Positions 1 to 64,000 of a stretch of DNA of 64,000 nucleotides are shown here, piece by piece. A program made the translations under genes and the position numbers. Location of the stretch: contig JAGAAJ010000002.1 in NCBI GenBank assembly GCA_017615355.1, forward strand, positions 1,646 to 65,645, written 5' to 3'. Every line of letters starts with the position of its first letter. Within the stretch, counting starts at the first letter, position 1. The notes beneath the pieces were generated by a model. It saw only the letters and a list, made by a program, of their open reading frames with translations. It did no database searches and was not told the DNA's origin. Source of the stretch: Prevotella sp. (GTDB lineage: Bacteria; Bacteroidota; Bacteroidia; Bacteroidales; Bacteroidaceae).

Positions 1-364
1 CGGTACTCTTGCGGTCGCCGAAGTAGGCGGTGCCGCCATTGCTGAAGAGCACAGGGCTGACGACGTCGAGCTCGGGGATGCTTTGCTTCAGACGGGCCAC
101 ATCGTTGTAGTCCATCTCCCATGAGCGCCCCTTGCGGAAACCCTTGTATGCCTTGGTCGTAGGCTGTGCCCACACCATGGCGGAGTTGGTGGCGAAACCC
201 TCGAAGTTCTTGTTCAGCAACTCCTTCAGACCGTTGCCGCCGCCAATGAGCGCGACGAGCATAAAGACGCCCCAGAAGATGCCGAAACCCGTGAGGAAGC
301 TCCTTGACTTGTTGCGAGTCAGGGTGTCGAGGATTTCGCGGTATGAATCTAAATCTATTCGCAT
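1..364 (-). CDS. ABC transporter permease (MacB/FtsX-like), 5' part; runs off the window start
   Basis: Manual translation from CAT at 362-364 gives MRIDLDSYREILDTLTRNKSRSFLTGFGIFWGVFMLVALIGGGNG, paralogous to the adjacent permease N-terminus. Confidence 0.85.
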   Translation of the reverse strand, partial: MRIDLDSYREILDTLTRNKSRSFLTGFGIFWGVFMLVALIGGGNGLKELLNKNFEGFATNSAMVWAQPTTKAYKGFRKGRSWEMDYNDVARLKQSIPELDVVSPVLFSNGGTAYFGDRKST

Positions 365-370
365 GATATT

Positions 371-402
371 CTAGTATTTCTAGTCTTCCTAGTATGACTA
401 GT
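371..402. repeat. 9-bp-period CTAGT tandem repeat
   Basis: ctagtattt ctagtcttc ctagtatga ctagt; a similar array lies at 32074-32114. Confidence 0.7.
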
Positions 403-406
403 TGCT

Positions 407-1693
407 TTAGTCTGCCCTCAATGCTTCAATGGGACGGATGCGACTGGCCTTGAAGGCGGGAATAAGACCGGCGAAGGTGCCAGCGATGACCATCACGAGC
501 GTGGCCTCGATGCAGACGTCGATGCCGACGGTGGGGTTGAGGAACATCGAGGCCTTGAACAGGCCGGCGTCCACCTTCGTATGGCCGATGGTGGCGTCCA
601 TCCACTCGTTGGCGGCGACACCCAGCACCATTCCGATATATCCGAAGAAGGTGGTGATGATGACGCTCTCGACGATGATCAGCTTCAGGATGCTCCAGGG
701 CTTGGCGCCGATGGCCTTGCGGATGCCAAACTCATGGGTGCGCTCGCGAACGGTGATAAGCATGATGTTCGAGACACCGACGATGCCGCTGAGCAACGTG
801 AAGAGTCCGATGATCCAGAGGGCGGTGCGGATGATACCGATGCCGGTCTCCATCTCTAAGCTCTGTGTGTAGCGGTTCCACAGCCATACGGCACTCTCAT
901 CGTCGGGATGCGCCTGATGGGCAGTATTCAGCCGGGCACGGTAGTCTTTCTCGAAGGCCTCGTTGGCGGCCTCCGTCGGCAGTCCGTGGAAGGTGAACTC
1001 GATGCGGCCGGCATCATCGGTGTTGGCACCATAGATACTCTTGATGGCCGTGTAGCTTGAGAAGGCGTTGGCCCGGCCGTTCTCGTTCTCCTTGTAGATG
1101 CCCACCACCTGGAAGGCGAAGTTGCCCAGCTTGACATGCTGGCCGATGAGGGTCCCCTCCTGCTTTGTTTGTTGCGACTGAGTCGCAACAGACGGGACGG
1201 CGAGCAGCTCCTTCGCCTGTTTGTTGCTCAGCACGAGCACCTTACGTTTCTCACGGATATCAATGTCGTTGATAAAGCGGCCGTGGAGCATCTCCACCTT
1301 GTCAATCTTGTTGTGGTTGGGATAGACACCGCTCACCTGCGCACTAATATATTGCTGGCCCAGACTGATGATGCCTGTAGTGCTGTATTGCGCACCCACC
1401 TCATCCACGTGGTCTGTAAACTCGCTGGCGGTAATCCTCATGTCACTCTCGTGCAGGCGGATGTCGCGGCCCTCTTTCAGGCCTTGGTAGGGCATCGACG
1501 TCTCGCCGCCGAAGACCACCATCGAACTGGAGAGGAAGCGGTTGTTCTGCTCCACCGATGCATTGATAAGACCGTTGCCGGCTCCCAATAGTACGATGAG
1601 CATGAAGATGCCCCACGCCACGGCGAAGCCCGTCAGCGTTGTACGCAGCTTGTTGCGTCGTGCCGTCTGCCAGATTTCATTCAATAACTCCAT
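407..1693 (-). CDS. ABC transporter permease (MacB/FtsX family)
   Basis: Start at MELLNEIW (CAT 1691-1693); N-terminal TM, periplasmic domain, GIVGVSNIMLITVRERTHEFGIRKAIGA and PIEALR motifs. Confidence 0.92.
   Translation of the reverse strand: MELLNEIWQTARRNKLRTTLTGFAVAWGIFMLIVLLGAGNGLINASVEQNNRFLSSSMVVFGGETSMPYQGLKEGRDIRLHESDMRITASEFTDHVDEVGAQYSTTGIISLGQQYISAQVSGVYPNHNKIDKVEMLHGRFINDIDIREKRKVLVLSNKQAKELLAVPSVATQSQQTKQEGTLIGQHVKLGNFAFQVVGIYKENENGRANAFSSYTAIKSIYGANTDDAGRIEFTFHGLPTEAANEAFEKDYRARLNTAHQAHPDDESAVWLWNRYTQSLEMETGIGIIRTALWIIGLFTLLSGIVGVSNIMLITVRERTHEFGIRKAIGAKPWSILKLIIVESVIITTFFGYIGMVLGVAANEWMDATIGHTKVDAGLFKASMFLNPTVGIDVCIEATLVMVIAGTFAGLIPAFKASRIRPIEALRAD
1165..1195. repeat. REP-like palindrome inside the permease CDS
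   Basis: ttgtttGTTGCGACTgAGTCGCAACagacgg; 29/31 identical to the intergenic copy at 30477-30507. Confidence 0.8.
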
Positions 1694-2336
1694 CTTTGAT
1701 GCGGATGATACGGTTGGTTTGTTCGGCCACGGTAGGGTCGTGGGTGACGATGATCTGTGTGATATGCTCCTGCGCATTGAGGTCCTTCAACAGCTGCATC
1801 ACCTCGACAGAGGTTTTCGAGTCGAGGGCACCTGTAGGCTCATCGGCGAGGATGATCTTCGGCTTCGTGATCAGCGCACGGGCAATGGCCACACGCTGGC
1901 GCTGGCCGCCACTCATCTCGTTGGGATAATGACCGGCCCAGTCCAGTAGTCCCAGTCTTTCCAGATACTCCAGGGCCAAGGTGTGGCGCTTGCGACGACT
2001 GACGCCCTGATAGAAGAGGGGCAGCTCGACGTTCTCAACGGCGGTCTTGAAACCGATGAGATTAAAACTCTGGAAGATGAAACCGATCATCTTATTGCGA
2101 TACTCAGCGGCCTTGCGTTCTGAGAGATTCCAGATGCGCACGCCGTTGAGCTCGTAGATGCCCTCGTCGTAGTTGTCGAGGATGCCGAGGATATTCAGCA
2201 GCGTGCTCTTTCCTGAGCCCGAGGCTCCCATGATGCTGACGAACTCGCCCTCGTTGATGTCGAGGTTGATGCCCTTCAGCACGTGCAGCGGCTGCGCACC
2301 CTGGTAGGTCTTATTGACGTTTTCTAAGTGAATCAC
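1677..2336 (-). CDS. ABC transporter ATP-binding protein (LolD/MacB-like)
   Basis: Walker A GASGSGKS, signature MSGGQRQR, Walker B IILADEPTGALD. Confidence 0.95.
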   Translation of the reverse strand: MIHLENVNKTYQGAQPLHVLKGINLDINEGEFVSIMGASGSGKSTLLNILGILDNYDEGIYELNGVRIWNLSERKAAEYRNKMIGFIFQSFNLIGFKTAVENVELPLFYQGVSRRKRHTLALEYLERLGLLDWAGHYPNEMSGGQRQRVAIARALITKPKIILADEPTGALDSKTSVEVMQLLKDLNAQEHITQIIVTHDPTVAEQTNRIIRIKDGVIE

Positions 2337-2390
2337 TTGAATGATGAATTACGAATTATAAATTATGCATTATGCATTATGAACTATGAA

Positions 2391-2750
2391 CTATCTATTG
2401 AGATGCTGCCAAGTGCCCACGACATCCTCGATGCCCAGGCCCAGCAGGTTCATCTGCCGGAAGAGCTCTGGCAACTGCTGCTCCAGAAAAACCTTGCGGC
2501 GCTGCTTCAGAATCTGCTCGCGGGCACCAGGCGTGACATAGTAGCCCAAGCCGCGCTTATTATAGATAATGTTCTCGCGCGAAAGCTGTTCGTAGGCCTT
2601 CACCGCCGTGTTAGTATTCACCTCCAGCATCACGGCATACTCGCGCACCGACGGTATGCGCTCGTCGTCCTGGTAGGTCTGCACCAGGATCTCGTCGCAC
2701 AGGCGGTCGGCCATTTGCTGAAAGATGGGTTTGTCGCTGTTGAACATCAT
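2391..2750 (-). CDS. GntR family (YtrA subfamily) transcriptional regulator
   Basis: KPIFQQ...RIPSVREYAVMLEVNTNTAVKAYEQL...RGLGYYV wHTH with a short C-terminus. Confidence 0.92.
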   Translation of the reverse strand: MMFNSDKPIFQQMADRLCDEILVQTYQDDERIPSVREYAVMLEVNTNTAVKAYEQLSRENIIYNKRGLGYYVTPGAREQILKQRRKVFLEQQLPELFRQMNLLGLGIEDVVGTWQHLNR

Positions 2751-3574
2751 AGGTTGAACCATTTATGCTGGACTAACTGCAGACGGCAGAAAAGTCTGTA
2801 ACTGAGCCAGACGTTAAACACAGTGAAAGCTGTGAGAATGAGGCTGACGATGAACTCAAACGTTTCCAACGACATTGTCTTGAACCACGGTGTAAGAAAA
2901 CTTTTGATATTATCCTCGCCAATCATCACTCCAATATAGAAGAATAGCGTTCCGAGCACGATGCCTACCACCACAAGCGACACAGTGGTCCAAATGAACG
3001 GACGCTGATGGAAGAACACGCCACCCAGTACAAAGAGGCTGAATATCCAACAATTGTTGACAATCATGAAAAAGTCGTTGAAGAGATTGAGATTTTCGCC
3101 GTTCAAATTAATATGTATATTAAGGCCAAGAAACGAAAGACCTGACACAATGTTTTCATGACCAGCAATCAGCTCCAAAAGCATACGCAAACCAGTAGCA
3201 GCAACAATAGCTACATATAGGAGTACGGGCATGAATATGCAGCAGTAGATGATTCGGGCAAAGAACTTCTCAGTGTTCGAGGCAGGCAGCATCAGCGCCG
3301 TAGTGCGCTGTTGTCTGGTGCGGGCGTTACCCAACACACCGCTACAATAATAGAGCCACATGAAGCTAAAGATGGCATCGCAGGTCATCATGCCTGCATT
3401 GGTGGGTCCGGTTCCCAACCCACGTGACAAGTCGAAGATGGTGAAGCACGAAAAGAGCTGGATGGCCAGGAAGGCAACGGTGAAGGCCACTGCAGTGGTG
3501 AATACGCTCTTTTTCTCGGAGATAACATTCCACTTCAGCACTTGCCAGAAGCGGTTCATATCAAAGTTTTTCAT
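2747..3574 (-). CDS. membrane protein, probable ABC-2 type permease
   Basis: About 6 hydrophobic segments, LMLPASNTEKF motif, 4-bp overlaps with both neighbours. Confidence 0.75.
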   Translation of the reverse strand: MKNFDMNRFWQVLKWNVISEKKSVFTTAVAFTVAFLAIQLFSCFTIFDLSRGLGTGPTNAGMMTCDAIFSFMWLYYCSGVLGNARTRQQRTTALMLPASNTEKFFARIIYCCIFMPVLLYVAIVAATGLRMLLELIAGHENIVSGLSFLGLNIHINLNGENLNLFNDFFMIVNNCWIFSLFVLGGVFFHQRPFIWTTVSLVVVGIVLGTLFFYIGVMIGEDNIKSFLTPWFKTMSLETFEFIVSLILTAFTVFNVWLSYRLFCRLQLVQHKWFNL

Positions 3575-4416
3575 TTTACAAGTCCTTTCGTTACAGCGTT
3601 AAACAACATTTCAAGATTTACAACGGTTTCAGCCTCGCCCTGTTCGCGGCGGGCCATGACGATATTGCCCTGCAGCGACGGCTCAGCGTAGATGATGGTG
3701 TCGTCGAGCTGTCCGCTGGGGCGCACCTCAAAGACATACTTGTCGGTGATGTCGGCAACAGAGGCGTTGAGCTGCATTCCCTCCTCGGAGAGGATGAGGA
3801 TATGGTCGAGCAACTGTTCCACGTCGTGCACCTGGTGGGTGCTGACGATGATGAGACGGTCGTCGGCCATGCATTGTGCCACTACCTTGCGGAACTGGCT
3901 CTTCGAGGGGATGTCAAGGCCGTTGGTGGGCTCGTCCATCAGCAGCAGACGGGTGTTGGCGGCCAGGGCGACACTCATGTAGGCCTTCTTCTTCTGGCCC
4001 ATCGACAACTGACCGAGGTTCATCTGCGTAGGCAGTTCGAAAGCCTCCAAGCAGCTGTTCAGCATTTCGCGGTTGAAACGAGGGTAGAAGGGCAACAGCA
4101 ACTGCACATATTCGTCGAGTGAGATGGCAGGCAGCTCGAAGTCCTCTGAGACAATGAACATATCGCTCAGCACTTCGGGCAGGCGCTTGTAGGTTGCAAT
4201 GTTATTGTCGCCTGCTGCTTCGCTTGTCGAAGAACACACAGAACCCTCCTGCGGGCGCAGCAGTCCGGCGATGAGGTGCAACAAGGTGGACTTGCCTGTT
4301 CCGTTCTTGCCCAAGAGACCATAGATGCAGCCTTCATTCAACGAAAGGCTGAAATTGCTAAGCACTGGCTTTTTCTGGCCAGGATAGCGATAGGAAATGT
4401 TGTTGATGTTGATCAT
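3571..4416 (-). CDS. ABC transporter ATP-binding protein (YtrB-like)
   Basis: GKNGTGKS, LSMGQKKK, LLMDEPTNGLD. Confidence 0.93.
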   Translation of the reverse strand: MININNISYRYPGQKKPVLSNFSLSLNEGCIYGLLGKNGTGKSTLLHLIAGLLRPQEGSVCSSTSEAAGDNNIATYKRLPEVLSDMFIVSEDFELPAISLDEYVQLLLPFYPRFNREMLNSCLEAFELPTQMNLGQLSMGQKKKAYMSVALAANTRLLLMDEPTNGLDIPSKSQFRKVVAQCMADDRLIIVSTHQVHDVEQLLDHILILSEEGMQLNASVADITDKYVFEVRPSGQLDDTIIYAEPSLQGNIVMARREQGEAETVVNLEMLFNAVTKGLVK

Positions 4417-4442
4417 GATGCTATATTATAATAATGTGTATC

Positions 4443-4499
4443 GGTGTTATACTTTAATAGTACACTGCAAAAGTAGATAATCTAAAGCGCTCACGCAAA
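4443..4499 (-). promoter_or_regulatory. Bacteroidota promoter with a YtrA-type operator
   Basis: Minus strand: TTTG (4499-4496), 20 nt, TACTTTTG (4475-4468), then the imperfect palindrome AGTGTA-ctattaaagtat-AACACC (4466-4443). Confidence 0.7.
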
Positions 4500-4611
4500 T
4501 TTTTCAGCCAGAAAATGAATTTTCTTAACTCTTTTTAAGAAAACGGACGTTCCACAGCCTCTATTCTGCACTTCATACTGATTTTGGGGCTCATCATCGT
4601 AGTTTTTATAT

Positions 4612-4696
4612 TGTTCCCAGAAAAATCCCAAGGCCTGGGACAAAAATCCCAGCGCCTGGGACAAAAGTCCCAAGCCTTGGGATTTTTCTGGGAACA
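4612..4696. repeat. 85-bp palindromic repeat element (tcccaaggcttggga family, 21-bp period)
   Basis: Perfect 23-bp terminal inverted repeats tgttcccagaaaaatcccaaggc / gccttgggatttttctgggaaca; related copy at 29235-29314. Confidence 0.85.
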
Positions 4697-4749
4697 GTCA
4701 AAAACAGAGTGTGTAGTTGCCTACCCGTGGTAAGGGTACATGGACGTGG

Positions 4750-6456
4750 TCAGCTGCCAATGTTCACAACCCGCGAACAATAGTCGACGGCGGCCATGCG
4801 ATGGGTGACGATGATGACGGTGCGCTGCTGGTTGTCCAGCAGGTTGTGAAGGACGCGGCGCTCAGTATCGGCATCCAATGCGCTGGTGGCTTCATCGAGC
4901 AGGATGATGCTACCTGGTCGCAAGAGGGCACGTGCAATGGCCAGCCGTTGTGCCTGTCCTTCGCTCAGTCCCCCACCCTGCTCTGAGAACTCGGTATCAA
5001 CACCCTCGGGCAGGTCGAATACGAACTCGGCACAGGCGATGCGCAAAGCCTCGTTCATCTGCTCGTCGGTGGCATCAGGATTGGCCAATAAAAGATTCTG
5101 ACGCAACGTACCGCTCAGCAGCGTGTTACCCTGTGGAACATAGACAAAATTGCAGCGGTGGCAGGGCTTGAGCTCCTCACTCCATGTTGCATTGGAATCC
5201 TTGCTTTCCGAATCATCCGGACTCCCATAAATGACAATCTTACCTTCAGAAGGCGTTATCAGGGCGAGCAGCAGACGGATAAGTGTGGTCTTGCCAGAGC
5301 CTGTGGGTCCCATCACAGCCGTGCATGTGCCCGGGGCAAAATCAAAGGAGGCATGCTGCAAGACGGACTCCTGGCCAGACGCCCCGTAGTTGAAGGTGAC
5401 ATCGTGGAACCTGATGCCGCAAGGCGAAGGCGCAGGATGCGGGACGTCCTGTTCCTCGGCGGGCATCTCATCCAGCTCCATCAGTCGCTCAGCTGCTGTG
5501 AAGACACTGACGAAGGCGGGTGCCAGACGGGTAATGTCGCGTGCAGGACCCTGGATGCGATAGACAAGCTGCAGGAATGCAGTCATGCCGCCAAAGCTCA
5601 GCGTACCAGCATGAAGTCGCAGCGCTCCCCAAAGAAAAGCAATGAGATAACCTGCCGAGAAGCCGAAATTAAGGAAGAAATTGCTGATGACAGAGAAGAG
5701 GGTGCGCCGCTTCACCCAATTGCGCAGCGTGTGCTGCTTGTCCTCCAACCTGTCGAGCATCTGCGGCTCGGCCTCCATCGTCTTCACCAGCATCCGATGC
5801 TGCATCGTCTCAGTCAGCAGACTCTGAATCTCACTATCGGTCTGCCTCACCTGACGGGAGTAGTGACGCATGTTTGACACATAGAAACGACTGATGAGGG
5901 CAAAGAAAGGCAGGATGGCAATGGTGATACACGCCAGCCACACGTCCATGCGCAAGAGGTAGAAAAAGGCACCGAAGAACATCGCCAGCGTGGAAAGGAC
6001 TGACGGCAGGGTCTCGGTGAGGAATGTCACCACCTGCTTGACATCCATCTCCAAACGGTTGATGATGTCGCCAGAATGCATCGCCTCCCTACCCTGCCAC
6101 TGCTGCCGCAGAAGACGTGCCACCAGTTGCTGTTGCATACGGTTTTGTGCCTTGATGCCAAGGATATTCTTGATCCAGACACGCGAGATACCCACGGCAA
6201 ACTCTGCCAAAATGATGACAGCCATGATGCCGATGGCCCAATAGATAGAGCCGGAGCGCACGCCCGAAGCCGTATCGATGGCACGTTGCATAGCCCAGAC
6301 GGTGAGCAGCGACAGCCCCACGCCAAAAAGACCGATACCGGCGTTGAGCGTCGCCTGCAGCCGATTTCCACGCAAAGCCTGCCACAGCCAGCGTGCAATC
6401 TCGCGCCAGTTGTATTTGCTCTCCGGCAAATGGAATAGTCTTTTAATCTTCACCAA
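4750..6456 (-). CDS. ABC exporter, fused permease/ATP-binding protein
   Basis: N-terminal TM domain; GPTGSGKT, LSEGQAQR, LLDEATSALD. Confidence 0.92.
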   Translation of the reverse strand: MVKIKRLFHLPESKYNWREIARWLWQALRGNRLQATLNAGIGLFGVGLSLLTVWAMQRAIDTASGVRSGSIYWAIGIMAVIILAEFAVGISRVWIKNILGIKAQNRMQQQLVARLLRQQWQGREAMHSGDIINRLEMDVKQVVTFLTETLPSVLSTLAMFFGAFFYLLRMDVWLACITIAILPFFALISRFYVSNMRHYSRQVRQTDSEIQSLLTETMQHRMLVKTMEAEPQMLDRLEDKQHTLRNWVKRRTLFSVISNFFLNFGFSAGYLIAFLWGALRLHAGTLSFGGMTAFLQLVYRIQGPARDITRLAPAFVSVFTAAERLMELDEMPAEEQDVPHPAPSPCGIRFHDVTFNYGASGQESVLQHASFDFAPGTCTAVMGPTGSGKTTLIRLLLALITPSEGKIVIYGSPDDSESKDSNATWSEELKPCHRCNFVYVPQGNTLLSGTLRQNLLLANPDATDEQMNEALRIACAEFVFDLPEGVDTEFSEQGGGLSEGQAQRLAIARALLRPGSIILLDEATSALDADTERRVLHNLLDNQQRTVIIVTHRMAAVDYCSRVVNIGS

Positions 6457-6487
6457 TGGCTATTGGTCAACGGTTATTGGTTTACGG

Positions 6488-7423
6488 TTATTGTCTCCCG
6501 TCTGCTCCCCACATCATCTTCTCACGCAGCGTGGAGAAGAAGTTGGCCGATGCTCGTTTCACGACACGTGCCACATACGGAGCACGGCTCAGGCGGATAG
6601 CGGTGCCTTCAGGCATTTTCGTAGAACGGCCGTCGATGGCCACGAGGAAAGTGTGACTGCGGCTGCTGACATTCAGCTCGACCACAGCATTATCCGGGAT
6701 GACGATGGGACGCACATTGAGTGAATGGGGTGCCACAGCGGTGAGCAGGAAAACACCGGTGCGCGGCACGATGATAGGGCCGCCGTTACTGAGCGAATAG
6801 GCAGTAGAGCCCGTCGGTGTCGAAACGACAAGACCGTCGGCCTGATAGGTTGTCAGGTACTCACCGTTGATGCTGGTGCGGATGCTGATCATCGAGGCGG
6901 TATCACGCTTGAGGATGGCTACATCGTTCAGCGCACAGGGACTGCCGTCGATGACGGCGCCGCCGTTTCCATTCGTCTCCACAAGGATAAGGGCACGGTC
7001 CTCTACACGATAATCACCACGATAGAGGGCATCAATGGTGGCCTCCACATCACGCGCTCCTGCATCGGCAAGGAATCCCAGGCGACCCATGTTGAAGCCG
7101 AGGATAGGCGTCTGTCTCGCCCCAACAAGACTGGCCGTCTTCAGCAAAGTACCGTCACCACCCATCGAGAGGGCGAAGTCGGCTTCGAAATCATCACCAG
7201 AAAACGTGGAAACGGAGGTTGACGGGCCAACAAGGCCTAACTGTCTGGTCAGCTCATCGGTAGACAACAGCTCGGAGCAGCAAAGGAAATCGTAATACTC
7301 CTCCTCTATCATAATACGCGCACCACGATCACGCAGGCACAACAGCACATCGCGCACAGCGACACTCTTCTCATGCTGGTAGACATTGCCGAAAAGGGCA
7401 AAAGTGAGGGTCTGGGATGACAT
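6488..7423 (-). CDS. nadK: NAD kinase
   Basis: GGDGT, GRLGFL, LND, DGLVVSTPTGSTAYSLSNGGP; start trimmed to MSSQTL. Confidence 0.95.
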   Translation of the reverse strand: MSSQTLTFALFGNVYQHEKSVAVRDVLLCLRDRGARIMIEEEYYDFLCCSELLSTDELTRQLGLVGPSTSVSTFSGDDFEADFALSMGGDGTLLKTASLVGARQTPILGFNMGRLGFLADAGARDVEATIDALYRGDYRVEDRALILVETNGNGGAVIDGSPCALNDVAILKRDTASMISIRTSINGEYLTTYQADGLVVSTPTGSTAYSLSNGGPIIVPRTGVFLLTAVAPHSLNVRPIVIPDNAVVELNVSSRSHTFLVAIDGRSTKMPEGTAIRLSRAPYVARVVKRASANFFSTLREKMMWGADGRQ

Positions 7424-7500
7424 ATTCTGACTTTTTCTTTTCTGTCTTAAAAACTTTTCGTATATTTGCAGCTGCAAAAATACGAAATTATTCTGAAACA

Positions 7501-8067
7501 ATGGCAAAAGTTTATGTTTTTCTTGCTGACGGCTTCGAAGATGTCGAGGCCCTCATTCCCATCGACGTGCTCAGAAGAGGCGGACAAGAGGTGGTAACGG
7601 TGAGCGTCATGGGCGACTCACAGGTGGTGGAATCGGCGCACGGCGTGCAAATAGTGGCCGACGCGTTGTTCGACGACGTGGTGCTCAGCGACGCCCAACT
7701 GCTACTCCTGCCAGGAGGAATGCCCGGCGCCAGCAACCTTTATGATCACGAGGAACTCGGAGAGGCACTTATCAGTCACAGTGCACGAGGCGGACTGATT
7801 GCAGCCATCTGCGCCGCTCCTGCCGTAGTGCTCGGACAGTTAGGATTGCTGAACGGACGTCGTGCCACTTGCTATCCTGGCTTTGAGAGACTGCTGGGCG
7901 GCGAATATACTGGTGAGCTGTGCACCGTTGACGGTAACTTCATCACAGCCGAAGGCCCTGCTGCAGCATTCCCCTTCGCCTATAAACTACTGGAGATTCT
8001 TGCCGGCAAGGAGGTTTCTCAGCAGATTGCCACGGGTATGCGCTATGCCCACCTGATGAACTGGTAG
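7501..8067 (+). CDS. DJ-1/PfpI (ThiJ/YajL) family protein
   Basis: ADGFEDVE, LPGGMPG, AAICAAP, ATCYPG; start at MAKVY. Confidence 0.92.
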   Translation: MAKVYVFLADGFEDVEALIPIDVLRRGGQEVVTVSVMGDSQVVESAHGVQIVADALFDDVVLSDAQLLLLPGGMPGASNLYDHEELGEALISHSARGGLIAAICAAPAVVLGQLGLLNGRRATCYPGFERLLGGEYTGELCTVDGNFITAEGPAAAFPFAYKLLEILAGKEVSQQIATGMRYAHLMNW

Positions 8068-8083
8068 GAATAATCGTAAAGGG

Positions 8084-9997
8084 ATGACGCTAAAATACGA
8101 TGTGGTGGTCATCGGCGGAGGTCACGCAGGCTGCGAGGCTGCCTGCGCCGCTGCCAATATGGGCGCAAAGACGCTGCTGGTGACCATGGACATGAACAAA
8201 ATTGCACAGATGTCGTGCAACCCGGCCATCGGCGGCATCGCCAAGGGTCAGATTGTGCGTGAGATAGATGCGCTAGGTGGTCAAACAGGCCTCGTCACAG
8301 ACGCTACTAGTCTGCAGTTCAGGATGTTAAACGTAGGAAAAGGCCCTGCGGTATGGAGTCCTCGCGCCCAATGTGACCGCGGAAAATTTATCTGGCAATG
8401 GCGTGCAAATCTTGATGCTACACCCAATCTAGACATCTGGCAGGATCAAGCCTGCGAACTCCTCACCGACAGTCCCGTAAGCTGCGATACTATCGCAGCA
8501 CACGCAACAGTCACTGGCGTGCGCACCATTTGGGGTGCGGAAATTCTTGCTCGTAGCGTCATCATTACTGCTGGCACATTTCTCAATGGCCTTTTGCATA
8601 TAGGAAGAAAGATGATTCCTGGCGGGCGTATCGCCGAGCCTGCAGTTACCGGATTAACCGAAAGTATCACACGTCTTGGCATTCGCACGGCTCGTATGAA
8701 GACGGGCACCCCCGTCCGCATCGACAAGCGAAGTGTAGACTTCAGTCTCCTTGACGAACAGCCCGGAGAAGAGCATCCCTACATGTTCTCGTATGTTGCG
8801 ACTGAGTCGAAACGAAATCGAAGACTAAAACAGCTGCCCTGCTGGATCGTCAATACTAACACAGCCGTTCATGAGGTGCTACGCAGCGGCCTGAAAGACT
8901 CGCCCCTCTACAACGGACAGATACAATCCATCGGTCCGCGCTATTGTCCATCCATCGAGACAAAGCTCGTCACCTTTCCGGATCGTGAGCAGCATCCGCT
9001 CTTCATTGAGCCTGAAGGCGAAGAAACCAACGAGATGTACTTGAACGGCTTCTCTTCTTCGCTGCCGATGGAAACACAGATAGAGGCCCTACGACATATT
9101 CCTGCCTTCAAAAACCTAAAAGTTTACCGTCCTGGTTACGCAATTGAGTACGATTTCTTTGACCCAACACAACTAAAACACACGTTGGAATCGAAGATTG
9201 TTGACGGGCTCTTCATGGCTGGACAAGTCAATGGAACGACAGGATACGAGGAAGCCGCAGGACAAGGACTGGTTGCTGGTGTCAACGCTGCGCTGAAATG
9301 CGTTGGAACCGAAGAATTTGTGCTCCATCGCGATGAGGCATACATTGGCGTATTGATTGATGACCTGGTGACGAAAGGTGTGGACGAACCATACCGTATG
9401 TTTACTTCGCGTGCCGAATTCCGCATCATGCTCAGACAGGACGATGCCGACCGCCGACTGACAGAACGCGCCTATCAACTTGGACTTGCTTCACAGCAAC
9501 GCTACGATTGGTGGGTGCAGAAAAAGAATGCTATCGAAGAAATCGAAGACTTTTGCTATAATCACCCCATAAAACCGAAATTCATCAACGATGCGTTGGA
9601 GCACCTCGGCACAACGCCGTTGCAGTTTGGTGTCAAACTGGCTGACCTCATTGCACGTCCACAACTCAGCATCCAAAGCCTCACACCCTATATCCCACAA
9701 TTGCAAGAGCGCATCGATCGTCTTCCCAACCGGAAAGAGGAAATCGTAGAGGCTGCAGAAATTCGCATCAAATACAAAGGATACATCGAGCGCGAGCGCA
9801 TCGTTGCAGAGAAGATGCACAGACTCGAGAATATCCGCATCAAAGGACACTTCAAATATGCAGAGCTTCAGTCGCTGAGTACAGAAGCCCGGCAGAAACT
9901 GACGGCCATCGACCCCGTAACGCTGGCACAGGCCAGCCGCATACCTGGCGTTAGTCCCAGCGACATCAATGTACTCCTCGTACTGATGGGGCGCTAG
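8084..9997 (+). CDS. mnmG: tRNA uridine-5-carboxymethylaminomethyl modification enzyme MnmG (GidA)
   Basis: GGGHAGCEAA, MSCNPAIGG, GPRYCPSIE, GQVNGTTGYEEAA. Confidence 0.98.
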   Translation: MTLKYDVVVIGGGHAGCEAACAAANMGAKTLLVTMDMNKIAQMSCNPAIGGIAKGQIVREIDALGGQTGLVTDATSLQFRMLNVGKGPAVWSPRAQCDRGKFIWQWRANLDATPNLDIWQDQACELLTDSPVSCDTIAAHATVTGVRTIWGAEILARSVIITAGTFLNGLLHIGRKMIPGGRIAEPAVTGLTESITRLGIRTARMKTGTPVRIDKRSVDFSLLDEQPGEEHPYMFSYVATESKRNRRLKQLPCWIVNTNTAVHEVLRSGLKDSPLYNGQIQSIGPRYCPSIETKLVTFPDREQHPLFIEPEGEETNEMYLNGFSSSLPMETQIEALRHIPAFKNLKVYRPGYAIEYDFFDPTQLKHTLESKIVDGLFMAGQVNGTTGYEEAAGQGLVAGVNAALKCVGTEEFVLHRDEAYIGVLIDDLVTKGVDEPYRMFTSRAEFRIMLRQDDADRRLTERAYQLGLASQQRYDWWVQKKNAIEEIEDFCYNHPIKPKFINDALEHLGTTPLQFGVKLADLIARPQLSIQSLTPYIPQLQERIDRLPNRKEEIVEAAEIRIKYKGYIERERIVAEKMHRLENIRIKGHFKYAELQSLSTEARQKLTAIDPVTLAQASRIPGVSPSDINVLLVLMGR

Positions 9998-10011
9998 TTT
10001 CATGTGAAACA
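9996..10011. promoter_or_regulatory. parS site
   Basis: AGTTTCATGTGAAACA vs consensus TGTTTCACGTGAAACA. Confidence 0.8.
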
Positions 10012-10044
10012 TCTTACCAAAATTCAACGAATAAACCACTGATT

Positions 10045-10572
10045 ATGAACAGCAAAGTATTATTGGACAATCTGAGGTGCATCCCTGATTTTCCTAAAAA
10101 AGGTATCAACTTCCGCGACGTTACCACCCTCTACAAGAACGGCGAATGTGTACAAATTATGCTTGACGAGTTAGAGAGGTTATACAAGGACAAAGGCATC
10201 ACGAAGATTGTGGGTATTGAGAGCCGTGGCTTTGTTATGGCTTCAGCACTTGCAGGAAGACTCGGCTGCGGCATCGTCTTGGCAAGAAAGCCCGGCAAGT
10301 TGCCCGCAACAGTTATCAAAGAAAGTTTCTCGAAAGAATATGGTGTCGACACGATTGAGATGCATCTGGATTCAATTGACGAGAATGATGTAGTGCTCAT
10401 TCACGACGACCTACTCGCAACAGGCGGAACAGCCAAGGCTGCCTACAAACTTGTCCAACACTTTAATCCCAAGAAGACGTACATCAATTTCATTATTGAG
10501 ATTAAGGACGAAGGACTGCACGGCCGTGACCTGTTTGAGGGCATAGAACTTACCACACTACTGACTATCTGA
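10045..10572 (+). CDS. apt: adenine phosphoribosyltransferase
   Basis: IPDFPKKGINFRD, GIESRGF, RKPGKLP, DDLLATGGT. Confidence 0.96.
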   Translation: MNSKVLLDNLRCIPDFPKKGINFRDVTTLYKNGECVQIMLDELERLYKDKGITKIVGIESRGFVMASALAGRLGCGIVLARKPGKLPATVIKESFSKEYGVDTIEMHLDSIDENDVVLIHDDLLATGGTAKAAYKLVQHFNPKKTYINFIIEIKDEGLHGRDLFEGIELTTLLTI

Positions 10573-10580
10573 TTCAAGCG

Positions 10581-10614
10581 CAAGCCCCTCCGACGAAAGG
10601 GCTTGTGTGTTTTT
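10581..10614 (+). terminator. intrinsic terminator after apt
   Basis: caagccc...gggcttg followed by tgtgttttt. Confidence 0.55.
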
Positions 10615-10621
10615 ACAAGAA

Positions 10622-10637
10622 AGTTTCACGTGAAACA
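10622..10637. promoter_or_regulatory. parS site
   Basis: AGTTTCACGTGAAACA, 15/16 match to the consensus. Confidence 0.85.
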
Positions 10638-10645
10638 AACTGCAC

Positions 10646-12472
10646 ATGACGAAGGAAGACAACGATAAGCGTTTGGCCTATTTAAAGGGAATTGTGAGCC
10701 GTTTACCTGAGAAACCAGGAAGCTACCAGTTCTATGACGACGCACACATTATTATTTATGTGGGTAAAGCAAAGAATCTGAAAGCACGCGTATCGTCTTA
10801 CTTCCGTACCGAGGTGGATCGTTTTAAGACAAAAGTGCTAGTGTCGAAAATCTACGACATCAGCTACACAGTCGTAAACACAGAAGTAGATGCATTGTTA
10901 TTGGAAAACTCTCTGATTAAGAAATACAATCCACGCTATAATGTTTTACTGAAGGATGGTAAGACTTATCCATCTATCTGCGTGACGAACGAATATTTTC
11001 CGCGGGTTTTCAAGACGCGAACCATCAATAAAAAATGGGGAACCTACTTTGGCCCTTATTCACACATAGGGTCCATGAACAGCATACTTGCCATCATCAA
11101 GGAACTGTACAAGCCCCGCACCTGCCGTTTTCCCATCACAAAAGAAGGGGTAGAAAAAGGTAAATACAAAGTCTGCCTAGACTACCATATCAAGCGTTGC
11201 TATGGACCGTGCACAGGAAAACAAAGCTATGAAGACTATCAGAAAAACATCCATCAGGCCCGCGAAATACTGAAAGGCAACACACGACAGATACTTCGAG
11301 ATATGCAGGAGGAAATGGAACATTTAGCCGAGGAGCTACGCTTTGAGGAAGCTGAGGAAATCAAGCAGAAATACATTGCTCTGGAGGGTTTTGTCAGCCG
11401 TAGCGAGGTAGTGAGCCACATAATCAACAACGTGGATGTCTTCAGTATCACCAGCGACGAGAAAATGGCATACATCAACTATATGCATGTATCCAACGGT
11501 AGCATCAACCAAAGTTTTACCATCGAGTATAAAAAGAAGCTCGACGAGAGCGATAAAGATCTTCTACAATTAGGTATCGTAGAGCTAAGAGATCGTTTCC
11601 ATAGCGATGCCAAAGAGATAATAGTACCCAAGGATGTCGATGTTTCGCTGGAAAATGTGAAGTTTACCGTACCAAAACTAGGTGATAAAAAGACTTTGCT
11701 CGACTTGTCTGCAATGAACGGAAAACAATATAAGATGGACCGGATGAAGCAGGCGGAAAAACTGAATCCAGAGCAGAAACAAGTTCGCTTAATGAAGGAA
11801 CTACAGGAAAAACTACATCTCCCTACCCTGCCCTACCAGATAGAATGTTTCGATAATTCCAACATAGCTGGCACAAACGCTGTAGCTGCCTGTGTCGTCT
11901 TTAAAAAGATGAAACCGGCGAAAAAAGACTACAAACACTACAATATCAAGACGGTCGTGGGGCCAGACGACTATGCTTCAATGAAAGAGGTGGTACACCG
12001 TCGTTATACCCGTCTTATTGAGGAAGAACAGTCCCTACCCAACCTCATTATCGCCGATGGTGGTAAGGGCCAGATGGAAGTTATCAGGCAAGTCATACAG
12101 GATGAGCTGAACCTTGATATTCCAATTGCCGGCTTAGCAAAGGATGATCGTCATCGCACCAACGAACTGCTTTACGGTTTCCCACCCATGAAGATTGCAC
12201 TCAAGGTAGACAGCGAGCTCTTCCATGTTCTTACGCAAATACAGGACGAGGTACACCGCTTCGCCATTTCTTTCCATCGAGACAAACGCTCTAAACAGGC
12301 TCTTCATAGTGAACTGGAAGAGATCAAGGGCATTGGACCTAAAACACGCGATGCACTTCTGAAGGAACTGAAGTCTGTGAAACGCATTAAAGAAGCCACA
12401 AAAGCACAACTGGCCGCTATCATTGGTCAAGCTAAGGCCTCCATAGTATTCGAGCACTTTAACAACACATAA
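10646..12472 (+). CDS. uvrC: excinuclease ABC subunit C
   Basis: GIY-YIG (YVGKAKNL..RVSSYF), IECFDNSN, DGGKGQ, RDE-like QDEVHRFA, C-terminal HhH. Confidence 0.97.
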   Translation: MTKEDNDKRLAYLKGIVSRLPEKPGSYQFYDDAHIIIYVGKAKNLKARVSSYFRTEVDRFKTKVLVSKIYDISYTVVNTEVDALLLENSLIKKYNPRYNVLLKDGKTYPSICVTNEYFPRVFKTRTINKKWGTYFGPYSHIGSMNSILAIIKELYKPRTCRFPITKEGVEKGKYKVCLDYHIKRCYGPCTGKQSYEDYQKNIHQAREILKGNTRQILRDMQEEMEHLAEELRFEEAEEIKQKYIALEGFVSRSEVVSHIINNVDVFSITSDEKMAYINYMHVSNGSINQSFTIEYKKKLDESDKDLLQLGIVELRDRFHSDAKEIIVPKDVDVSLENVKFTVPKLGDKKTLLDLSAMNGKQYKMDRMKQAEKLNPEQKQVRLMKELQEKLHLPTLPYQIECFDNSNIAGTNAVAACVVFKKMKPAKKDYKHYNIKTVVGPDDYASMKEVVHRRYTRLIEEEQSLPNLIIADGGKGQMEVIRQVIQDELNLDIPIAGLAKDDRHRTNELLYGFPPMKIALKVDSELFHVLTQIQDEVHRFAISFHRDKRSKQALHSELEEIKGIGPKTRDALLKELKSVKRIKEATKAQLAAIIGQAKASIVFEHFNNT

Positions 12473-12586
12473 GTAATTGCATGTGAGGCTGTTAAATAGA
12501 AACTACGAATTATAATGGATAGATTTGTAGCTGTTTATTTGGTCAATATAAAAATATTGCGTATTTTTGCAACAAAATGAACGACA

Positions 12587-13039
12587 ATGAGAGCAGTGAT
12601 ACAGCGCGTAAGCCACGCCAGCGTCAGCATCGGCGGCAAGGAAAAGGCGGCCATCGGGCCAGGATACCTGATTCTTTTAGGCGTTTGCGATGAGGACAAT
12701 GCAGAAGACGTGGATTGGCTGGTAAAAAAGATTGCTAACCTACGCGTGTTTGGAGATGAGAACAATGTGATGAACCGCAGCATTATCGAAGTGGGTGGCG
12801 AGGCACTGGTAATCAGCCAGTTTACGCTCTTCGCCAGTTACAAGAAGGGCAATCGTCCGTCGTGGTTCCGCGCAGGCAGTCACGAGCACTCTATCCCACT
12901 CTACGAAACGTTCTGTACGCAGCTCAGCGAAGCGATAGGAAAACCCGTTGGAACGGGAGAATTTGGTGCAGATATGCAGGTAAGCCTGCTCAATGACGGG
13001 CCTGTAACAATTTGCATGGATACTAAAAACAAAGAATAA
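12587..13039 (+). CDS. dtd: D-aminoacyl-tRNA deacylase
   Basis: MRAVIQRV, SQFTL, FGADMQVSLLNDGPVT; promoter box TATTTTTG at 12562-12569. Confidence 0.96.
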   Translation: MRAVIQRVSHASVSIGGKEKAAIGPGYLILLGVCDEDNAEDVDWLVKKIANLRVFGDENNVMNRSIIEVGGEALVISQFTLFASYKKGNRPSWFRAGSHEHSIPLYETFCTQLSEAIGKPVGTGEFGADMQVSLLNDGPVTICMDTKNKE

Positions 13040-13043
13040 TCAA

Positions 13044-13370
13044 ATGACAATAAGAGAAGCACAACAGGCAGTAGATCAATGGATTAAAGAATATGGTGTG
13101 CGCTACTTCTCAGAGCTCACCAATATGGCCGTTCTGACTGAGGAAGTGGGCGAGCTTGCGCGTGTGATTGCACGCAAATACGGCGATCAGAGCTTCAAAC
13201 CAGGCGAGAAAGACAATCTCGGAGAGGAGATGGCCGACGTGCTATGGGTTCTCCTCTGTCTGGCCAACCAAACAGGTGTCGACCTCACCACCGAACTGAA
13301 CAAAAGCATCGAGAAAAAGACCCGCCGCGATGCCTTACGGCACATAGAGAACCCCAAACTAATGGCCTGA
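13044..13370 (+). CDS. MazG-like nucleotide pyrophosphohydrolase (YpjD-like)
   Basis: LTEEVGELAR...EEMADVL. Confidence 0.9.
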   Translation: MTIREAQQAVDQWIKEYGVRYFSELTNMAVLTEEVGELARVIARKYGDQSFKPGEKDNLGEEMADVLWVLLCLANQTGVDLTTELNKSIEKKTRRDALRHIENPKLMA

Positions 13371-13408
13371 AAGATTCAACTGAACATAACCTTTAAACTA
13401 TAATCATT

Positions 13409-14332
13409 ATGGCAGAACAACACAACCACGAGCATCATCATGCTCAACCCATGAGCCAGATAGAGGAGGCTCTGAAGAAGTATAACCTCGATATCACCGA
13501 CGAACAGGTGAGCGAGGCAGTGAAGAAAATCATCGCCGAAAAAGTGCCTGAGAACGACACATTAGAGGTGAAAAAGTTCCTGATGGGCAGCGTGGAATTG
13601 ACAACGCTAAAAACGACCGACAGCGACACCAGCGTGATGGCCTTCACGGAAAAAGTGAATAAGTTTGACGAAGAGTACCCCACCCTACCCCACGTCGCTA
13701 CCATCTGCGTCTATCCGAAGTTCGCTAAAGTAGTAGCTGAGACATTGGAGGTTGACGGCGTCGAGATAGCCTGCGTCAGCGGCAGTTTCCCCAGCAGTCA
13801 GAGCCTCATCGAGGTAAAGACCGTTGAGACTTCATTGGCCATCAAGGATGGTGCTACTGAGATTGACATCGTGATGCCTGTTGGTTCCATGCTAGAGGGC
13901 GATTACGAGACCGTTGTTGACGAGATTCAGCAGCAGAAGGAGGCCTGCGGCGAGCACGACATGAAAGTTATCCTTGAGACAGGCATGTTGCAGACGGCGA
14001 AGAACATCAAGATCGCCTCGCTGCTTTCGATGTACGCTGGAGCTGACTACATCAAGACATCGACAGGTAAGGAGAAGCCGGCTGCCACGCCCGAAGCTGC
14101 CTATGTGATGTGCCAGGCTATCAAGGAATATTACGATGAAACCGGCATAATGATTGGTTTCAAGCCAGCTGGCGGCCTGAACACCGTGATGGATGCCCTC
14201 ATTTATTATACCATTGTGAAAGAGGTACTTGGCGAGAAATGGCTTACCAATAAATACTTACGCCTCGGTACTTCAAGGCTTGCCAACCTCTTGCTTAGCG
14301 AAGTCATCGGTGAAGAGGTGAAATTCTTCTAA
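13409..14332 (+). CDS. deoC: deoxyribose-phosphate aldolase
   Basis: GATEIDIV, KVILETG, YIKTSTGK, GFKPAGG, RLGTS. Confidence 0.95.
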   Translation: MAEQHNHEHHHAQPMSQIEEALKKYNLDITDEQVSEAVKKIIAEKVPENDTLEVKKFLMGSVELTTLKTTDSDTSVMAFTEKVNKFDEEYPTLPHVATICVYPKFAKVVAETLEVDGVEIACVSGSFPSSQSLIEVKTVETSLAIKDGATEIDIVMPVGSMLEGDYETVVDEIQQQKEACGEHDMKVILETGMLQTAKNIKIASLLSMYAGADYIKTSTGKEKPAATPEAAYVMCQAIKEYYDETGIMIGFKPAGGLNTVMDALIYYTIVKEVLGEKWLTNKYLRLGTSRLANLLLSEVIGEEVKFF

Positions 14333-14334
14333 CT

Positions 14335-14364
14335 GCCCCACCCTTTTGGAGGGCTTTGGGGTGG
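14335..14364. repeat. GC-rich REP-like hairpin between convergent deoC and the prenyl synthetase
   Basis: gccccacccttttggagggctttggggtgg; related to 52818-52846 and 63062-63090. Confidence 0.55.
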
Positions 14365-14368
14365 GTAC

Positions 14369-15346
14369 TTAATAGTGCCGCTTCATCACATAGTCGAGAT
14401 ACGTGACCAAAGCGTCGCGTATCTCGCTTTTTTTCACGCTTTCATCTATGAAAACCATGCTCTTGTCGTAGAAGTCCTGCATCCGCTGCTCGGCATACTC
14501 AATGCCGCCCTGTTGCTTCGTATATTCCACTAATACAGCGATTTCATCGGCATTGATAGAGCCAGCCTTTACCTTCTTGGCCAAGTTTATCATTGCAGCA
14601 TAGGGTGCAGTACGAAGTGCGTAGAGCACCGGCAGCGTGAGCTTGCCCTCGGTCATATCATTACCCGTGGGCTTGCCTATCTCGCGCGAATCGTAATAGT
14701 CAAAGATGTCATCACGTATCTGGAACATCATACCCAACGTCTCGCCAAAGCGTCTGGCCTGCTCCACTTCGGCCTCATCAGCACCTGCAGAAAGGCTGCC
14801 CAGCGTAGCACACGACTCGAAAAGCGATGCTGTCTTCTTATGGATGACATCATAGTAAACTTGTTCGCTGAAATCGGGATTTTTGATGTTTGAGAGCTGC
14901 AGGATCTCGCCAGCGGCCAGCGTGCGGCCCAGCTGAGACAGGTTCTCTACAATGCGCTGATTCCCAGTCATCGACACATGCAAAAGAGCAGTAGAAAGGA
15001 TGTAATCGCCCACTAACACCGCTACCTTATTATTAAAGGAAGCATTGACAGAAGCCTGTCCACGGCGTTCAGCACTCTCATCAACGACATCATCGTGCAC
15101 CAACGAGGCAGTATGCAGCAGCTCAAGGCCAATGGCAGCGTTCAGCGTCACGTCGCTCACCTCGCCATAGTTCTTCGCTATCAGCAATGTCAGCAACGGG
15201 CGCATCCGCTTGCCGCCACGCTGACGGATATGTGTCAGAGCGTTACCCAAAAGACCATCATCGTGCGACATCGCCGCATTGAACATTTCCACAAACTGAG
15301 TAAATTCGCGTTCTATCGGACGCCTAATCAATGACAGAGAATCCAT
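14369..15346 (-). CDS. polyprenyl diphosphate synthase (IspB-like)
   Basis: GGKRMRP, HDDVVDESAERRG, FQIRDDIFD, GKPTGND. Confidence 0.93.
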   Translation of the reverse strand: MDSLSLIRRPIEREFTQFVEMFNAAMSHDDGLLGNALTHIRQRGGKRMRPLLTLLIAKNYGEVSDVTLNAAIGLELLHTASLVHDDVVDESAERRGQASVNASFNNKVAVLVGDYILSTALLHVSMTGNQRIVENLSQLGRTLAAGEILQLSNIKNPDFSEQVYYDVIHKKTASLFESCATLGSLSAGADEAEVEQARRFGETLGMMFQIRDDIFDYYDSREIGKPTGNDMTEGKLTLPVLYALRTAPYAAMINLAKKVKAGSINADEIAVLVEYTKQQGGIEYAEQRMQDFYDKSMVFIDESVKKSEIRDALVTYLDYVMKRHY

Positions 15347-15432
15347 TTTCCAAAATTTTGCAACAAAATTACGGAAAAACTCTGAATTATACGATTTTTT
15401 TTGGTAATTTTACGCCAAAATTCTATTTCGAC

Positions 15433-18201
15433 ATGGAAAAACTCTTTTTGCTCGACGCCTACGCGCTTATCTACCGTTCCTATTACGCCTTCATCAAGAA
15501 CCCGCGCATCAACTCCAAGGGACTGAATACCAGTGCCATTATCGGCTTTGTTAACACTTTGCAGGAAGTGATTGAGAAGGAGCAGCCGAAGTACCTCGGC
15601 GTGGCCTTCGACCCCCACGGGCCTACCTTCCGCAGCGATGCTTTTCCCGCCTATAAGGCACAGCGCGAGAAGACGCCTGAGGACATCACACGTGCCGTGC
15701 CCATCATTAAAGAGTTGTTAGAGGCGTGGCATATCCCTGTATTGCAGGTAGACGGCTACGAGGCCGACGATGTCATCGGTACGTTAGCGAAAAAGGGTGA
15801 ATCCATCGACAGTTTAGAGACTTACATGCTCACGCCCGACAAGGATTATGGTCAGTTGGTGAGCAACAATGTCAAGATTTTCCGTCCTCGTCACGGTGGC
15901 GGCTATGAAGTGATGGGCCCTACGGAGGTGTGTGCCAAATACGACATCCCCTACCCTACCCTCGTCATCGACCTGTTGGCGCTGATGGGTGACTCGGCTG
16001 ATAACTTTCCTGGCTGTCCTGGTGTCGGCGAAAAAACCGCCGCGAAGCTCATCCACGATTTCGGCTCCGTGGAACAGCTGCTCGCTCGCACCAATGAGTT
16101 GAAGGGTGCGCTGAAGACGAAAGTGGAGGAACACGCGGACGACATCCGCATGAGTTACTTCCTCGCCACCATCAAGACCGACGTTCCCGTCGACCTCAAT
16201 CTTGACGATTTAATCCTGCAAGAACCCGACAAGGAAAAATTGGGAAAACTTTTCGCCGAACTTGAGTTTAAGACGCTCGCTGACCGAATTCTTAAAAAAG
16301 TCGAAAAGAAACCAAAAACTGCTAACGCAGAGCTCTCTCTATTTGCAGAATTTGCGCCCGAGGATACAGGCGCTCCAAAATTTTCGAGTTTTGAGACCCT
16401 TAAAACCGTGCCTCACGAATACAAACTCATTGAAAATGAGGACGATTTGAGGAAACTTTGTGATTTTTTCTTGACAAAAGAAATTCTCAGTCTAGACACG
16501 GAAACCACTTCCACCTCGTCCATTGACGCCGAATTGGTGGGTTTGAGCTTCGCTGTGGAAGAACACAAGGCTTTTTATGTGCCTATTCCTGCCAATCGTG
16601 AAGAAGCGTTGCGAATTGTTAATATCTTTAAACCTCTCTATGAAGAGACAAAAATCTTGAAGATTGGCCAAAATCTGAAGTACGACCTCGAGGTGCTCCG
16701 CAACTATGACATCCATCTGCAAGGTCCGATGTGGGACACGATGATTGCCCACTATCTCATCCAGCCCGAGTTGCGTCACAACATGGACTACATGGCTGAG
16801 ACATACCTGCACTATCAGACGGTACACATCGATGAGCTTATCGGACCAAAGGGAAAGGGTCAGCGTTCCATGCGCGACCTCTCTCCCACCCTCGTCTATG
16901 AATATGCCTGCGAGGATGCCGACATCACCCTTCAGTTGAAGAACCGATTGGAGCCGGAGCTGAAGAAGCACGACTGCGAAAAACTATTCTACGATATCGA
17001 GATGCCGCTGATGCCTGTGCTGGCTGAGATGGAGATGAACGGCGTGGTGCTCGATACCGAGGCATTGGCGCAGACCTCCAAGGAATTGACGCAGCGCATG
17101 AATGAGATTGAGGCTCGCATCTATGAGTTGGCTGGCGAGCGTTTCAACATCTCCTCTCCGAAGCAGGTGGGCGATATCCTCTTCGCCAAGATGAAGATCA
17201 TAGAGAAACCGAAGAAGACAAAGACGGGCCAGTTTGTCACCTCAGAAGAGGTGTTGACACAGTTGCAGGGAAAGCACGAGATTGTTGCTGACATTCTGAA
17301 TTTCAGGGGATTAAAGAAGTTGCTCACCACCTACGTCGACAACCTCCCTACCCTCATCAACCGTCGCACAGGCCATATCCACACCTCCTTCAATCAATGC
17401 GTCACCGCCACCGGCCGCCTGTCATCTTCCGACCCCAACCTGCAGAATATTCCTGTACGTGGCGAGGACGGCAAGGAGATACGCAAGGCCTTCGTACCTG
17501 AGCCTGGCAGCCTGTTCTTCTCTGCCGACTATAGTCAGATTGAGCTGCGCGTGATGGCCCATCTCTCACAGGACGAAAACATGATCCGCGTCTTTGCCGA
17601 GGGCCACGACCTGCACGCCGCCACCGCCTCGAATATCTATAAAAAGCCCATTGACGAGGTGACACGCGACGAGCGCACCAAGTCGAAACGTGCCAACTTC
17701 GGCATCATCTACGGCATCACTGTCTTCGGCCTGTCCGAGCGCCTCGACATCAGCCGCGACGAGGCCAAGCTGCTCATCGACGGCTTCTTCGACACGTTCC
17801 CCAAGGTGAAGGACTACATGGAGCGTGCCAAGGCCGAGGCTCGCGAAAAAGGCTATGTAGAGACGCTCTTCGGTCGTCGTCGCTACCTGCCCGACATCAA
17901 TAGCGGCAATGCCACCGTTCGCGGCTTTGCTGAGCGCAACGCCATCAACGCACCCATTCAGGGCACCGCTGCCGACATCATCAAGGTGGCGATGATCCGC
18001 ATCTTCCAGCGTTTCCAGCAGGAGGGTATCAAGAGTAAGATGATCCTGCAGGTGCACGACGAACTCAACTTCAGCGTCCTGCCTGAGGAAAAGGATAGGG
18101 TAGAGGCCATCGTCCTCGAAGAGATGCAGCACGCCATCTCTCTTGCCGTTCCCCTCGTGGCCGACAGCGGTTTTGGTGCCAACTGGCTTGAGGCCCACTA
18201 A
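15433..18201 (+). CDS. polA: DNA polymerase I
   Basis: 5'-3' exonuclease (EADDVIGTLA), 3'-5' exonuclease (DTETT), polymerase motifs ADYSQIELR and QVHDEL; start at MEKLF. Confidence 0.98.
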   Translation: MEKLFLLDAYALIYRSYYAFIKNPRINSKGLNTSAIIGFVNTLQEVIEKEQPKYLGVAFDPHGPTFRSDAFPAYKAQREKTPEDITRAVPIIKELLEAWHIPVLQVDGYEADDVIGTLAKKGESIDSLETYMLTPDKDYGQLVSNNVKIFRPRHGGGYEVMGPTEVCAKYDIPYPTLVIDLLALMGDSADNFPGCPGVGEKTAAKLIHDFGSVEQLLARTNELKGALKTKVEEHADDIRMSYFLATIKTDVPVDLNLDDLILQEPDKEKLGKLFAELEFKTLADRILKKVEKKPKTANAELSLFAEFAPEDTGAPKFSSFETLKTVPHEYKLIENEDDLRKLCDFFLTKEILSLDTETTSTSSIDAELVGLSFAVEEHKAFYVPIPANREEALRIVNIFKPLYEETKILKIGQNLKYDLEVLRNYDIHLQGPMWDTMIAHYLIQPELRHNMDYMAETYLHYQTVHIDELIGPKGKGQRSMRDLSPTLVYEYACEDADITLQLKNRLEPELKKHDCEKLFYDIEMPLMPVLAEMEMNGVVLDTEALAQTSKELTQRMNEIEARIYELAGERFNISSPKQVGDILFAKMKIIEKPKKTKTGQFVTSEEVLTQLQGKHEIVADILNFRGLKKLLTTYVDNLPTLINRRTGHIHTSFNQCVTATGRLSSSDPNLQNIPVRGEDGKEIRKAFVPEPGSLFFSADYSQIELRVMAHLSQDENMIRVFAEGHDLHAATASNIYKKPIDEVTRDERTKSKRANFGIIYGITVFGLSERLDISRDEAKLLIDGFFDTFPKVKDYMERAKAEAREKGYVETLFGRRRYLPDINSGNATVRGFAERNAINAPIQGTAADIIKVAMIRIFQRFQQEGIKSKMILQVHDELNFSVLPEEKDRVEAIVLEEMQHAISLAVPLVADSGFGANWLEAH

Positions 18202-18226
18202 TCCCTTTCGACCAAAAATAACGCGA

Positions 18227-18799
18227 ATGATTCGGACTGCCTCAGCATTGATATTGCTTTTTGTGCCTTTCTTCCTGTTGGGTTGCATTTCGCCGACAGA
18301 GAAGAAAGGGGATGCGTCGCTGCCGATGACAGAGGTGAGTGACGCAGAGGAACAGCTGAGAATGGCAATGGAATATGACAGAAAGGGACAGTATGAAGAA
18401 GCGGCAGAATGGTATAGGAAAGCTGCCGAACAAGGCCTTTCCGAGGCACAGAACAACCTCGGCGTGATGTACAAAGACGGGCAGGGCGTCAAGAAAGACT
18501 ATGAAGAGGCCGTGCGCTGGTTCAAACTTGCTGCCAGTCAGGGCAATGTGCTGGCGCAGTCGAACCTTGGCTGGATGTACCAGAGGGGTAGGGGAGTGAC
18601 GCAAGATTATGACTCCGCCCGCTACTGGTACATGCAAGCAGGCCTACAGGATCATGCAGCAGCCCAGAACAATCTTGGCGTGATGTATCGCGACGGCTTG
18701 GGCCTGAAGGCCGACACCGACTCCGCCTGCTACTGGTTTGAGAAAGCAGCCCTCAAAAACCTGCCGCAAGCCCAACACAACCTAGAACAACTCAAATAA
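18227..18799 (+). CDS. Sel1-repeat lipoprotein
   Basis: Lipobox LLGC; repeated [13 protein letters not shown]...A..W motifs. Confidence 0.9.
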
Positions 18800-18821
18800 A
18801 AGATTCCTCTCCACTTTAAAT

Positions 18822-18906
18822 AATTCTGGAGCCTCCAAAATTTCCTACGGAGGCTCCCCATGAAATTTTGGAGGCTCCAGAATTTGCTGAGGAGCCTCCA
18901 AATTTT
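18822..18906. repeat. ggagcctcc-family palindromic repeat cluster (~21-bp period)
   Basis: aattctggagcctccaaaatttc (18822-18844) is the perfect reverse complement of 18862-18884; related cluster at 33310-33386. Confidence 0.8.
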
Positions 18907-19003
18907 TGCTGAAAAAAGGTTTACGTATAAAAAGAGACGTTTTTCCTTTGCACTTCTCTTAGTTTTTCGTAATTTTGCAGCCGTATAAACGTTTATATAA
19001 GAA

Positions 19004-20104
19004 ATGGCATTAAAATGTGGTATTGTGGGACTGCCCAACGTGGGCAAGTCCACATTGTTCAACTGTCTGTCGAGCGCAAAGGCACAGGCAGCGAACTTTC
19101 CTTTTTGTACAATAGAACCCAACGTAGGCGTGATCACCGTGCCCGACGAGCGACTGACGAAGCTGGCCGAGCTGGTGCATCCTGGCCGTATCGTGCCCGC
19201 TACGTGCGAGATAGTTGACATCGCCGGACTGGTGAAGGGTGCCTCGAAGGGCGAGGGCCTCGGCAATAAGTTCCTGGGCAACATCCGCGAGACGGACGCC
19301 ATCATCCACGTGCTGCGCTGCTTCGAAGACGAGAACATCACCCACGTTGACGGCACCATCGACCCCATACGCGACAAGGAAATCATCGACACGGAGCTGC
19401 AGCTGAAGGACCTGGAGACCATCGAGGGCCGACTGGCCAAGACGGAGAAGGCCGCTGCCGCTGGCAACAAGGATGCCAAGATCGAGGTGACCGTACTGAA
19501 GGCCTACAAGGAGGCCTTGGATCAGGGCAAGAACGCTCGCGTGGTGGAGTTCGAGACAAAGGACGAGCAGGACTGTGCCCGTCAGCTGTTCCTGTTGACC
19601 TCAAAGCCTGTACTCTATGTCTGCAACGTGGCCGAGGCCGACGCCAAGGACGGCAACGACTGGACGCGTAGGGTAGGGGAGCTGGCCAAGGAAGAGGGTG
19701 CCGAGATGATGGTCATCGCTGCCAAGACCGAGGAGGACATCGCCGAGTTGGAGAGCTATGAGGACAAACAGCTCTTCCTCGAGGAGCTGGGCCTGGAGGA
19801 GAGCGGCGTCAACCGCCTCATCAAGAAAGCCTACGCCCTGCTCAACCTCGAGACCTTCATCACCGCTGGCGAGATGGAGGTGAAGGCCTGGACCTACAAG
19901 AAAGGCTGGAAGGCTCCGCAATGTGCCGGCGTCATCCATACCGACTTTGAGAAGGGTTTCATCCGTGCTGAGGTGATCAAGTACGACGACTACATCAAGT
20001 ACGGCTCAGAGGCCGCCGTGCGTGAAGCCGGCAAGATGGGTGTCGAGGGCAAGGACTACATCGTCCAGGACGGCGACATCATGCATTTCCGCTTCAATGT
20101 TTAA
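19004..20104 (+). CDS. ychF: redox-regulated ATPase YchF
   Basis: [49 protein letters not shown] domain. Confidence 0.98.
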
Positions 20105-20144
20105 GTAATAAGGATTCATCCCCTCAAACTATGAACTGTGAACT

Positions 20145-21041
20145 ATGAACTATGAACTATTCATCACTTGGAACCCTGACCTGACGGCATTTCACTTAGG
20201 GCCGCTGTCATTCCGTTGGTACTCGATGTGCTGGCTGATTGGACTGGCGCTGGCCTATTTCACGGTGCGATGGCTGTATAAGGACCAGAAAATTGAAGAC
20301 AAGAAATTCGACCCGCTGTTCTTCTACTGCTTCATCGGCATCCTTGTCGGCGCACGCCTTGGCCATTGCATCTTCTATCAACCGGAGGACTATCTGACCA
20401 GCGTCAAGGGCTTCATAGAGATGTGGCTGCCCATACAGTTCACAGGCTACGACGACTGGGACTTCAAGGTGACGGGCTATGAGGGCTTGGCTTCACACGG
20501 AGGCACGCTGGGCCTGATGCTGGCGCTCTGGCTCTACGTCAGACATTATAAGATGTCGCTCTGGCAGGTGCTCGACAATATCGCCATCGCCACAGGCATC
20601 ACCGCCTGCTTCATCCGCTTGGGCAATCTGATGAACTCTGAGATTATCGGCAATGTCACCTCGATGCCCTGGGGCTTCTATTTCGTCAACGCCCACCCTG
20701 CATCGATGGGCACAGAGCCTCGCCATCCTGCACAGCTCTATGAGGCCATCGCCTACCTGATTCTCTTCCTGCTGATGCTGTGGATTTATAAGAGGACGCA
20801 AACGAAAAACGAAAACCAAAACGAAAAAAGTAAGAGTAGGGTAGGGACGGGCTTCTACTTCGGCCTCTGTCTCACCTATATCTTCACCTTCCGCTTCTTC
20901 GTGGAGTTCCTGAAAATCAATCAGGTGAGTTTTGAGAATGGCTTGCCCCTCGATATGGGTCAGCTGCTCAGCATTCCCTTCGTCATCCTCGGCGTGTGGT
21001 GCATGAGAAGAGCACTGAAGAAATCGAATCAAGGCAATTGA
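20145..21041 (+). CDS. lgt: prolipoprotein diacylglyceryl transferase
   Basis: [36 protein letters not shown]. Confidence 0.95.
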
Positions 21042-21064
21042 AAAATGATAAACGCTACAGATCT

Positions 21065-22618
21065 ATGCATAACATTTTTACCTTTCTAACGAGAAACAGA
21101 TGGATGATGGTGATGAGCCTGTCATTTGTCATTTGTCATTTGTCAATTAGTTCCGCTGGAGCTCAAAGCCTCTATGGACAGAACATGCGAATGGGTGAGA
21201 TGTTCTACGAGAGTGGATGTCTGAGGCAGGCTGAGAAATATGTTCAGGCTGCCATCGACAATGCAGGGCCCAACGACAAGCATCAATGGCTCTCCGCTCG
21301 CCTTCAGATGATCAATATCCTGAAATTCTGGAGACCTGTAGAGGCGTATAACATAAACGAGGAAATTGCAGAAGACTGCAAGGCCTATCCTGAACTTCAT
21401 CAGAAAAGCCTGGCCCTGAATGCCGCCATCAGTTTCTGGCTCAACAACAAGGATGATTTCAAGGATTATAATGACGAATACCTGAGATTCAGCAATCAGA
21501 CGGAAGGACTGCCTACCGTTTACGACAAGCCCTTACAGGCTATGGGCGAGGCCTTGAGCGGCTATTATAACCAGGCCCTGAACACCATCAACCAGCACAT
21601 CCCTACTTCGGTGCTGCGTCATGAGTTGCGCTTGCACATCTTCCAGATGAAAGGCGACGACAAAGCCGTTATCAAAGAAATGCAACTTCGTACTGCCACC
21701 GTCGATTCGCTCAGCGCCGTCATGTACAACACCAATCTCAGCGAGGCATCCACCACCAATAGCATGACGGTGGCACAAAAGCAGGCTGAGGAACGCAGTT
21801 ATCGCATGATGATGCTTTCACTCCTCATGGGACTCATCATTCTCGGCATGTTTGCCATATGGGTCTATCTGCATCGTCGCAATCAGAAGAAGTTGGAGGA
21901 TAAGAACGAGCAGCTTTCCACAGCCCTGAAGATGGCCAGCGAAACTGACCAGATGAAGAGTGAGTTTGTGAAACGTGTCAGTCACGAGATACGCACTCCG
22001 CTGAATGCCATCACGGGCTTCAACGAGATTCTCAACAATCCTGACATTCCCCTGCCGCAGGAGGAGCGACAGGAGCTCATCGACCGCATCAGCGAGAACG
22101 TAAAGGCCATCACAGGCATCGTAGACGAGCTGCTGCAGGTGGCCAATACGGAGAGCACACAGGACTATGCCCGCTACGACACCGTGCTCTGCAATCAGTT
22201 CCTATCGAACCTTATCTATAGTCATCGCGAAGAAGTCAAAGCCGATATAGAGCTGCGCTATACCACAAAGGTGATCAATCGTTTTTCCATCCAAACCAAT
22301 CAGGAAACGCTGGAGAAAATCGTCGAACACCTGATAGGCAACGCCATCAAGTTCACACAGCATGGATTTATCGAACTCAACTGTGATCAGGAGGAAGATA
22401 CCGTAAAAATCTCCTTGACCGATACAGGCTGCGGCATTCCTGCCGACAAACAGGATGAGGTATTTGAGGAATTCGTCAAGGCTGATGCCTTCCGTCAAGG
22501 TATCGGCTTGGGTCTGACGGTGAGTCGCCGATTGGCACAGAAGATGGGCGGCAACCTGGAGCTTGACAAGACTTATACGGATGGTGCTCGCTTCGTTCTC
22601 ACATTGCCTATTCAGTAG
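21065..22618 (+). CDS. sensor histidine kinase (orphan)
   Basis: Signal peptide, periplasmic region, TM, SHEIRTPLNAI H-box, NAIKFT, DTGCGI, GIGLGL; start uncertain. Confidence 0.9.
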   Translation: MHNIFTFLTRNRWMMVMSLSFVICHLSISSAGAQSLYGQNMRMGEMFYESGCLRQAEKYVQAAIDNAGPNDKHQWLSARLQMINILKFWRPVEAYNINEEIAEDCKAYPELHQKSLALNAAISFWLNNKDDFKDYNDEYLRFSNQTEGLPTVYDKPLQAMGEALSGYYNQALNTINQHIPTSVLRHELRLHIFQMKGDDKAVIKEMQLRTATVDSLSAVMYNTNLSEASTTNSMTVAQKQAEERSYRMMMLSLLMGLIILGMFAIWVYLHRRNQKKLEDKNEQLSTALKMASETDQMKSEFVKRVSHEIRTPLNAITGFNEILNNPDIPLPQEERQELIDRISENVKAITGIVDELLQVANTESTQDYARYDTVLCNQFLSNLIYSHREEVKADIELRYTTKVINRFSIQTNQETLEKIVEHLIGNAIKFTQHGFIELNCDQEEDTVKISLTDTGCGIPADKQDEVFEEFVKADAFRQGIGLGLTVSRRLAQKMGGNLELDKTYTDGARFVLTLPIQ

Positions 22619-22695
22619 TATCGTGCATCGCTTACCAAATCATCTAACGTTAGGGAATTTTTTCCCTGACGTTATTTTTTAAATACCCATATTTG

Positions 22696-23049
22696 TGTGG
22701 ATAACTATGTGCATAACTTGTGGAAAACGCTGTGGAAAAACACAGCACCTTATCCACAGCGTGGAAAATCACATAGTTATTCCATCGAAATACTAAACTT
22801 TTCCACAGAAAGATGCAGAAAAAAGATATAAACTTCGTAAATTTGCACCGAAATAGCAAACTGTGGATAAATCCACTATGCCTTTCATTATCAGCGACAA
22901 ACAATTCACACTTGTGGTGCATAACAATATTCCACGGGTGGATAACGAAATGAGCAAGAAAAAGGCCGATGAGTTATCAACTTATCCACACCACATCATC
23001 TTATTCATTTCTATTTTTAAAGAAAAAGAAAATATATAAAAATAAAATT
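22696..23049. other. probable chromosomal replication origin (oriC)
   Basis: Perfect TTATCCACA boxes at 22696(-), 22750(+), 22862(-), 22982(+); TTWTNCACA matches at 22708, 22719, 22731, 22799; near-matches at 22760, 22937; AT-rich tract 23001-23049. Confidence 0.85.
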
Positions 23050-23052
23050 GTG

Positions 23053-24042
23053 ATGTTGAAAAAGAAATGGATGAAACAGGGCTTCATTGACGAGGCTGCT
23101 GCCGAAGACCTGGATTTGAAGGCAGAGATAAGGAAACTGTGCAAGGAGAAAAACGCCATCGTTCTGGCACATTACTATACGACTGGCGATATCCAGGATA
23201 TAGCCGACTTCGTAGGCGATTCTCTTGCATTGGCCCGCAAGGCTGCAGAGACCGATGCGAAGATGATGGTGATGGCAGGTGTGCATTTCATGGCTGAGAC
23301 CTGCAAGCTCCTCTCGCCTGAGAAGATAGTGTTGTGTCCTGATCTGAATGCCGGTTGCTCATTGGCCGACAGCTGCAAGGCTGAGGATTTGAAAAAATTC
23401 AAGGAAGAGCATCCTGATCACTTCGTGGTAAGTTATGTAAACACTACAGCAGCTGTCAAGGCTCATACGGATGTGGTTGTGACCAGCGGCAATGCGAAGC
23501 GTATCATCGACCACCTGCCTGAGGATGCAAAGGTTATTTTTGGCCCTGACTACAATTTGGGTAATTACATCAATAGCGTGACTGGCAGGAAGATGCTCCT
23601 TTGGAATGGCGGCTGTCATGTGCATGAGCGTTTCTCAGTAGAGAAGATTATCGAACTCAAGCGTGAAAATCCCGATGGAATTGTGATGGCGCACTTAGAG
23701 TGCAAGGCACCCGTATTGGCTGTGGCTGACGTGAAAGGTTCTACGGCGAATATGCTGAAGTATGCCCAGGAAAGCAATGCCACTCAGTTTATTGTGGCTA
23801 CAGAGGCTGGCATTCTGCATGAGTTGCAGCGCACTTGTCCTGACAAGACATTTATTCCTGTGCCGCCTGAAATCAGCGAGAGCGGCTTGGAATGTTCGTG
23901 CAACGAGTGTCAATATATGAAGATGAACACCCTGCTGAAGATTTACAACTGTCTGAAGTATGAGTGGCCCAGCGTAGAGATTGACCCTGAGTTAGCTGAA
24001 AAAGCGGTGAAGCCTATCAAACTGATGTTGGAGTGGAGCTAA
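23053..24042 (+). CDS. nadA: quinolinate synthase
   Basis: LAHYY, GDSL, GVHFMAET, AGCSLA, SYVNT, CHVH, AHLEC, CQYMK. Confidence 0.96.
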   Translation: MLKKKWMKQGFIDEAAAEDLDLKAEIRKLCKEKNAIVLAHYYTTGDIQDIADFVGDSLALARKAAETDAKMMVMAGVHFMAETCKLLSPEKIVLCPDLNAGCSLADSCKAEDLKKFKEEHPDHFVVSYVNTTAAVKAHTDVVVTSGNAKRIIDHLPEDAKVIFGPDYNLGNYINSVTGRKMLLWNGGCHVHERFSVEKIIELKRENPDGIVMAHLECKAPVLAVADVKGSTANMLKYAQESNATQFIVATEAGILHELQRTCPDKTFIPVPPEISESGLECSCNECQYMKMNTLLKIYNCLKYEWPSVEIDPELAEKAVKPIKLMLEWS

Positions 24043-24058
24043 AAAGGAGAATAATTAG

Positions 24059-25327
24059 ATGAAAAAATTGAGAATATGGCTGCTCTTTGCAGTTAGTCTT
24101 TGCGTCGTTAGTGCGACAGCGCAGTCAAACGATATTGTTGCGAATATCCAGAATGATGCTGTCAGCAATTATTTGAATTCAGTTGTTTATACGAGCGAGG
24201 ATGACACAAGTCTCGTGGCTGATTTCATCGTGCCTAAAAACGTGCGGCTCGATGTGCCAAAGCCTGCTATCGTAGAGGTGCCTAACTACTACAAGGAATT
24301 CATCAATAGCGGTATTGTCAGCGTGCGCTATTGCTTTGATAATTCGTTCGCACCTGAAGTGACGGATACTGTCGCTGTGCCTGTAGGCGAGCCTGGGGCA
24401 CCCATCTATGATGTGCAGCCAGGTGTGGAGTGCTACTACAAGACTTACCTGTACAATATGATGATAGGGTGGGGCAAGCTCATGACAGAGGGGCCCGTTC
24501 GTATGATCAACTTGTCGACAGTAAGAAATGTACGCGACCTAGGTGGCTGGACAACAGCCGACGGACGAACCATCAAGTATGGCAAGCTGATTCGCGGCGG
24601 CGAGCTTAATGGCGAGCACATAGCCGATGCTGCCGACATCCAGCACCTGCTCGATCTGGGTGTAGCGGCAGAGATTGACTTGCGTTCATATTATGAAGTA
24701 GATCATGGAGTGTCGGCATTCGGCTTTAAGGACGCTAGTCAGGTGACAGGAGATGAGATTCCTACTTTTTTCTATGCCAACGACAGCGGACAGTTGTTAA
24801 GTCACTTGACTATGACCAAATACCTACAGCATTGGCGCCAGGAGTTTGAGTTTATCGTGGATAATCTGAGCGAAGGCCGTACCGTCTTTTTCCATTGCCG
24901 CTGGGGAGCCAACCGCACAGGCTATCTGGCCTTGCTGCTTGAGGGTTTGCTCGGTGTGACTTATGATGGACTCATCAAGGACTACGAACTGACATCCTTT
25001 GCAAGCTTAGATGAGAAGAAGGAGAATATTGATCCTGTCATTCAGTTTATTCGGCAGCTCGATGGCGAGACATTGCAGGAGAAGTTCAACACGTTCTGGA
25101 TAGAGCGTGTGAAAGTGAAACAGGAGGACATTGATTACTTCATCGACGAGATGCTTGACGGCGAGAAGCCTGGCGGCGATGTGGTCACCGCTATTAAAGA
25201 TGTGCAGGAGTCGCCTGTCAGCACCACCTATGACCTGCAGGGTCGTCGTGTGTCAGCTCATCAGCGCGGTCTTGTCATTCGTCGTCAGCAGGACGGCAGC
25301 ATCAGGAAAATGGTGAAATCATACTAA
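24059..25327 (+). CDS. secreted tyrosine/Cys-dependent phosphatase family protein with a T9SS-like C-terminal tail
   Basis: Signal peptide; NVRDLGG, IDLRS, CX5R loop HCRWGANRTG, DYELT; tail YDLQGRRV...GSIRKMVK. Confidence 0.85.
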   Translation: MKKLRIWLLFAVSLCVVSATAQSNDIVANIQNDAVSNYLNSVVYTSEDDTSLVADFIVPKNVRLDVPKPAIVEVPNYYKEFINSGIVSVRYCFDNSFAPEVTDTVAVPVGEPGAPIYDVQPGVECYYKTYLYNMMIGWGKLMTEGPVRMINLSTVRNVRDLGGWTTADGRTIKYGKLIRGGELNGEHIADAADIQHLLDLGVAAEIDLRSYYEVDHGVSAFGFKDASQVTGDEIPTFFYANDSGQLLSHLTMTKYLQHWRQEFEFIVDNLSEGRTVFFHCRWGANRTGYLALLLEGLLGVTYDGLIKDYELTSFASLDEKKENIDPVIQFIRQLDGETLQEKFNTFWIERVKVKQEDIDYFIDEMLDGEKPGGDVVTAIKDVQESPVSTTYDLQGRRVSAHQRGLVIRRQQDGSIRKMVKSY

Positions 25328-25336
25328 TGTGAACGC

Positions 25337-26284
25337 ATGATTTCTGTCGTCATTCCCATCTATAATTCCGAGTCTTTCCTTGCTTCCTGCATTGAGAGCG
25401 TGCTGCAACAGACGCACAAGGACTTGGAGCTGATTCTGGTGGATGACGGCAGTACTGACAATAGCGGAAAAATCTGCGATGACTATGCTGGACACGACCA
25501 TCGCATTCAGGTGATTCATCAGCCCAATCATGGGCGCAGCGAGGCCCGTGCACAGGGTGTTTTGAAGGCTACAGGCGAATGGGTGGCGTTTGTCGATTCC
25601 GACGACTGCCTGCCTCAGGATGCTTTAGAGCATCTTTTTATTGCTGCCGACAACGATACTGATATCGTGCTGGGAAATGGCAGTTCGCTAGGTTTTCTTC
25701 CCTGTCCGAAAACGATGGAGATGGAGGAGTTTCGTCATCTGGCAGTTCGTGGTGAAGGCACCATCGGAGTGCCTTGGGGCAGTCTTTATCGACGGAAACT
25801 GCTCACTATGACAACGGCAACCCAACAGATGGACTCCTTGCCTTGGGTTTTCGATGTGCCTCGACACATCATCAATGGCGAGGACTATCTCTTCTGGCTA
25901 AGATTGGTGTTTCTGACGGAGAAACCCGTACATATCGTGGAGCAGAGCGTCTATAATAAAGGCGACGAGCATACCAGCAGCACCTTCAGATGGACGGCTG
26001 ACTACTGCTATGAGCTCAACGAGCTGCGTCGGCTCTCCATTCCTGCCGAAGAGCGTTCAAAGTATCTGGCTGATACGGTTTCCGACCGTTTGGTCAACAT
26101 GCTGAGTGTGGCGATGTGGACACCCAAAAAGGAGTGGCTTCACAGCAAGTATTATGAGGAGTTGCTGCGTGATATGAAGGTCGTCGGACGTGAGCTGAAC
26201 AGCAAGGAAAAGCTTTTTCTGGCCCTTCCTTCCCGTCAGCTCAGACGGCTTTATTCCACCATCAGTAGAAAAATCAGAAAGTGA
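25337..26284 (+). CDS. glycosyltransferase family 2
   Basis: ISVVIPIYN, VDDGSTD, FVDSDD. Confidence 0.92.
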   Translation: MISVVIPIYNSESFLASCIESVLQQTHKDLELILVDDGSTDNSGKICDDYAGHDHRIQVIHQPNHGRSEARAQGVLKATGEWVAFVDSDDCLPQDALEHLFIAADNDTDIVLGNGSSLGFLPCPKTMEMEEFRHLAVRGEGTIGVPWGSLYRRKLLTMTTATQQMDSLPWVFDVPRHIINGEDYLFWLRLVFLTEKPVHIVEQSVYNKGDEHTSSTFRWTADYCYELNELRRLSIPAEERSKYLADTVSDRLVNMLSVAMWTPKKEWLHSKYYEELLRDMKVVGRELNSKEKLFLALPSRQLRRLYSTISRKIRK

Positions 26285-28287
26285 AGATGAAACTGACAGA
26301 TAAACAGAGCTTAGGTGAGGCCGTGCGTTTCGGCGTAGTGGGAGTGGCTGCCACAGCCCTTCACTATGGGCTGTATTATCTGCTGTTAAGCTTCGTCAAC
26401 CCTACGGTGGCCTTCACCATCGGCTATGCCATTAGCTTCATCTGCAATTATGTGCTGTCGTCGCGCTACACCTTCCGCGTGTCGATGTCTGTGCAGCGGT
26501 TTACGAGTTTTGCGCTGAGCCATCTGGTCAATTACTTCGTAGGCCTGGCGCTGTTGCATCTGTTCCTTTGGATAGGATTGCCGCCTGAAATAGCGCCGTT
26601 GCCAGCCTTTGTCATCGCTGTGCCTATCAATTTCCTATTGGTGCGGTTCGCCTTGAAACGTGTACCGCATGAGGCCGATTCCTACATCATCTTCCTGCTG
26701 CTGACAGGCTTTGCTATGCTGTTGTTGAACCTGATGGATGTGCCGACGCTGAGCGATGATATGGTGTATCGCTTTATGTGGAATGCCGACCCTCAGGATG
26801 AGGTAAAGGCCATAGGCGGACTTGGCGACCTGTTCCATTCGCAATGGACGCATTACTTCACAATCAACGGGCGTTTCCCCGTTCATCTCCTGGCACAGGC
26901 TTTCCTGGCTTTCGTGCCTCCTATCGTGCTCCAGATCATCAATACGATATTATTCTTGGTGCTGATTCATCTGTGCGTCCTGTTTATTGGACACAAGAAC
27001 CGCCTCTTTGTAGCGGCGATGGTTACTTTCATGCTGTTTGTAGTCATCAACGGATTCCGTACAACGATGGTGTGGAGCCTTGGTGCCTTCAATTATCTGT
27101 GGGTGCTGGTTGGCGTGATGTGTCTGATGCTTTGGCTGCGGCGAATCAAGTCCTCGTCACTCAGTCTCAATCATTGGCTGCTGTCGCCCTTGGCCCTGTT
27201 TGCAGGATGGAGCCACGAAGCATTGTCGCTGCCCTTGTCAGTAGCCATCGTCTGCTTCTTGTTTGTCAACAGGAAGGTGATGTTACGTCGTGCCCTCACA
27301 CCCTATCTGCTGTGGTTCCTCGTGGGCACAGCGTTGTGCTTCCTCTCGCCTGGTGTCATAGGCCGTTCTACCGAGGGTGTCACCCTGATGACCAGGATGA
27401 TGAGCGCCGCTATGAACTGCCTGTTCAATATCCGTGTGTTGTGGCTGCTGCTGATTGTCCTCCTAGTCTTTTGGAGGCGCGACAAGCAGTTCCTTCGTCA
27501 GCACTTGCAGGAAAATGCCTACAGTTATGTAGCCCTTTCCATATCCTTTGCCATCACGCTACTGTGTGGCACGTCGTTGGAAAGAGTGGCCTTTTTCACC
27601 GATTTCATCGCTATGCTGTTGCTGCTAAGACTATTGTGCACAAAACTGTCAACGTTGTGGCAGCGCAGATTGATAGTCGTTGCCTGTGTGCTGATGCTGG
27701 TGTGCTATGTGCCTGCCTACTTGGTGAGACAGGAGAATCGTGATATGTGGCAGGATATGGAGCAGCAGATGAAAGAGCCAGGCCGCGAACTCATTGCCGT
27801 ACAGTTGCCGCTGAAGGGGCAGAACGCCGTGATGGATTACTTCCGTCAGCACTACGTCAATCCTTCGGCTGAGTTTGGCTTCTACTGCGTCTATATGGGT
27901 TTCGATGCCACCGATGTCAATATGCGTTGTGCGGCAAAGCTCTACGGTAAGCCCAGCCTCACCTTCCTTCCTGCTGATGTGGTGAGTCGCATCGAGGCTG
28001 ACAGCACCGCTTATAGCAGCTATGAGCCTGATGAGAACAACACGCTCTTTGTGTGGCGTATGAAGGACAGTAGGCCTGTGAAAAGTGTCCGCTTTATCCT
28101 CAATGAAGAGGATCTGTCGGCCCTGCATTTCTATCAGCGGCTGATGGTCTACGACGGCGACTCCTACGATTTGGACGACTTCAATTTTGAGACGGTGGAG
28201 GTCTGCGGTAATCCCTATCTGGTCTTTACACGTCCTACCACCAATATAGCACGAAGAATCAAAGATATCGAGATAGGCTATGAGTAA
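26281..28287 (+). CDS. GtrA-like flippase domain fused to a polytopic membrane (DUF6056/GT-C-like) domain
   Basis: N-terminus VRFGVVG...NYVLSSRYTF (GtrA-like); then SDDMVY, NGRFPVH, GAFNYLW, GWSHE, SPG and many TMs. Confidence 0.75.
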   Translation: MKMKLTDKQSLGEAVRFGVVGVAATALHYGLYYLLLSFVNPTVAFTIGYAISFICNYVLSSRYTFRVSMSVQRFTSFALSHLVNYFVGLALLHLFLWIGLPPEIAPLPAFVIAVPINFLLVRFALKRVPHEADSYIIFLLLTGFAMLLLNLMDVPTLSDDMVYRFMWNADPQDEVKAIGGLGDLFHSQWTHYFTINGRFPVHLLAQAFLAFVPPIVLQIINTILFLVLIHLCVLFIGHKNRLFVAAMVTFMLFVVINGFRTTMVWSLGAFNYLWVLVGVMCLMLWLRRIKSSSLSLNHWLLSPLALFAGWSHEALSLPLSVAIVCFLFVNRKVMLRRALTPYLLWFLVGTALCFLSPGVIGRSTEGVTLMTRMMSAAMNCLFNIRVLWLLLIVLLVFWRRDKQFLRQHLQENAYSYVALSISFAITLLCGTSLERVAFFTDFIAMLLLLRLLCTKLSTLWQRRLIVVACVLMLVCYVPAYLVRQENRDMWQDMEQQMKEPGRELIAVQLPLKGQNAVMDYFRQHYVNPSAEFGFYCVYMGFDATDVNMRCAAKLYGKPSLTFLPADVVSRIEADSTAYSSYEPDENNTLFVWRMKDSRPVKSVRFILNEEDLSALHFYQRLMVYDGDSYDLDDFNFETVEVCGNPYLVFTRPTTNIARRIKDIEIGYE

Positions 28288-29227
28288 GGAAAAGAAACTG
28301 GTCAGCATCATCGTGCCGGCATTCAATGAGGAGGCATCGCTGAGGCCCTTCCACGAGGCGATGAGTCAAGTGACGGATGGCCTGCCGCAGTATGATTTCG
28401 AGCTGTTGTTCATCAACGACGGCAGCACCGATAAGACGCAGGCTATTCTGAAGGAGCTGGCTGAAGAAGACAAACGCGTGGCTTTCGTCACCCTTTCACG
28501 CAATTTCGGCAAGGAGGCAGCGATGCTGGCAGGCTTTGACCACGCTCGCGGCCATTGTGCTGTGGTGATGGACGCCGACCTGCAGCATCCGCCGCACGTC
28601 ATCGTGGAGATGCTGGAGCAATGGGAGCAGGGCTTCGAGGATGTCTATGCCAGAAGACGTACACGTGGCAAGGAAGGCTGGCTGCGCCGTCGGCTGACCA
28701 TGCTGTTCTATCGCATCCTGGCTCGCTCATCGCGCTATGAGGTGCTGCAGAATGTGGGTGATTTCCGTCTGCTGGACCGTAAATGTATCAATGCCCTGCG
28801 CGAATTGCGTGAGACGGAGCGATATACCAAAGGACTGTATAGTTGGATTGGCTTCCGCAAGAAGGAGATTCTCTTCGATCAGGAGGAGCGTCGCTACGGC
28901 AAGAGTCATTGGAGTCTGCTACAGCTCTCTGGATTGGCCATAGAGGGGCTTGTGAGCTTCTCCAAGGCCCCTCTGCGCATCGCTACAGTCATTGGACTGT
29001 TGACTGGCCTTGGCGCCTTCATCTATTTAATCTACACCTTTATCAAGGCGCTGGCCTATGGCGACCCCGTAGCAGGCTATCCCACGCTGATTTGCGTGAT
29101 GCTCTTCTTGGGAAGTGTGCAGCTGATTTGTTTAGGCATCATCGGCGAGTATCTGGGCCGCGTCTTTACAGAGAGCAAGCACAGACCGAATTATTTGGTG
29201 GAAGAATATCAACCCATGAAAGGATAA
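28280..29227 (+). CDS. GtrB-like polyprenol-phosphate glycosyltransferase (GT2)
   Basis: PAFNEE, NDGSTD, SRNFGKE, MDADLQHPP, GDFRLLDR, two C-terminal TMs, GEYLGR. Confidence 0.92.
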   Translation: MSKEKKLVSIIVPAFNEEASLRPFHEAMSQVTDGLPQYDFELLFINDGSTDKTQAILKELAEEDKRVAFVTLSRNFGKEAAMLAGFDHARGHCAVVMDADLQHPPHVIVEMLEQWEQGFEDVYARRRTRGKEGWLRRRLTMLFYRILARSSRYEVLQNVGDFRLLDRKCINALRELRETERYTKGLYSWIGFRKKEILFDQEERRYGKSHWSLLQLSGLAIEGLVSFSKAPLRIATVIGLLTGLGAFIYLIYTFIKALAYGDPVAGYPTLICVMLFLGSVQLICLGIIGEYLGRVFTESKHRPNYLVEEYQPMKG

Positions 29228-29234
29228 AAGACCT

Positions 29235-29314
29235 TTCCCAGAAAAGTCCCAAGGCTTGGGACTTTTTTCCCAGGCCGTGGGACTTTTGTCCCAAGCCTTG
29301 GGATTTTTTTGGAA
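29235..29314. repeat. second copy of the tcccaaggcttggga palindromic element, between convergent genes
   Basis: ttcccagaaaagtcccaaggcttgggac...gtcccaagccttgggatttttttggaa. Confidence 0.85.
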
Positions 29315-29926
29315 TCAAAGAAAGAAAATGGATTCAGGCCCCATATTCAGCAGAAGGTCGAGGATGCTGAGATTGGGCAGGAAACCGTGACGCTCACGGA
29401 ATACCTGGTAGTAGGGGCGAACCTTGAAGTCAGGGTCTGCAGGTGCCTGCTTGGGTCGGATCGTGTCGCGAAAGTCGATGAAATCGCCGTTTTTTACAAA
29501 ATCGCTTGTCGGCTCCACATGAGGGTGAATGTCGATAAGCTCACATATCTTCTTTCTGATGGCTTCGTTGTAGTCGATGAGCCGCTCCCAGCGCTCCGTC
29601 TCAAAAAAGAAGGGCCGCAGGTCATCCTCATAATACGGCAGAAAAGGAGAGTCGCCATAGGCCGACGTGATGGCCTGCCAATGCTGGTGCTGCCAATGGC
29701 CGTGATTGCTGAGGCGAATGGCACCTGTCATACGTGTACCGTCTTCTGAAGCCGCTACAGGCACCGTCAGCGCCTGCACACCCTGTGCCGTAGCGATGAG
29801 GCAACGGTTGCGGTAGGTCTGCTTTGCGAACGACTCATGCACTTCCATCAATACGTGCTCGTGACGGTACAGCTTCTGATACCATTGCACAGGGCCGAAA
29901 TAGGTGGTAGAGAGAAGTGCCGTCAT
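29315..29926 (-). CDS. WbqC family protein
   Basis: KQTYRNRC, HWQAITSAYGDSPF, YYQVF...FLPNLSILDLLLNMGP. Confidence 0.9.
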   Translation of the reverse strand: MTALLSTTYFGPVQWYQKLYRHEHVLMEVHESFAKQTYRNRCLIATAQGVQALTVPVAASEDGTRMTGAIRLSNHGHWQHQHWQAITSAYGDSPFLPYYEDDLRPFFFETERWERLIDYNEAIRKKICELIDIHPHVEPTSDFVKNGDFIDFRDTIRPKQAPADPDFKVRPYYQVFRERHGFLPNLSILDLLLNMGPESIFFL

Positions 29927-29929
29927 AGC

Positions 29930-30469
29930 CTATAATGAGATCAGCGTGCGGTCGCCTCGCCATCCGTGCAAGATAGAGGCGTCAGGGTCATGACTGTAGA
30001 CGATGGTGGTGACACGGCCGATAATCAGCTCCTCAGAGATAAATCCCAGCGTGTGCGAGTCGGCAGAGTTATCGTTGCCAAGAGACCGCATCCAGTAGTG
30101 GTCGCGTCCAGCACAGTTCACCAGTCCAGGAACGACCATCCGCTGACCATCGTGCTCAACGGTGTCGCCAGGCAATGCCTCACAGCGACAGATAAGCACC
30201 TGATCAGTATTCTGGGGATTCTCGAAGGCCACGATATCGCCACGCTTGACTGCATGTCGTCCTATGCGTGTATAGCTGATGAGGCCGTCGTCGCTGCCCA
30301 CGCGCAGCCCATAGCTCCAGCGGTTCACCAATACGCGGTCGCCCTTCTGCAACAGCGGAGAGAGCGCATCGCCATCAACAGTACAGATGGTGAACACCAC
30401 AGCCCTGAACCCCAGCATGAGAAGGAGGGCCAGGGCCAAGGCTATGAGGAACTTCGCAGTCTTGCGCAT
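29930..30469 (-). CDS. signal peptidase I (S26)-like paralog, apparently lacking the catalytic residues
   Basis: N-terminal TM, GDRVLVNR, RGDIVAF, LPGD, NSADS, IIGR; expected Ser box reads VDGDAL and expected KR reads CR. Confidence 0.75.
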   Translation of the reverse strand: MRKTAKFLIALALALLLMLGFRAVVFTICTVDGDALSPLLQKGDRVLVNRWSYGLRVGSDDGLISYTRIGRHAVKRGDIVAFENPQNTDQVLICRCEALPGDTVEHDGQRMVVPGLVNCAGRDHYWMRSLGNDNSADSHTLGFISEELIIGRVTTIVYSHDPDASILHGWRGDRTLISL

Positions 30470-30476
30470 TAGCAAC

Positions 30477-30507
30477 TTGTTTGTTGCGACTCAGTCGCAA
30501 CATACGG
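30477..30507. repeat. REP-like palindrome, intergenic copy
   Basis: ttgtttGTTGCGACTcAGTCGCAACatacgg. Confidence 0.8.
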
Positions 30508-30509
30508 AC

Positions 30510-32057
30510 TTATTTGATGTTATCTACACAACGGAAGAGGCGGCTCCAGCGGATGCCTGAGAACCAGCTGCGGTCAGGATCGCTGCTCCACCAGATGAAG
30601 ATTGGCTTGCCCACGATATGGTCTTCAGGCACGAAGCCCCAGTAGCGGGAGTCGGCAGAGTTGTGGCGGTTGTCGCCCATCATCCAGTAGTAATCCAGTT
30701 TGAACGTGTATTTCGTGGTCTGCTGGCCGTTGATGTACACCTGACCGTTCTTCACCTCCAAAGTGTTGCCCTCGTAGGCACGGATGCAACGCTCGTAGAT
30801 GGCGAGGTTTTGCAGCACGTCCTTGCCAGGCAGCTTGACGGTATCGGCCAAGTCGATGGTGGCGCCCTTCTTCGGAATCCAGATGGGACCGTAGTTGTCG
30901 CGTGTCCAATGCAGGTTGCCGTTCTTCGGATAGACCTTGCGCCAGTCATCATCGGGTGGGGTAGTGTTCAGCGCAAGGCTGTCTACCAAGTCCTTGCGAG
31001 CCTCCAAAGCAGCCTTCACGCTCTTGGTCAGCGGCATCGCAGCGATGTATCGGTTGCGGCCTGAGAAGACGATGCCGTCGCCTTGTGAGCCTGGCGTATA
31101 GCCCAGATCCTCGCAGGTGATGCCCTGCTCCTTCATGAAGTCGTCGGTCAGCGTGGCTCCCTCCTTGAACACGACGGTATAGGAATACTGCACCAGGTCG
31201 GGCTCCTTGTTGGGCTTGCCGTCCAGATAGATGATGTGATCCTTGATCTGTAGTGTTTGTCCAGGCAGACCTACGCAGCGTTTCACATAGTTCTCACGAC
31301 GGTCTGTCGGACGTGTGCTGATGTCGCCATACTGCGCATAGTTGTTTTCTATGACCGATTTGCCTGAGGCATAGAGCTGCTGATAGAACGTATAGCGCGT
31401 GTTAGCCGGCATCGAGTCGATGATCTGCTGCAGCTCTGGCAGCGGCCCGTTGGCCTGCTCCAGCAGCTGATAACCCAGCTCATAGCAGAGGTCATAGTAA
31501 TAGGTCTGATACTGCGTCTTCGAGCAGATAGTATCGCCGGCAGGGTAGTTGAATACCACAATGTCGTTCAGCTCCACATGACCCAGGCCGCTGACGCGAC
31601 GATAGTCCCAATGCGGCCACTCGATATACGACTTGATGCCGCCGATGGGCAGCGTGTGCTGCGTCAGGGGCATCGTCAGCGGCGTCTGCGGGATGCGCGG
31701 GCCATAGCTCAGCTTCGACACAAAGAGATAGTCGCCTGTCAGCAGCGATTTCTCCAATGACGAGCTGGGGATGACATAGTTCTGGAAGAAGAACTGGTTG
31801 ATGAAATAGACGGCCACAAGGGCGAAGACAATGGCATCAACCCACGACATCACCGTGCGGATAGGCCCTTCGCGGTCCTGCCACCACTTCCATTTGATCT
31901 TCTTCGAGATATAAGCATCATAGATGAACGGCACTACGAGCAGACCCAACCACGACTTCACCCAGAAGAGGAAGAGCAGGTAGAGAACCAGTACGATGCT
32001 GAACTTAATCCATTGCCGCTTCATGTTCAGCGGCTTCTTTTCTTTCTTTTTAGCCAT
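30510..32057 (-). CDS. lepB: signal peptidase I
   Basis: IPSSSLEKSL, GDYLFVSK, YVKRCVGLPG, MGDNRHNSADSRYWG. Confidence 0.95.
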   Translation of the reverse strand: MAKKKEKKPLNMKRQWIKFSIVLVLYLLFLFWVKSWLGLLVVPFIYDAYISKKIKWKWWQDREGPIRTVMSWVDAIVFALVAVYFINQFFFQNYVIPSSSLEKSLLTGDYLFVSKLSYGPRIPQTPLTMPLTQHTLPIGGIKSYIEWPHWDYRRVSGLGHVELNDIVVFNYPAGDTICSKTQYQTYYYDLCYELGYQLLEQANGPLPELQQIIDSMPANTRYTFYQQLYASGKSVIENNYAQYGDISTRPTDRRENYVKRCVGLPGQTLQIKDHIIYLDGKPNKEPDLVQYSYTVVFKEGATLTDDFMKEQGITCEDLGYTPGSQGDGIVFSGRNRYIAAMPLTKSVKAALEARKDLVDSLALNTTPPDDDWRKVYPKNGNLHWTRDNYGPIWIPKKGATIDLADTVKLPGKDVLQNLAIYERCIRAYEGNTLEVKNGQVYINGQQTTKYTFKLDYYWMMGDNRHNSADSRYWGFVPEDHIVGKPIFIWWSSDPDRSWFSGIRWSRLFRCVDNIK

Positions 32058-32073
32058 TTTTTCTTGTATCTTT

Positions 32074-32114
32074 CTAGTTTAACTAGTTGGACTAGTAATA
32101 CTAGTAAAAACTAG
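32074..32114. repeat. 9-bp-period CTAGT tandem repeat
   Basis: ctagtttaa ctagttgga ctagtaata ctagtaaaaa ctag; the last unit contains the dapB stop. Confidence 0.7.
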
Positions 32115-32824
32115 AATTTAAACATGTCGCTGATGGTGAGCAGTCCCTGATGGTCCTTCGTGTACTCGGCAGCCAGGACGGCACCCAAGGCGAAGCCCTT
32201 GCGGCTGTGTGCATCGTGCGTGATGGTGATGAGGTCGGCGTCCGAGTCATAGCGGATGGTGTGGATGCCGGGCACCTCGCCGCGACGGATATGGTCGATG
32301 CGCAGCAGGCTGGGATCGGTGGTGTCCTCAGCCCATGCCGTCTTGCGGTCTATCGCGCTGACAATCTCCTCACCCAGCGTGATGGCTGTGCCGCTGGGAT
32401 GGTCCAGCTTGTGCACGTGGTGCGTCTCCTCCATCTCTACGTCATACTGCGGAAACTGGTTCATAATCTTGGCCAGATAGCGGTTGACGGCAGAGAAAAT
32501 GGCTACGCCGATGCTGAAGTTCGAGGCCCAGAACAAGGTCTTGCCGTTGGCGCAGGCCTGCTTCACGTCGTCGCCGTGCTCCTTCATCCAGCCTGTCGAG
32601 CCGCTCACCACTTTCACACCCTTTGCCCAGCACTTCAGGTAGTTGCCGTAGGCAGCTTGCGGTGCCGTAAACTCGATGGCCACGTCGGCGCTGGCGAAGC
32701 GTTCGCTCTCGAACTCCTCCTGATTGTCAATGTCAATGATGCTCACGATTTCATGGCCCCGGCTGATGGCAATCTCTTCAATCATCTTGCCCATCTTGCC
32801 GTAGCCGATTAAAGCTATTTTCAT
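32111..32824 (-). CDS. dapB: 4-hydroxy-tetrahydrodipicolinate reductase
   Basis: GYGKMG, GSTG, ASNFSIG, ETHHVHKLDHPSGTA, FALGA. Confidence 0.96.
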   Translation of the reverse strand: MKIALIGYGKMGKMIEEIAISRGHEIVSIIDIDNQEEFESERFASADVAIEFTAPQAAYGNYLKCWAKGVKVVSGSTGWMKEHGDDVKQACANGKTLFWASNFSIGVAIFSAVNRYLAKIMNQFPQYDVEMEETHHVHKLDHPSGTAITLGEEIVSAIDRKTAWAEDTTDPSLLRIDHIRRGEVPGIHTIRYDSDADLITITHDAHSRKGFALGAVLAAEYTKDHQGLLTISDMFKF

Positions 32825-33143
32825 CTTAATACGTATTAAAAACGCTGCAAAGGTACTAATAAGCGAGAAGAAAACCAAATTTAATTTGAGTTTTCTCGAG
32901 CGAGAGTACCTTCGGCGCAGCCAAAGGTACGAAGATGCGGCGAAATTCCAAAGGAAAATTCATCTTTGTATGATTGGTCGAGTTGTGACAGAGATTGACG
33001 TAGTTATATGCATCCTATCCATCCTGAGCGATGCTCGTTCATTATCACCGACGCTGGTTGTGATGGCAGAAATTATTGTATATCAATGGATTATATCCTT
33101 ATTCTGCGAATTGATAGAAATGGGTAAATGCAGATAAAAATTT

Positions 33144-33552
33144 TTTCCACTCAAAAATCGAAAAATAACCACAATCCATCACTTTCGCCTCTAACCTATT
33201 GTTTAACAATAGTTTAAGGAGTGATGGTTTATAGTGATGGTTATTTTAAACCATCACTTTTTCTTGTTTTTTGACAAGATTTTTAGCGTCATGAGTAGTG
33301 CTGTTCATCAAATTTTGGAGGCTCCGCAGCATAATGCGGAGGCCCCGCAGCAAATTTTGGAGCCTCTAAAATTTTGTAAAGAGCCTGTTTTTCAGAAAAA
33401 TGCAGCTGATTTTTGCCGGAAAAAATGTCAAAAATTCGGAGTGATGGTTTAAAAAACCATCACTCCAAACCATCACTCTTCAATCTACTGTATTTCAGCT
33501 AGTTGATAGCAAAAGTGATGGATTGTGGTTTATTTTCACTTTTTGAATGAAA
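33144..33552. mobile_element. MITE-like non-coding element with ~130-bp imperfect terminal inverted repeats
   Basis: 33144-33276 aligns with the reverse complement of 33426-33552; each arm carries four CCATCACT/AGTGATGG boxes; the interior holds a ggagcctcc repeat cluster; mobility is inferred. Confidence 0.65.
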
Positions 33553-33683
33553 TAAACTATCATGTCTACATCATAACAGTCAAAATGATAATATTTCTTT
33601 ACAAAGCTATTATTCCCATTCTGAAAATGCATTAGATCATTTCGGGAGTAGTGTTATTAAATGAATGGTAAATTCGCCATCCA

Positions 33684-33711
33684 AGATGCCACAGGGACGG
33701 GTGAGTGACAT
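33684..33711 (+). repeat. island direct repeat, copy 1
   Basis: AGATGCCACAGGGACGGGTGAGTGACAT. Confidence 0.9.
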
Positions 33712-33794
33712 TTTTCGCCATTCTCTATGAGAAATCCATAAGCAATGTTTTTCAGGGTTTGTGGTGCATAGATGAAGAATTTTCTACAAAATTG

Positions 33795-33824
33795 TTTGGG
33801 TTTCAAAATCTTTTTGTATTTTTG
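33795..33824 (+). promoter_or_regulatory. Bacteroidota sigma70-type promoter of the defence operon
   Basis: TTTG (33795-33798), 18 nt, TATTTTTG (33817-33824). Confidence 0.7.
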
Positions 33825-33829
33825 CAGCA

Positions 33830-34162
33830 AGTATCGCCGATACGTCGATAAATCGGCTCATGACTTCAGGTCATGTTTCCCTGAGTGCAGGGTGGCGGTA
33901 TGACTTTCGAGGAAAACAATAACAGCATTAGCTGATTATTCGGTACATCTTGAAACGTAGGAAATTTCAAAGATAGAGTAACTGATAGTCGCTAGTTCTG
34001 CACCTCAGGGTGTGGACATGACTTATCTGGTTACTCGGGCAATTCCTACGGCCTCAAGATGTAGATAAGGCGGTTCACGCCTTTTCTATGTTCTGAGGTC
34101 ACTTTGGTTTTGCCCGTCACAAATCCCGATAAGTCAGCAGTGCCTATAACTGGATATTGCTA
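33830..34162 (+). ncRNA. putative structured leader RNA / attenuator upstream of the restriction-modification-like operon
   Basis: ~120-nt rod (33944-34063), alternative ~118-nt rod (34019-34136), upstream segment complementary to the apex, terminator-like hairpin at 34067-34087. Confidence 0.6.
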
Positions 34163-35155
34163 ATGGCTAACAAGAACACAAACCTACATCAGGCAAAGGA
34201 GGCTAAAAAGGATGAGTTCTATACCCGACGTGAGGATATAGAGCGCGAACTATATCACTACCGCCGCCAGTTCGAAGGAAAGACGGTGCTATGCAACTGT
34301 GATGATCCACGTGTAAGCGAATTCTTCCAATATTTTGCTCTCAACTTTGAATGGCTTGGGTTGAAACGACTCATCTGTACATGCTATAAAAACAATGACA
34401 TTGATTTGTTTAGCCAGCACGACAAGGAACAGGCGGTATATATCATCTATGAGGGCGACAAGAACGGAAACAACCGCATAGATCCTGAAGAATTGGATGT
34501 AAAGCCGTTGAAAGGTGATGGTGATTTCCGTTCAAAGGAGTGTATCGAACTTTTAAAGCAGGCAGACATTGTGGTTACGAATCCTCCTTTCTCGTTGTTC
34601 CGACAATATGTAAAGCAGCTGATGGATTTCGACAAGAAGTTTTTGATTATCGGTCATCAGAATGCCATCACGTATAAAGAGGTATTTCGTTATATCAAGG
34701 AAAATCGCTTGTGGCTAGGCTATGGTTTCAACCGAAACTGTGCTCATTTCATCAGTCCAACCTATGAAGATACAGCAACAGATGCCGACCACAGAGAGGG
34801 GATGATTCGCGTGGCTGGAGTGATGTGGTTCACTAACCTTCATGTCAAGAAACGCGAGGAGGAAATGGAGTTCACGAAGAAATACAAGCCAGAAAACTAT
34901 CCTGAATACGAAAACTACAAAGCTATTGAAGTAGGGAAAACTCAGGATATTCCTGAAGATTATGATGGAGCTATGGGCGTTCCAATTACATTCATGACGA
35001 AATATAACCCCAATCAATTTGAACTTATTTGGACAACGGATAGAGGAGGTGATGGTATGCTTGAAGATTTGAAAAAGCCTCATACAAGATACGATGCTCC
35101 TGTAGTCAATGGAAAAGGTATGTATAAGAGAATACTTATCCGACACAAAAGATAG
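34163..35155 (+). CDS. adenine-specific DNA methyltransferase, EcoRI family
   Basis: KKDEFYT, LCNCDDP, GDGDFRS, motif IV VTNPPFSLF, MGVPITF. Confidence 0.9.
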   Translation: MANKNTNLHQAKEAKKDEFYTRREDIERELYHYRRQFEGKTVLCNCDDPRVSEFFQYFALNFEWLGLKRLICTCYKNNDIDLFSQHDKEQAVYIIYEGDKNGNNRIDPEELDVKPLKGDGDFRSKECIELLKQADIVVTNPPFSLFRQYVKQLMDFDKKFLIIGHQNAITYKEVFRYIKENRLWLGYGFNRNCAHFISPTYEDTATDADHREGMIRVAGVMWFTNLHVKKREEEMEFTKKYKPENYPEYENYKAIEVGKTQDIPEDYDGAMGVPITFMTKYNPNQFELIWTTDRGGDGMLEDLKKPHTRYDAPVVNGKGMYKRILIRHKR

Positions 35156-35161
35156 TGCCCT

Positions 35162-36271
35162 ATGGAAATGGAAATCAACTTGAAAGAAGTAACGATAGCC
35201 GAGTTATATGACGGCTATGAATACGATGAACTGAGCGACATTCTCGGTTATGGCGGTAAACTGAACATTCGCCCCGCCTTTCAGCGTGAATTTATTTACA
35301 AGCCTGCTCAGGAGCAGGAAGTCATCCGTTCCGTGATGAGAAAATTTCCTTTGAACGTGATGTACTGGAGTGATGAGGGTGATCATTATGAGCTATTAGA
35401 CGGTCAGCAGCGCACACTTTCCATCTGTCGCTATCTTGACCGTGCTTATAGCGTCGACGGTAAGTATTTCCACAACCAGCCAAAGGACATCCAGCAACGG
35501 ATTCTTAATTACAAACTGCTCATCTATGTATGCAATGGTGAACCGTCAGAGAAGCTGGAATGGTTTAACATCATCAACATTTCAGGAGAGCAGCTTTCTG
35601 ACCAGGAACGTCGTAATGCCGTATTTACTGGTCCTTGGCTGAGTGATGCTAAACGGCGTTTCTCAAAGTTGACAGGAAAAGGCGTGTTGATGGGAGCTAA
35701 CTACCTGAATGGCGATCCTAAGCGTCAAAAGTATCTGGAGACAGTTATCCAATGGGCAGCCAACAGCGACAAGGAACGTTTCAAAGGGAGCATTGATGAA
35801 TATATGGGGCAGTATCATGACAAGCCCAATGCCAACGACCTGATGCTCTATTTCCAAAAGGTCATCAACTGGGTAGAAGCCACATTCCCTAAATACGATA
35901 AACTTATGAAGGGTCTTGAATGGGGACGGCTGTATGACGAATACCATGATTTGAAAGACTGGGACACAGACAAAGCACAAAAGGAGTTGGAGCGGCTGTG
36001 GATGGATGATGACGTAACCCACAATGCTGGCGCATACGAATATGTGTTGGGAGGTGATGAGAGGGTGTTGAACATTCGTAAGTTCTCGCCGGCAATGGCC
36101 AAGGCTGCCTATACGCGCCAACATGGTATTTGTCCAATTTGCGGCAAACACTATGAATTGTCAGAAATGGAAGCTGACCACATTACTCCTTGGAGCCAGA
36201 ACGGGCCTACTAGTGCTGAGAACTGCCAGATGCTGTGCCGTGAGTGTAACAGAAGGAAGGGAGCAAAATAA
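35162..36271 (+). CDS. DUF262 (ParB/Srx-like) + HNH endonuclease
   Basis: RPAFQREFIY and LLDGQQR; C-terminal CPIC...EADHITPWSQNG...NCQMLCRECNRRK. Confidence 0.9.
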   Translation: MEMEINLKEVTIAELYDGYEYDELSDILGYGGKLNIRPAFQREFIYKPAQEQEVIRSVMRKFPLNVMYWSDEGDHYELLDGQQRTLSICRYLDRAYSVDGKYFHNQPKDIQQRILNYKLLIYVCNGEPSEKLEWFNIINISGEQLSDQERRNAVFTGPWLSDAKRRFSKLTGKGVLMGANYLNGDPKRQKYLETVIQWAANSDKERFKGSIDEYMGQYHDKPNANDLMLYFQKVINWVEATFPKYDKLMKGLEWGRLYDEYHDLKDWDTDKAQKELERLWMDDDVTHNAGAYEYVLGGDERVLNIRKFSPAMAKAAYTRQHGICPICGKHYELSEMEADHITPWSQNGPTSAENCQMLCRECNRRKGAK

Positions 36272-36287
36272 CTAAAAACAGGATACC

Positions 36288-37811
36288 ATGATAGAGAAGT
36301 GGAACCAGTTCGTATATGTGCTATGCGAAGCGAAGAAAAAGGATGTGGATGAGGACACTTACCACACGCTTATTGAGAACCAGCTGCAACTGTTGGGATG
36401 GATAATGTATAAGGGCGAGATCTGCCATAAGCCCAACATCCCCATCGGTAACAGTAAGTTTATTCAGCCTGACATTCTTGTGAAGAGTGACGGCGAAGAC
36501 CTCTTTGTCATAGAGGTGAAACGTCCTGTTCACACGCAGACGGAAAGAGAACGTGTACAGCTGGAGTCGTATATGCGTCAGCTGAAACTGGATGTGGGCA
36601 TATATATTGGTGAACACATTGAGGTGTTCTATGACAAGCCAAAGAGTAAGGATGCTGTTTCTGTATTAAGGATTCCACTTGAGATTGACAATAAGTTGGG
36701 TGCAAAGTTTGTGGAGAAGTTCAATAGGGAGCAGTTCGGCAAAGATGACATCGTGGACTTCTGCGAACAACGCATAGAGGAGATACAACGGCAAAGCAAT
36801 CTGAACAAAATCAAGGAAAGCCTGATAGCCAATGCCCAGATACAAATAGCAGAGAGCCTGAGACCCTACCTGATGGATAAATACGGCAGTTCGTTCTCTG
36901 AAGAAGAGATAAAGGGGATGTTGGCAACGATGCGTTTCACGGCCTCTGCCGAAGGTCGTCTGCCAGAAACGAAAGCTGTTGCTCCAACTCCACCTCTAAT
37001 TCCAAAGACAAATCTTATAAAATGTGTCCTGACCAGAAATGCCAATGCCAAGGGACTCTTTAACCCTGAAGATCAGTCGTTGACAGTCCTAAAAGGGAGT
37101 ACTATCAATCCTGTACATCTTGACAAGATTAGTCCTGCAGGAAGGAAGAAGCGTGATATTCTCTTTGCAAAATATACGGACTTCAGAAACGGAGAAAGAA
37201 CTGTCAAGGAAGATGTTTGCTTCGATTCGCCCAGCGGTGCAGCACAGTTCTGTGTTGGCGGTTCTTCCAATGGATGGTCTCAATGGAAAGATGAAACAGG
37301 GCAGGAACTGAATGTCTACAGGAACAACGGTAAAGCATCTTTTTCGGATACAAAAATAATCCGTTCAAAAAAGATTGTGGATTCCCATAAGATTCAACTG
37401 GATTTTTGGACAAGATTCAAGGACAAACTGAAGGCTACGAATAAGATTCCATCCTTGCAAACACCTAGGGCGCAGTATTGGTATGATATTAGGATTGGCA
37501 GACAAAACATATTGTTGTCGAATGTGTGCAATACGCTGAAGGATTTCGTTGGTGTGAAATTGTATATCAGAAAGGCCGTAGTGGATAAGTACTATCCAAC
37601 ATTAGAAGCCAGAAAGAATGAAATCAATCTTGCTCTTGGATGTGAGCCTGAATGGGATGCGAATCCTACTGCGAACGACAAGACAATAGCTCTGTTCCAT
37701 CAAACGGATTTGTCAGACCCAAGTAAGATGGAGGAAGCCCTCGACTGGCTTGTACAGCAGACCATCATCTTCTATAATGTGTTTTCGAAGGAGGTGAAGG
37801 GGATAAAGTGA
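36288..37811 (+). CDS. HsdR_N-like PD-(D/E)XK nuclease fused to DUF4357-like and DUF4268-like domains
   Basis: QPDILV...FVIEVK...QLESY; FDSPSGAAQFCVGGSSNGWSQWK; QLDFWTRF...QYWYDI. Confidence 0.75.
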   Translation: MIEKWNQFVYVLCEAKKKDVDEDTYHTLIENQLQLLGWIMYKGEICHKPNIPIGNSKFIQPDILVKSDGEDLFVIEVKRPVHTQTERERVQLESYMRQLKLDVGIYIGEHIEVFYDKPKSKDAVSVLRIPLEIDNKLGAKFVEKFNREQFGKDDIVDFCEQRIEEIQRQSNLNKIKESLIANAQIQIAESLRPYLMDKYGSSFSEEEIKGMLATMRFTASAEGRLPETKAVAPTPPLIPKTNLIKCVLTRNANAKGLFNPEDQSLTVLKGSTINPVHLDKISPAGRKKRDILFAKYTDFRNGERTVKEDVCFDSPSGAAQFCVGGSSNGWSQWKDETGQELNVYRNNGKASFSDTKIIRSKKIVDSHKIQLDFWTRFKDKLKATNKIPSLQTPRAQYWYDIRIGRQNILLSNVCNTLKDFVGVKLYIRKAVVDKYYPTLEARKNEINLALGCEPEWDANPTANDKTIALFHQTDLSDPSKMEEALDWLVQQTIIFYNVFSKEVKGIK

Positions 37812-37870
37812 TAAAAATCTCGAAATGGAATGAAATATCAATAACATTTCGTATCTTTGCCGTCGTAAAA

Positions 37871-37921
37871 ATGAAGAACTATGAAGAAAAGATACTAGAT
37901 GCCACAGGGACGGGTGAGTGA
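37871..37921 (+). pseudogene. possible truncated gene start terminating inside direct repeat 2
   Basis: TATCTTTG box at 37852-37859 and an A-rich leader, then MKNYEEKILDATGTGE*. Confidence 0.35.
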
Positions 37922-37945
37922 CATCCTATAGGTATGACGTGAGGT
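37897..37945 (+). repeat. island direct repeat, copy 2 (28-bp core plus 21-bp extension)
   Basis: AGATGCCACAGGGACGGGTGAGTGACATcctataggtatgacgtgaggt. Confidence 0.9.
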
Positions 37946-38264
37946 CTACGTTACCTCTATGTTACCTCTCAAAACATGACCTAACCTCGCAGAAATCCTT
38001 TGTATAAAGGTATTTTCAGAGACGATGTTAGGTCTTGACCTTTTTTTCGCAGGGATGCCGGAGACGGTGAGGACTGGCACCTGTCACGCCTCCTAATGAA
38101 TAACGACGATGAAGGTTCTGGGATGCCAGAGGCTGCACCTCGGGAAAAAAATAAATTCTTATTTATTTTGTTTTTCGCTCGGTTTGCACTAACTTTGCAA
38201 AAAAAAGAATGATACGATAATTGCATCAGACCAGCTATATCTTCTAAATTATATTCATAAAATA

Positions 38265-39197
38265 ATGAGAAAAAGTTTTCTGATGATGTTGGGGATGATA
38301 GCATCCCTGATGACTTGGAGTAGCACAAGCAACGCAAAGAGTAATCAACCTGCAGGTGGTTCTGACAATGTTCTGGGCGTGAAAGTGCCCAAGATAGAGG
38401 CGTTTGTGCGAGTGACTTCAGATGAAGGTGCAGACGTGTTCAGGTCTGCCAGTGCCAACAGCCCTTGGCTTGTAATTTGGTTGGGCGAGGATGAGGAAGA
38501 AGGTGAGGTGCAAGTGGATGTGACATGGTCTGATCAAGAAGTGCCCAGCGAGTGTAAGGCGGAAAAGTCTGTAGAGTATGCAGGAGAGACGCTTCTTCTG
38601 TTAGGTGAAGAGGGTGACTTCTGGAAGGTGAACATTTATAAGAGCTATGCGCCCGATTTGGAAGTTGGCTACATACGGAAATCCGATGCTGAGGTGGTGA
38701 AGTTTGAACCTCTCACGGCAGACATGGTCAAAGCCCCCAACCAATGGAAGCTGAGTCCGACCGTTGTGAAGACCGAAGGGAAATATGCCGGGCTTGTGAT
38801 GGATATTGGCTCAGATGAAGCATGGGGTGAGGAATGGATTGATGTGGGTGTATTCGTTGAAGGCATGATTGTGTCACCAGAATCCAGCGTGGTGACATTG
38901 ATGCGTAATGATGACTTGAAGGAGATGGAGTGTGTGTTTGACAAGGAAAGCGGCAATGTTCTGATGCGTTATCCTGAGTCTATGTTGATGGACGATGAAG
39001 ATGGTTATGGGAGCTGGTTTGATCCAGCCAAGTTGACCGACAAGCAGATTGGTCAGATGCTGAAGCTATTGAGTCAAAAGGAAAAATCCGAACGGGTGAG
39101 ATGCGAATGTCGAATCCCGATGGGTGATAGCTCTCGAAAAACGTTTTACTTGAAAAAGATGCCAAAGGGACGGGTGAGTGACATCATATATGAATGA
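38265..39197 (+). CDS. hypothetical exported acidic protein (possible SH3-like domain)
   Basis: Signal peptide; GEEGDFWKV...GYIRK resembles SH3b; the C-terminus is encoded by direct repeat 3. Confidence 0.7.
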   Translation: MRKSFLMMLGMIASLMTWSSTSNAKSNQPAGGSDNVLGVKVPKIEAFVRVTSDEGADVFRSASANSPWLVIWLGEDEEEGEVQVDVTWSDQEVPSECKAEKSVEYAGETLLLLGEEGDFWKVNIYKSYAPDLEVGYIRKSDAEVVKFEPLTADMVKAPNQWKLSPTVVKTEGKYAGLVMDIGSDEAWGEEWIDVGVFVEGMIVSPESSVVTLMRNDDLKEMECVFDKESGNVLMRYPESMLMDDEDGYGSWFDPAKLTDKQIGQMLKLLSQKEKSERVRCECRIPMGDSSRKTFYLKKMPKGRVSDIIYE

Positions 39198-39205
39198 TGT
39201 GAGGT
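39157..39205 (+). repeat. island direct repeat, copy 3
   Basis: AGATGCCAAAGGGACGGGTGAGTGACATcatatatgaatgatgtgaggt. Confidence 0.9.
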
Positions 39206-39220
39206 GTTAAAAAAAACTAC

Positions 39221-39277
39221 GGTACACAAGTTTGTGGACCACAAGTTTGTGTACCATATTTTTTTTTTCTATCTTTG
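39221..39277 (+). promoter_or_regulatory. palindromic operator overlapping the promoter of the ATPase gene
   Basis: GGTACACAAGTTTGTGGACCACAAGTTTGTGTACC; TTTG (39246-39249), 20 nt, TATCTTTG (39270-39277). Confidence 0.65.
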
Positions 39278-39308
39278 CAACCGAATAAACCTATATATAG
39301 AGGCAATT

Positions 39309-40427
39309 ATGGATAGAGCATTTGTATACGGAATGTCTGTAGAGGGCGATAATTTTACGGACAGGTTGAAAGAAACAAAGCGATTGAAGCTGGATTTCGA
39401 GAACGGCATCAACGTCATCCTCATTTCTCCACGTCGAATGGGTAAGAGTTCCATCGTAAAAAAGGTGAAGTCAGAGATGAATCGTCCTGACATCAAGGTG
39501 GTGTTTATGGATATCTACGATTGTCGCAGCGAATACGACTTCTACAATCGTTTTGCCTCCGTTGTCATCAAAGAAACTGCGACCAAGACGGAACAGATAC
39601 TGGATAACATCAAGCGATTTCTGGTCAGGCTGACGCCGAAGATCGCTTTCTCACCAGAACCCATGTCGGAGATATCGTTGTCGTTAGGTATCACGCCTCA
39701 GAATTATCAGCCTGAGGAAATTTTGCAACTTCCAGAGATCATTGCTCAGGAGCAGGGTGTGCATCTTGTTGTCTGCATCGATGAATTCCAGCAGATAGGC
39801 GAGTTCAGCAATTCGCTGTCCGTTCAGAAACGGCTTCGTGGCGTTTGGCAACACCAGCGCAACGTCTCGTATTGTCTTTTCGGCAGCAAGAAGCACCTGA
39901 TGACGAAGCAGTTCCAAAACCGCAAGATGCCCTTCTATCAGTTTGGTGAGACAATGTTCCTAGACAAGATTCCAACGGCTGACTGGATAGCTTATATCTG
40001 CTCACGTTTTGAGAAGCATGGTAAGCACATCTCAGAAGCATTGGCGCAGAAAATATGTGAAACGGTAGATAACAACTCCTCTTATGTCCAACAGCTGGCG
40101 TGGAATGTCTTTGCCGAAACAGACAAAGAAGCCACCACAGAGGATTTCGAAAATGGCGTGCAGGCGCTGATGGCTCAGTGTTCCGGTTTGTTCGAACAGC
40201 AGACACAAGGGCTAACCTCCTATCAGCTGAATTTTATCCGTGCCATCTGCGACGGTGTACATACAGACTTCGGCAGCAGGGCCGTCTTAGAGAATTACAA
40301 CCTTGGTACAAAATCGAATATCTCACGTATCAAGACAGCCCTCCGCGACCGTGAGCTGATAGACATCACCAAAGAAGGAGTCTTTCTCGAAGATCCCATT
40401 TTCAGGATGTGGATAAAGGGAAGATAA
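39309..40427 (+). CDS. P-loop ATPase (archaeal-ATPase/AAA type) with a probable C-terminal wHTH
   Basis: FTDR..E, SPRRMGKSS, CIDEFQ, FGSKKH, DPIFRMW. Confidence 0.85.
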   Translation: MDRAFVYGMSVEGDNFTDRLKETKRLKLDFENGINVILISPRRMGKSSIVKKVKSEMNRPDIKVVFMDIYDCRSEYDFYNRFASVVIKETATKTEQILDNIKRFLVRLTPKIAFSPEPMSEISLSLGITPQNYQPEEILQLPEIIAQEQGVHLVVCIDEFQQIGEFSNSLSVQKRLRGVWQHQRNVSYCLFGSKKHLMTKQFQNRKMPFYQFGETMFLDKIPTADWIAYICSRFEKHGKHISEALAQKICETVDNNSSYVQQLAWNVFAETDKEATTEDFENGVQALMAQCSGLFEQQTQGLTSYQLNFIRAICDGVHTDFGSRAVLENYNLGTKSNISRIKTALRDRELIDITKEGVFLEDPIFRMWIKGR

Positions 40428-40460
40428 ACGGAAGATTAACAACCAAATTAAGATAAGACG

Positions 40461-41198
40461 ATGAAGAATATTGTGATTGCAGCAGGCTATGCCACAAGAT
40501 TGGGGGAGCTGACAAAGAACTTCCCGAAGCCGTTGTTGAAGATAGGAGAGAATACGATCCTTGGGCGTATGCTCGATGATATTGACAGGATTCCTGAGAT
40601 TGACGAGCATATTGTCATTACCAACCATAAGTTTGCACCCATCTTCGAAGAGTGGAAGAAGGGACTGAGCTATCAGAAGCCTGTCACCATCGTGGATGAC
40701 GGCACCGAGACCAACGACACCCGTCTGGGTGCTGTGTGCGATTTGCTCTTTGCTATGGAGAAGTTGGGCATCGATGACGATATGCTGGTGGTGGCAGCCG
40801 ACAATCTGCTGTTCTTCTCGTTTCAGGAGTTTGTGGACTTTGCCCATGCCAAGAACACATCGTGCATCATGTGCCACGAGCAGCCCAGCATCGAGAAGCT
40901 GCAGCGCACAGGCGTGATTGTGGTAGACGACGAGATGAAGGTGCTGAACATGGAGGAGAAGCCGCAGGAGCCGAAGAGCCATTGGGCCGTGCCGCCGTTC
41001 TATATCTACAGAAAGGAGGATCTTGACCTGGTGCGACACTCTGTAGAGAACGGCTGTGGCAAGGATGCGCCAGGCAATCTGGCCCACTATATGGTGGAAC
41101 ACACTACGATGCACGCCTGGCCTATGTCGGCAGGCCGCTTCGACATTGGTAGCCTGGACACCTACTACGAGGCTATTGAGAAGTACGGATCTTCCTGA
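40461..41198 (+). CDS. sugar-phosphate nucleotidyltransferase
   Basis: AAGYATRL, PKPLL, AADNL, EEKP, FDIG. Confidence 0.88.
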   Translation: MKNIVIAAGYATRLGELTKNFPKPLLKIGENTILGRMLDDIDRIPEIDEHIVITNHKFAPIFEEWKKGLSYQKPVTIVDDGTETNDTRLGAVCDLLFAMEKLGIDDDMLVVAADNLLFFSFQEFVDFAHAKNTSCIMCHEQPSIEKLQRTGVIVVDDEMKVLNMEEKPQEPKSHWAVPPFYIYRKEDLDLVRHSVENGCGKDAPGNLAHYMVEHTTMHAWPMSAGRFDIGSLDTYYEAIEKYGSS

Positions 41199-43683
41199 AT
41201 GTGCCGTCGCTGTAGCGCACAATGATAATACTGTTGGCGGGTGGTACCTCGATACGCTCGCCTTTCAACGTGTAATAACCTACGATGTGCTTGTCGGCAT
41301 TGGTTGTAGGCATTATGATGCCAATGAGGTCGTATCCCAGCTGATGGTCCATCCACGCCAGTCGTCTGCTAATCCATTTCTTGATATAGTAGATTTCCTT
41401 GTCGTAGGTGTTTACCGTGCGCCAGTTGGGAACAGGCAATTTGATGCCCCAGGTAGGCCAAGTGGTGAAGTTACGCTGTAGGGCACCTTTTTCCTCTAAG
41501 TGATTGGCAAGCGAATCGATGACTTCAAAAACGTGTTGGTTGCTGTAGAAACCCTCGCGGTATTGTGCCCAGCGTTGTTTTAGCTGTGTGACGTAGGCTG
41601 TGTCCTCCATCAACCGCATCCACCAGAAAGGCACCTTGTTGATGCAGTTGAAATCGGTGAAATAGCTGTTCTGATAGCGCCAGAAGTCTGTCCGCGTGCC
41701 TCCTGTGCTGCCGGTATTGCCAAAGGCAAGGTTAAAATCCCAGATGGCTGTCTTGAATCGCGGATTATCTGAGTCACGGTGTTTATAGATAGTGGTGCTG
41801 AGACGATAGCCATCGACGTTGCCTGATACCTCCTGCGACAGTTGCTGGTCGATGAACGACATAACGTCGATATGTTGCCGGTAGCCAGTCTCGGGATCAG
41901 CGAACAGAGGCGACGCCAACGCATCTTCCATCGCGTCAATACGATGGTGGATATAGTCGAGCTGTGCCTGCGTCATCTCGTCGTATTCAGGATGCTTGTA
42001 TTGCAGGTAAATCTTGTTGAAATAGGGATATGTATGTCCGAGGCTGTCTTGTGCAGGATATTTTAAGGTGTAGTAATGTTCTTCATCGTTGCGGTCGATC
42101 TGCAGCTGATAGCCGCCAGTCAAGGCATCGCCACTTTCACCTGGGTCTTCAAGATTCAGGCGATACTGGCTCTTGCGTATGTTCTCGGCGAGGACATAGA
42201 TGCCGTAGTAGATGCCGTCGATGATGACTTCGCAATGGCGCACCCGTGGCGTGTAGTCGAAGTAAGGACGGGCCAACTGGAACATCAGCACGTCGCGTAG
42301 CTGACTGCGGTCGATGTAGGGAGCAATGAGCACCCAGCTGTTGTCCTTGGGCATACCCAAAAGTGCCGCCTTTCGTTTTTCGCCCTCTGGATCGGCGGTT
42401 TTCATCGTCTTGATGCTGAAGGGCTTTTTGGGCGACGAGGTGAATGAGGAGTTGCCTCTGTAGCGAATGGCTATCCATCCGTCGTAGTCTGCCGTCTGGC
42501 CTGGATGAGATATGGTGTCGCCATAGTTGATGCCATCGGCATTGTTGATGATCTTCATCCGTGCAGCCACGCGCCAGTCCTTGTGAATCACCGTCGTCTC
42601 CTCATTGCCGTAGCGTGTGTCGATGAAGATGATGGGCAGGTTGGTCTCGTCGATCTTCACCGTGTCTATTTCCGGCTTGTAGTTATCAGGGTCGTAGCTG
42701 TCGGCCATAGCTGGCAGGGAGAAGAAGGCCGGTATGATGAACGCAATCCAATAGCGGACGGTTCTCAGCAGCGCCCTGACCGCTTTCCCGATAGCCATCG
42801 TGACGTAGACGATGGCCAGAGTGAGGGGGATGGTGACGAGCAGCTCCGTAGCAATGGACGATGTCTGTAGGAAGGAGAGGTCGATAAAACGTATGAAGAA
42901 ATAATGGTAGATGTAGATGTCGAGTGTGCTTTTTCCTATGAGCGACAGCTGGCGGTCAACAAAGGTATGGCTGCCGTCAAAGAGACGGAAAAGGACGAAT
43001 AGTGCGGCAATAGCCGTGAAAGCGATGAGATATTCCTGATAGAGTGGCAGGCTGTCCAGGCGGCTGAAGCTGACGATGACGAGTGTCAGATAGCACACAG
43101 GGAGCAGAATGGTGAGCCACGTCTTGCCATAGGCAAATTTTTCCAACGCATACTTACGGCAGAGGTGGCCAGCAATGAAGTAAGGCCAGAAAGTGACGAC
43201 ACCGCCAAGACTGAGCGGCTCGCACTGCTCACCGAAATACCTCAAAGCGATGCGAAGCAACACCCAGATGACGGCTGCCAGCAGGATGTCGGCAAAAAAT
43301 ACGGACTTGCGCCTGATCAGCAAAAAGGGTGAGAGAAGCAGGTAGAAAAGGGTGAGCGTGAGCAGATACCAATAGCCGTTATGGCCGCTTTCAACGAAAA
43401 ACTCCAGCACTTTCCCAATGAGCACGGCATTGATGCCTCCCACTACCAGCATGGGCAGCATGAGGCGATATACCCTTTCCGCCAACTTCCGCCCTGACGG
43501 CGGCTCCTTGATGACAAAACCCGACAGAAAGAAGAACAGCGGGACATGGAAGGTACAGATGATGTTGAGTATGGCATCATCATGCACCGTCTCATGCCAC
43601 GTGCAGTAGTAGATGGTGTGGCCCATCACCACCAGCATCATGGCCAAAGCCTTCAGTTTGTCTATGTATGGCAGTCTTGTCAT
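41173..43683 (-). CDS. acyltransferase_3 (OafA-like) / CotH kinase fusion with a T9SS-like tail
   Basis: N-terminus IDKLKALAMMLVVMGH, FHVPLFFFLSG, YWYL; C-terminus RGNSS, YYGIYVLAE, WDFNLAFG; tail YYTLKGER...DGTFRKI. Confidence 0.8.
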   Translation of the reverse strand: MTRLPYIDKLKALAMMLVVMGHTIYYCTWHETVHDDAILNIICTFHVPLFFFLSGFVIKEPPSGRKLAERVYRLMLPMLVVGGINAVLIGKVLEFFVESGHNGYWYLLTLTLFYLLLSPFLLIRRKSVFFADILLAAVIWVLLRIALRYFGEQCEPLSLGGVVTFWPYFIAGHLCRKYALEKFAYGKTWLTILLPVCYLTLVIVSFSRLDSLPLYQEYLIAFTAIAALFVLFRLFDGSHTFVDRQLSLIGKSTLDIYIYHYFFIRFIDLSFLQTSSIATELLVTIPLTLAIVYVTMAIGKAVRALLRTVRYWIAFIIPAFFSLPAMADSYDPDNYKPEIDTVKIDETNLPIIFIDTRYGNEETTVIHKDWRVAARMKIINNADGINYGDTISHPGQTADYDGWIAIRYRGNSSFTSSPKKPFSIKTMKTADPEGEKRKAALLGMPKDNSWVLIAPYIDRSQLRDVLMFQLARPYFDYTPRVRHCEVIIDGIYYGIYVLAENIRKSQYRLNLEDPGESGDALTGGYQLQIDRNDEEHYYTLKYPAQDSLGHTYPYFNKIYLQYKHPEYDEMTQAQLDYIHHRIDAMEDALASPLFADPETGYRQHIDVMSFIDQQLSQEVSGNVDGYRLSTTIYKHRDSDNPRFKTAIWDFNLAFGNTGSTGGTRTDFWRYQNSYFTDFNCINKVPFWWMRLMEDTAYVTQLKQRWAQYREGFYSNQHVFEVIDSLANHLEEKGALQRNFTTWPTWGIKLPVPNWRTVNTYDKEIYYIKKWISRRLAWMDHQLGYDLIGIIMPTTNADKHIVGYYTLKGERIEVPPANSIIIVRYSDGTFRKIRTSQ

Positions 43684-43712
43684 GTTGATCTTTGCAGAAG
43701 CCGATGTTGTTC

Positions 43713-45149
43713 TCAGTGAAGGACATTGATGCCAGCCTTCTTTAGGACGGCGGGCTTAGCGGTGCGCCTGCCCAGTAAGTCATAGTAGCGCTGTCTTTTG
43801 TTGCCGTTGTCAACAACCGGTAGTATAGCGGATGTGCCGACTGTGTCAATGCACTGTATCTGAGCGTCCATAAGGGACGGGTGCGTGCTAAACCATTGTA
43901 ATGCCTGTTGGGCAGAGTACTCCAAGGAGGGATAGGCATAGTTAAACCTGCGGTTGTAAAGCAGCCGTGACGCATCCAAGGCTTTGGCCTCGTCGGATGC
44001 CATATACGCATGGATGAAGGAGGTGATAGTATCCGTAAGACCGCTCTTCAGATCGTTCCAGAGCGTCACATAGGCCTTGGCAAAAGTTTTGTTGCTGCTT
44101 TTCAGCAGCGTGCTGAAATAGGCGTTGGCTGAAATGTGCAGGCGTGAGAACGAGTCAGGCTTCATTTCATAGCTGGAATCGAAATCCCAAAGGCACGGCA
44201 TGGCCAGCAATGTGCTGTCGCTCTCGTCGTACTTCTTCACATACATATTGCTGCCGCCCGAGTCCCTGGTGCCCAAGATGTCATGGGCCAGCAGCCACTT
44301 GGCATACGAGTCGACATCGATGTGTCTCTCGTAAGGGCCTCCGGTCCTGATAGCCTGCTCAGCCAGATTGATGCACTGCTGTATGAAAAGTTCCTTCTCG
44401 GTGGTGATGTCTTCCTCGTCGGGGTATTTCCATGTCCAGCGGTAAGTGTTGGCGTTCTCATACCACGATGTGGCGAAATAATGCTCCTCCTTCCACCAGT
44501 AGGGGTCGCGCTCCACGATGTAGCCCTGTTGCTTGTCCACGCTGATGCGGCATTTGTTGTTGCGCTTGACGGTTTCCATCAGCAGGTAGCATCCTCTGTA
44601 GTCACCGTTGATGATGACATTGCACGGAGTATAGGAGGCCGTCCATTCCAAACCGACGAGCTGGCTGAGTCTTAGTCCCACGATGGTGTTGAGCGAGACG
44701 GCATCCTTCAGCAGGCGCCAGTGCTTGTCAGCATATTGTGCTTCCTGGGAACGGCATAGCAGGTCTGCAGCCTTCTCAAGCTTCAGCTTGTAGGGCATGT
44801 TCAGCACATTAGAGTAATAGGCAGAGGTGTTGCCGTTGATTCTTATGGTGGCGCCAGACGTACCCTCCTGATAGGCACCGCTGTTGTAGAGTGTGTCATG
44901 ATGGAGGGTAATGACAATCTGGCAAGGCACCTTGTTCGTATAGATATAGTTGAAATTGGTTCCGTTGGGATGGCTGACGGCCTTGCCTTGCGGCTCCTCG
45001 CCATTGACGGTGGTAATCTCAACGACGCGCAGGCCGGCCTGATGCACCTCGGCGGTGTCAACGATGGACTGGGCAACGGAGGAGGCACTCATTGTGACCA
45101 GGAGGATGACAATGAGGGCGTGTAGCCTGTTGTTGACGAGCGTGTACAT
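43713..45149 (-). CDS. CotH kinase family protein, secreted
   Basis: Signal peptide; INGNTS, PYKLKL, YRGCYLLME, LWDFD; tail YYDLLGRR. Confidence 0.82.
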   Translation of the reverse strand: MYTLVNNRLHALIVILLVTMSASSVAQSIVDTAEVHQAGLRVVEITTVNGEEPQGKAVSHPNGTNFNYIYTNKVPCQIVITLHHDTLYNSGAYQEGTSGATIRINGNTSAYYSNVLNMPYKLKLEKAADLLCRSQEAQYADKHWRLLKDAVSLNTIVGLRLSQLVGLEWTASYTPCNVIINGDYRGCYLLMETVKRNNKCRISVDKQQGYIVERDPYWWKEEHYFATSWYENANTYRWTWKYPDEEDITTEKELFIQQCINLAEQAIRTGGPYERHIDVDSYAKWLLAHDILGTRDSGGSNMYVKKYDESDSTLLAMPCLWDFDSSYEMKPDSFSRLHISANAYFSTLLKSSNKTFAKAYVTLWNDLKSGLTDTITSFIHAYMASDEAKALDASRLLYNRRFNYAYPSLEYSAQQALQWFSTHPSLMDAQIQCIDTVGTSAILPVVDNGNKRQRYYDLLGRRTAKPAVLKKAGINVLH

Positions 45150-45155
45150 GTTCAG

Positions 45156-46571
45156 TTATTTGGAAAGGACAATGAGCGGTTCGTTACTGTTTCCCACGAC
45201 CCACACAGCCTCGCTGCCGGCTTTAAGAGCGCTGTCGGCAAGACTCTTGACCTGCTGTGCGTCGTATTGTGACAGGTTGATCTCGCTGATGGATGTCTGC
45301 CAAGCGTAATGGCTGTAATGGCGGACTGAGAGTCCCCAGGCAAAGGCATCGACGGGGCGCACACAGAAGTTGGAGTATCGGGGCTCGTCAGGATTATCGA
45401 TGTTAATGCAGGTGACACGCTGTAGCGGACGGTCGGCCTTGCTGATAGCCAATAGTGCCATGCGCTTACTCAATAAACTAGACTGATTGGCGGCCTTGTA
45501 GTGATGAATATCCGTGAAGATAGCGGCAGCAAGATAGAGCGTAAAGCTCGCCATGAGCAACTTCTTGTTGCTGACTTGGCTCACGATGAAGGCAATGATC
45601 AGTGCCGCAATCGAGAGTGCTGCATAATTGTGCATGATACTGACCACAGTTATCAGATGAGGCGAAACGAGGATAAAGAAGCAAAGGATCAGCAACAGCA
45701 GCTGACGGGTCTTCAACAACTTATATTTGGTGGCCAACAAAAGGAGGAAAGGCAGCGACAGGAGTAGGGTAATAGCGGCAATGAACAGGTTGCGCGTGGG
45801 TGCATAGACAATGCTCATATAATCAACAGGCACCCATGTGTAGGCCATCAGCTGAACAAAGTCCTTCACGTGACTCAATAGCGTGGCATTGGTATATTCT
45901 TCAGCATACTCTATGCCTGATATGCCTGAGATATAGACGATGCCATAGATGAGGAAGTAAGCCAATGCAATGAGAAGGCCGTAGCCGATATGACGGAATG
46001 TCTGACGGAGGCTAACCTGTTGGAAGGCATAAGCAATCACAGGCGGAACGACGGCCCAAGCTAATCCGTTCTCCTTGGATAAGACGGCAATACCGACACA
46101 TAGTAGCCATTGCCATAGGCGACAGCCTTTTAGATAAAGCAGCAAAGCCAATAACCCCCAAAGTTGGGAGTATGTCTGATTGAAACCATCGCACGCCAGC
46201 GTAGCACCTAATGTTGCTGGTGAGAAGAAGAAAAAGAGTGTGGCAATGTTTGTTGCCAGAGAAGTGAATGACAGGCGCCTGCATATGGTAAAGACCAGCA
46301 GGGCTGAAAGCGTATGGCCCAGGATGATGATCACATGGTTGAGCACAGGGAAGAGTGCCGGCATCCAGCCCACTAAGTATCCCAAAAGGAAATCGAAGGG
46401 TCGTCGGAAGGCATCGGGCGGTATCGTACCAGCATCTGAAATCTGTGTGAACCAGGTAGACTGCAACGAGGTGTAGTCATCAAACGTGGGTCCGATGCTG
46501 CATATATACCAAAGGATGAAAGGCAGGCACACAGCAATCATCAATAGAGATATGTATGGCTTGCGATTCAT
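45156..46571 (-). CDS. polytopic membrane protein, GT-C/PMT-like
   Basis: Early TFDD motif, FRRPF, LSKE, about 11 TMs. Confidence 0.6.
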   Translation of the reverse strand: MNRKPYISLLMIAVCLPFILWYICSIGPTFDDYTSLQSTWFTQISDAGTIPPDAFRRPFDFLLGYLVGWMPALFPVLNHVIIILGHTLSALLVFTICRRLSFTSLATNIATLFFFFSPATLGATLACDGFNQTYSQLWGLLALLLYLKGCRLWQWLLCVGIAVLSKENGLAWAVVPPVIAYAFQQVSLRQTFRHIGYGLLIALAYFLIYGIVYISGISGIEYAEEYTNATLLSHVKDFVQLMAYTWVPVDYMSIVYAPTRNLFIAAITLLLSLPFLLLLATKYKLLKTRQLLLLILCFFILVSPHLITVVSIMHNYAALSIAALIIAFIVSQVSNKKLLMASFTLYLAAAIFTDIHHYKAANQSSLLSKRMALLAISKADRPLQRVTCINIDNPDEPRYSNFCVRPVDAFAWGLSVRHYSHYAWQTSISEINLSQYDAQQVKSLADSALKAGSEAVWVVGNSNEPLIVLSK

Positions 46572-48250
46572 CGGCGTATGATAATCTTCTTGCCTTGCTG
46601 AATATAAATGCCGGGCTTGAGGCGGCTGTTTTGCTGGGTACGTTGTCCAGAGAGATGATAGATAGGAGAAGCAGCATTGACTGAAGAATCACTTGATGGC
46701 ACTGAAATACCATCACTGTCAAAATAGTCTTGATTGTATTCAACAGGGAATCCTCTTGAGTCAAGAATCTGCATGTGTTGCTCTATCCAGTTGCAAATAT
46801 AGTAAAACTCGTTGTCAAAGTCTATTTCCTCACCACGCAGATCGCTGTCGCCGCTCCATTTCCTCGTTTCCCTATCCGCAGCTCCGCTATTCTTGAGAAG
46901 ATGATAATAGTAGCTGACTCTGCTGATAAGACTGTCAGTAGAAAAGACTTTGCCGTCCTGTCGAAGTTCTTGGTAGCGCTGATTTAGCCGGTCATTGAAC
47001 TGTAGCGTGTTGCGGCGATAGAACTGGTAGAAGACACACACATCTACGTCACTCAGATATCTGGGAGAGGAATGGTCGTTGGTGCCGCCGACAAGCAAGC
47101 CACCCCATCGCTGGCCAAAGGTGGCGTCAAGATCCCACGGTGCTATTGTCAGCTTCTTTTCGTTTTCTTTGTCATAGACTGCCCAGAACGTGTTCTTGCC
47201 ACTATTGTCTACGGCCGATGTAACTGTGAGCAACAGGCTATAGTCTATCATCGGTTCGACATCGAAATAGTCGGTAACGTATGCCTCAAACTCTGACCGA
47301 GGGCTTTGTAAGGCGAAATTGCTGGCTTCTATGAGCGGACGCCAGTCGGTGGTGTCGTTGTCAAGGAGGTCTGGGTATTTTACCTCAAAGCCTTCTAATG
47401 TCTCGGAGTGATTGTCGTAAGTGTTGAAGACATTGAACATCTGCGTGCGCTGCCACGACTTGCCCTTGTACAGGCAGCCGTGTATCTCACCGTCCAGCAC
47501 TTTCTTCAGGCGCATCTGCTTGCGGTCGAGATTCTCGGAGAAATTGTAGATGCCGCGGTATTCATTGTTGAGAAATACCTCAACAACTCTACCGCTGACG
47601 CCGTTGCGAGCAGCGGGCTCCTTGTCGATATAATAAGGTGGACAAGCGAAATCGTTCCATAAGTCCATAGCGATACGATTGCGAAGCCGGAACACGTCGG
47701 CCTGTCCGGCATCGAGAATCCAGCTGTCATCGTTTCTCAGACCTAACAGCGATTTGTTCTTCTGCAGCTTGATCTTATAGTTGCGCTTGTGTTTGTCTGT
47801 GGTATTCGTCGAGCCGCCCCGCCACTTAATGGTGGCAGCAAGGGTGTCGGTCTGTTTTGCATCAGGAGAGGAAACGAGTAGCATCCCTTCATTATAGTTA
47901 TAACCAAAGGAGCCCTGCAGTTGCAGTAGGGGTAGAAAGGTGAATTTAAGGGTGGCGCTGCATTTCTGTCCGCTTGCGTTTTTGTAACTGACGAGAAATG
48001 TCTTGTCCGCCGTGATCTTCTTGAAGACAAAGTCGTCTGATATGCTATTGCCGTCGATAGTGCAGGAACTCCAATCCTTGCCAGTGATGACACTCATGGT
48101 GACCGTCTTCTGGTTGAAGCAGTCTTCAGACACCGTAGCCAACAGCGTGTTGGTCAGCTCGTCGAACATGACTGCACGTCCGTCTATGACAAGCTGGGCC
48201 GAGGCCAGGCTGCTGGAGGCCATGAGTAACAAGGTGGCAAGGCATCTCAT
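46568..48250 (-). CDS. CotH kinase family protein, secreted
   Basis: Signal peptide; WRGGST, KRNYKIKL, YRGIYNFSE, DNSGKN, PWDLDATFG; tail IYHLSGQR...PGIYIQQGKKIIIR. Confidence 0.88.
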   Translation of the reverse strand: MRCLATLLLMASSSLASAQLVIDGRAVMFDELTNTLLATVSEDCFNQKTVTMSVITGKDWSSCTIDGNSISDDFVFKKITADKTFLVSYKNASGQKCSATLKFTFLPLLQLQGSFGYNYNEGMLLVSSPDAKQTDTLAATIKWRGGSTNTTDKHKRNYKIKLQKNKSLLGLRNDDSWILDAGQADVFRLRNRIAMDLWNDFACPPYYIDKEPAARNGVSGRVVEVFLNNEYRGIYNFSENLDRKQMRLKKVLDGEIHGCLYKGKSWQRTQMFNVFNTYDNHSETLEGFEVKYPDLLDNDTTDWRPLIEASNFALQSPRSEFEAYVTDYFDVEPMIDYSLLLTVTSAVDNSGKNTFWAVYDKENEKKLTIAPWDLDATFGQRWGGLLVGGTNDHSSPRYLSDVDVCVFYQFYRRNTLQFNDRLNQRYQELRQDGKVFSTDSLISRVSYYYHLLKNSGAADRETRKWSGDSDLRGEEIDFDNEFYYICNWIEQHMQILDSRGFPVEYNQDYFDSDGISVPSSDSSVNAASPIYHLSGQRTQQNSRLKPGIYIQQGKKIIIRR

Positions 48251-50334
48251 CAGCGTACAATAGCAATCTTACATACAACACCTTTCTGGCCTTCGCTTGT
48301 AGCGGCGGCAACCATATAGATGCCGCTGGCCACACGACGCCCCTGACGGTCTCGGCCGTCCCAAGTGAATGTGCCACCATTGCTGCGCCCCTCAGCCACC
48401 AGTACGCCACTGGAAGTGAGTATCTTTACGTCGGCATTGCGTGAGAGACCAACAACGGTGATGAGACCTTCATAGCCGGAGACGACGGGATTGGGATAGG
48501 CATAGACGTCTTCTTTTACCATTTCTATTGCAGCCTCAGTGGCATCGCTCATATAGGAACAAAGGCCTTGGTCGGTGCCGAAGAAGACCTCACCAGTCTG
48601 GTGATCGATGGCGATACCCTCAATGATATTCGACAGCAACGGGCTATTATCTGTGGTGAAGTGCTGCAGCTGTTCCATATTGTCATCGCTGATGAGGTAG
48701 ACGCCTGAGCCGCGCGTACCAAACCATTTACGATTACCGCCGTCGACGGCGATAGCAGAGATATCCACACCGCCAAGTAGGTAATCGGCATAGTTGGTGC
48801 CATCGTTACGAGGCACCTTCACTTGCGTGGCATATTCGATAGTTGTATTGACGCGTTCAGCCTCAATGAGGTAGGGGCCGTTAGCCGTACCTATCCAGAT
48901 ATTGGCATCGCGGTCTTCAGCGATACAGCGTGGATTATAGCTTTCTTGTGCGCTGGTGCCGTCTTGGTTGACCAAGTTAAATATGGCATTGACGATGGTG
49001 TTGGTAGACGGGTCGTAGCAAAAGAATGATGGTTTTTCCCAATGTTTGTTGACAAACCAAATCAATCCACGGCTGTCAATGATGAGGCTGGTTAATTTGG
49101 GCAGGCTCTCGTTGTTGTACATCAACAAATCTTGATAGTATGGGAACCATTCGTTGTTCTTTGAAATCTTGATAAGCGAGTTGTTTTTCACATCGCTTTG
49201 AATCATCCAGAGGTTTCCGTCCTTGTCGTAGGTAACACCGTCGGTCAGCACATATTTGTTACTGGTGGTGGCGGTTTGCAGGATGCTGTTGTCTTTGTTG
49301 TAGTATTTTACAAGCTTGCCGTCATAGTACTCATAAAGACCAGTCCTGCCACCGGCAAAGATGTGCTTGCTGTCAAAGGGGTCTACGTCGACAGAATACA
49401 TTTCTACAAAGGTCCATCCGCTGCCGTTGGTTCCCTCTACGCCTGTCATATCGTCTTGCAGGAATTCCCATTCATCTCCTTTCTTCAATTGCACGGTAGC
49501 GGGATAGGCGTTTGAACTGCCTACATTACCACCGCAAGAATAGAGGATGCCGTCCTTGAATCGCATAAAACCAAAGTGATTATGCTTCGGTCCGCCAGGC
49601 TGCAGGCTCTTCACAGTCTCGGCATATGTGTTCCAGTCGGTGAGGTCCTGGTTGAAGAGATTAGCAGGATAGTCGTCGGTGGCTGCCCAGCTATGCTTGT
49701 CGATAAGATTGCTGGTCAAGTTTCCTGCGTAGACTGTTTTCTGTTCTGTTTGTGCGTAGAGTTTGCCGTTGTTAATGCCTGTGGCGATGATGTTTTGGTC
49801 GAGGATATAGGATTCAGCTATCTCTGCACGTTCCATGTTCACCTTCACTACGCCAAAGCCAGTGGAAAGGTAGGCATACTGGTCGCTAATGAAGATGCTG
49901 TTCACCGTCTTGTTCTGCGTCATCGACTTGCTGTAGAGGGCGCTGATGTTTGTCACGTTGCCTGCCAAATCCATCAGGTCGATGTTGGAATTGCTGTAAA
50001 CGATGATGAGGCGCTGTGTCTTTTGGTTCCAGGCAATGAGCGATACGTAGGTGTCGCTCAGCTGATGCAGCTTATCATATGTGGTGATACTCTGGTCGTT
50101 GAGGTTATAACTGTACAGTCCGTTGGAGGCACGCACGAAGAGTGTGTGGCTTCCTGCTTTCGCTATCTGTTGCGGCTCATAATAGGAGATGTATGCGTTC
50201 CAAGTGCCTGTCTGCGCTAGTGCGACGGTAAATGATAAATGACAAATGACAAATGACAAAGCAATCATCATCAGCCATCGCTTACCTTTATTGCATATTG
50301 TTTTGTTTCTTTCCATCATCTTATCATTTATCAT
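48250..50334 (-). CDS. porZ: type IX secretion system PorZ-like beta-propeller protein
   Basis: Signal peptide, propeller repeats, VDGGNRKWFGT, NSPLLSN, C-terminal YAYPNPV...WDGRD...SGIY. Confidence 0.85.
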   Translation of the reverse strand: MINDKMMERNKTICNKGKRWLMMIALSFVICHLSFTVALAQTGTWNAYISYYEPQQIAKAGSHTLFVRASNGLYSYNLNDQSITTYDKLHQLSDTYVSLIAWNQKTQRLIIVYSNSNIDLMDLAGNVTNISALYSKSMTQNKTVNSIFISDQYAYLSTGFGVVKVNMERAEIAESYILDQNIIATGINNGKLYAQTEQKTVYAGNLTSNLIDKHSWAATDDYPANLFNQDLTDWNTYAETVKSLQPGGPKHNHFGFMRFKDGILYSCGGNVGSSNAYPATVQLKKGDEWEFLQDDMTGVEGTNGSGWTFVEMYSVDVDPFDSKHIFAGGRTGLYEYYDGKLVKYYNKDNSILQTATTSNKYVLTDGVTYDKDGNLWMIQSDVKNNSLIKISKNNEWFPYYQDLLMYNNESLPKLTSLIIDSRGLIWFVNKHWEKPSFFCYDPSTNTIVNAIFNLVNQDGTSAQESYNPRCIAEDRDANIWIGTANGPYLIEAERVNTTIEYATQVKVPRNDGTNYADYLLGGVDISAIAVDGGNRKWFGTRGSGVYLISDDNMEQLQHFTTDNSPLLSNIIEGIAIDHQTGEVFFGTDQGLCSYMSDATEAAIEMVKEDVYAYPNPVVSGYEGLITVVGLSRNADVKILTSSGVLVAEGRSNGGTFTWDGRDRQGRRVASGIYMVAAATSEGQKGVVCKIAIVR

Positions 50335-50341
50335 TCATCGT

Positions 50342-50980
50342 TTATTTGGTGTTCAGAAGAAATTCACAGAGTTTCTGTGTGGCACGAGCACGATGGCTGA
50401 TGCTGTCCTTGATGTCTGCACCCAATTCGGCGAAAGTCTGGTCGTAGCCATCAGGTCGGAAGATGGGGTCGTAGCCGAACCCCTCACTGCCACTGCGATG
50501 TCGTGTGATCTCGCCATTGACAATGCCTTCGAACAGATGCTCCTCTTTGATGCTGGTACAGCCACACGGACACACGTTTCTCTTGAGTATTAACGCAATG
50601 ACGGTACGAAATCTTGCGTGGCGATTGTTATTTTCTCCTAATTCGTGTAAAAGACGCGCCATGTTGGCTTCGCTGTCGTGGCTTTCTCCGATGAGTGATC
50701 CATCGGGTGCAGTACTGGCATAGCGGGCGCTATAAACGCCAGGGGCTCCGCCCAGGGCTTCCACCTCCAAGCCGGTATCATCGGCAAAGACGCTGCAGTG
50801 ATAGTGCTGCCAGATGTATTCTGCCTTTTGGCGGGCATTCTCTTCCAGCGTGGTACCCGTCTCGGGGATGTCCGCATCGCAGCCGATATCCTTCAGCGAC
50901 AACACTTCTATCTTGTCGCCGAGGATATGACGTACTTCCTGCAGTTTATGGGCGTTGTTGGTAGCGAAGACAATTTTCAT
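50342..50980 (-). CDS. rdgB: non-canonical purine NTP pyrophosphatase (RdgB/HAM1)
   Basis: [35 protein letters not shown]. Confidence 0.95.
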
Positions 50981-51013
50981 TTACAAGTTTCGATTGATAG
51001 TGGTAGCAATTCT

Positions 51014-51943
51014 TTACTTTTCACCTTTCACTTTTACCTTAATCTGGTCAAAGCCCTCGCCAAAGACACCGATGACGGCGCTCTGCGAGACGAAGGCCTG
51101 AGGGTCAATCATTTTGATAAGGCGGAAGATGGTAGTGCTCTCGTTCTTTCTGGCCAGGATGCAAAGCACCTTGCGCTCGTCACCAGTATACCAGCCGTGG
51201 CCGTCGAGGATGGTCACACCATGATCCATTTGCGTGCCGATGGCATTGGCTATCTCCTGCCATTTGTTGGAGAAGATAAAGAACTGCACAGACTGTCGGT
51301 TGCGGTTGAATACATAGTCGAGCATGAAATTCTCGATAACCATTGTGCAGAAGCCAAACACCACCATATGAAGGCGTTCCAGTAAATTGCCGAACTGTGG
51401 TATGAACAGGCAGGAGCCAATGACAATCAGGTCGATAAAAAGCAGCACGGTGCCAAGCGATACATTGTGGAACTTGTTTACCGAGGCGGCGATGATATCG
51501 GTGCCGCCTGTTGAGCCGTTGTTCAGAAAGACGACAGCCAGCGCTGTGCCTGTGAGCATACAGCCAATGATGAGCGACATGAACTCTTGCCCCTCGCCCA
51601 AGATCTTCACATAGTTGCCGTTTTCATCCTGTGGAATCACTTCCTGCGCAATGCCCAGCATCAGCGAGAGCATAATGATGGCATAGATGGTCTTAACCAA
51701 GAATCGCCAGCCAAGGATTTTCAGGCCTACAATGAGCAGCAGGGCATTAATAAGGAAATAGGTATAACTGATGGGGAAGCGTGTAGCGTAGAAGATGATG
51801 GCACCGATACCTGATACGCCGCCCGTCACAATTTCATTAGGGAGGAGGAAGACAGTAAAGCCAAACGTATACAATAAGAGGCCGAGGGTTATGCCAGCAT
51901 AATCCCCCACCTCTTTTAATAACAGCTTGTGGTCTATTGTCAT
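51014..51943 (-). CDS. YitT family membrane protein
   Basis: TGGVSG, GSTGGTDIIA, C-terminal IDPQAFV...VFGEGF. Confidence 0.92.
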   Translation of the reverse strand: MTIDHKLLLKEVGDYAGITLGLLLYTFGFTVFLLPNEIVTGGVSGIGAIIFYATRFPISYTYFLINALLLIVGLKILGWRFLVKTIYAIIMLSLMLGIAQEVIPQDENGNYVKILGEGQEFMSLIIGCMLTGTALAVVFLNNGSTGGTDIIAASVNKFHNVSLGTVLLFIDLIVIGSCLFIPQFGNLLERLHMVVFGFCTMVIENFMLDYVFNRNRQSVQFFIFSNKWQEIANAIGTQMDHGVTILDGHGWYTGDERKVLCILARKNESTTIFRLIKMIDPQAFVSQSAVIGVFGEGFDQIKVKVKGEK

Positions 51944-51946
51944 TCT

Positions 51947-54808
51947 TTATTTACATACAATGTTCACCATACGTTTAGGGACGATGATAACCTTCATTAT
52001 TTGCTTGCCGTCTATGTACTTCGCCGTGCGCTCGTCGCTGCGGACGGTCTGCTCCACAGTGGCATTATCGGCATCAGCGGGCAGCATTACCTCGAAGCGG
52101 GCCTTACCGTTGAAGGCTACTGCCATTTTCACCTGACTCTCCACAAGGTATTCTTCGTTCCACTTCGGCCATGTGGCATCGCAGACGCTGCCCTCGCCGC
52201 CCAGCTGTTCCCACAGTTCCTCGGCAATATGAGGAGCAAAGGGTGCGATAAGAATCACAAGCGTCTTCATCACCTCCTTGTTTGTGCACTTCAGCTGGGT
52301 CAGCTCATTGGTGCAGATCATAAAGGCCGAGATGGCGGTGTTGTAGCTGAATGCTTCGATGTCCTGTGTTACCTTCTTGATGAGCTTGTGCAGCGATTTC
52401 AGCTCGTCGGGGGAGGCCGTGTCGACGGATGAACCGTTGACCGCCCCGGTCACCATGTTCCAGAAACGGTTGAGGAAGCGGAAGCTGCCACCGATGCTGT
52501 TCGTGTCCCAAGGCTTCGACTGCTCCACAGGGCCGAGGAACATCTCAAAGAGACGTAGCGTGTCGGCGCCGTATTTTTCAACAATCATATCAGGATTGAC
52601 CACGTTGAACATCGACTTCGACATCTTCTCGATGGCCCAGCCGCAAATGTATTTGCCGTCTTCGAGGATGAACTCAGCATTCTCGTATTCGGGACGCCAT
52701 TGGCGGAAAGCTTCGATGTCGAGCACATCGTTCTGCACGATGTTCACATCCACGTGAATGGGCGTTACATTGTATTGGTCTTTCAGGCCGGCACTGACGA
52801 ATACAGGTGCGCCTTTCTCCCCTCCTTCGGAGGGGTCGGGGGAGGCTATTCTATAGACGAAGTTCGAACGGCCCTGAATCATACCCTGGTTGATAAGCTT
52901 CTTGAAAGGCTCGTCCTCGCAGGCATAGCCAGAGTCGTAGAGGAACTTGTTCCAGAAGCGGCTATAGATGAGGTGGCCCGTGGCGTGCTCCGAGCCGCCC
53001 ACGTAAAGGTCGACATTGCGCCAGTATTCGTTGGCATCCTTGCCCACAAGTGCCTTGTCGTTCTGCGGGTCTTCGTAGCGCAGGTAGTAGGCAGACGATC
53101 CTGCGAAGCCAGGCATTGTGTTCAGCTCCAAGGGGAAGACACTCTTGTTGTCAATCTCGTCGACGCTGACCACCTTGTCAAACTTTGTGTCCCAAGCCCA
53201 CATCTTAGCGCGACCAAGTGGTGGCTCTCCCGTCTCGGTGGGCTTATACTCGCTGATTTCGGGCAGCTCCAGGGGCAGGCACTCCTTGGGAATCATGTAA
53301 GGCATATCATCCTTGTAGTACACAGGGAAGGGCTCGCCCCAGTAGCGCTGACGGCTGAAGATGGCATCGCGCAGACGGTAGTTCACCTTTACGCGGCCCA
53401 AGCCTTTCTCGGTGACGAATTGCTTCGTAGCGGCAATGGCCTCCTTTACACTAAGACCATTCAGGGAGAAACCGTCAAGGGCTATCTTGCCTGCTACAGG
53501 CGAATTCATCACGATGCCCTCCTTTGCGTCGAAGCTCTCCTCGCTGATGTCAGCGCCCTCAATGAGTGGTATGATGGGCAGACCGAAGTGTTTGGCGAAG
53601 GCGTAGTCGCGGCTGTCATGGGCAGGCACAGCCATGATGGCTCCCGTGCCGTAGCCAGCCAGCACATATTCTGCAATCCAGATGGGAATCTTTTCACCAG
53701 TGAAGGGATTGATGGCATAAGAGCCGGAGAAGACACCAGTTACGGAGTGATCAATCTGGCGCTCACGCTCAGTACGCTTCTTCACATAGGTCAGATACTC
53801 GTCCACGGCCTGCTTTTGCTCTGGAGTGGTGAGCTGCTGCACCAATTCGCTCTCAGGAGCCAATACCATAAAGGTGACGCCGAAGATGGTGTCTGCTCTT
53901 GTCGTAAAGATGGTGAAGTGCTTATCGCTATCGGCCACTTTGAACTCCATCTCAGTACCTTCTGAACGGCCAATCCAATTGCGCTGTGCCTCTTTGATGG
54001 AGTCGCTCCAGTCAATCTCTTCCAGACCATCGAGCAGACGCTGTGCAAAGGCGCTGACACGCAGGCACCACTGACGCATCTTCTTCTGTTCCACAGGGAA
54101 GCCGCCGCGCACACTGACGCCGTCCACCACCTCATCGTTGGCCAGCACAGTGCCCAATCCTGGACACCAGTTCACCATCGTGTCGGCCAGGTAGGCGATG
54201 CGGTAGTTCATCAGCACCTCCTGCTTCTTTTTCTCAGAGAAGTTGTGCCAGTCGCTGGCTGTGAAATGCAGCTCCTCAGTGCCCAGGGCTCCGCAGTTTT
54301 CGGTACCCATCAGCTCAAAGTGCTCAATGAGCTTGATTGTTGGCTGCACTTTCTGCGACGAGATGCTATAGTAGCTCTTGAACATACGCTGGAAGGCCCA
54401 TTGTGTCCAGTGATAGTAGCCAGGGTCACAGGTCCTTACCTCACGGCTCCAGTCGAAGCAGAAGCCAATCTTGTCCAGCTGTTCACGATAGCGGTTGATA
54501 TTCTGCTCAGTGGTGATGGCGGGATGCTGGCCTGTCTGTATGGCATATTGCTCTGCGGGTAGTCCATAGGCATCGTAGCCCATCGGGTTCAAGACGTTGA
54601 AGCCGCAAAGTCGCTTATATCGAGCGTAGATGTCGCTGGCGATGTATCCCAGGGGATGGCCCACATGCAGGCCGGCGCCGCTAGGGTAGGGGAACATGTT
54701 CAAAACGTAGAACTTCTTCTTTTTCTCGTCTTCGACCACGCGATAGGTGCCGTTTTCCACCCACCGCTTCTGCCATTTCTTCTCAATTTCTCTGAAGTTG
54801 TATTCCAT
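51947..54808 (-). CDS. leuS: leucine--tRNA ligase
   Basis: [33 protein letters not shown]. Confidence 0.98.
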
Positions 54809-54921
54809 AATGATGATGTTTGTTTTCTTTCTTCAAAAGTGCAAAGGTACGAATAAGCGGGGAAAGAGCAAAAGAAAAATGAAATTTTCTTTTCTTTTTC
54901 GGGTGAAAGAGCCCTTTGAGA

Positions 54922-56043
54922 CTATTTCAGGAGATGGTAGCATCCACCAGCCAAAGGGCGCACAACGCCTTTCATCTCCAACTGAAACAGCAGGGCCGTG
55001 AGGCTGCCAATGGGGATATTTGTCTTGACAGAAAGGATGTTCAGCTGCAGGTCACCCGTCGTGTCGAGCACCTGTACGATGGTGCGCTCGTCATCCGTCA
55101 GGTCGGGGAAGAGATCGCGCTCAATGCCCTCGCTCTTGGCCTGCTGCAGCTGGGCTATGCTCTGCCATCCCATCGAGTTGACCAAATCGACGGCATTGGT
55201 GATAAGCTGTGCGCCGTTGTCGCGTATCAGGTTGTTACAGCCCTCGCTGTAGCGGGCTCCCACAGCCCCGGGGAAGGCAAAGATGGCTCGGCCATAGTCT
55301 TGAGCGATGCCACAAGTGATAAGCCCTCCGCCCTTAGCCGCACTCTCCACAAGGATGGTGGCATCGCACAGACCAGCCACGATGCGGTTACGGCGTACGA
55401 AGTTGGCCTTGTCCATGTGGGCGTTTGACATATACTCCGTCAGCAAACCACCCTGTGTCACCATACGTTTAGCGATGTCGCGGTGCTGCGTGGGATAAAT
55501 CTTCTCCATACCATGCGCTAGCACACCCACCGTCTCATATCCGATAGCCAACGCCTGTGAATGGGCACAGACATCGATACCATAGGCCAGGCCGCTGACA
55601 ATAAGCACTTGCGGACACATTGTCTTGAGGTCGGCTAACAGGCGACGCACCAAATCCTGCCCGTAGATAGTGCAATGGCGTGTGCCTACGATGTTGATGA
55701 TATAGGGCTGGTTGAGGTCGGCCGTTCCTTTATAGTAGAGCACAAGTGGCGCATCGATACATTCACTCAACCGATGAGGATAGTCTTCATCAGCGGGTGT
55801 GAGCACTTTAATGGCATAATGCTCGGCAAAAGGCAGCTCTTCGTCAGCTCGCCGCAAAGCATCATCCCAGTTGCTCAGCATTGTAATCAAACGGGAAGAG
55901 CAGTCGGGAATGACATCGGCGAGGTGGTGACGATGGTCGAAAACAGCCTTGGCGCTACCCAGCTCTTGGTAGAGCTGCAAGGCTGTGGCTGGGCTGAAGG
56001 CCATGAGCTGTGACAAAGCAATGGCGTAGCGTTTCTCTTCCAT
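54922..56043 (-). CDS. dprA: DNA-processing protein DprA
   Basis: IVGTR, VSGLAYGID, FVRRNRIVAGL, GGLIT, GCNNLI. Confidence 0.95.
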   Translation of the reverse strand: MEEKRYAIALSQLMAFSPATALQLYQELGSAKAVFDHRHHLADVIPDCSSRLITMLSNWDDALRRADEELPFAEHYAIKVLTPADEDYPHRLSECIDAPLVLYYKGTADLNQPYIINIVGTRHCTIYGQDLVRRLLADLKTMCPQVLIVSGLAYGIDVCAHSQALAIGYETVGVLAHGMEKIYPTQHRDIAKRMVTQGGLLTEYMSNAHMDKANFVRRNRIVAGLCDATILVESAAKGGGLITCGIAQDYGRAIFAFPGAVGARYSEGCNNLIRDNGAQLITNAVDLVNSMGWQSIAQLQQAKSEGIERDLFPDLTDDERTIVQVLDTTGDLQLNILSVKTNIPIGSLTALLFQLEMKGVVRPLAGGCYHLLK

Positions 56044-56049
56044 AGCGGG

Positions 56050-56463
56050 CTATTGTTTATTGCTGATAAACTGCTTGAATGCGTTATCGTACTCCTCGCT
56101 ATTGCCCAGACGACCGTTGACGAGACATACCAGCTCTATCTTTCCGCGGAAGCACAGCTGTTCGTCGCTGGCACGGAAGATGTCCTGATAAAAGACATAT
56201 TTGATGCCCTCTTTCTCTAAACGTAACCGTGAGAGGAACTCATCGTCGGGCCTGAGCGGCACCTTGTATTGTAGCTGCATGCGGGCCACTACGGCGTCGA
56301 TGCCCTTCTGGTGCATCTCGGCAAAGCTGAGGCCACATTCCTTCAAGAACAGATGGCGTGTGTGCTCACAGTAATGGATGTATTGTGCGTTGTTGACAAT
56401 GCCTTCGATGTCGCATTCGTAGTCGCGCACCTGCATCTTGGTTTCGAAATGGTAGTTGTTCAT
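56050..56463 (-). CDS. acyl-CoA thioesterase (4HBT/YbgC family)
   Basis: VRDYECDIEGIVNNAQY. Confidence 0.9.
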   Translation of the reverse strand: MNNYHFETKMQVRDYECDIEGIVNNAQYIHYCEHTRHLFLKECGLSFAEMHQKGIDAVVARMQLQYKVPLRPDDEFLSRLRLEKEGIKYVFYQDIFRASDEQLCFRGKIELVCLVNGRLGNSEEYDNAFKQFISNKQ

Positions 56464-56481
56464 GGTTCTTTCGTTATAACG

Positions 56482-57789
56482 TTACGTTATCTCGTTATTT
56501 CGCCTTAGGTACTCGTAGCCGAAACGGCAGCGCAGACAGTCTTTCTTGTCGCAGTATTCGCGCTTCAGTTGGATGAGGGCCTGTGTGTCGCCAGCGCTTT
56601 TCACGTTTAGTCCGCACTCTTGCCACATCGTGATAATGTGGTTCTTCTCGGCTTTCATCTGTTCCAACAGGTCGAAGGCACGGTCGCATAGCTCTTCCTT
56701 CTGACGGTGACGGCCTACTGCGAAGAGCATAGGGATGGCAGTATTGATGATGAGCAAATCAGCCGATGAAACCGATAGTTTTTTGCTGCTTTGCTTGCTC
56801 TCAGCACCAAAGACATAGTGTGTCTCCCAATACGGAGTGACATGCGTCGACAATAATGTTCGCAGTGCTTCCACCGTCTCACATTCGATGAGCGCACTCA
56901 AGCTGGCACGCCGTTCATGATAAAGGGTGGCCAATTGCGAGATGCGGATATGGGGGAAGTTTTGGGGACGCAAGCGTAGGAATCGCCAGGTAGTAAAGTC
57001 CATGGCTTGCAGCTGGAATTTATGGGAAAGATAAGCGTATTCGTTCTGCAGACGGGTGAAGTAACCCTCGCTGAGCGCATCGGCACGATAACGCGGAGGG
57101 ATGCTTTCGGTGGTCAGCAGACCGGCCTGTCCGAGGAAGAAAGCCTCAATCTGAAACAGGTCATCACGATGCTTGCCTATGGCGCTGAGTGGTACGTTGC
57201 GTGCCCATTGTTCGAAAGCGTCACCGTTGATGCCGAAGCCATAGTTGCGAGCCAGCGTCTGGAAATAGGCATCCTCCCACGAACCGTTGCATTGTCGCAC
57301 CCGTTCGCCGATGGCTAATGTCTTCTGTTCTAAGCGCTCCGTTTGCAAGGCAGCCATCCATGAATGCACCAGTAAGGGACTCAGGTCCTTGATGATGCGG
57401 TAACAGGGAGGATAATGGTCGGTGGTGAGCAGCTCGTCATAATGCTGTCTCACGTTGTCAGGAATCTTCAGCACCAATTGCGGCAGATAGCGTCGGTCCT
57501 CGGTCAGCACGTCAGTATCGGCCTCCTCCACCACGTGCAGCACCACGTTGTTGTACCTGGGGTCATGGTCGTGTCCGTGGGTGTACCACTCGCTGCTGCG
57601 CAGGTGAATCTCAATATTGCCCACCCACAACGTGTCGCCGATGCGCACCTTTGCGTTGAAGAAGTCGGGCCCTGCATCACGGTTGTGCAAGCCAGGATCC
57701 ACCACCTCCACCTCGCGCCCGTCAGTAGTCGTGAGCTCGTTTAGTGGCAACATCTTGTGTTTCCACACATAATGAAGTATTTCTTCCAT
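56482..57789 (-). CDS. DUF2851 family protein
   Basis: MEEILHYVW, GPDFFNA, GNIEIH, HGHDHDPRYNNVVLHVV, RLRPQNFPHIR, C-terminal CxxKxCLRC. Confidence 0.88.
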   Translation of the reverse strand: MEEILHYVWKHKMLPLNELTTTDGREVEVVDPGLHNRDAGPDFFNAKVRIGDTLWVGNIEIHLRSSEWYTHGHDHDPRYNNVVLHVVEEADTDVLTEDRRYLPQLVLKIPDNVRQHYDELLTTDHYPPCYRIIKDLSPLLVHSWMAALQTERLEQKTLAIGERVRQCNGSWEDAYFQTLARNYGFGINGDAFEQWARNVPLSAIGKHRDDLFQIEAFFLGQAGLLTTESIPPRYRADALSEGYFTRLQNEYAYLSHKFQLQAMDFTTWRFLRLRPQNFPHIRISQLATLYHERRASLSALIECETVEALRTLLSTHVTPYWETHYVFGAESKQSSKKLSVSSADLLIINTAIPMLFAVGRHRQKEELCDRAFDLLEQMKAEKNHIITMWQECGLNVKSAGDTQALIQLKREYCDKKDCLRCRFGYEYLRRNNEIT

Positions 57790-57909
57790 TGGCGGCAAAG
57801 TTACGAAAAAATGAGAGAAGAACAAAAGATTTTTTTGCTTTTTGCCGAGAGAACGAAAAAAATAGCTACCTTTGCAAGCACAATAATGAACTAATAACAA
57901 AATAGACAC

Positions 57910-60372
57910 ATGGAAAACCAGAAACGTTACGGTCATTTCGACGACCAGCATCGCGAGTATGTCATCACCAACCCGCAGACCCCTTGGCCTTGGATCAACT
58001 ATCTGGGCAACGAGGACTTTTTCTCACTCATCTCTAACACCGCAGGTGGATACAGCTTCTACAAGGATGCCAAATTCCGCCGCATCACCCGTTATCGCTA
58101 CAATAACGTGCCGATGGATAACGGCGGCCGATACTTCTATATTGTAGAGGAAAGAGGAGAGAGGAAAGAGGAAAGAATCATTTGGAATCCCGGCTGGAAG
58201 CCCTGCAAGACGCCGCTCGACTTCTACGAGTGCCGTCATGGCATGAGCTACACCCGCATCACTGGCCGTAAGAATGGCGTTGAGGCCTCTGTGCTGTTCT
58301 TCGTTCCTCTGAAGAAATGGTGCGAGGTGCAGAAGCTGACGCTGAAGAATGAGTCTTCTGAGACCAAGACCCTGAAACTCTTCTCATTCGAGGAGTGGTG
58401 CCTCTGGAATGCCGCTACCGATATGGAGAACTTCCAGCGTAATTTCTCGACGGGTGAGGTTGAAATCGAGGGAAGCACCATCTATCACAAGACCGAGTAT
58501 CGCGAGCGTCGCAATCATTACGCCTTCTATCATGTCAATGCTGAGATTCAGGGCTTCGATACCGACCGCGAGACCTTCATTGGCCTTTACAACGAGTTTG
58601 CTGATCCTCAGGTAGTGATGGAGGGCAAGCCCCGCAACAGTCACGCTCATGGCTGGAGCCCCATCGCCTCTCACTATATCGAGGTAACGCTCAAGCCGGG
58701 TGAGTCCAAGGACTTCGTGTTCCTACTGGGTTATATCGAAAATGAGCAGGATGAGAAGTTTGAGGCTCCTCAGGTCATCAACAAGAAGAAGGCGCATGCC
58801 CTCATCGCTGAGCTCGACACTACCGAGAAGGTTGACAAGGCATTTGCCGAGTTGAACGCATATTGGGATGCCCTCCTCAATATTTATAATGTGAAGACGG
58901 GCAACGACAAGCTCGACCGCATGGTCAATATCTGGAACCAGTACCAGTGCATGGTCACCTTCAATTTCTCGCGCTCGGCCTCGTTCTTCGAGAGTGGTAT
59001 TGGCCGTGGCATGGGCTTCCGCGACAGCAATCAGGATCTCGTGGGCTTTGTCCATCAGATTCCGAGCCGTGCCCGTCAGCGCATCATCGACATCGCCTCT
59101 ACGCAGTTCCCCGACGGCGGCTGCTATCACCAGTACCAGCCGCTCACCAAGCGTGGCAACAACGATATCGGCGGCGGTTTCAACGACGATCCCTGCTGGC
59201 TCATCTTCGGTACGGTGGCCTATATCAAGGAGACAGGCGACTTCTCTATCCTCGACGAGATGGTGCCCTTCGACAACCAGCCAGGCTCTGAGGTGACGCT
59301 TTTCGAGCATCTGAAGATCTCGATGGATCATGTCATCAACAACCTTGGCCCGCACCTGCTGCCACTCATTGGCCGTGCCGACTGGAACGACTGCCTCAAC
59401 CTCAACTGCTTCTCATGGGATCCCAACGAGAGTTTCCAGACCACCGAGAACGTCAGCGAGGGCACGAAGGCTGAGAGCCTGATGATTGCAGGACTCTTCG
59501 TCGTCACCGGCAAGGACTATGTCGCCCTCTGTAAGAAGATTGGCAAGGACGCTGAGGCAGAAAGAATGCAAAAAGCCATTGACGCCATGATCGAGGCTGT
59601 GAAGAAGCACGGCTGGGATGGCGAGTGGTATCTCCGCGCCTACGACTTCTATGGTCGCAAGATTGGCTCTAACGAGTGCGAAGAGGCCAAGATTTTCATC
59701 GAGTCGCAGGGCTGGTGCACGATGGCCGAGATCGGTGCCGACGAGGGTATGGTGGCCAAGAGCCTCGACTCCTGCAAGAAATACCTCGAGTGCGAGCATG
59801 GTATGGTGCTGAATAATCCCGCCTTCACGAAGTATATCTACGAGTATGGCGAGATTTCCTCTTACCCCGAGGGCTACAAGGAGAATGCCGGCATCTTCTG
59901 CCACAACAATCCCTGGGTCATCATCGGCGAGTGTTTGGCCGGCCGTGGCAACGATGCCTGGAGCCACTACGCCAAGATCCTTCCCTCCTATGTGGAGGAG
60001 AAATACCAGACGCTGCACAAGGTGGAGCCCTATGTGAACTGTCAGATGGTGGCCGGTAAGGATGCCTACAAGCCTGGCGAGGGTAAGAACTCGTGGCTCA
60101 CGGGTACTGCCGCCTGGATGTGGTATACCGTCTCGGAGTTCATCCTCGGCATCAAGCCCGACTACGACGGCATCCGCATCGATCCCTGTCTGCCTGAGAC
60201 GGCCACCGACTACACCGTCAGCCGCAAGTTCCGCGATGCAGAATACACCATCACCATCCATCCCAATGGCCAGCAGAAAGGCGTGAAGCAGATCGTGCTC
60301 GACGGCTCACCCGTCGATGGCACCGTCGTTCCCTACGCTCCTGGCCGTCACACCGTCGAGGTGACGATGTAA
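57910..60372 (+). CDS. GH94 glycoside phosphorylase, probably cellobiose phosphorylase
   Basis: [49 protein letters not shown]. Confidence 0.92.
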
Positions 60373-60388
60373 GATATCCGAAAACAAC

Positions 60389-63300
60389 ATGGAAGAGACC
60401 ACCAACATTCCGCAGGAGTTCAATACCTTCTATCTGAAGGATGTGTCGTTTGCGCACCTGATGACACGTCGCATCTTCAACGTGCTCATCGTGGCGAACC
60501 CCTACGACGCGTTCATGCTTGAGGACGACGGCCGTGTAGACGAGAAGATCTTCGACGAGTACACCGAGCTGGGCATGCGCTACCCGCCGTCGTTCACGCA
60601 GGTCTCTACCACCGAGGAGGCGCAGGGCGTCTTGGAGAACACCGACATCGACCTGGTCATCTGTATGCCTGGCAATGCCGACAACGACGCCTTTGCCGTG
60701 GCCCGTGAGGTAAAGGCGATGAAGCACGACGTGCCCTGCGTGGTGCTCACGCCCTTCAGTCATGGTATCACCCGCCGCATGCAGGACGAGGATATGTCCA
60801 TCTTCGACTATGTGTTCTGCTGGCTCGGCAACACCAACCTCATCCTCTCTATCATCAAGCTGATAGAGGACCGCATGAACATCGACCACGACATCGAAGA
60901 GGCCGGTGTGCAGATGATCATGCTCGTGGAGGACAACATCCGCTTTTATTCTTCCGTCCTTCCCAATCTCTACAACTATATCCTCCAGCAGTCGAAGAAC
61001 TTTTCGACCGAGGCCCTCAACCCCCACGCCGCTGCTCAGCGCAAGCGAGGCCGTCCGAAGGTGGTCTTGGCCACGAACTATGAGGAGGCCTGGGCATTGT
61101 GGCAGAAATACCACGACAACACCTTGGGCATCATCAGCGACACGCGCTTCCCCATGAAGACGCCCGTGGGCCGACTGAGCCATGTGGAGGAGGGTGACCC
61201 TGAGGCAGGCCTGAAGCTGCTGAAGGAGATCAGGAAACAGGACGAGTACGTGCCCCTCATCATGGAGAGCTCCGAGGTGGTCAACCGTGAAAAGGCCGAG
61301 GCCGAGGGCTTCCATTTTGTCGACAAGAACTCGAAGAAGATGAACGTCGACCTGCGCCACCTCCTTGAGGAGCACATGGGCTTCGGCGATTTCATCTTCC
61401 GCGACCCTGTGACGAAGGAGGAGGTGATGCGCATCTCGACGCTGAAGGAGCTGCAGGACAACATCTTCACCATTCCGCACGACTCGCTGATGCGTCACAT
61501 CCGCCGCAACCACATGAGCCGCTGGCTCACGGCACGTGCCATCTTCCCCGTCTCTCAGTTTCTGAAACATGTCACCTGGCACAAGCTGCAGGATGTCGAT
61601 GCCCACCGCCGCATCATCTTCGATGCCATCGTGCAGTACCGCCACATGAAGAACATCGGCGTGGTGGCCGTCTTCGACCGTATGAAGTTCGACCGCTATG
61701 CCCACTTTGCCCGCATCGGCGAGGGTTCCTTAGGTGGCAAGGGCCGTGGTCTGGCTTTCCTCGACGCCATCCTCAAGCGCCATCCTGAGCTCAACCAGTT
61801 TCCCAATGCCACCGTGCAGATTCCGAAGACCGTCGTCCTCTGTACCGACTTCTTCGACCGCTTCATGGACGACAACAACCTCTGGGGCATCGCCCTCAGT
61901 GATGCACCGGATGAAGAGATCCTGCAGCACTTTCTACGGGCACAGCTGCCCGACGACCTCATCGCCGACTTCTTCACGTTCTTCGAGGCCATCAAGGCGC
62001 CGATAGCCGTGCGCTCCAGCTCCCTGTTGGAGGACAGCCACTATCAGCCCTTTGCTGGCATCTATGCCACTTACATGATTCCCTTCCTTGACGACAAATA
62101 CGAGATGCTGCGCATGTTGGCCTGTGCCATCAAGAGCGTCTACGCCTCTGTCTACTACAAGGACTCGAAGGCTTATATGACGGCCACGCAGAACGTCATC
62201 GACCAGGAGAAGATGGCCGTCATCCTGCAGGAGGTGGTGGGCCAGCAATATGGCAACCTCTACTATCCCACGTTCTCCGGCGTCCTGCGCTCGCTGAACT
62301 ACTATCCCATTGGCGACGAGACGGCCGAAGAGGGCATTGCCTCGTTGGCACTCGGATTGGGCAAGTATATCGTCGACGGCGGTCAGACCCTGCGCGTGTC
62401 GCCCTACCATCCCAACCAGGTGCTACAGACCAGCGAGATGGAGACCGCCCTCACCGAGACACAGACACTCTTCTATGCCTTGGACATGAGCCATGTGGGT
62501 GACGACTTCAAGGTCGACGACGGCTTCAACATCCAGAATCTTCGTGTCAAACAGGCCGACAAGGATGGCTCCTTACAGTACATCGCCTCGACCTACGACC
62601 CCGTCGACCAGATTATCCGCGACGGCATCTATGAGGGTGGCCGCAAGATCATCTCCTTCGCCGGCGTCCTGCAGCACGGTGTCTTCCCCCTGCCCGAGCT
62701 GCTGCAGATGAGCCAGAAGCTGGGTGCCGACGAGATGAAGCGCCCTGTGGAGATAGAGTTTGCCTGCAATCTCTACAGCCAACAGTCAACAGCTAATGGC
62801 CAACAGCCCGTCGGGGCTTTCTACCTCCTTCAGATTCGTCCCATCGTCGACTCCAAGCAGGTGCTGGAAGAGGACTTGAACAAGATTCCCGACACCGACT
62901 GCCTGTTGCGCAGCCACAACTCGCTAGGACACGGCATCTCCGAGGATGTGGTGGATGTAGTGTATGTGAAGACCGACGACAACTTCACCGCCTCCAACAA
63001 CCCGCAGATAGCGATGGAGATTGAGCAGATCAACCGCCGCTTCCTCAACGGCGAGTACGTTTCCCCCCTCGGAGGGACAGGAGGGGTCGGCTACATCCTC
63101 ATCGGCCCGGGCCGTTGGGGCTCGAGCGACTACTGGCTGGGCATCCCCGTGAAGTGGCCGCATATCTCCGCCGCACGTGTCATCGTGGAGACAGGCCTGA
63201 AGAACTACCACGTAGACCCCTCGCAGGGCACCCATTTCTTCCAGAATCTCACCTCTTTCGGCGTGGGTTACTTCACCATCAACGCCTACACGGGCGACGG

Positions 63301-63436
63301 CATCTTCCAGAAGGAGGTGCTCGACCAGATGCCCGCCATCGAGGAGACCACCTTTGTGCGCCACGTGCGCTTCGATCGTCCCTTAAAGGTGATGATGGAT
63401 GGCAAGAAACAGGAGGGTGTGGTGCTGCTGCCTTAG
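60389..63436 (+). CDS. PEP/pyruvate-binding (PPDK_N) domain protein with N-terminal receiver-like domains
   Basis: LGGKGRGL, AVRSSSLLED...FAGIY, MAVILQEVVG, LGLG, LLQIRP, GPGRWGS. Confidence 0.85.
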   Translation: MEETTNIPQEFNTFYLKDVSFAHLMTRRIFNVLIVANPYDAFMLEDDGRVDEKIFDEYTELGMRYPPSFTQVSTTEEAQGVLENTDIDLVICMPGNADNDAFAVAREVKAMKHDVPCVVLTPFSHGITRRMQDEDMSIFDYVFCWLGNTNLILSIIKLIEDRMNIDHDIEEAGVQMIMLVEDNIRFYSSVLPNLYNYILQQSKNFSTEALNPHAAAQRKRGRPKVVLATNYEEAWALWQKYHDNTLGIISDTRFPMKTPVGRLSHVEEGDPEAGLKLLKEIRKQDEYVPLIMESSEVVNREKAEAEGFHFVDKNSKKMNVDLRHLLEEHMGFGDFIFRDPVTKEEVMRISTLKELQDNIFTIPHDSLMRHIRRNHMSRWLTARAIFPVSQFLKHVTWHKLQDVDAHRRIIFDAIVQYRHMKNIGVVAVFDRMKFDRYAHFARIGEGSLGGKGRGLAFLDAILKRHPELNQFPNATVQIPKTVVLCTDFFDRFMDDNNLWGIALSDAPDEEILQHFLRAQLPDDLIADFFTFFEAIKAPIAVRSSSLLEDSHYQPFAGIYATYMIPFLDDKYEMLRMLACAIKSVYASVYYKDSKAYMTATQNVIDQEKMAVILQEVVGQQYGNLYYPTFSGVLRSLNYYPIGDETAEEGIASLALGLGKYIVDGGQTLRVSPYHPNQVLQTSEMETALTETQTLFYALDMSHVGDDFKVDDGFNIQNLRVKQADKDGSLQYIASTYDPVDQIIRDGIYEGGRKIISFAGVLQHGVFPLPELLQMSQKLGADEMKRPVEIEFACNLYSQQSTANGQQPVGAFYLLQIRPIVDSKQVLEEDLNKIPDTDCLLRSHNSLGHGISEDVVDVVYVKTDDNFTASNNPQIAMEIEQINRRFLNGEYVSPLGGTGGVGYILIGPGRWGSSDYWLGIPVKWPHISAARVIVETGLKNYHVDPSQGTHFFQNLTSFGVGYFTINAYTGDGIFQKEVLDQMPAIEETTFVRHVRFDRPLKVMMDGKKQEGVVLLP

Positions 63437-63475
63437 TGAGGCATTAAAAATCGCCAAGGGTATGTGAGGCTATAG

Positions 63476-63512
63476 AAAAAAGACTGAAAGCACACGCTTT
63501 CGGCCTTTTTTT
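63476..63512. terminator. bidirectional intrinsic terminator
   Basis: aaaaaagactgaaagc-acac-gctttcggccttttttt between convergent genes. Confidence 0.75.
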
Positions 63513-64000
63513 ATGCTTGCCTTGTGTGGGAGCTATACAGGCGGGCGACGATGGCTCCGCTGATGTTGTGCCATACGCTGAAGATGGCACCAGGGATGGT
63601 GGCCATGGGATAGGCGGCGAAATGGAGCGTGGCAAGGCTGGAGGCGAGGCCGGAGTTCTGCATGCCCACCTCGATGGAGACAGCGCGTTTCTTCGGCTCA
63701 GCAAGTCCTAACAGCCGCCCGATGAGATAGCCAAGACTCAGTCCGCAGAGGTTGTGGAGCATGACGACAATGACGATGATCAGACCGCCTGCCATCAGCT
63801 TATGGGCATTGGCACCGATGACGATAGCCACGATGAGGGCGATGGTGAGTGAGGAGATGGCCGGGAGATAATCAACGGCTTTCTCCGTGAACTTGGGCCA
63901 TAGGGCTTTCACGATCAATCCCACGACGATGGGCAGGATGACCACCCAGAGGATGCTCAGCAGCATGCCCGCCACATCGACATCGACACTCTTCCCAGCC
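63511..64000 (-). CDS. bile acid:sodium symporter family protein, 3' part; start lies beyond the window
   Basis: HNLCGLSLGY, SIEVGMQNSGLA, PGAIFSVWHNISG. Confidence 0.92.
   Translation of the reverse strand, partial: AGKSVDVDVAGMLLSILWVVILPIVVGLIVKALWPKFTEKAVDYLPAISSLTIALIVAIVIGANAHKLMAGGLIIVIVVMLHNLCGLSLGYLIGRLLGLAEPKKRAVSIEVGMQNSGLASSLATLHFAAYPMATIPGAIFSVWHNISGAIVARLYSSHTRQA

Follow-up and report, generated by a model that had tools for sequence, protein, structure and literature searches.

Phage immunity RNAs as the closest described systems

The CI RNA of phage P4 has a size of about 79 nt and, like the c4 RNA of phage P1, is processed out of its transcript by RNase P and accumulates. 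The differing specificities of P1 and P7 c4 are set by short complementary segments. P4 immunity, as outlined in PMC4825925, is based on an untranslated leader whose central antisense segment matches an upstream and a downstream target, and a small RNA processed from this leader, CI, is presented there as the proposed trans-acting trigger of termination. The outline given in PMC8546580 describes P1 c4 as a processed 77-base RNA that acts in trans. A third case is IsrK/SeqA of Gifsy-1, where a leader-derived small RNA targets, in trans, the long transcript it stems from and shifts this transcript between two structures (as far as PMC4825925 outlines it).

The leader described here was found in a 64,000-nt stretch of a Prevotella genome (denoted as the window). 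Its promoter type and its named homologues likewise point to a host in Bacteroidales. Compared with the seqA-CI-seqC arrangement of P4, to the extent that this is laid out in the account cited, it shows the same predicted layout, and its central stalk has a similar size.

Anatomy of the leader

An earlier note on this DNA had described a multi-state leader RNA in front of a defence operon. The boxes of the Bacteroidota promoter that it placed at 33795-33824, ahead of the MTase start codon at 34163, are indeed found. The same is true for its helices 33944-53/34054-63, 33956-63/34043-50, 33976-82/34030-36, 34019-27/34128-36, and 34036-42/34110-16, and for the hairpin 34067-83. It missed fold C at 34010-34080 and the hairpins presenting the cores c (33951-69) and c' (34037-54). 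The parts of the locus are as follows.

33795-33824, + strand: promoter of the Bacteroidota type; boxes TTTG (33795-98) and TATTTTTG (33817-24), which we take to be the -33 and -7 elements
33830-33905, + strand: optional 5' multi-hairpin module (z -2.9)
33860-33922, + strand: uORF of 20 codons, ATG 33860 to TAA 33922; present, not conserved
33924-33933, + strand: segment a, a small conserved hairpin (identity 0.80)
33944-33990, + strand: upstream target (seqA-like), made up of arm b, core-c hairpin, arm d, and segment e
33956-33963, + strand: core c, displayed by the small hairpin 33951-69
33997-34016, + strand: hairpin at the apex of rod A, with a 3' strand that doubles as the 5' strand of fold C
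34010-34080, + strand: fold C, a stalk of about 72 nt displaying d', the c' loop, and b'; the part predicted to be released as a CI/C4-like antisense RNA
34037-34054, + strand: c' hairpin with an 8-nt loop complementary to c
34067-34088, + strand: local hairpin (34067-83) and U-rich tract; predicted termination site
34084-34136, + strand: downstream target (seqC-like), the partner in fold B
34136-34161, + strand: hairpin touching the start codon (-9.0 kcal/mol)
34163-35155, + strand: EcoRI-family adenine MTase (PF13651, E 7.6e-131; PADLOC MTase_II)
35162-36271, + strand: GmrSD_N plus HNH type II restriction endonuclease (PADLOC REase_II, E 1.5e-114)
36288-37811, + strand: DUF4357/DUF4268 protein, PDC-S11/S14-like

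Measured against dinucleotide shuffles, the whole leader folds with a z-score of -8.35, rod A with -6.9, and fold B with -8.6. Fold C reaches -23.7 kcal/mol (z -2.7) and pairs the 3' strand of the apex (34010-17) with 34073-80, and 34022-28 with 34063-69. The 5' module is separable from the remainder of the element: in the same genome it also occurs alone, heading an unrelated gene as well as a sibling leader on contig C122, and it is missing from most homologues.

The surroundings of the leader are rich in repeats. The promoter block of about 50 bp (33780-33830) recurs at some ten other places in the genome ahead of unrelated genes, one of these copies (on contig C81) heading what is presumably a cobalamin-riboswitch-like leader. 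Just 5' of the promoter lies an AT-rich, palindromic, MITE-like element of about 470 bp (33115-33610), with six near-full copies in the genome, one of them also ahead of the C122 leader. A 28-bp direct repeat (33684-33711 and 37897-37924) flanks the promoter, the leader, and the three-gene operon. As a third copy follows about 1.3 kb beyond and more are located on contigs C11, C128, and C84, these copies may represent a dispersed repeat and not a pair of att sites.

A large RNA family in Bacteroidota

The element is a member of a real, large, and uncatalogued RNA family. BLAST detected it in 17 of 150 genomes from the host's family. A search with one exact pattern yielded 120 loci in genomes and another 15 on viral contigs; the number in the whole collection is estimated at about 830. 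These loci belong to Bacteroidales, Chitinophaga/Pedobacter/Dyadobacter, and Kiritimatiellia, apart from a few bins that bear other labels. With a stricter pattern, 13 of 400 further genomes from the order were hit. Of 100 genomes searched within the genus, 60 contained the element according to a covariance model, with up to eight copies each. For the homologue set used below, two short loci, the truncated L027, and all loci lacking an HMM match or an anchor were removed first; the remaining 153 loci were then reduced to 124 at 90% identity. From the 169 model matches of the genus search, 100 originating from multi-copy genomes were taken as a second set. The host genome harbors seven copies detectable by HMM (one truncated), and in addition the C122 sibling leader (L002:1630-1850, at G000:C122:20150-20370). 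The latter is divergent in sequence, shows the same rod, a 77-nt stalk, and a U-tract, and fronts an MTase-like gene behind the shared 5' module. In another variant (G000:C63:32100-32340) a long insertion separates c from c', and the rod is still formed.

The earlier note recognized no named family here, and this stands: cmscan against Rfam (E-value mode) returned nothing over the element in the window, no match for the sibling leader, and none near the gathering score in 20 homologue loci and the seven loci of the host genome. In the openly accessible literature searched, the family is undescribed, and motif searches came back blank in the supplements of PMC7366714 (all but file 9) and of PMC8040213 (all but files 7 and 8, possibly alignments).

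In 90 of 122 homologues a -7 box is located 50-175 nt upstream; in reversed orientation it is seen in 13, and of the gene-internal controls 3 of 92 have it. A co-oriented ORF follows about 60 nt 3' of the element in 106 of 124. Upstream neighbors are mostly housekeeping or accessory genes, not mobility genes. Mob_Pre is encoded upstream at 6 of 86 loci, and at 6 of the 10 viral-contig loci scanned the leader follows a Mob_Pre gene. One family copy is located just after mobV at a plasmid cargo position and another in a small integrative element. The window's island contains no integrase gene, and the element in the window had no BLAST match among plasmids. Plasmid pBUN1 (NZ_AP019725.1) carries an unannotated family member (L208:8001-8197) between mobV and blaMUN-1. 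At loci L053 and L055, the leader precedes a His-Xaa-Ser system gene (hxsD at L053), 3' of a Mob_Pre relaxase gene.

Two mutually exclusive folds

In a structure-free alignment of 35 close homologues, 21 of the 32 base pairs of rod A show two-sided changes, in line with the fold A proposed earlier. Such changes are seen at 13 of the 24 pairs of fold C in a MAFFT alignment (A1), and at 21 of 24 in 94 distinct new sequences (A2), an out-of-sample alignment that was itself fitted to C. Covariation is also seen in 119 of 124 homologues at the stem that closes the c' loop (ACC with GGT in 70/70, GCC with GGC in 49/49, five others); it is independent of rod A, which does not explain it. Comparative evidence hence shows two mutually exclusive, covarying predicted folds, rod A and stalk C. 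G-U pairs exceed A-C pairs (24 vs 7), which favors the sense strand and points to the + strand RNA as the folded species.

Fold B, the alternative state put forward earlier, covaries at three of seven tested pairs, and its cognate pairing is among the best 5% in 25 of the 35 members of the subfamily as compared to 10 of 84 homologues outside. The claim of a conserved, cis-linked leader with several states is upheld by the covarying folds A and B; yet B is a feature of the subfamily, and the family-wide alternative to rod A is fold C. In the subfamily, the start-codon hairpin reaches -4 kcal/mol or lower in 19 of 26 members. Fold C closes in 119 of 124 homologues with a median of 74 nt, and c' is unpaired in all 119; a regex-based search alone recovered the stalk in 89 of 124. 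At least four T within the 8 nt after the stalk are found in 106 of 119 homologues and in 98 of 100 elements of the second set. In 38 of 119 homologues, the strand that precedes the U-tract can pair with the region 5' of c, which makes a predicted antiterminator.

Folding models assign different ranks to these states. In a lone transcript, rod A is folded before the 3' strand of the stalk exists, and in the window copy it is also the more stable fold (-95.1 vs -83.0 kcal/mol), so that fold C would need a blocker. Rod A dominates the modelled free leader in all 98 of 98 cases of the second set. When 119 homologues were refolded, stalk C appeared in 4 free leaders and in 71 with the upstream target blocked, and the stalk or the local hairpin in 47 and 102, respectively. 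An earlier run, with a smaller block and downstream sequence included, gave the stalk in 64 of 124. According to these models, blocking the upstream target would let stalk C or the local hairpin form at the U-tract. For the window copy, the modelled probability of stalk C is 0.03 in full 5' context with only b-c-d blocked, and 0.44 in shorter context with b-e blocked. A clear switch in start-codon accessibility between the modelled states was not seen.

The local hairpin, AAGGCG/CGCCTT, had been proposed as a switchable terminator, a view that is not maintained: in the window model it coexists with rod A (P 1.0), and it is not a family-wide feature. A local hairpin is predicted in the free state for 43 of 119 homologues. 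Since it is modelled to form together with rod A, the default state of the window copy may already be partly terminated. A further proposed interaction, between 33870-90 and the apex, does yield a duplex of -29.5 kcal/mol in the window (p 0.03 vs shuffles), but p ≤ 0.05 is reached in only 10 of 119 homologues.

Loop cores and variable arms as barcodes

The cores c and c' occur in about 20 different versions, complementary in 98 of 100 elements compared with 24 when partners are shuffled. Arms b and d are hypervariable (identity 0.35 and 0.27), in contrast to the apex and the c hairpin (0.76-0.88). Sequence comparison shows complementary cores, each in its own predicted small hairpin, and variable arms that stay complementary throughout their divergence. 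In interaction models, folded C binds its own folded target with a mean of -8.1 kcal/mol and other targets with 0.0; the own target is the best of nine for 97 of 119 elements, and the modelled 7x7 matrix of C segments and targets of the host genome's copies is diagonal. One of these copies, on contig C39, has the core of the window copy but different arms.

Complementarity between cognate parts is expected from rod A alone and is thus no proof of action in trans. Among pairs sharing a core, cross-reaction occurs in 14 of 102 co-resident pairs and in 27 of 500 from different genomes (17 of 336 for all co-resident pairs). Co-resident copies cross-react no less than others, and selection against cross-talk is thus not apparent.

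Genes behind the leader

The proposed link to defence, specifically to restriction-modification (RM), is confirmed. Among the 106 of 124 elements of the first set with an ORF to scan, the first downstream gene encodes an RM MTase or another RM subunit in 36 (26 by Pfam, 10 more by PADLOC). In the second set, where the N-terminal approximately 150 aa were scanned for 95 elements, 35 first genes are defence-like (29 RM, five SNF2 helicases, and one PglW). Other first genes code for secreted or surface proteins, lipoproteins, acyltransferases, LRR proteins, HxsD, a beta-lactamase, and many unknowns. The downstream arm is associated with RM genes in the first set (25/37 vs 11/65) and more weakly in the second (23/48 vs 12/47, p 0.03); relatives are not independent of each other.

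Relation to described RNA families

The leader resembles P4 CI and P1 c4 in its predicted anatomy and is not a member of their family: topology, hosts, and genes differ, and Rfam models, those of C4 and its relatives included, do not match. As in these systems, the leader contains an antisense segment that matches a target lying further upstream within it, and as in P1/P7 c4 (RF01695) the targets reside in upstream hairpins. The self-folding stalk of about 75-85 nt that exposes the antisense segments has its counterpart in fold C, while the second target near the first gene is present in the window copy and most of its subfamily, and seldom outside. The c4 stalk carries two inner hairpins in the description of PMC2864571; fold C carries one apical hairpin with two variable strands beside it. 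The same description lists c4 for Proteobacteria and phages, whereas the leader family is found in Bacteroidota and Kiritimatiellia. The genes under c4 control are antirepressor genes. The family also differs from P4 in that no sequence match exists, that many barcoded copies occur per genome, that only some subfamilies possess a downstream target, and that RM, surface, and other cargo lies downstream instead of phage antirepressor or replication operons. IsrK, in the account of PMC4825925, is a 5' terminated piece that activates translation in trans, and it shares no sequence match with the leader family.

Other classes are more distant. Metabolite riboswitches have a conserved ligand core and coherent genes; here, the cores vary freely and the genes are unrelated. 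OMEGA/HEARO RNAs adjoin an IscB gene and match Rfam, neither of which applies: the guided_IscB score is 25 bits, with a cut-off of 175.

A proposed self-addressed antisense attenuator and its alternatives

In the models stalk C does not form in cis unless the upstream target is blocked or removed, yet it is conserved; it displays the very strand that would block this target on a second molecule, and it is flanked by two targets. On these grounds a trans-acting processed RNA is proposed: the central RNA of about 72 nt would be released, bind the upstream part of new transcripts, and attenuate the MTase-nuclease operon in the manner of P4 CI, a reading to which we assign a probability of about 0.5. 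Terminated transcripts would be cut at or near the apex loop, yielding the C RNA. This RNA would kiss the c loop of the next transcript and then zip along b and d, and its binding would force termination and thereby produce more C RNA. In a newly entered cell devoid of C RNA, a burst of cargo expression, MTase first, would last until the loop closes. Copies bearing other barcodes would be controlled separately.

A depth peak over the apex, seen when L113, a widespread homologue, was compared with public runs (contigs only), was considered as a sign of the small RNA and rejected. It is 20-58-fold in three metatranscriptomes and recurs, at about 2- to 28-fold, in four runs whose kind was unrecorded or guessed, and is read as a collapse of many copies because the short shared contigs have foreign loose ends.

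The same anatomy could serve a switch acting only in cis, the main rival explanation, which is plausible and on balance unlikely. Here, c and c' would kiss within one molecule, with no diffusible RNA. The choice among A (read-through), C (termination), and B would fall to pausing, to an RNA-binding protein, or to 5' decay. All covariation can come from pairing in cis, co-resident copies show no excess orthogonality, and in the model the equilibrium fold moves from A to B once the transcript passes 34100-34120. The scaffold sequence is conserved enough for recognition by a protein. Such a switch is countered by the early completion and greater stability of rod A, which leave C in need of a blocker, and a protein blocker would have no need for some 20 interchangeable cores or a separately covarying c' hairpin.

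A ribosome on the leader peptide could also be the blocker, covering the upstream target so that translation stress switches the fold, as the uORF of the earlier note implied. This uORF is present and ends beside segment a, similar ATG frames occur in L025, L026, L040, and the C122 copy, and 15 of 53 ORF stops fall on a TAG in the c loop. As a conserved trigger, however, it does not hold: the frame is missing from L071, which is the closest homologue; among 91 homologues with a promoter, 55 contain no ATG-initiated ORF of at least 8 codons; and an in-frame ATG 5' of the c loop is found in only 17 of 122. The stops are scattered, and the TAG, which had been part of the pattern searched for, is absent from many cores. 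No conserved uORF overlapping the switch, as expected of leader-peptide attenuators, was thus found among the homologues, and this mode of control is improbable.

Attenuation of the plasmid type by an antisense RNA from the opposite strand, for which the window offers a -7-like box on the minus strand (33968-75), is very improbable, such a box being found, at scattered positions, in no more than 15 of 124 elements of the first set and 9 of 100 of the second. Slightly less credible still is a noncoding RNA that serves the HNH/GmrSD nuclease as a guide or an antitoxin, a partnership that the earlier note had also suggested. The nuclease genes adjoin the leader and the HNH part is weakly similar to IscB and Cas9d, a likeness confined to HNH and far under curated cut-offs; but most downstream genes are not nucleases, the same element fronting methyltransferases as well as the varied cargo listed above, and the variable arms match the element itself. 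An attC-like hairpin or mobile-element end acting as DNA, which would fit many copies ahead of unrelated genes, can be dismissed almost entirely given the strand bias to G-U, the upstream promoter, the U-tract, and the co-oriented ORF.

Implications for the timing of acquired genes

How MTase and nuclease are timed on entry into a host by RM systems without C proteins is referred to as an open question in the account of PMC3695507. The leader, present in 60 of the 100 genomes of the genus, offers a concrete RNA-only candidate for such a timing mechanism. Were it to act in cis only, it would still constitute a large family of three-state leaders without an Rfam model. If a released C RNA does act in trans, the family would provide a natural set of orthogonal RNA regulator-target pairs for Bacteroidota, and a circuit of Proteobacterial phages would be extended to defence and surface cargo. 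Tentatively, Bacteroidota may reuse an RNA circuit of the phage-immunity type as a general, barcoded timer for acquired cargo that requires no protein regulator. If this is true, RM and surface cassettes would burst in a naive cell and then be turned down independently of each other, each by a private repressor of about 72 nt whose address is composed of one of some 20 loop cores and two free arms.
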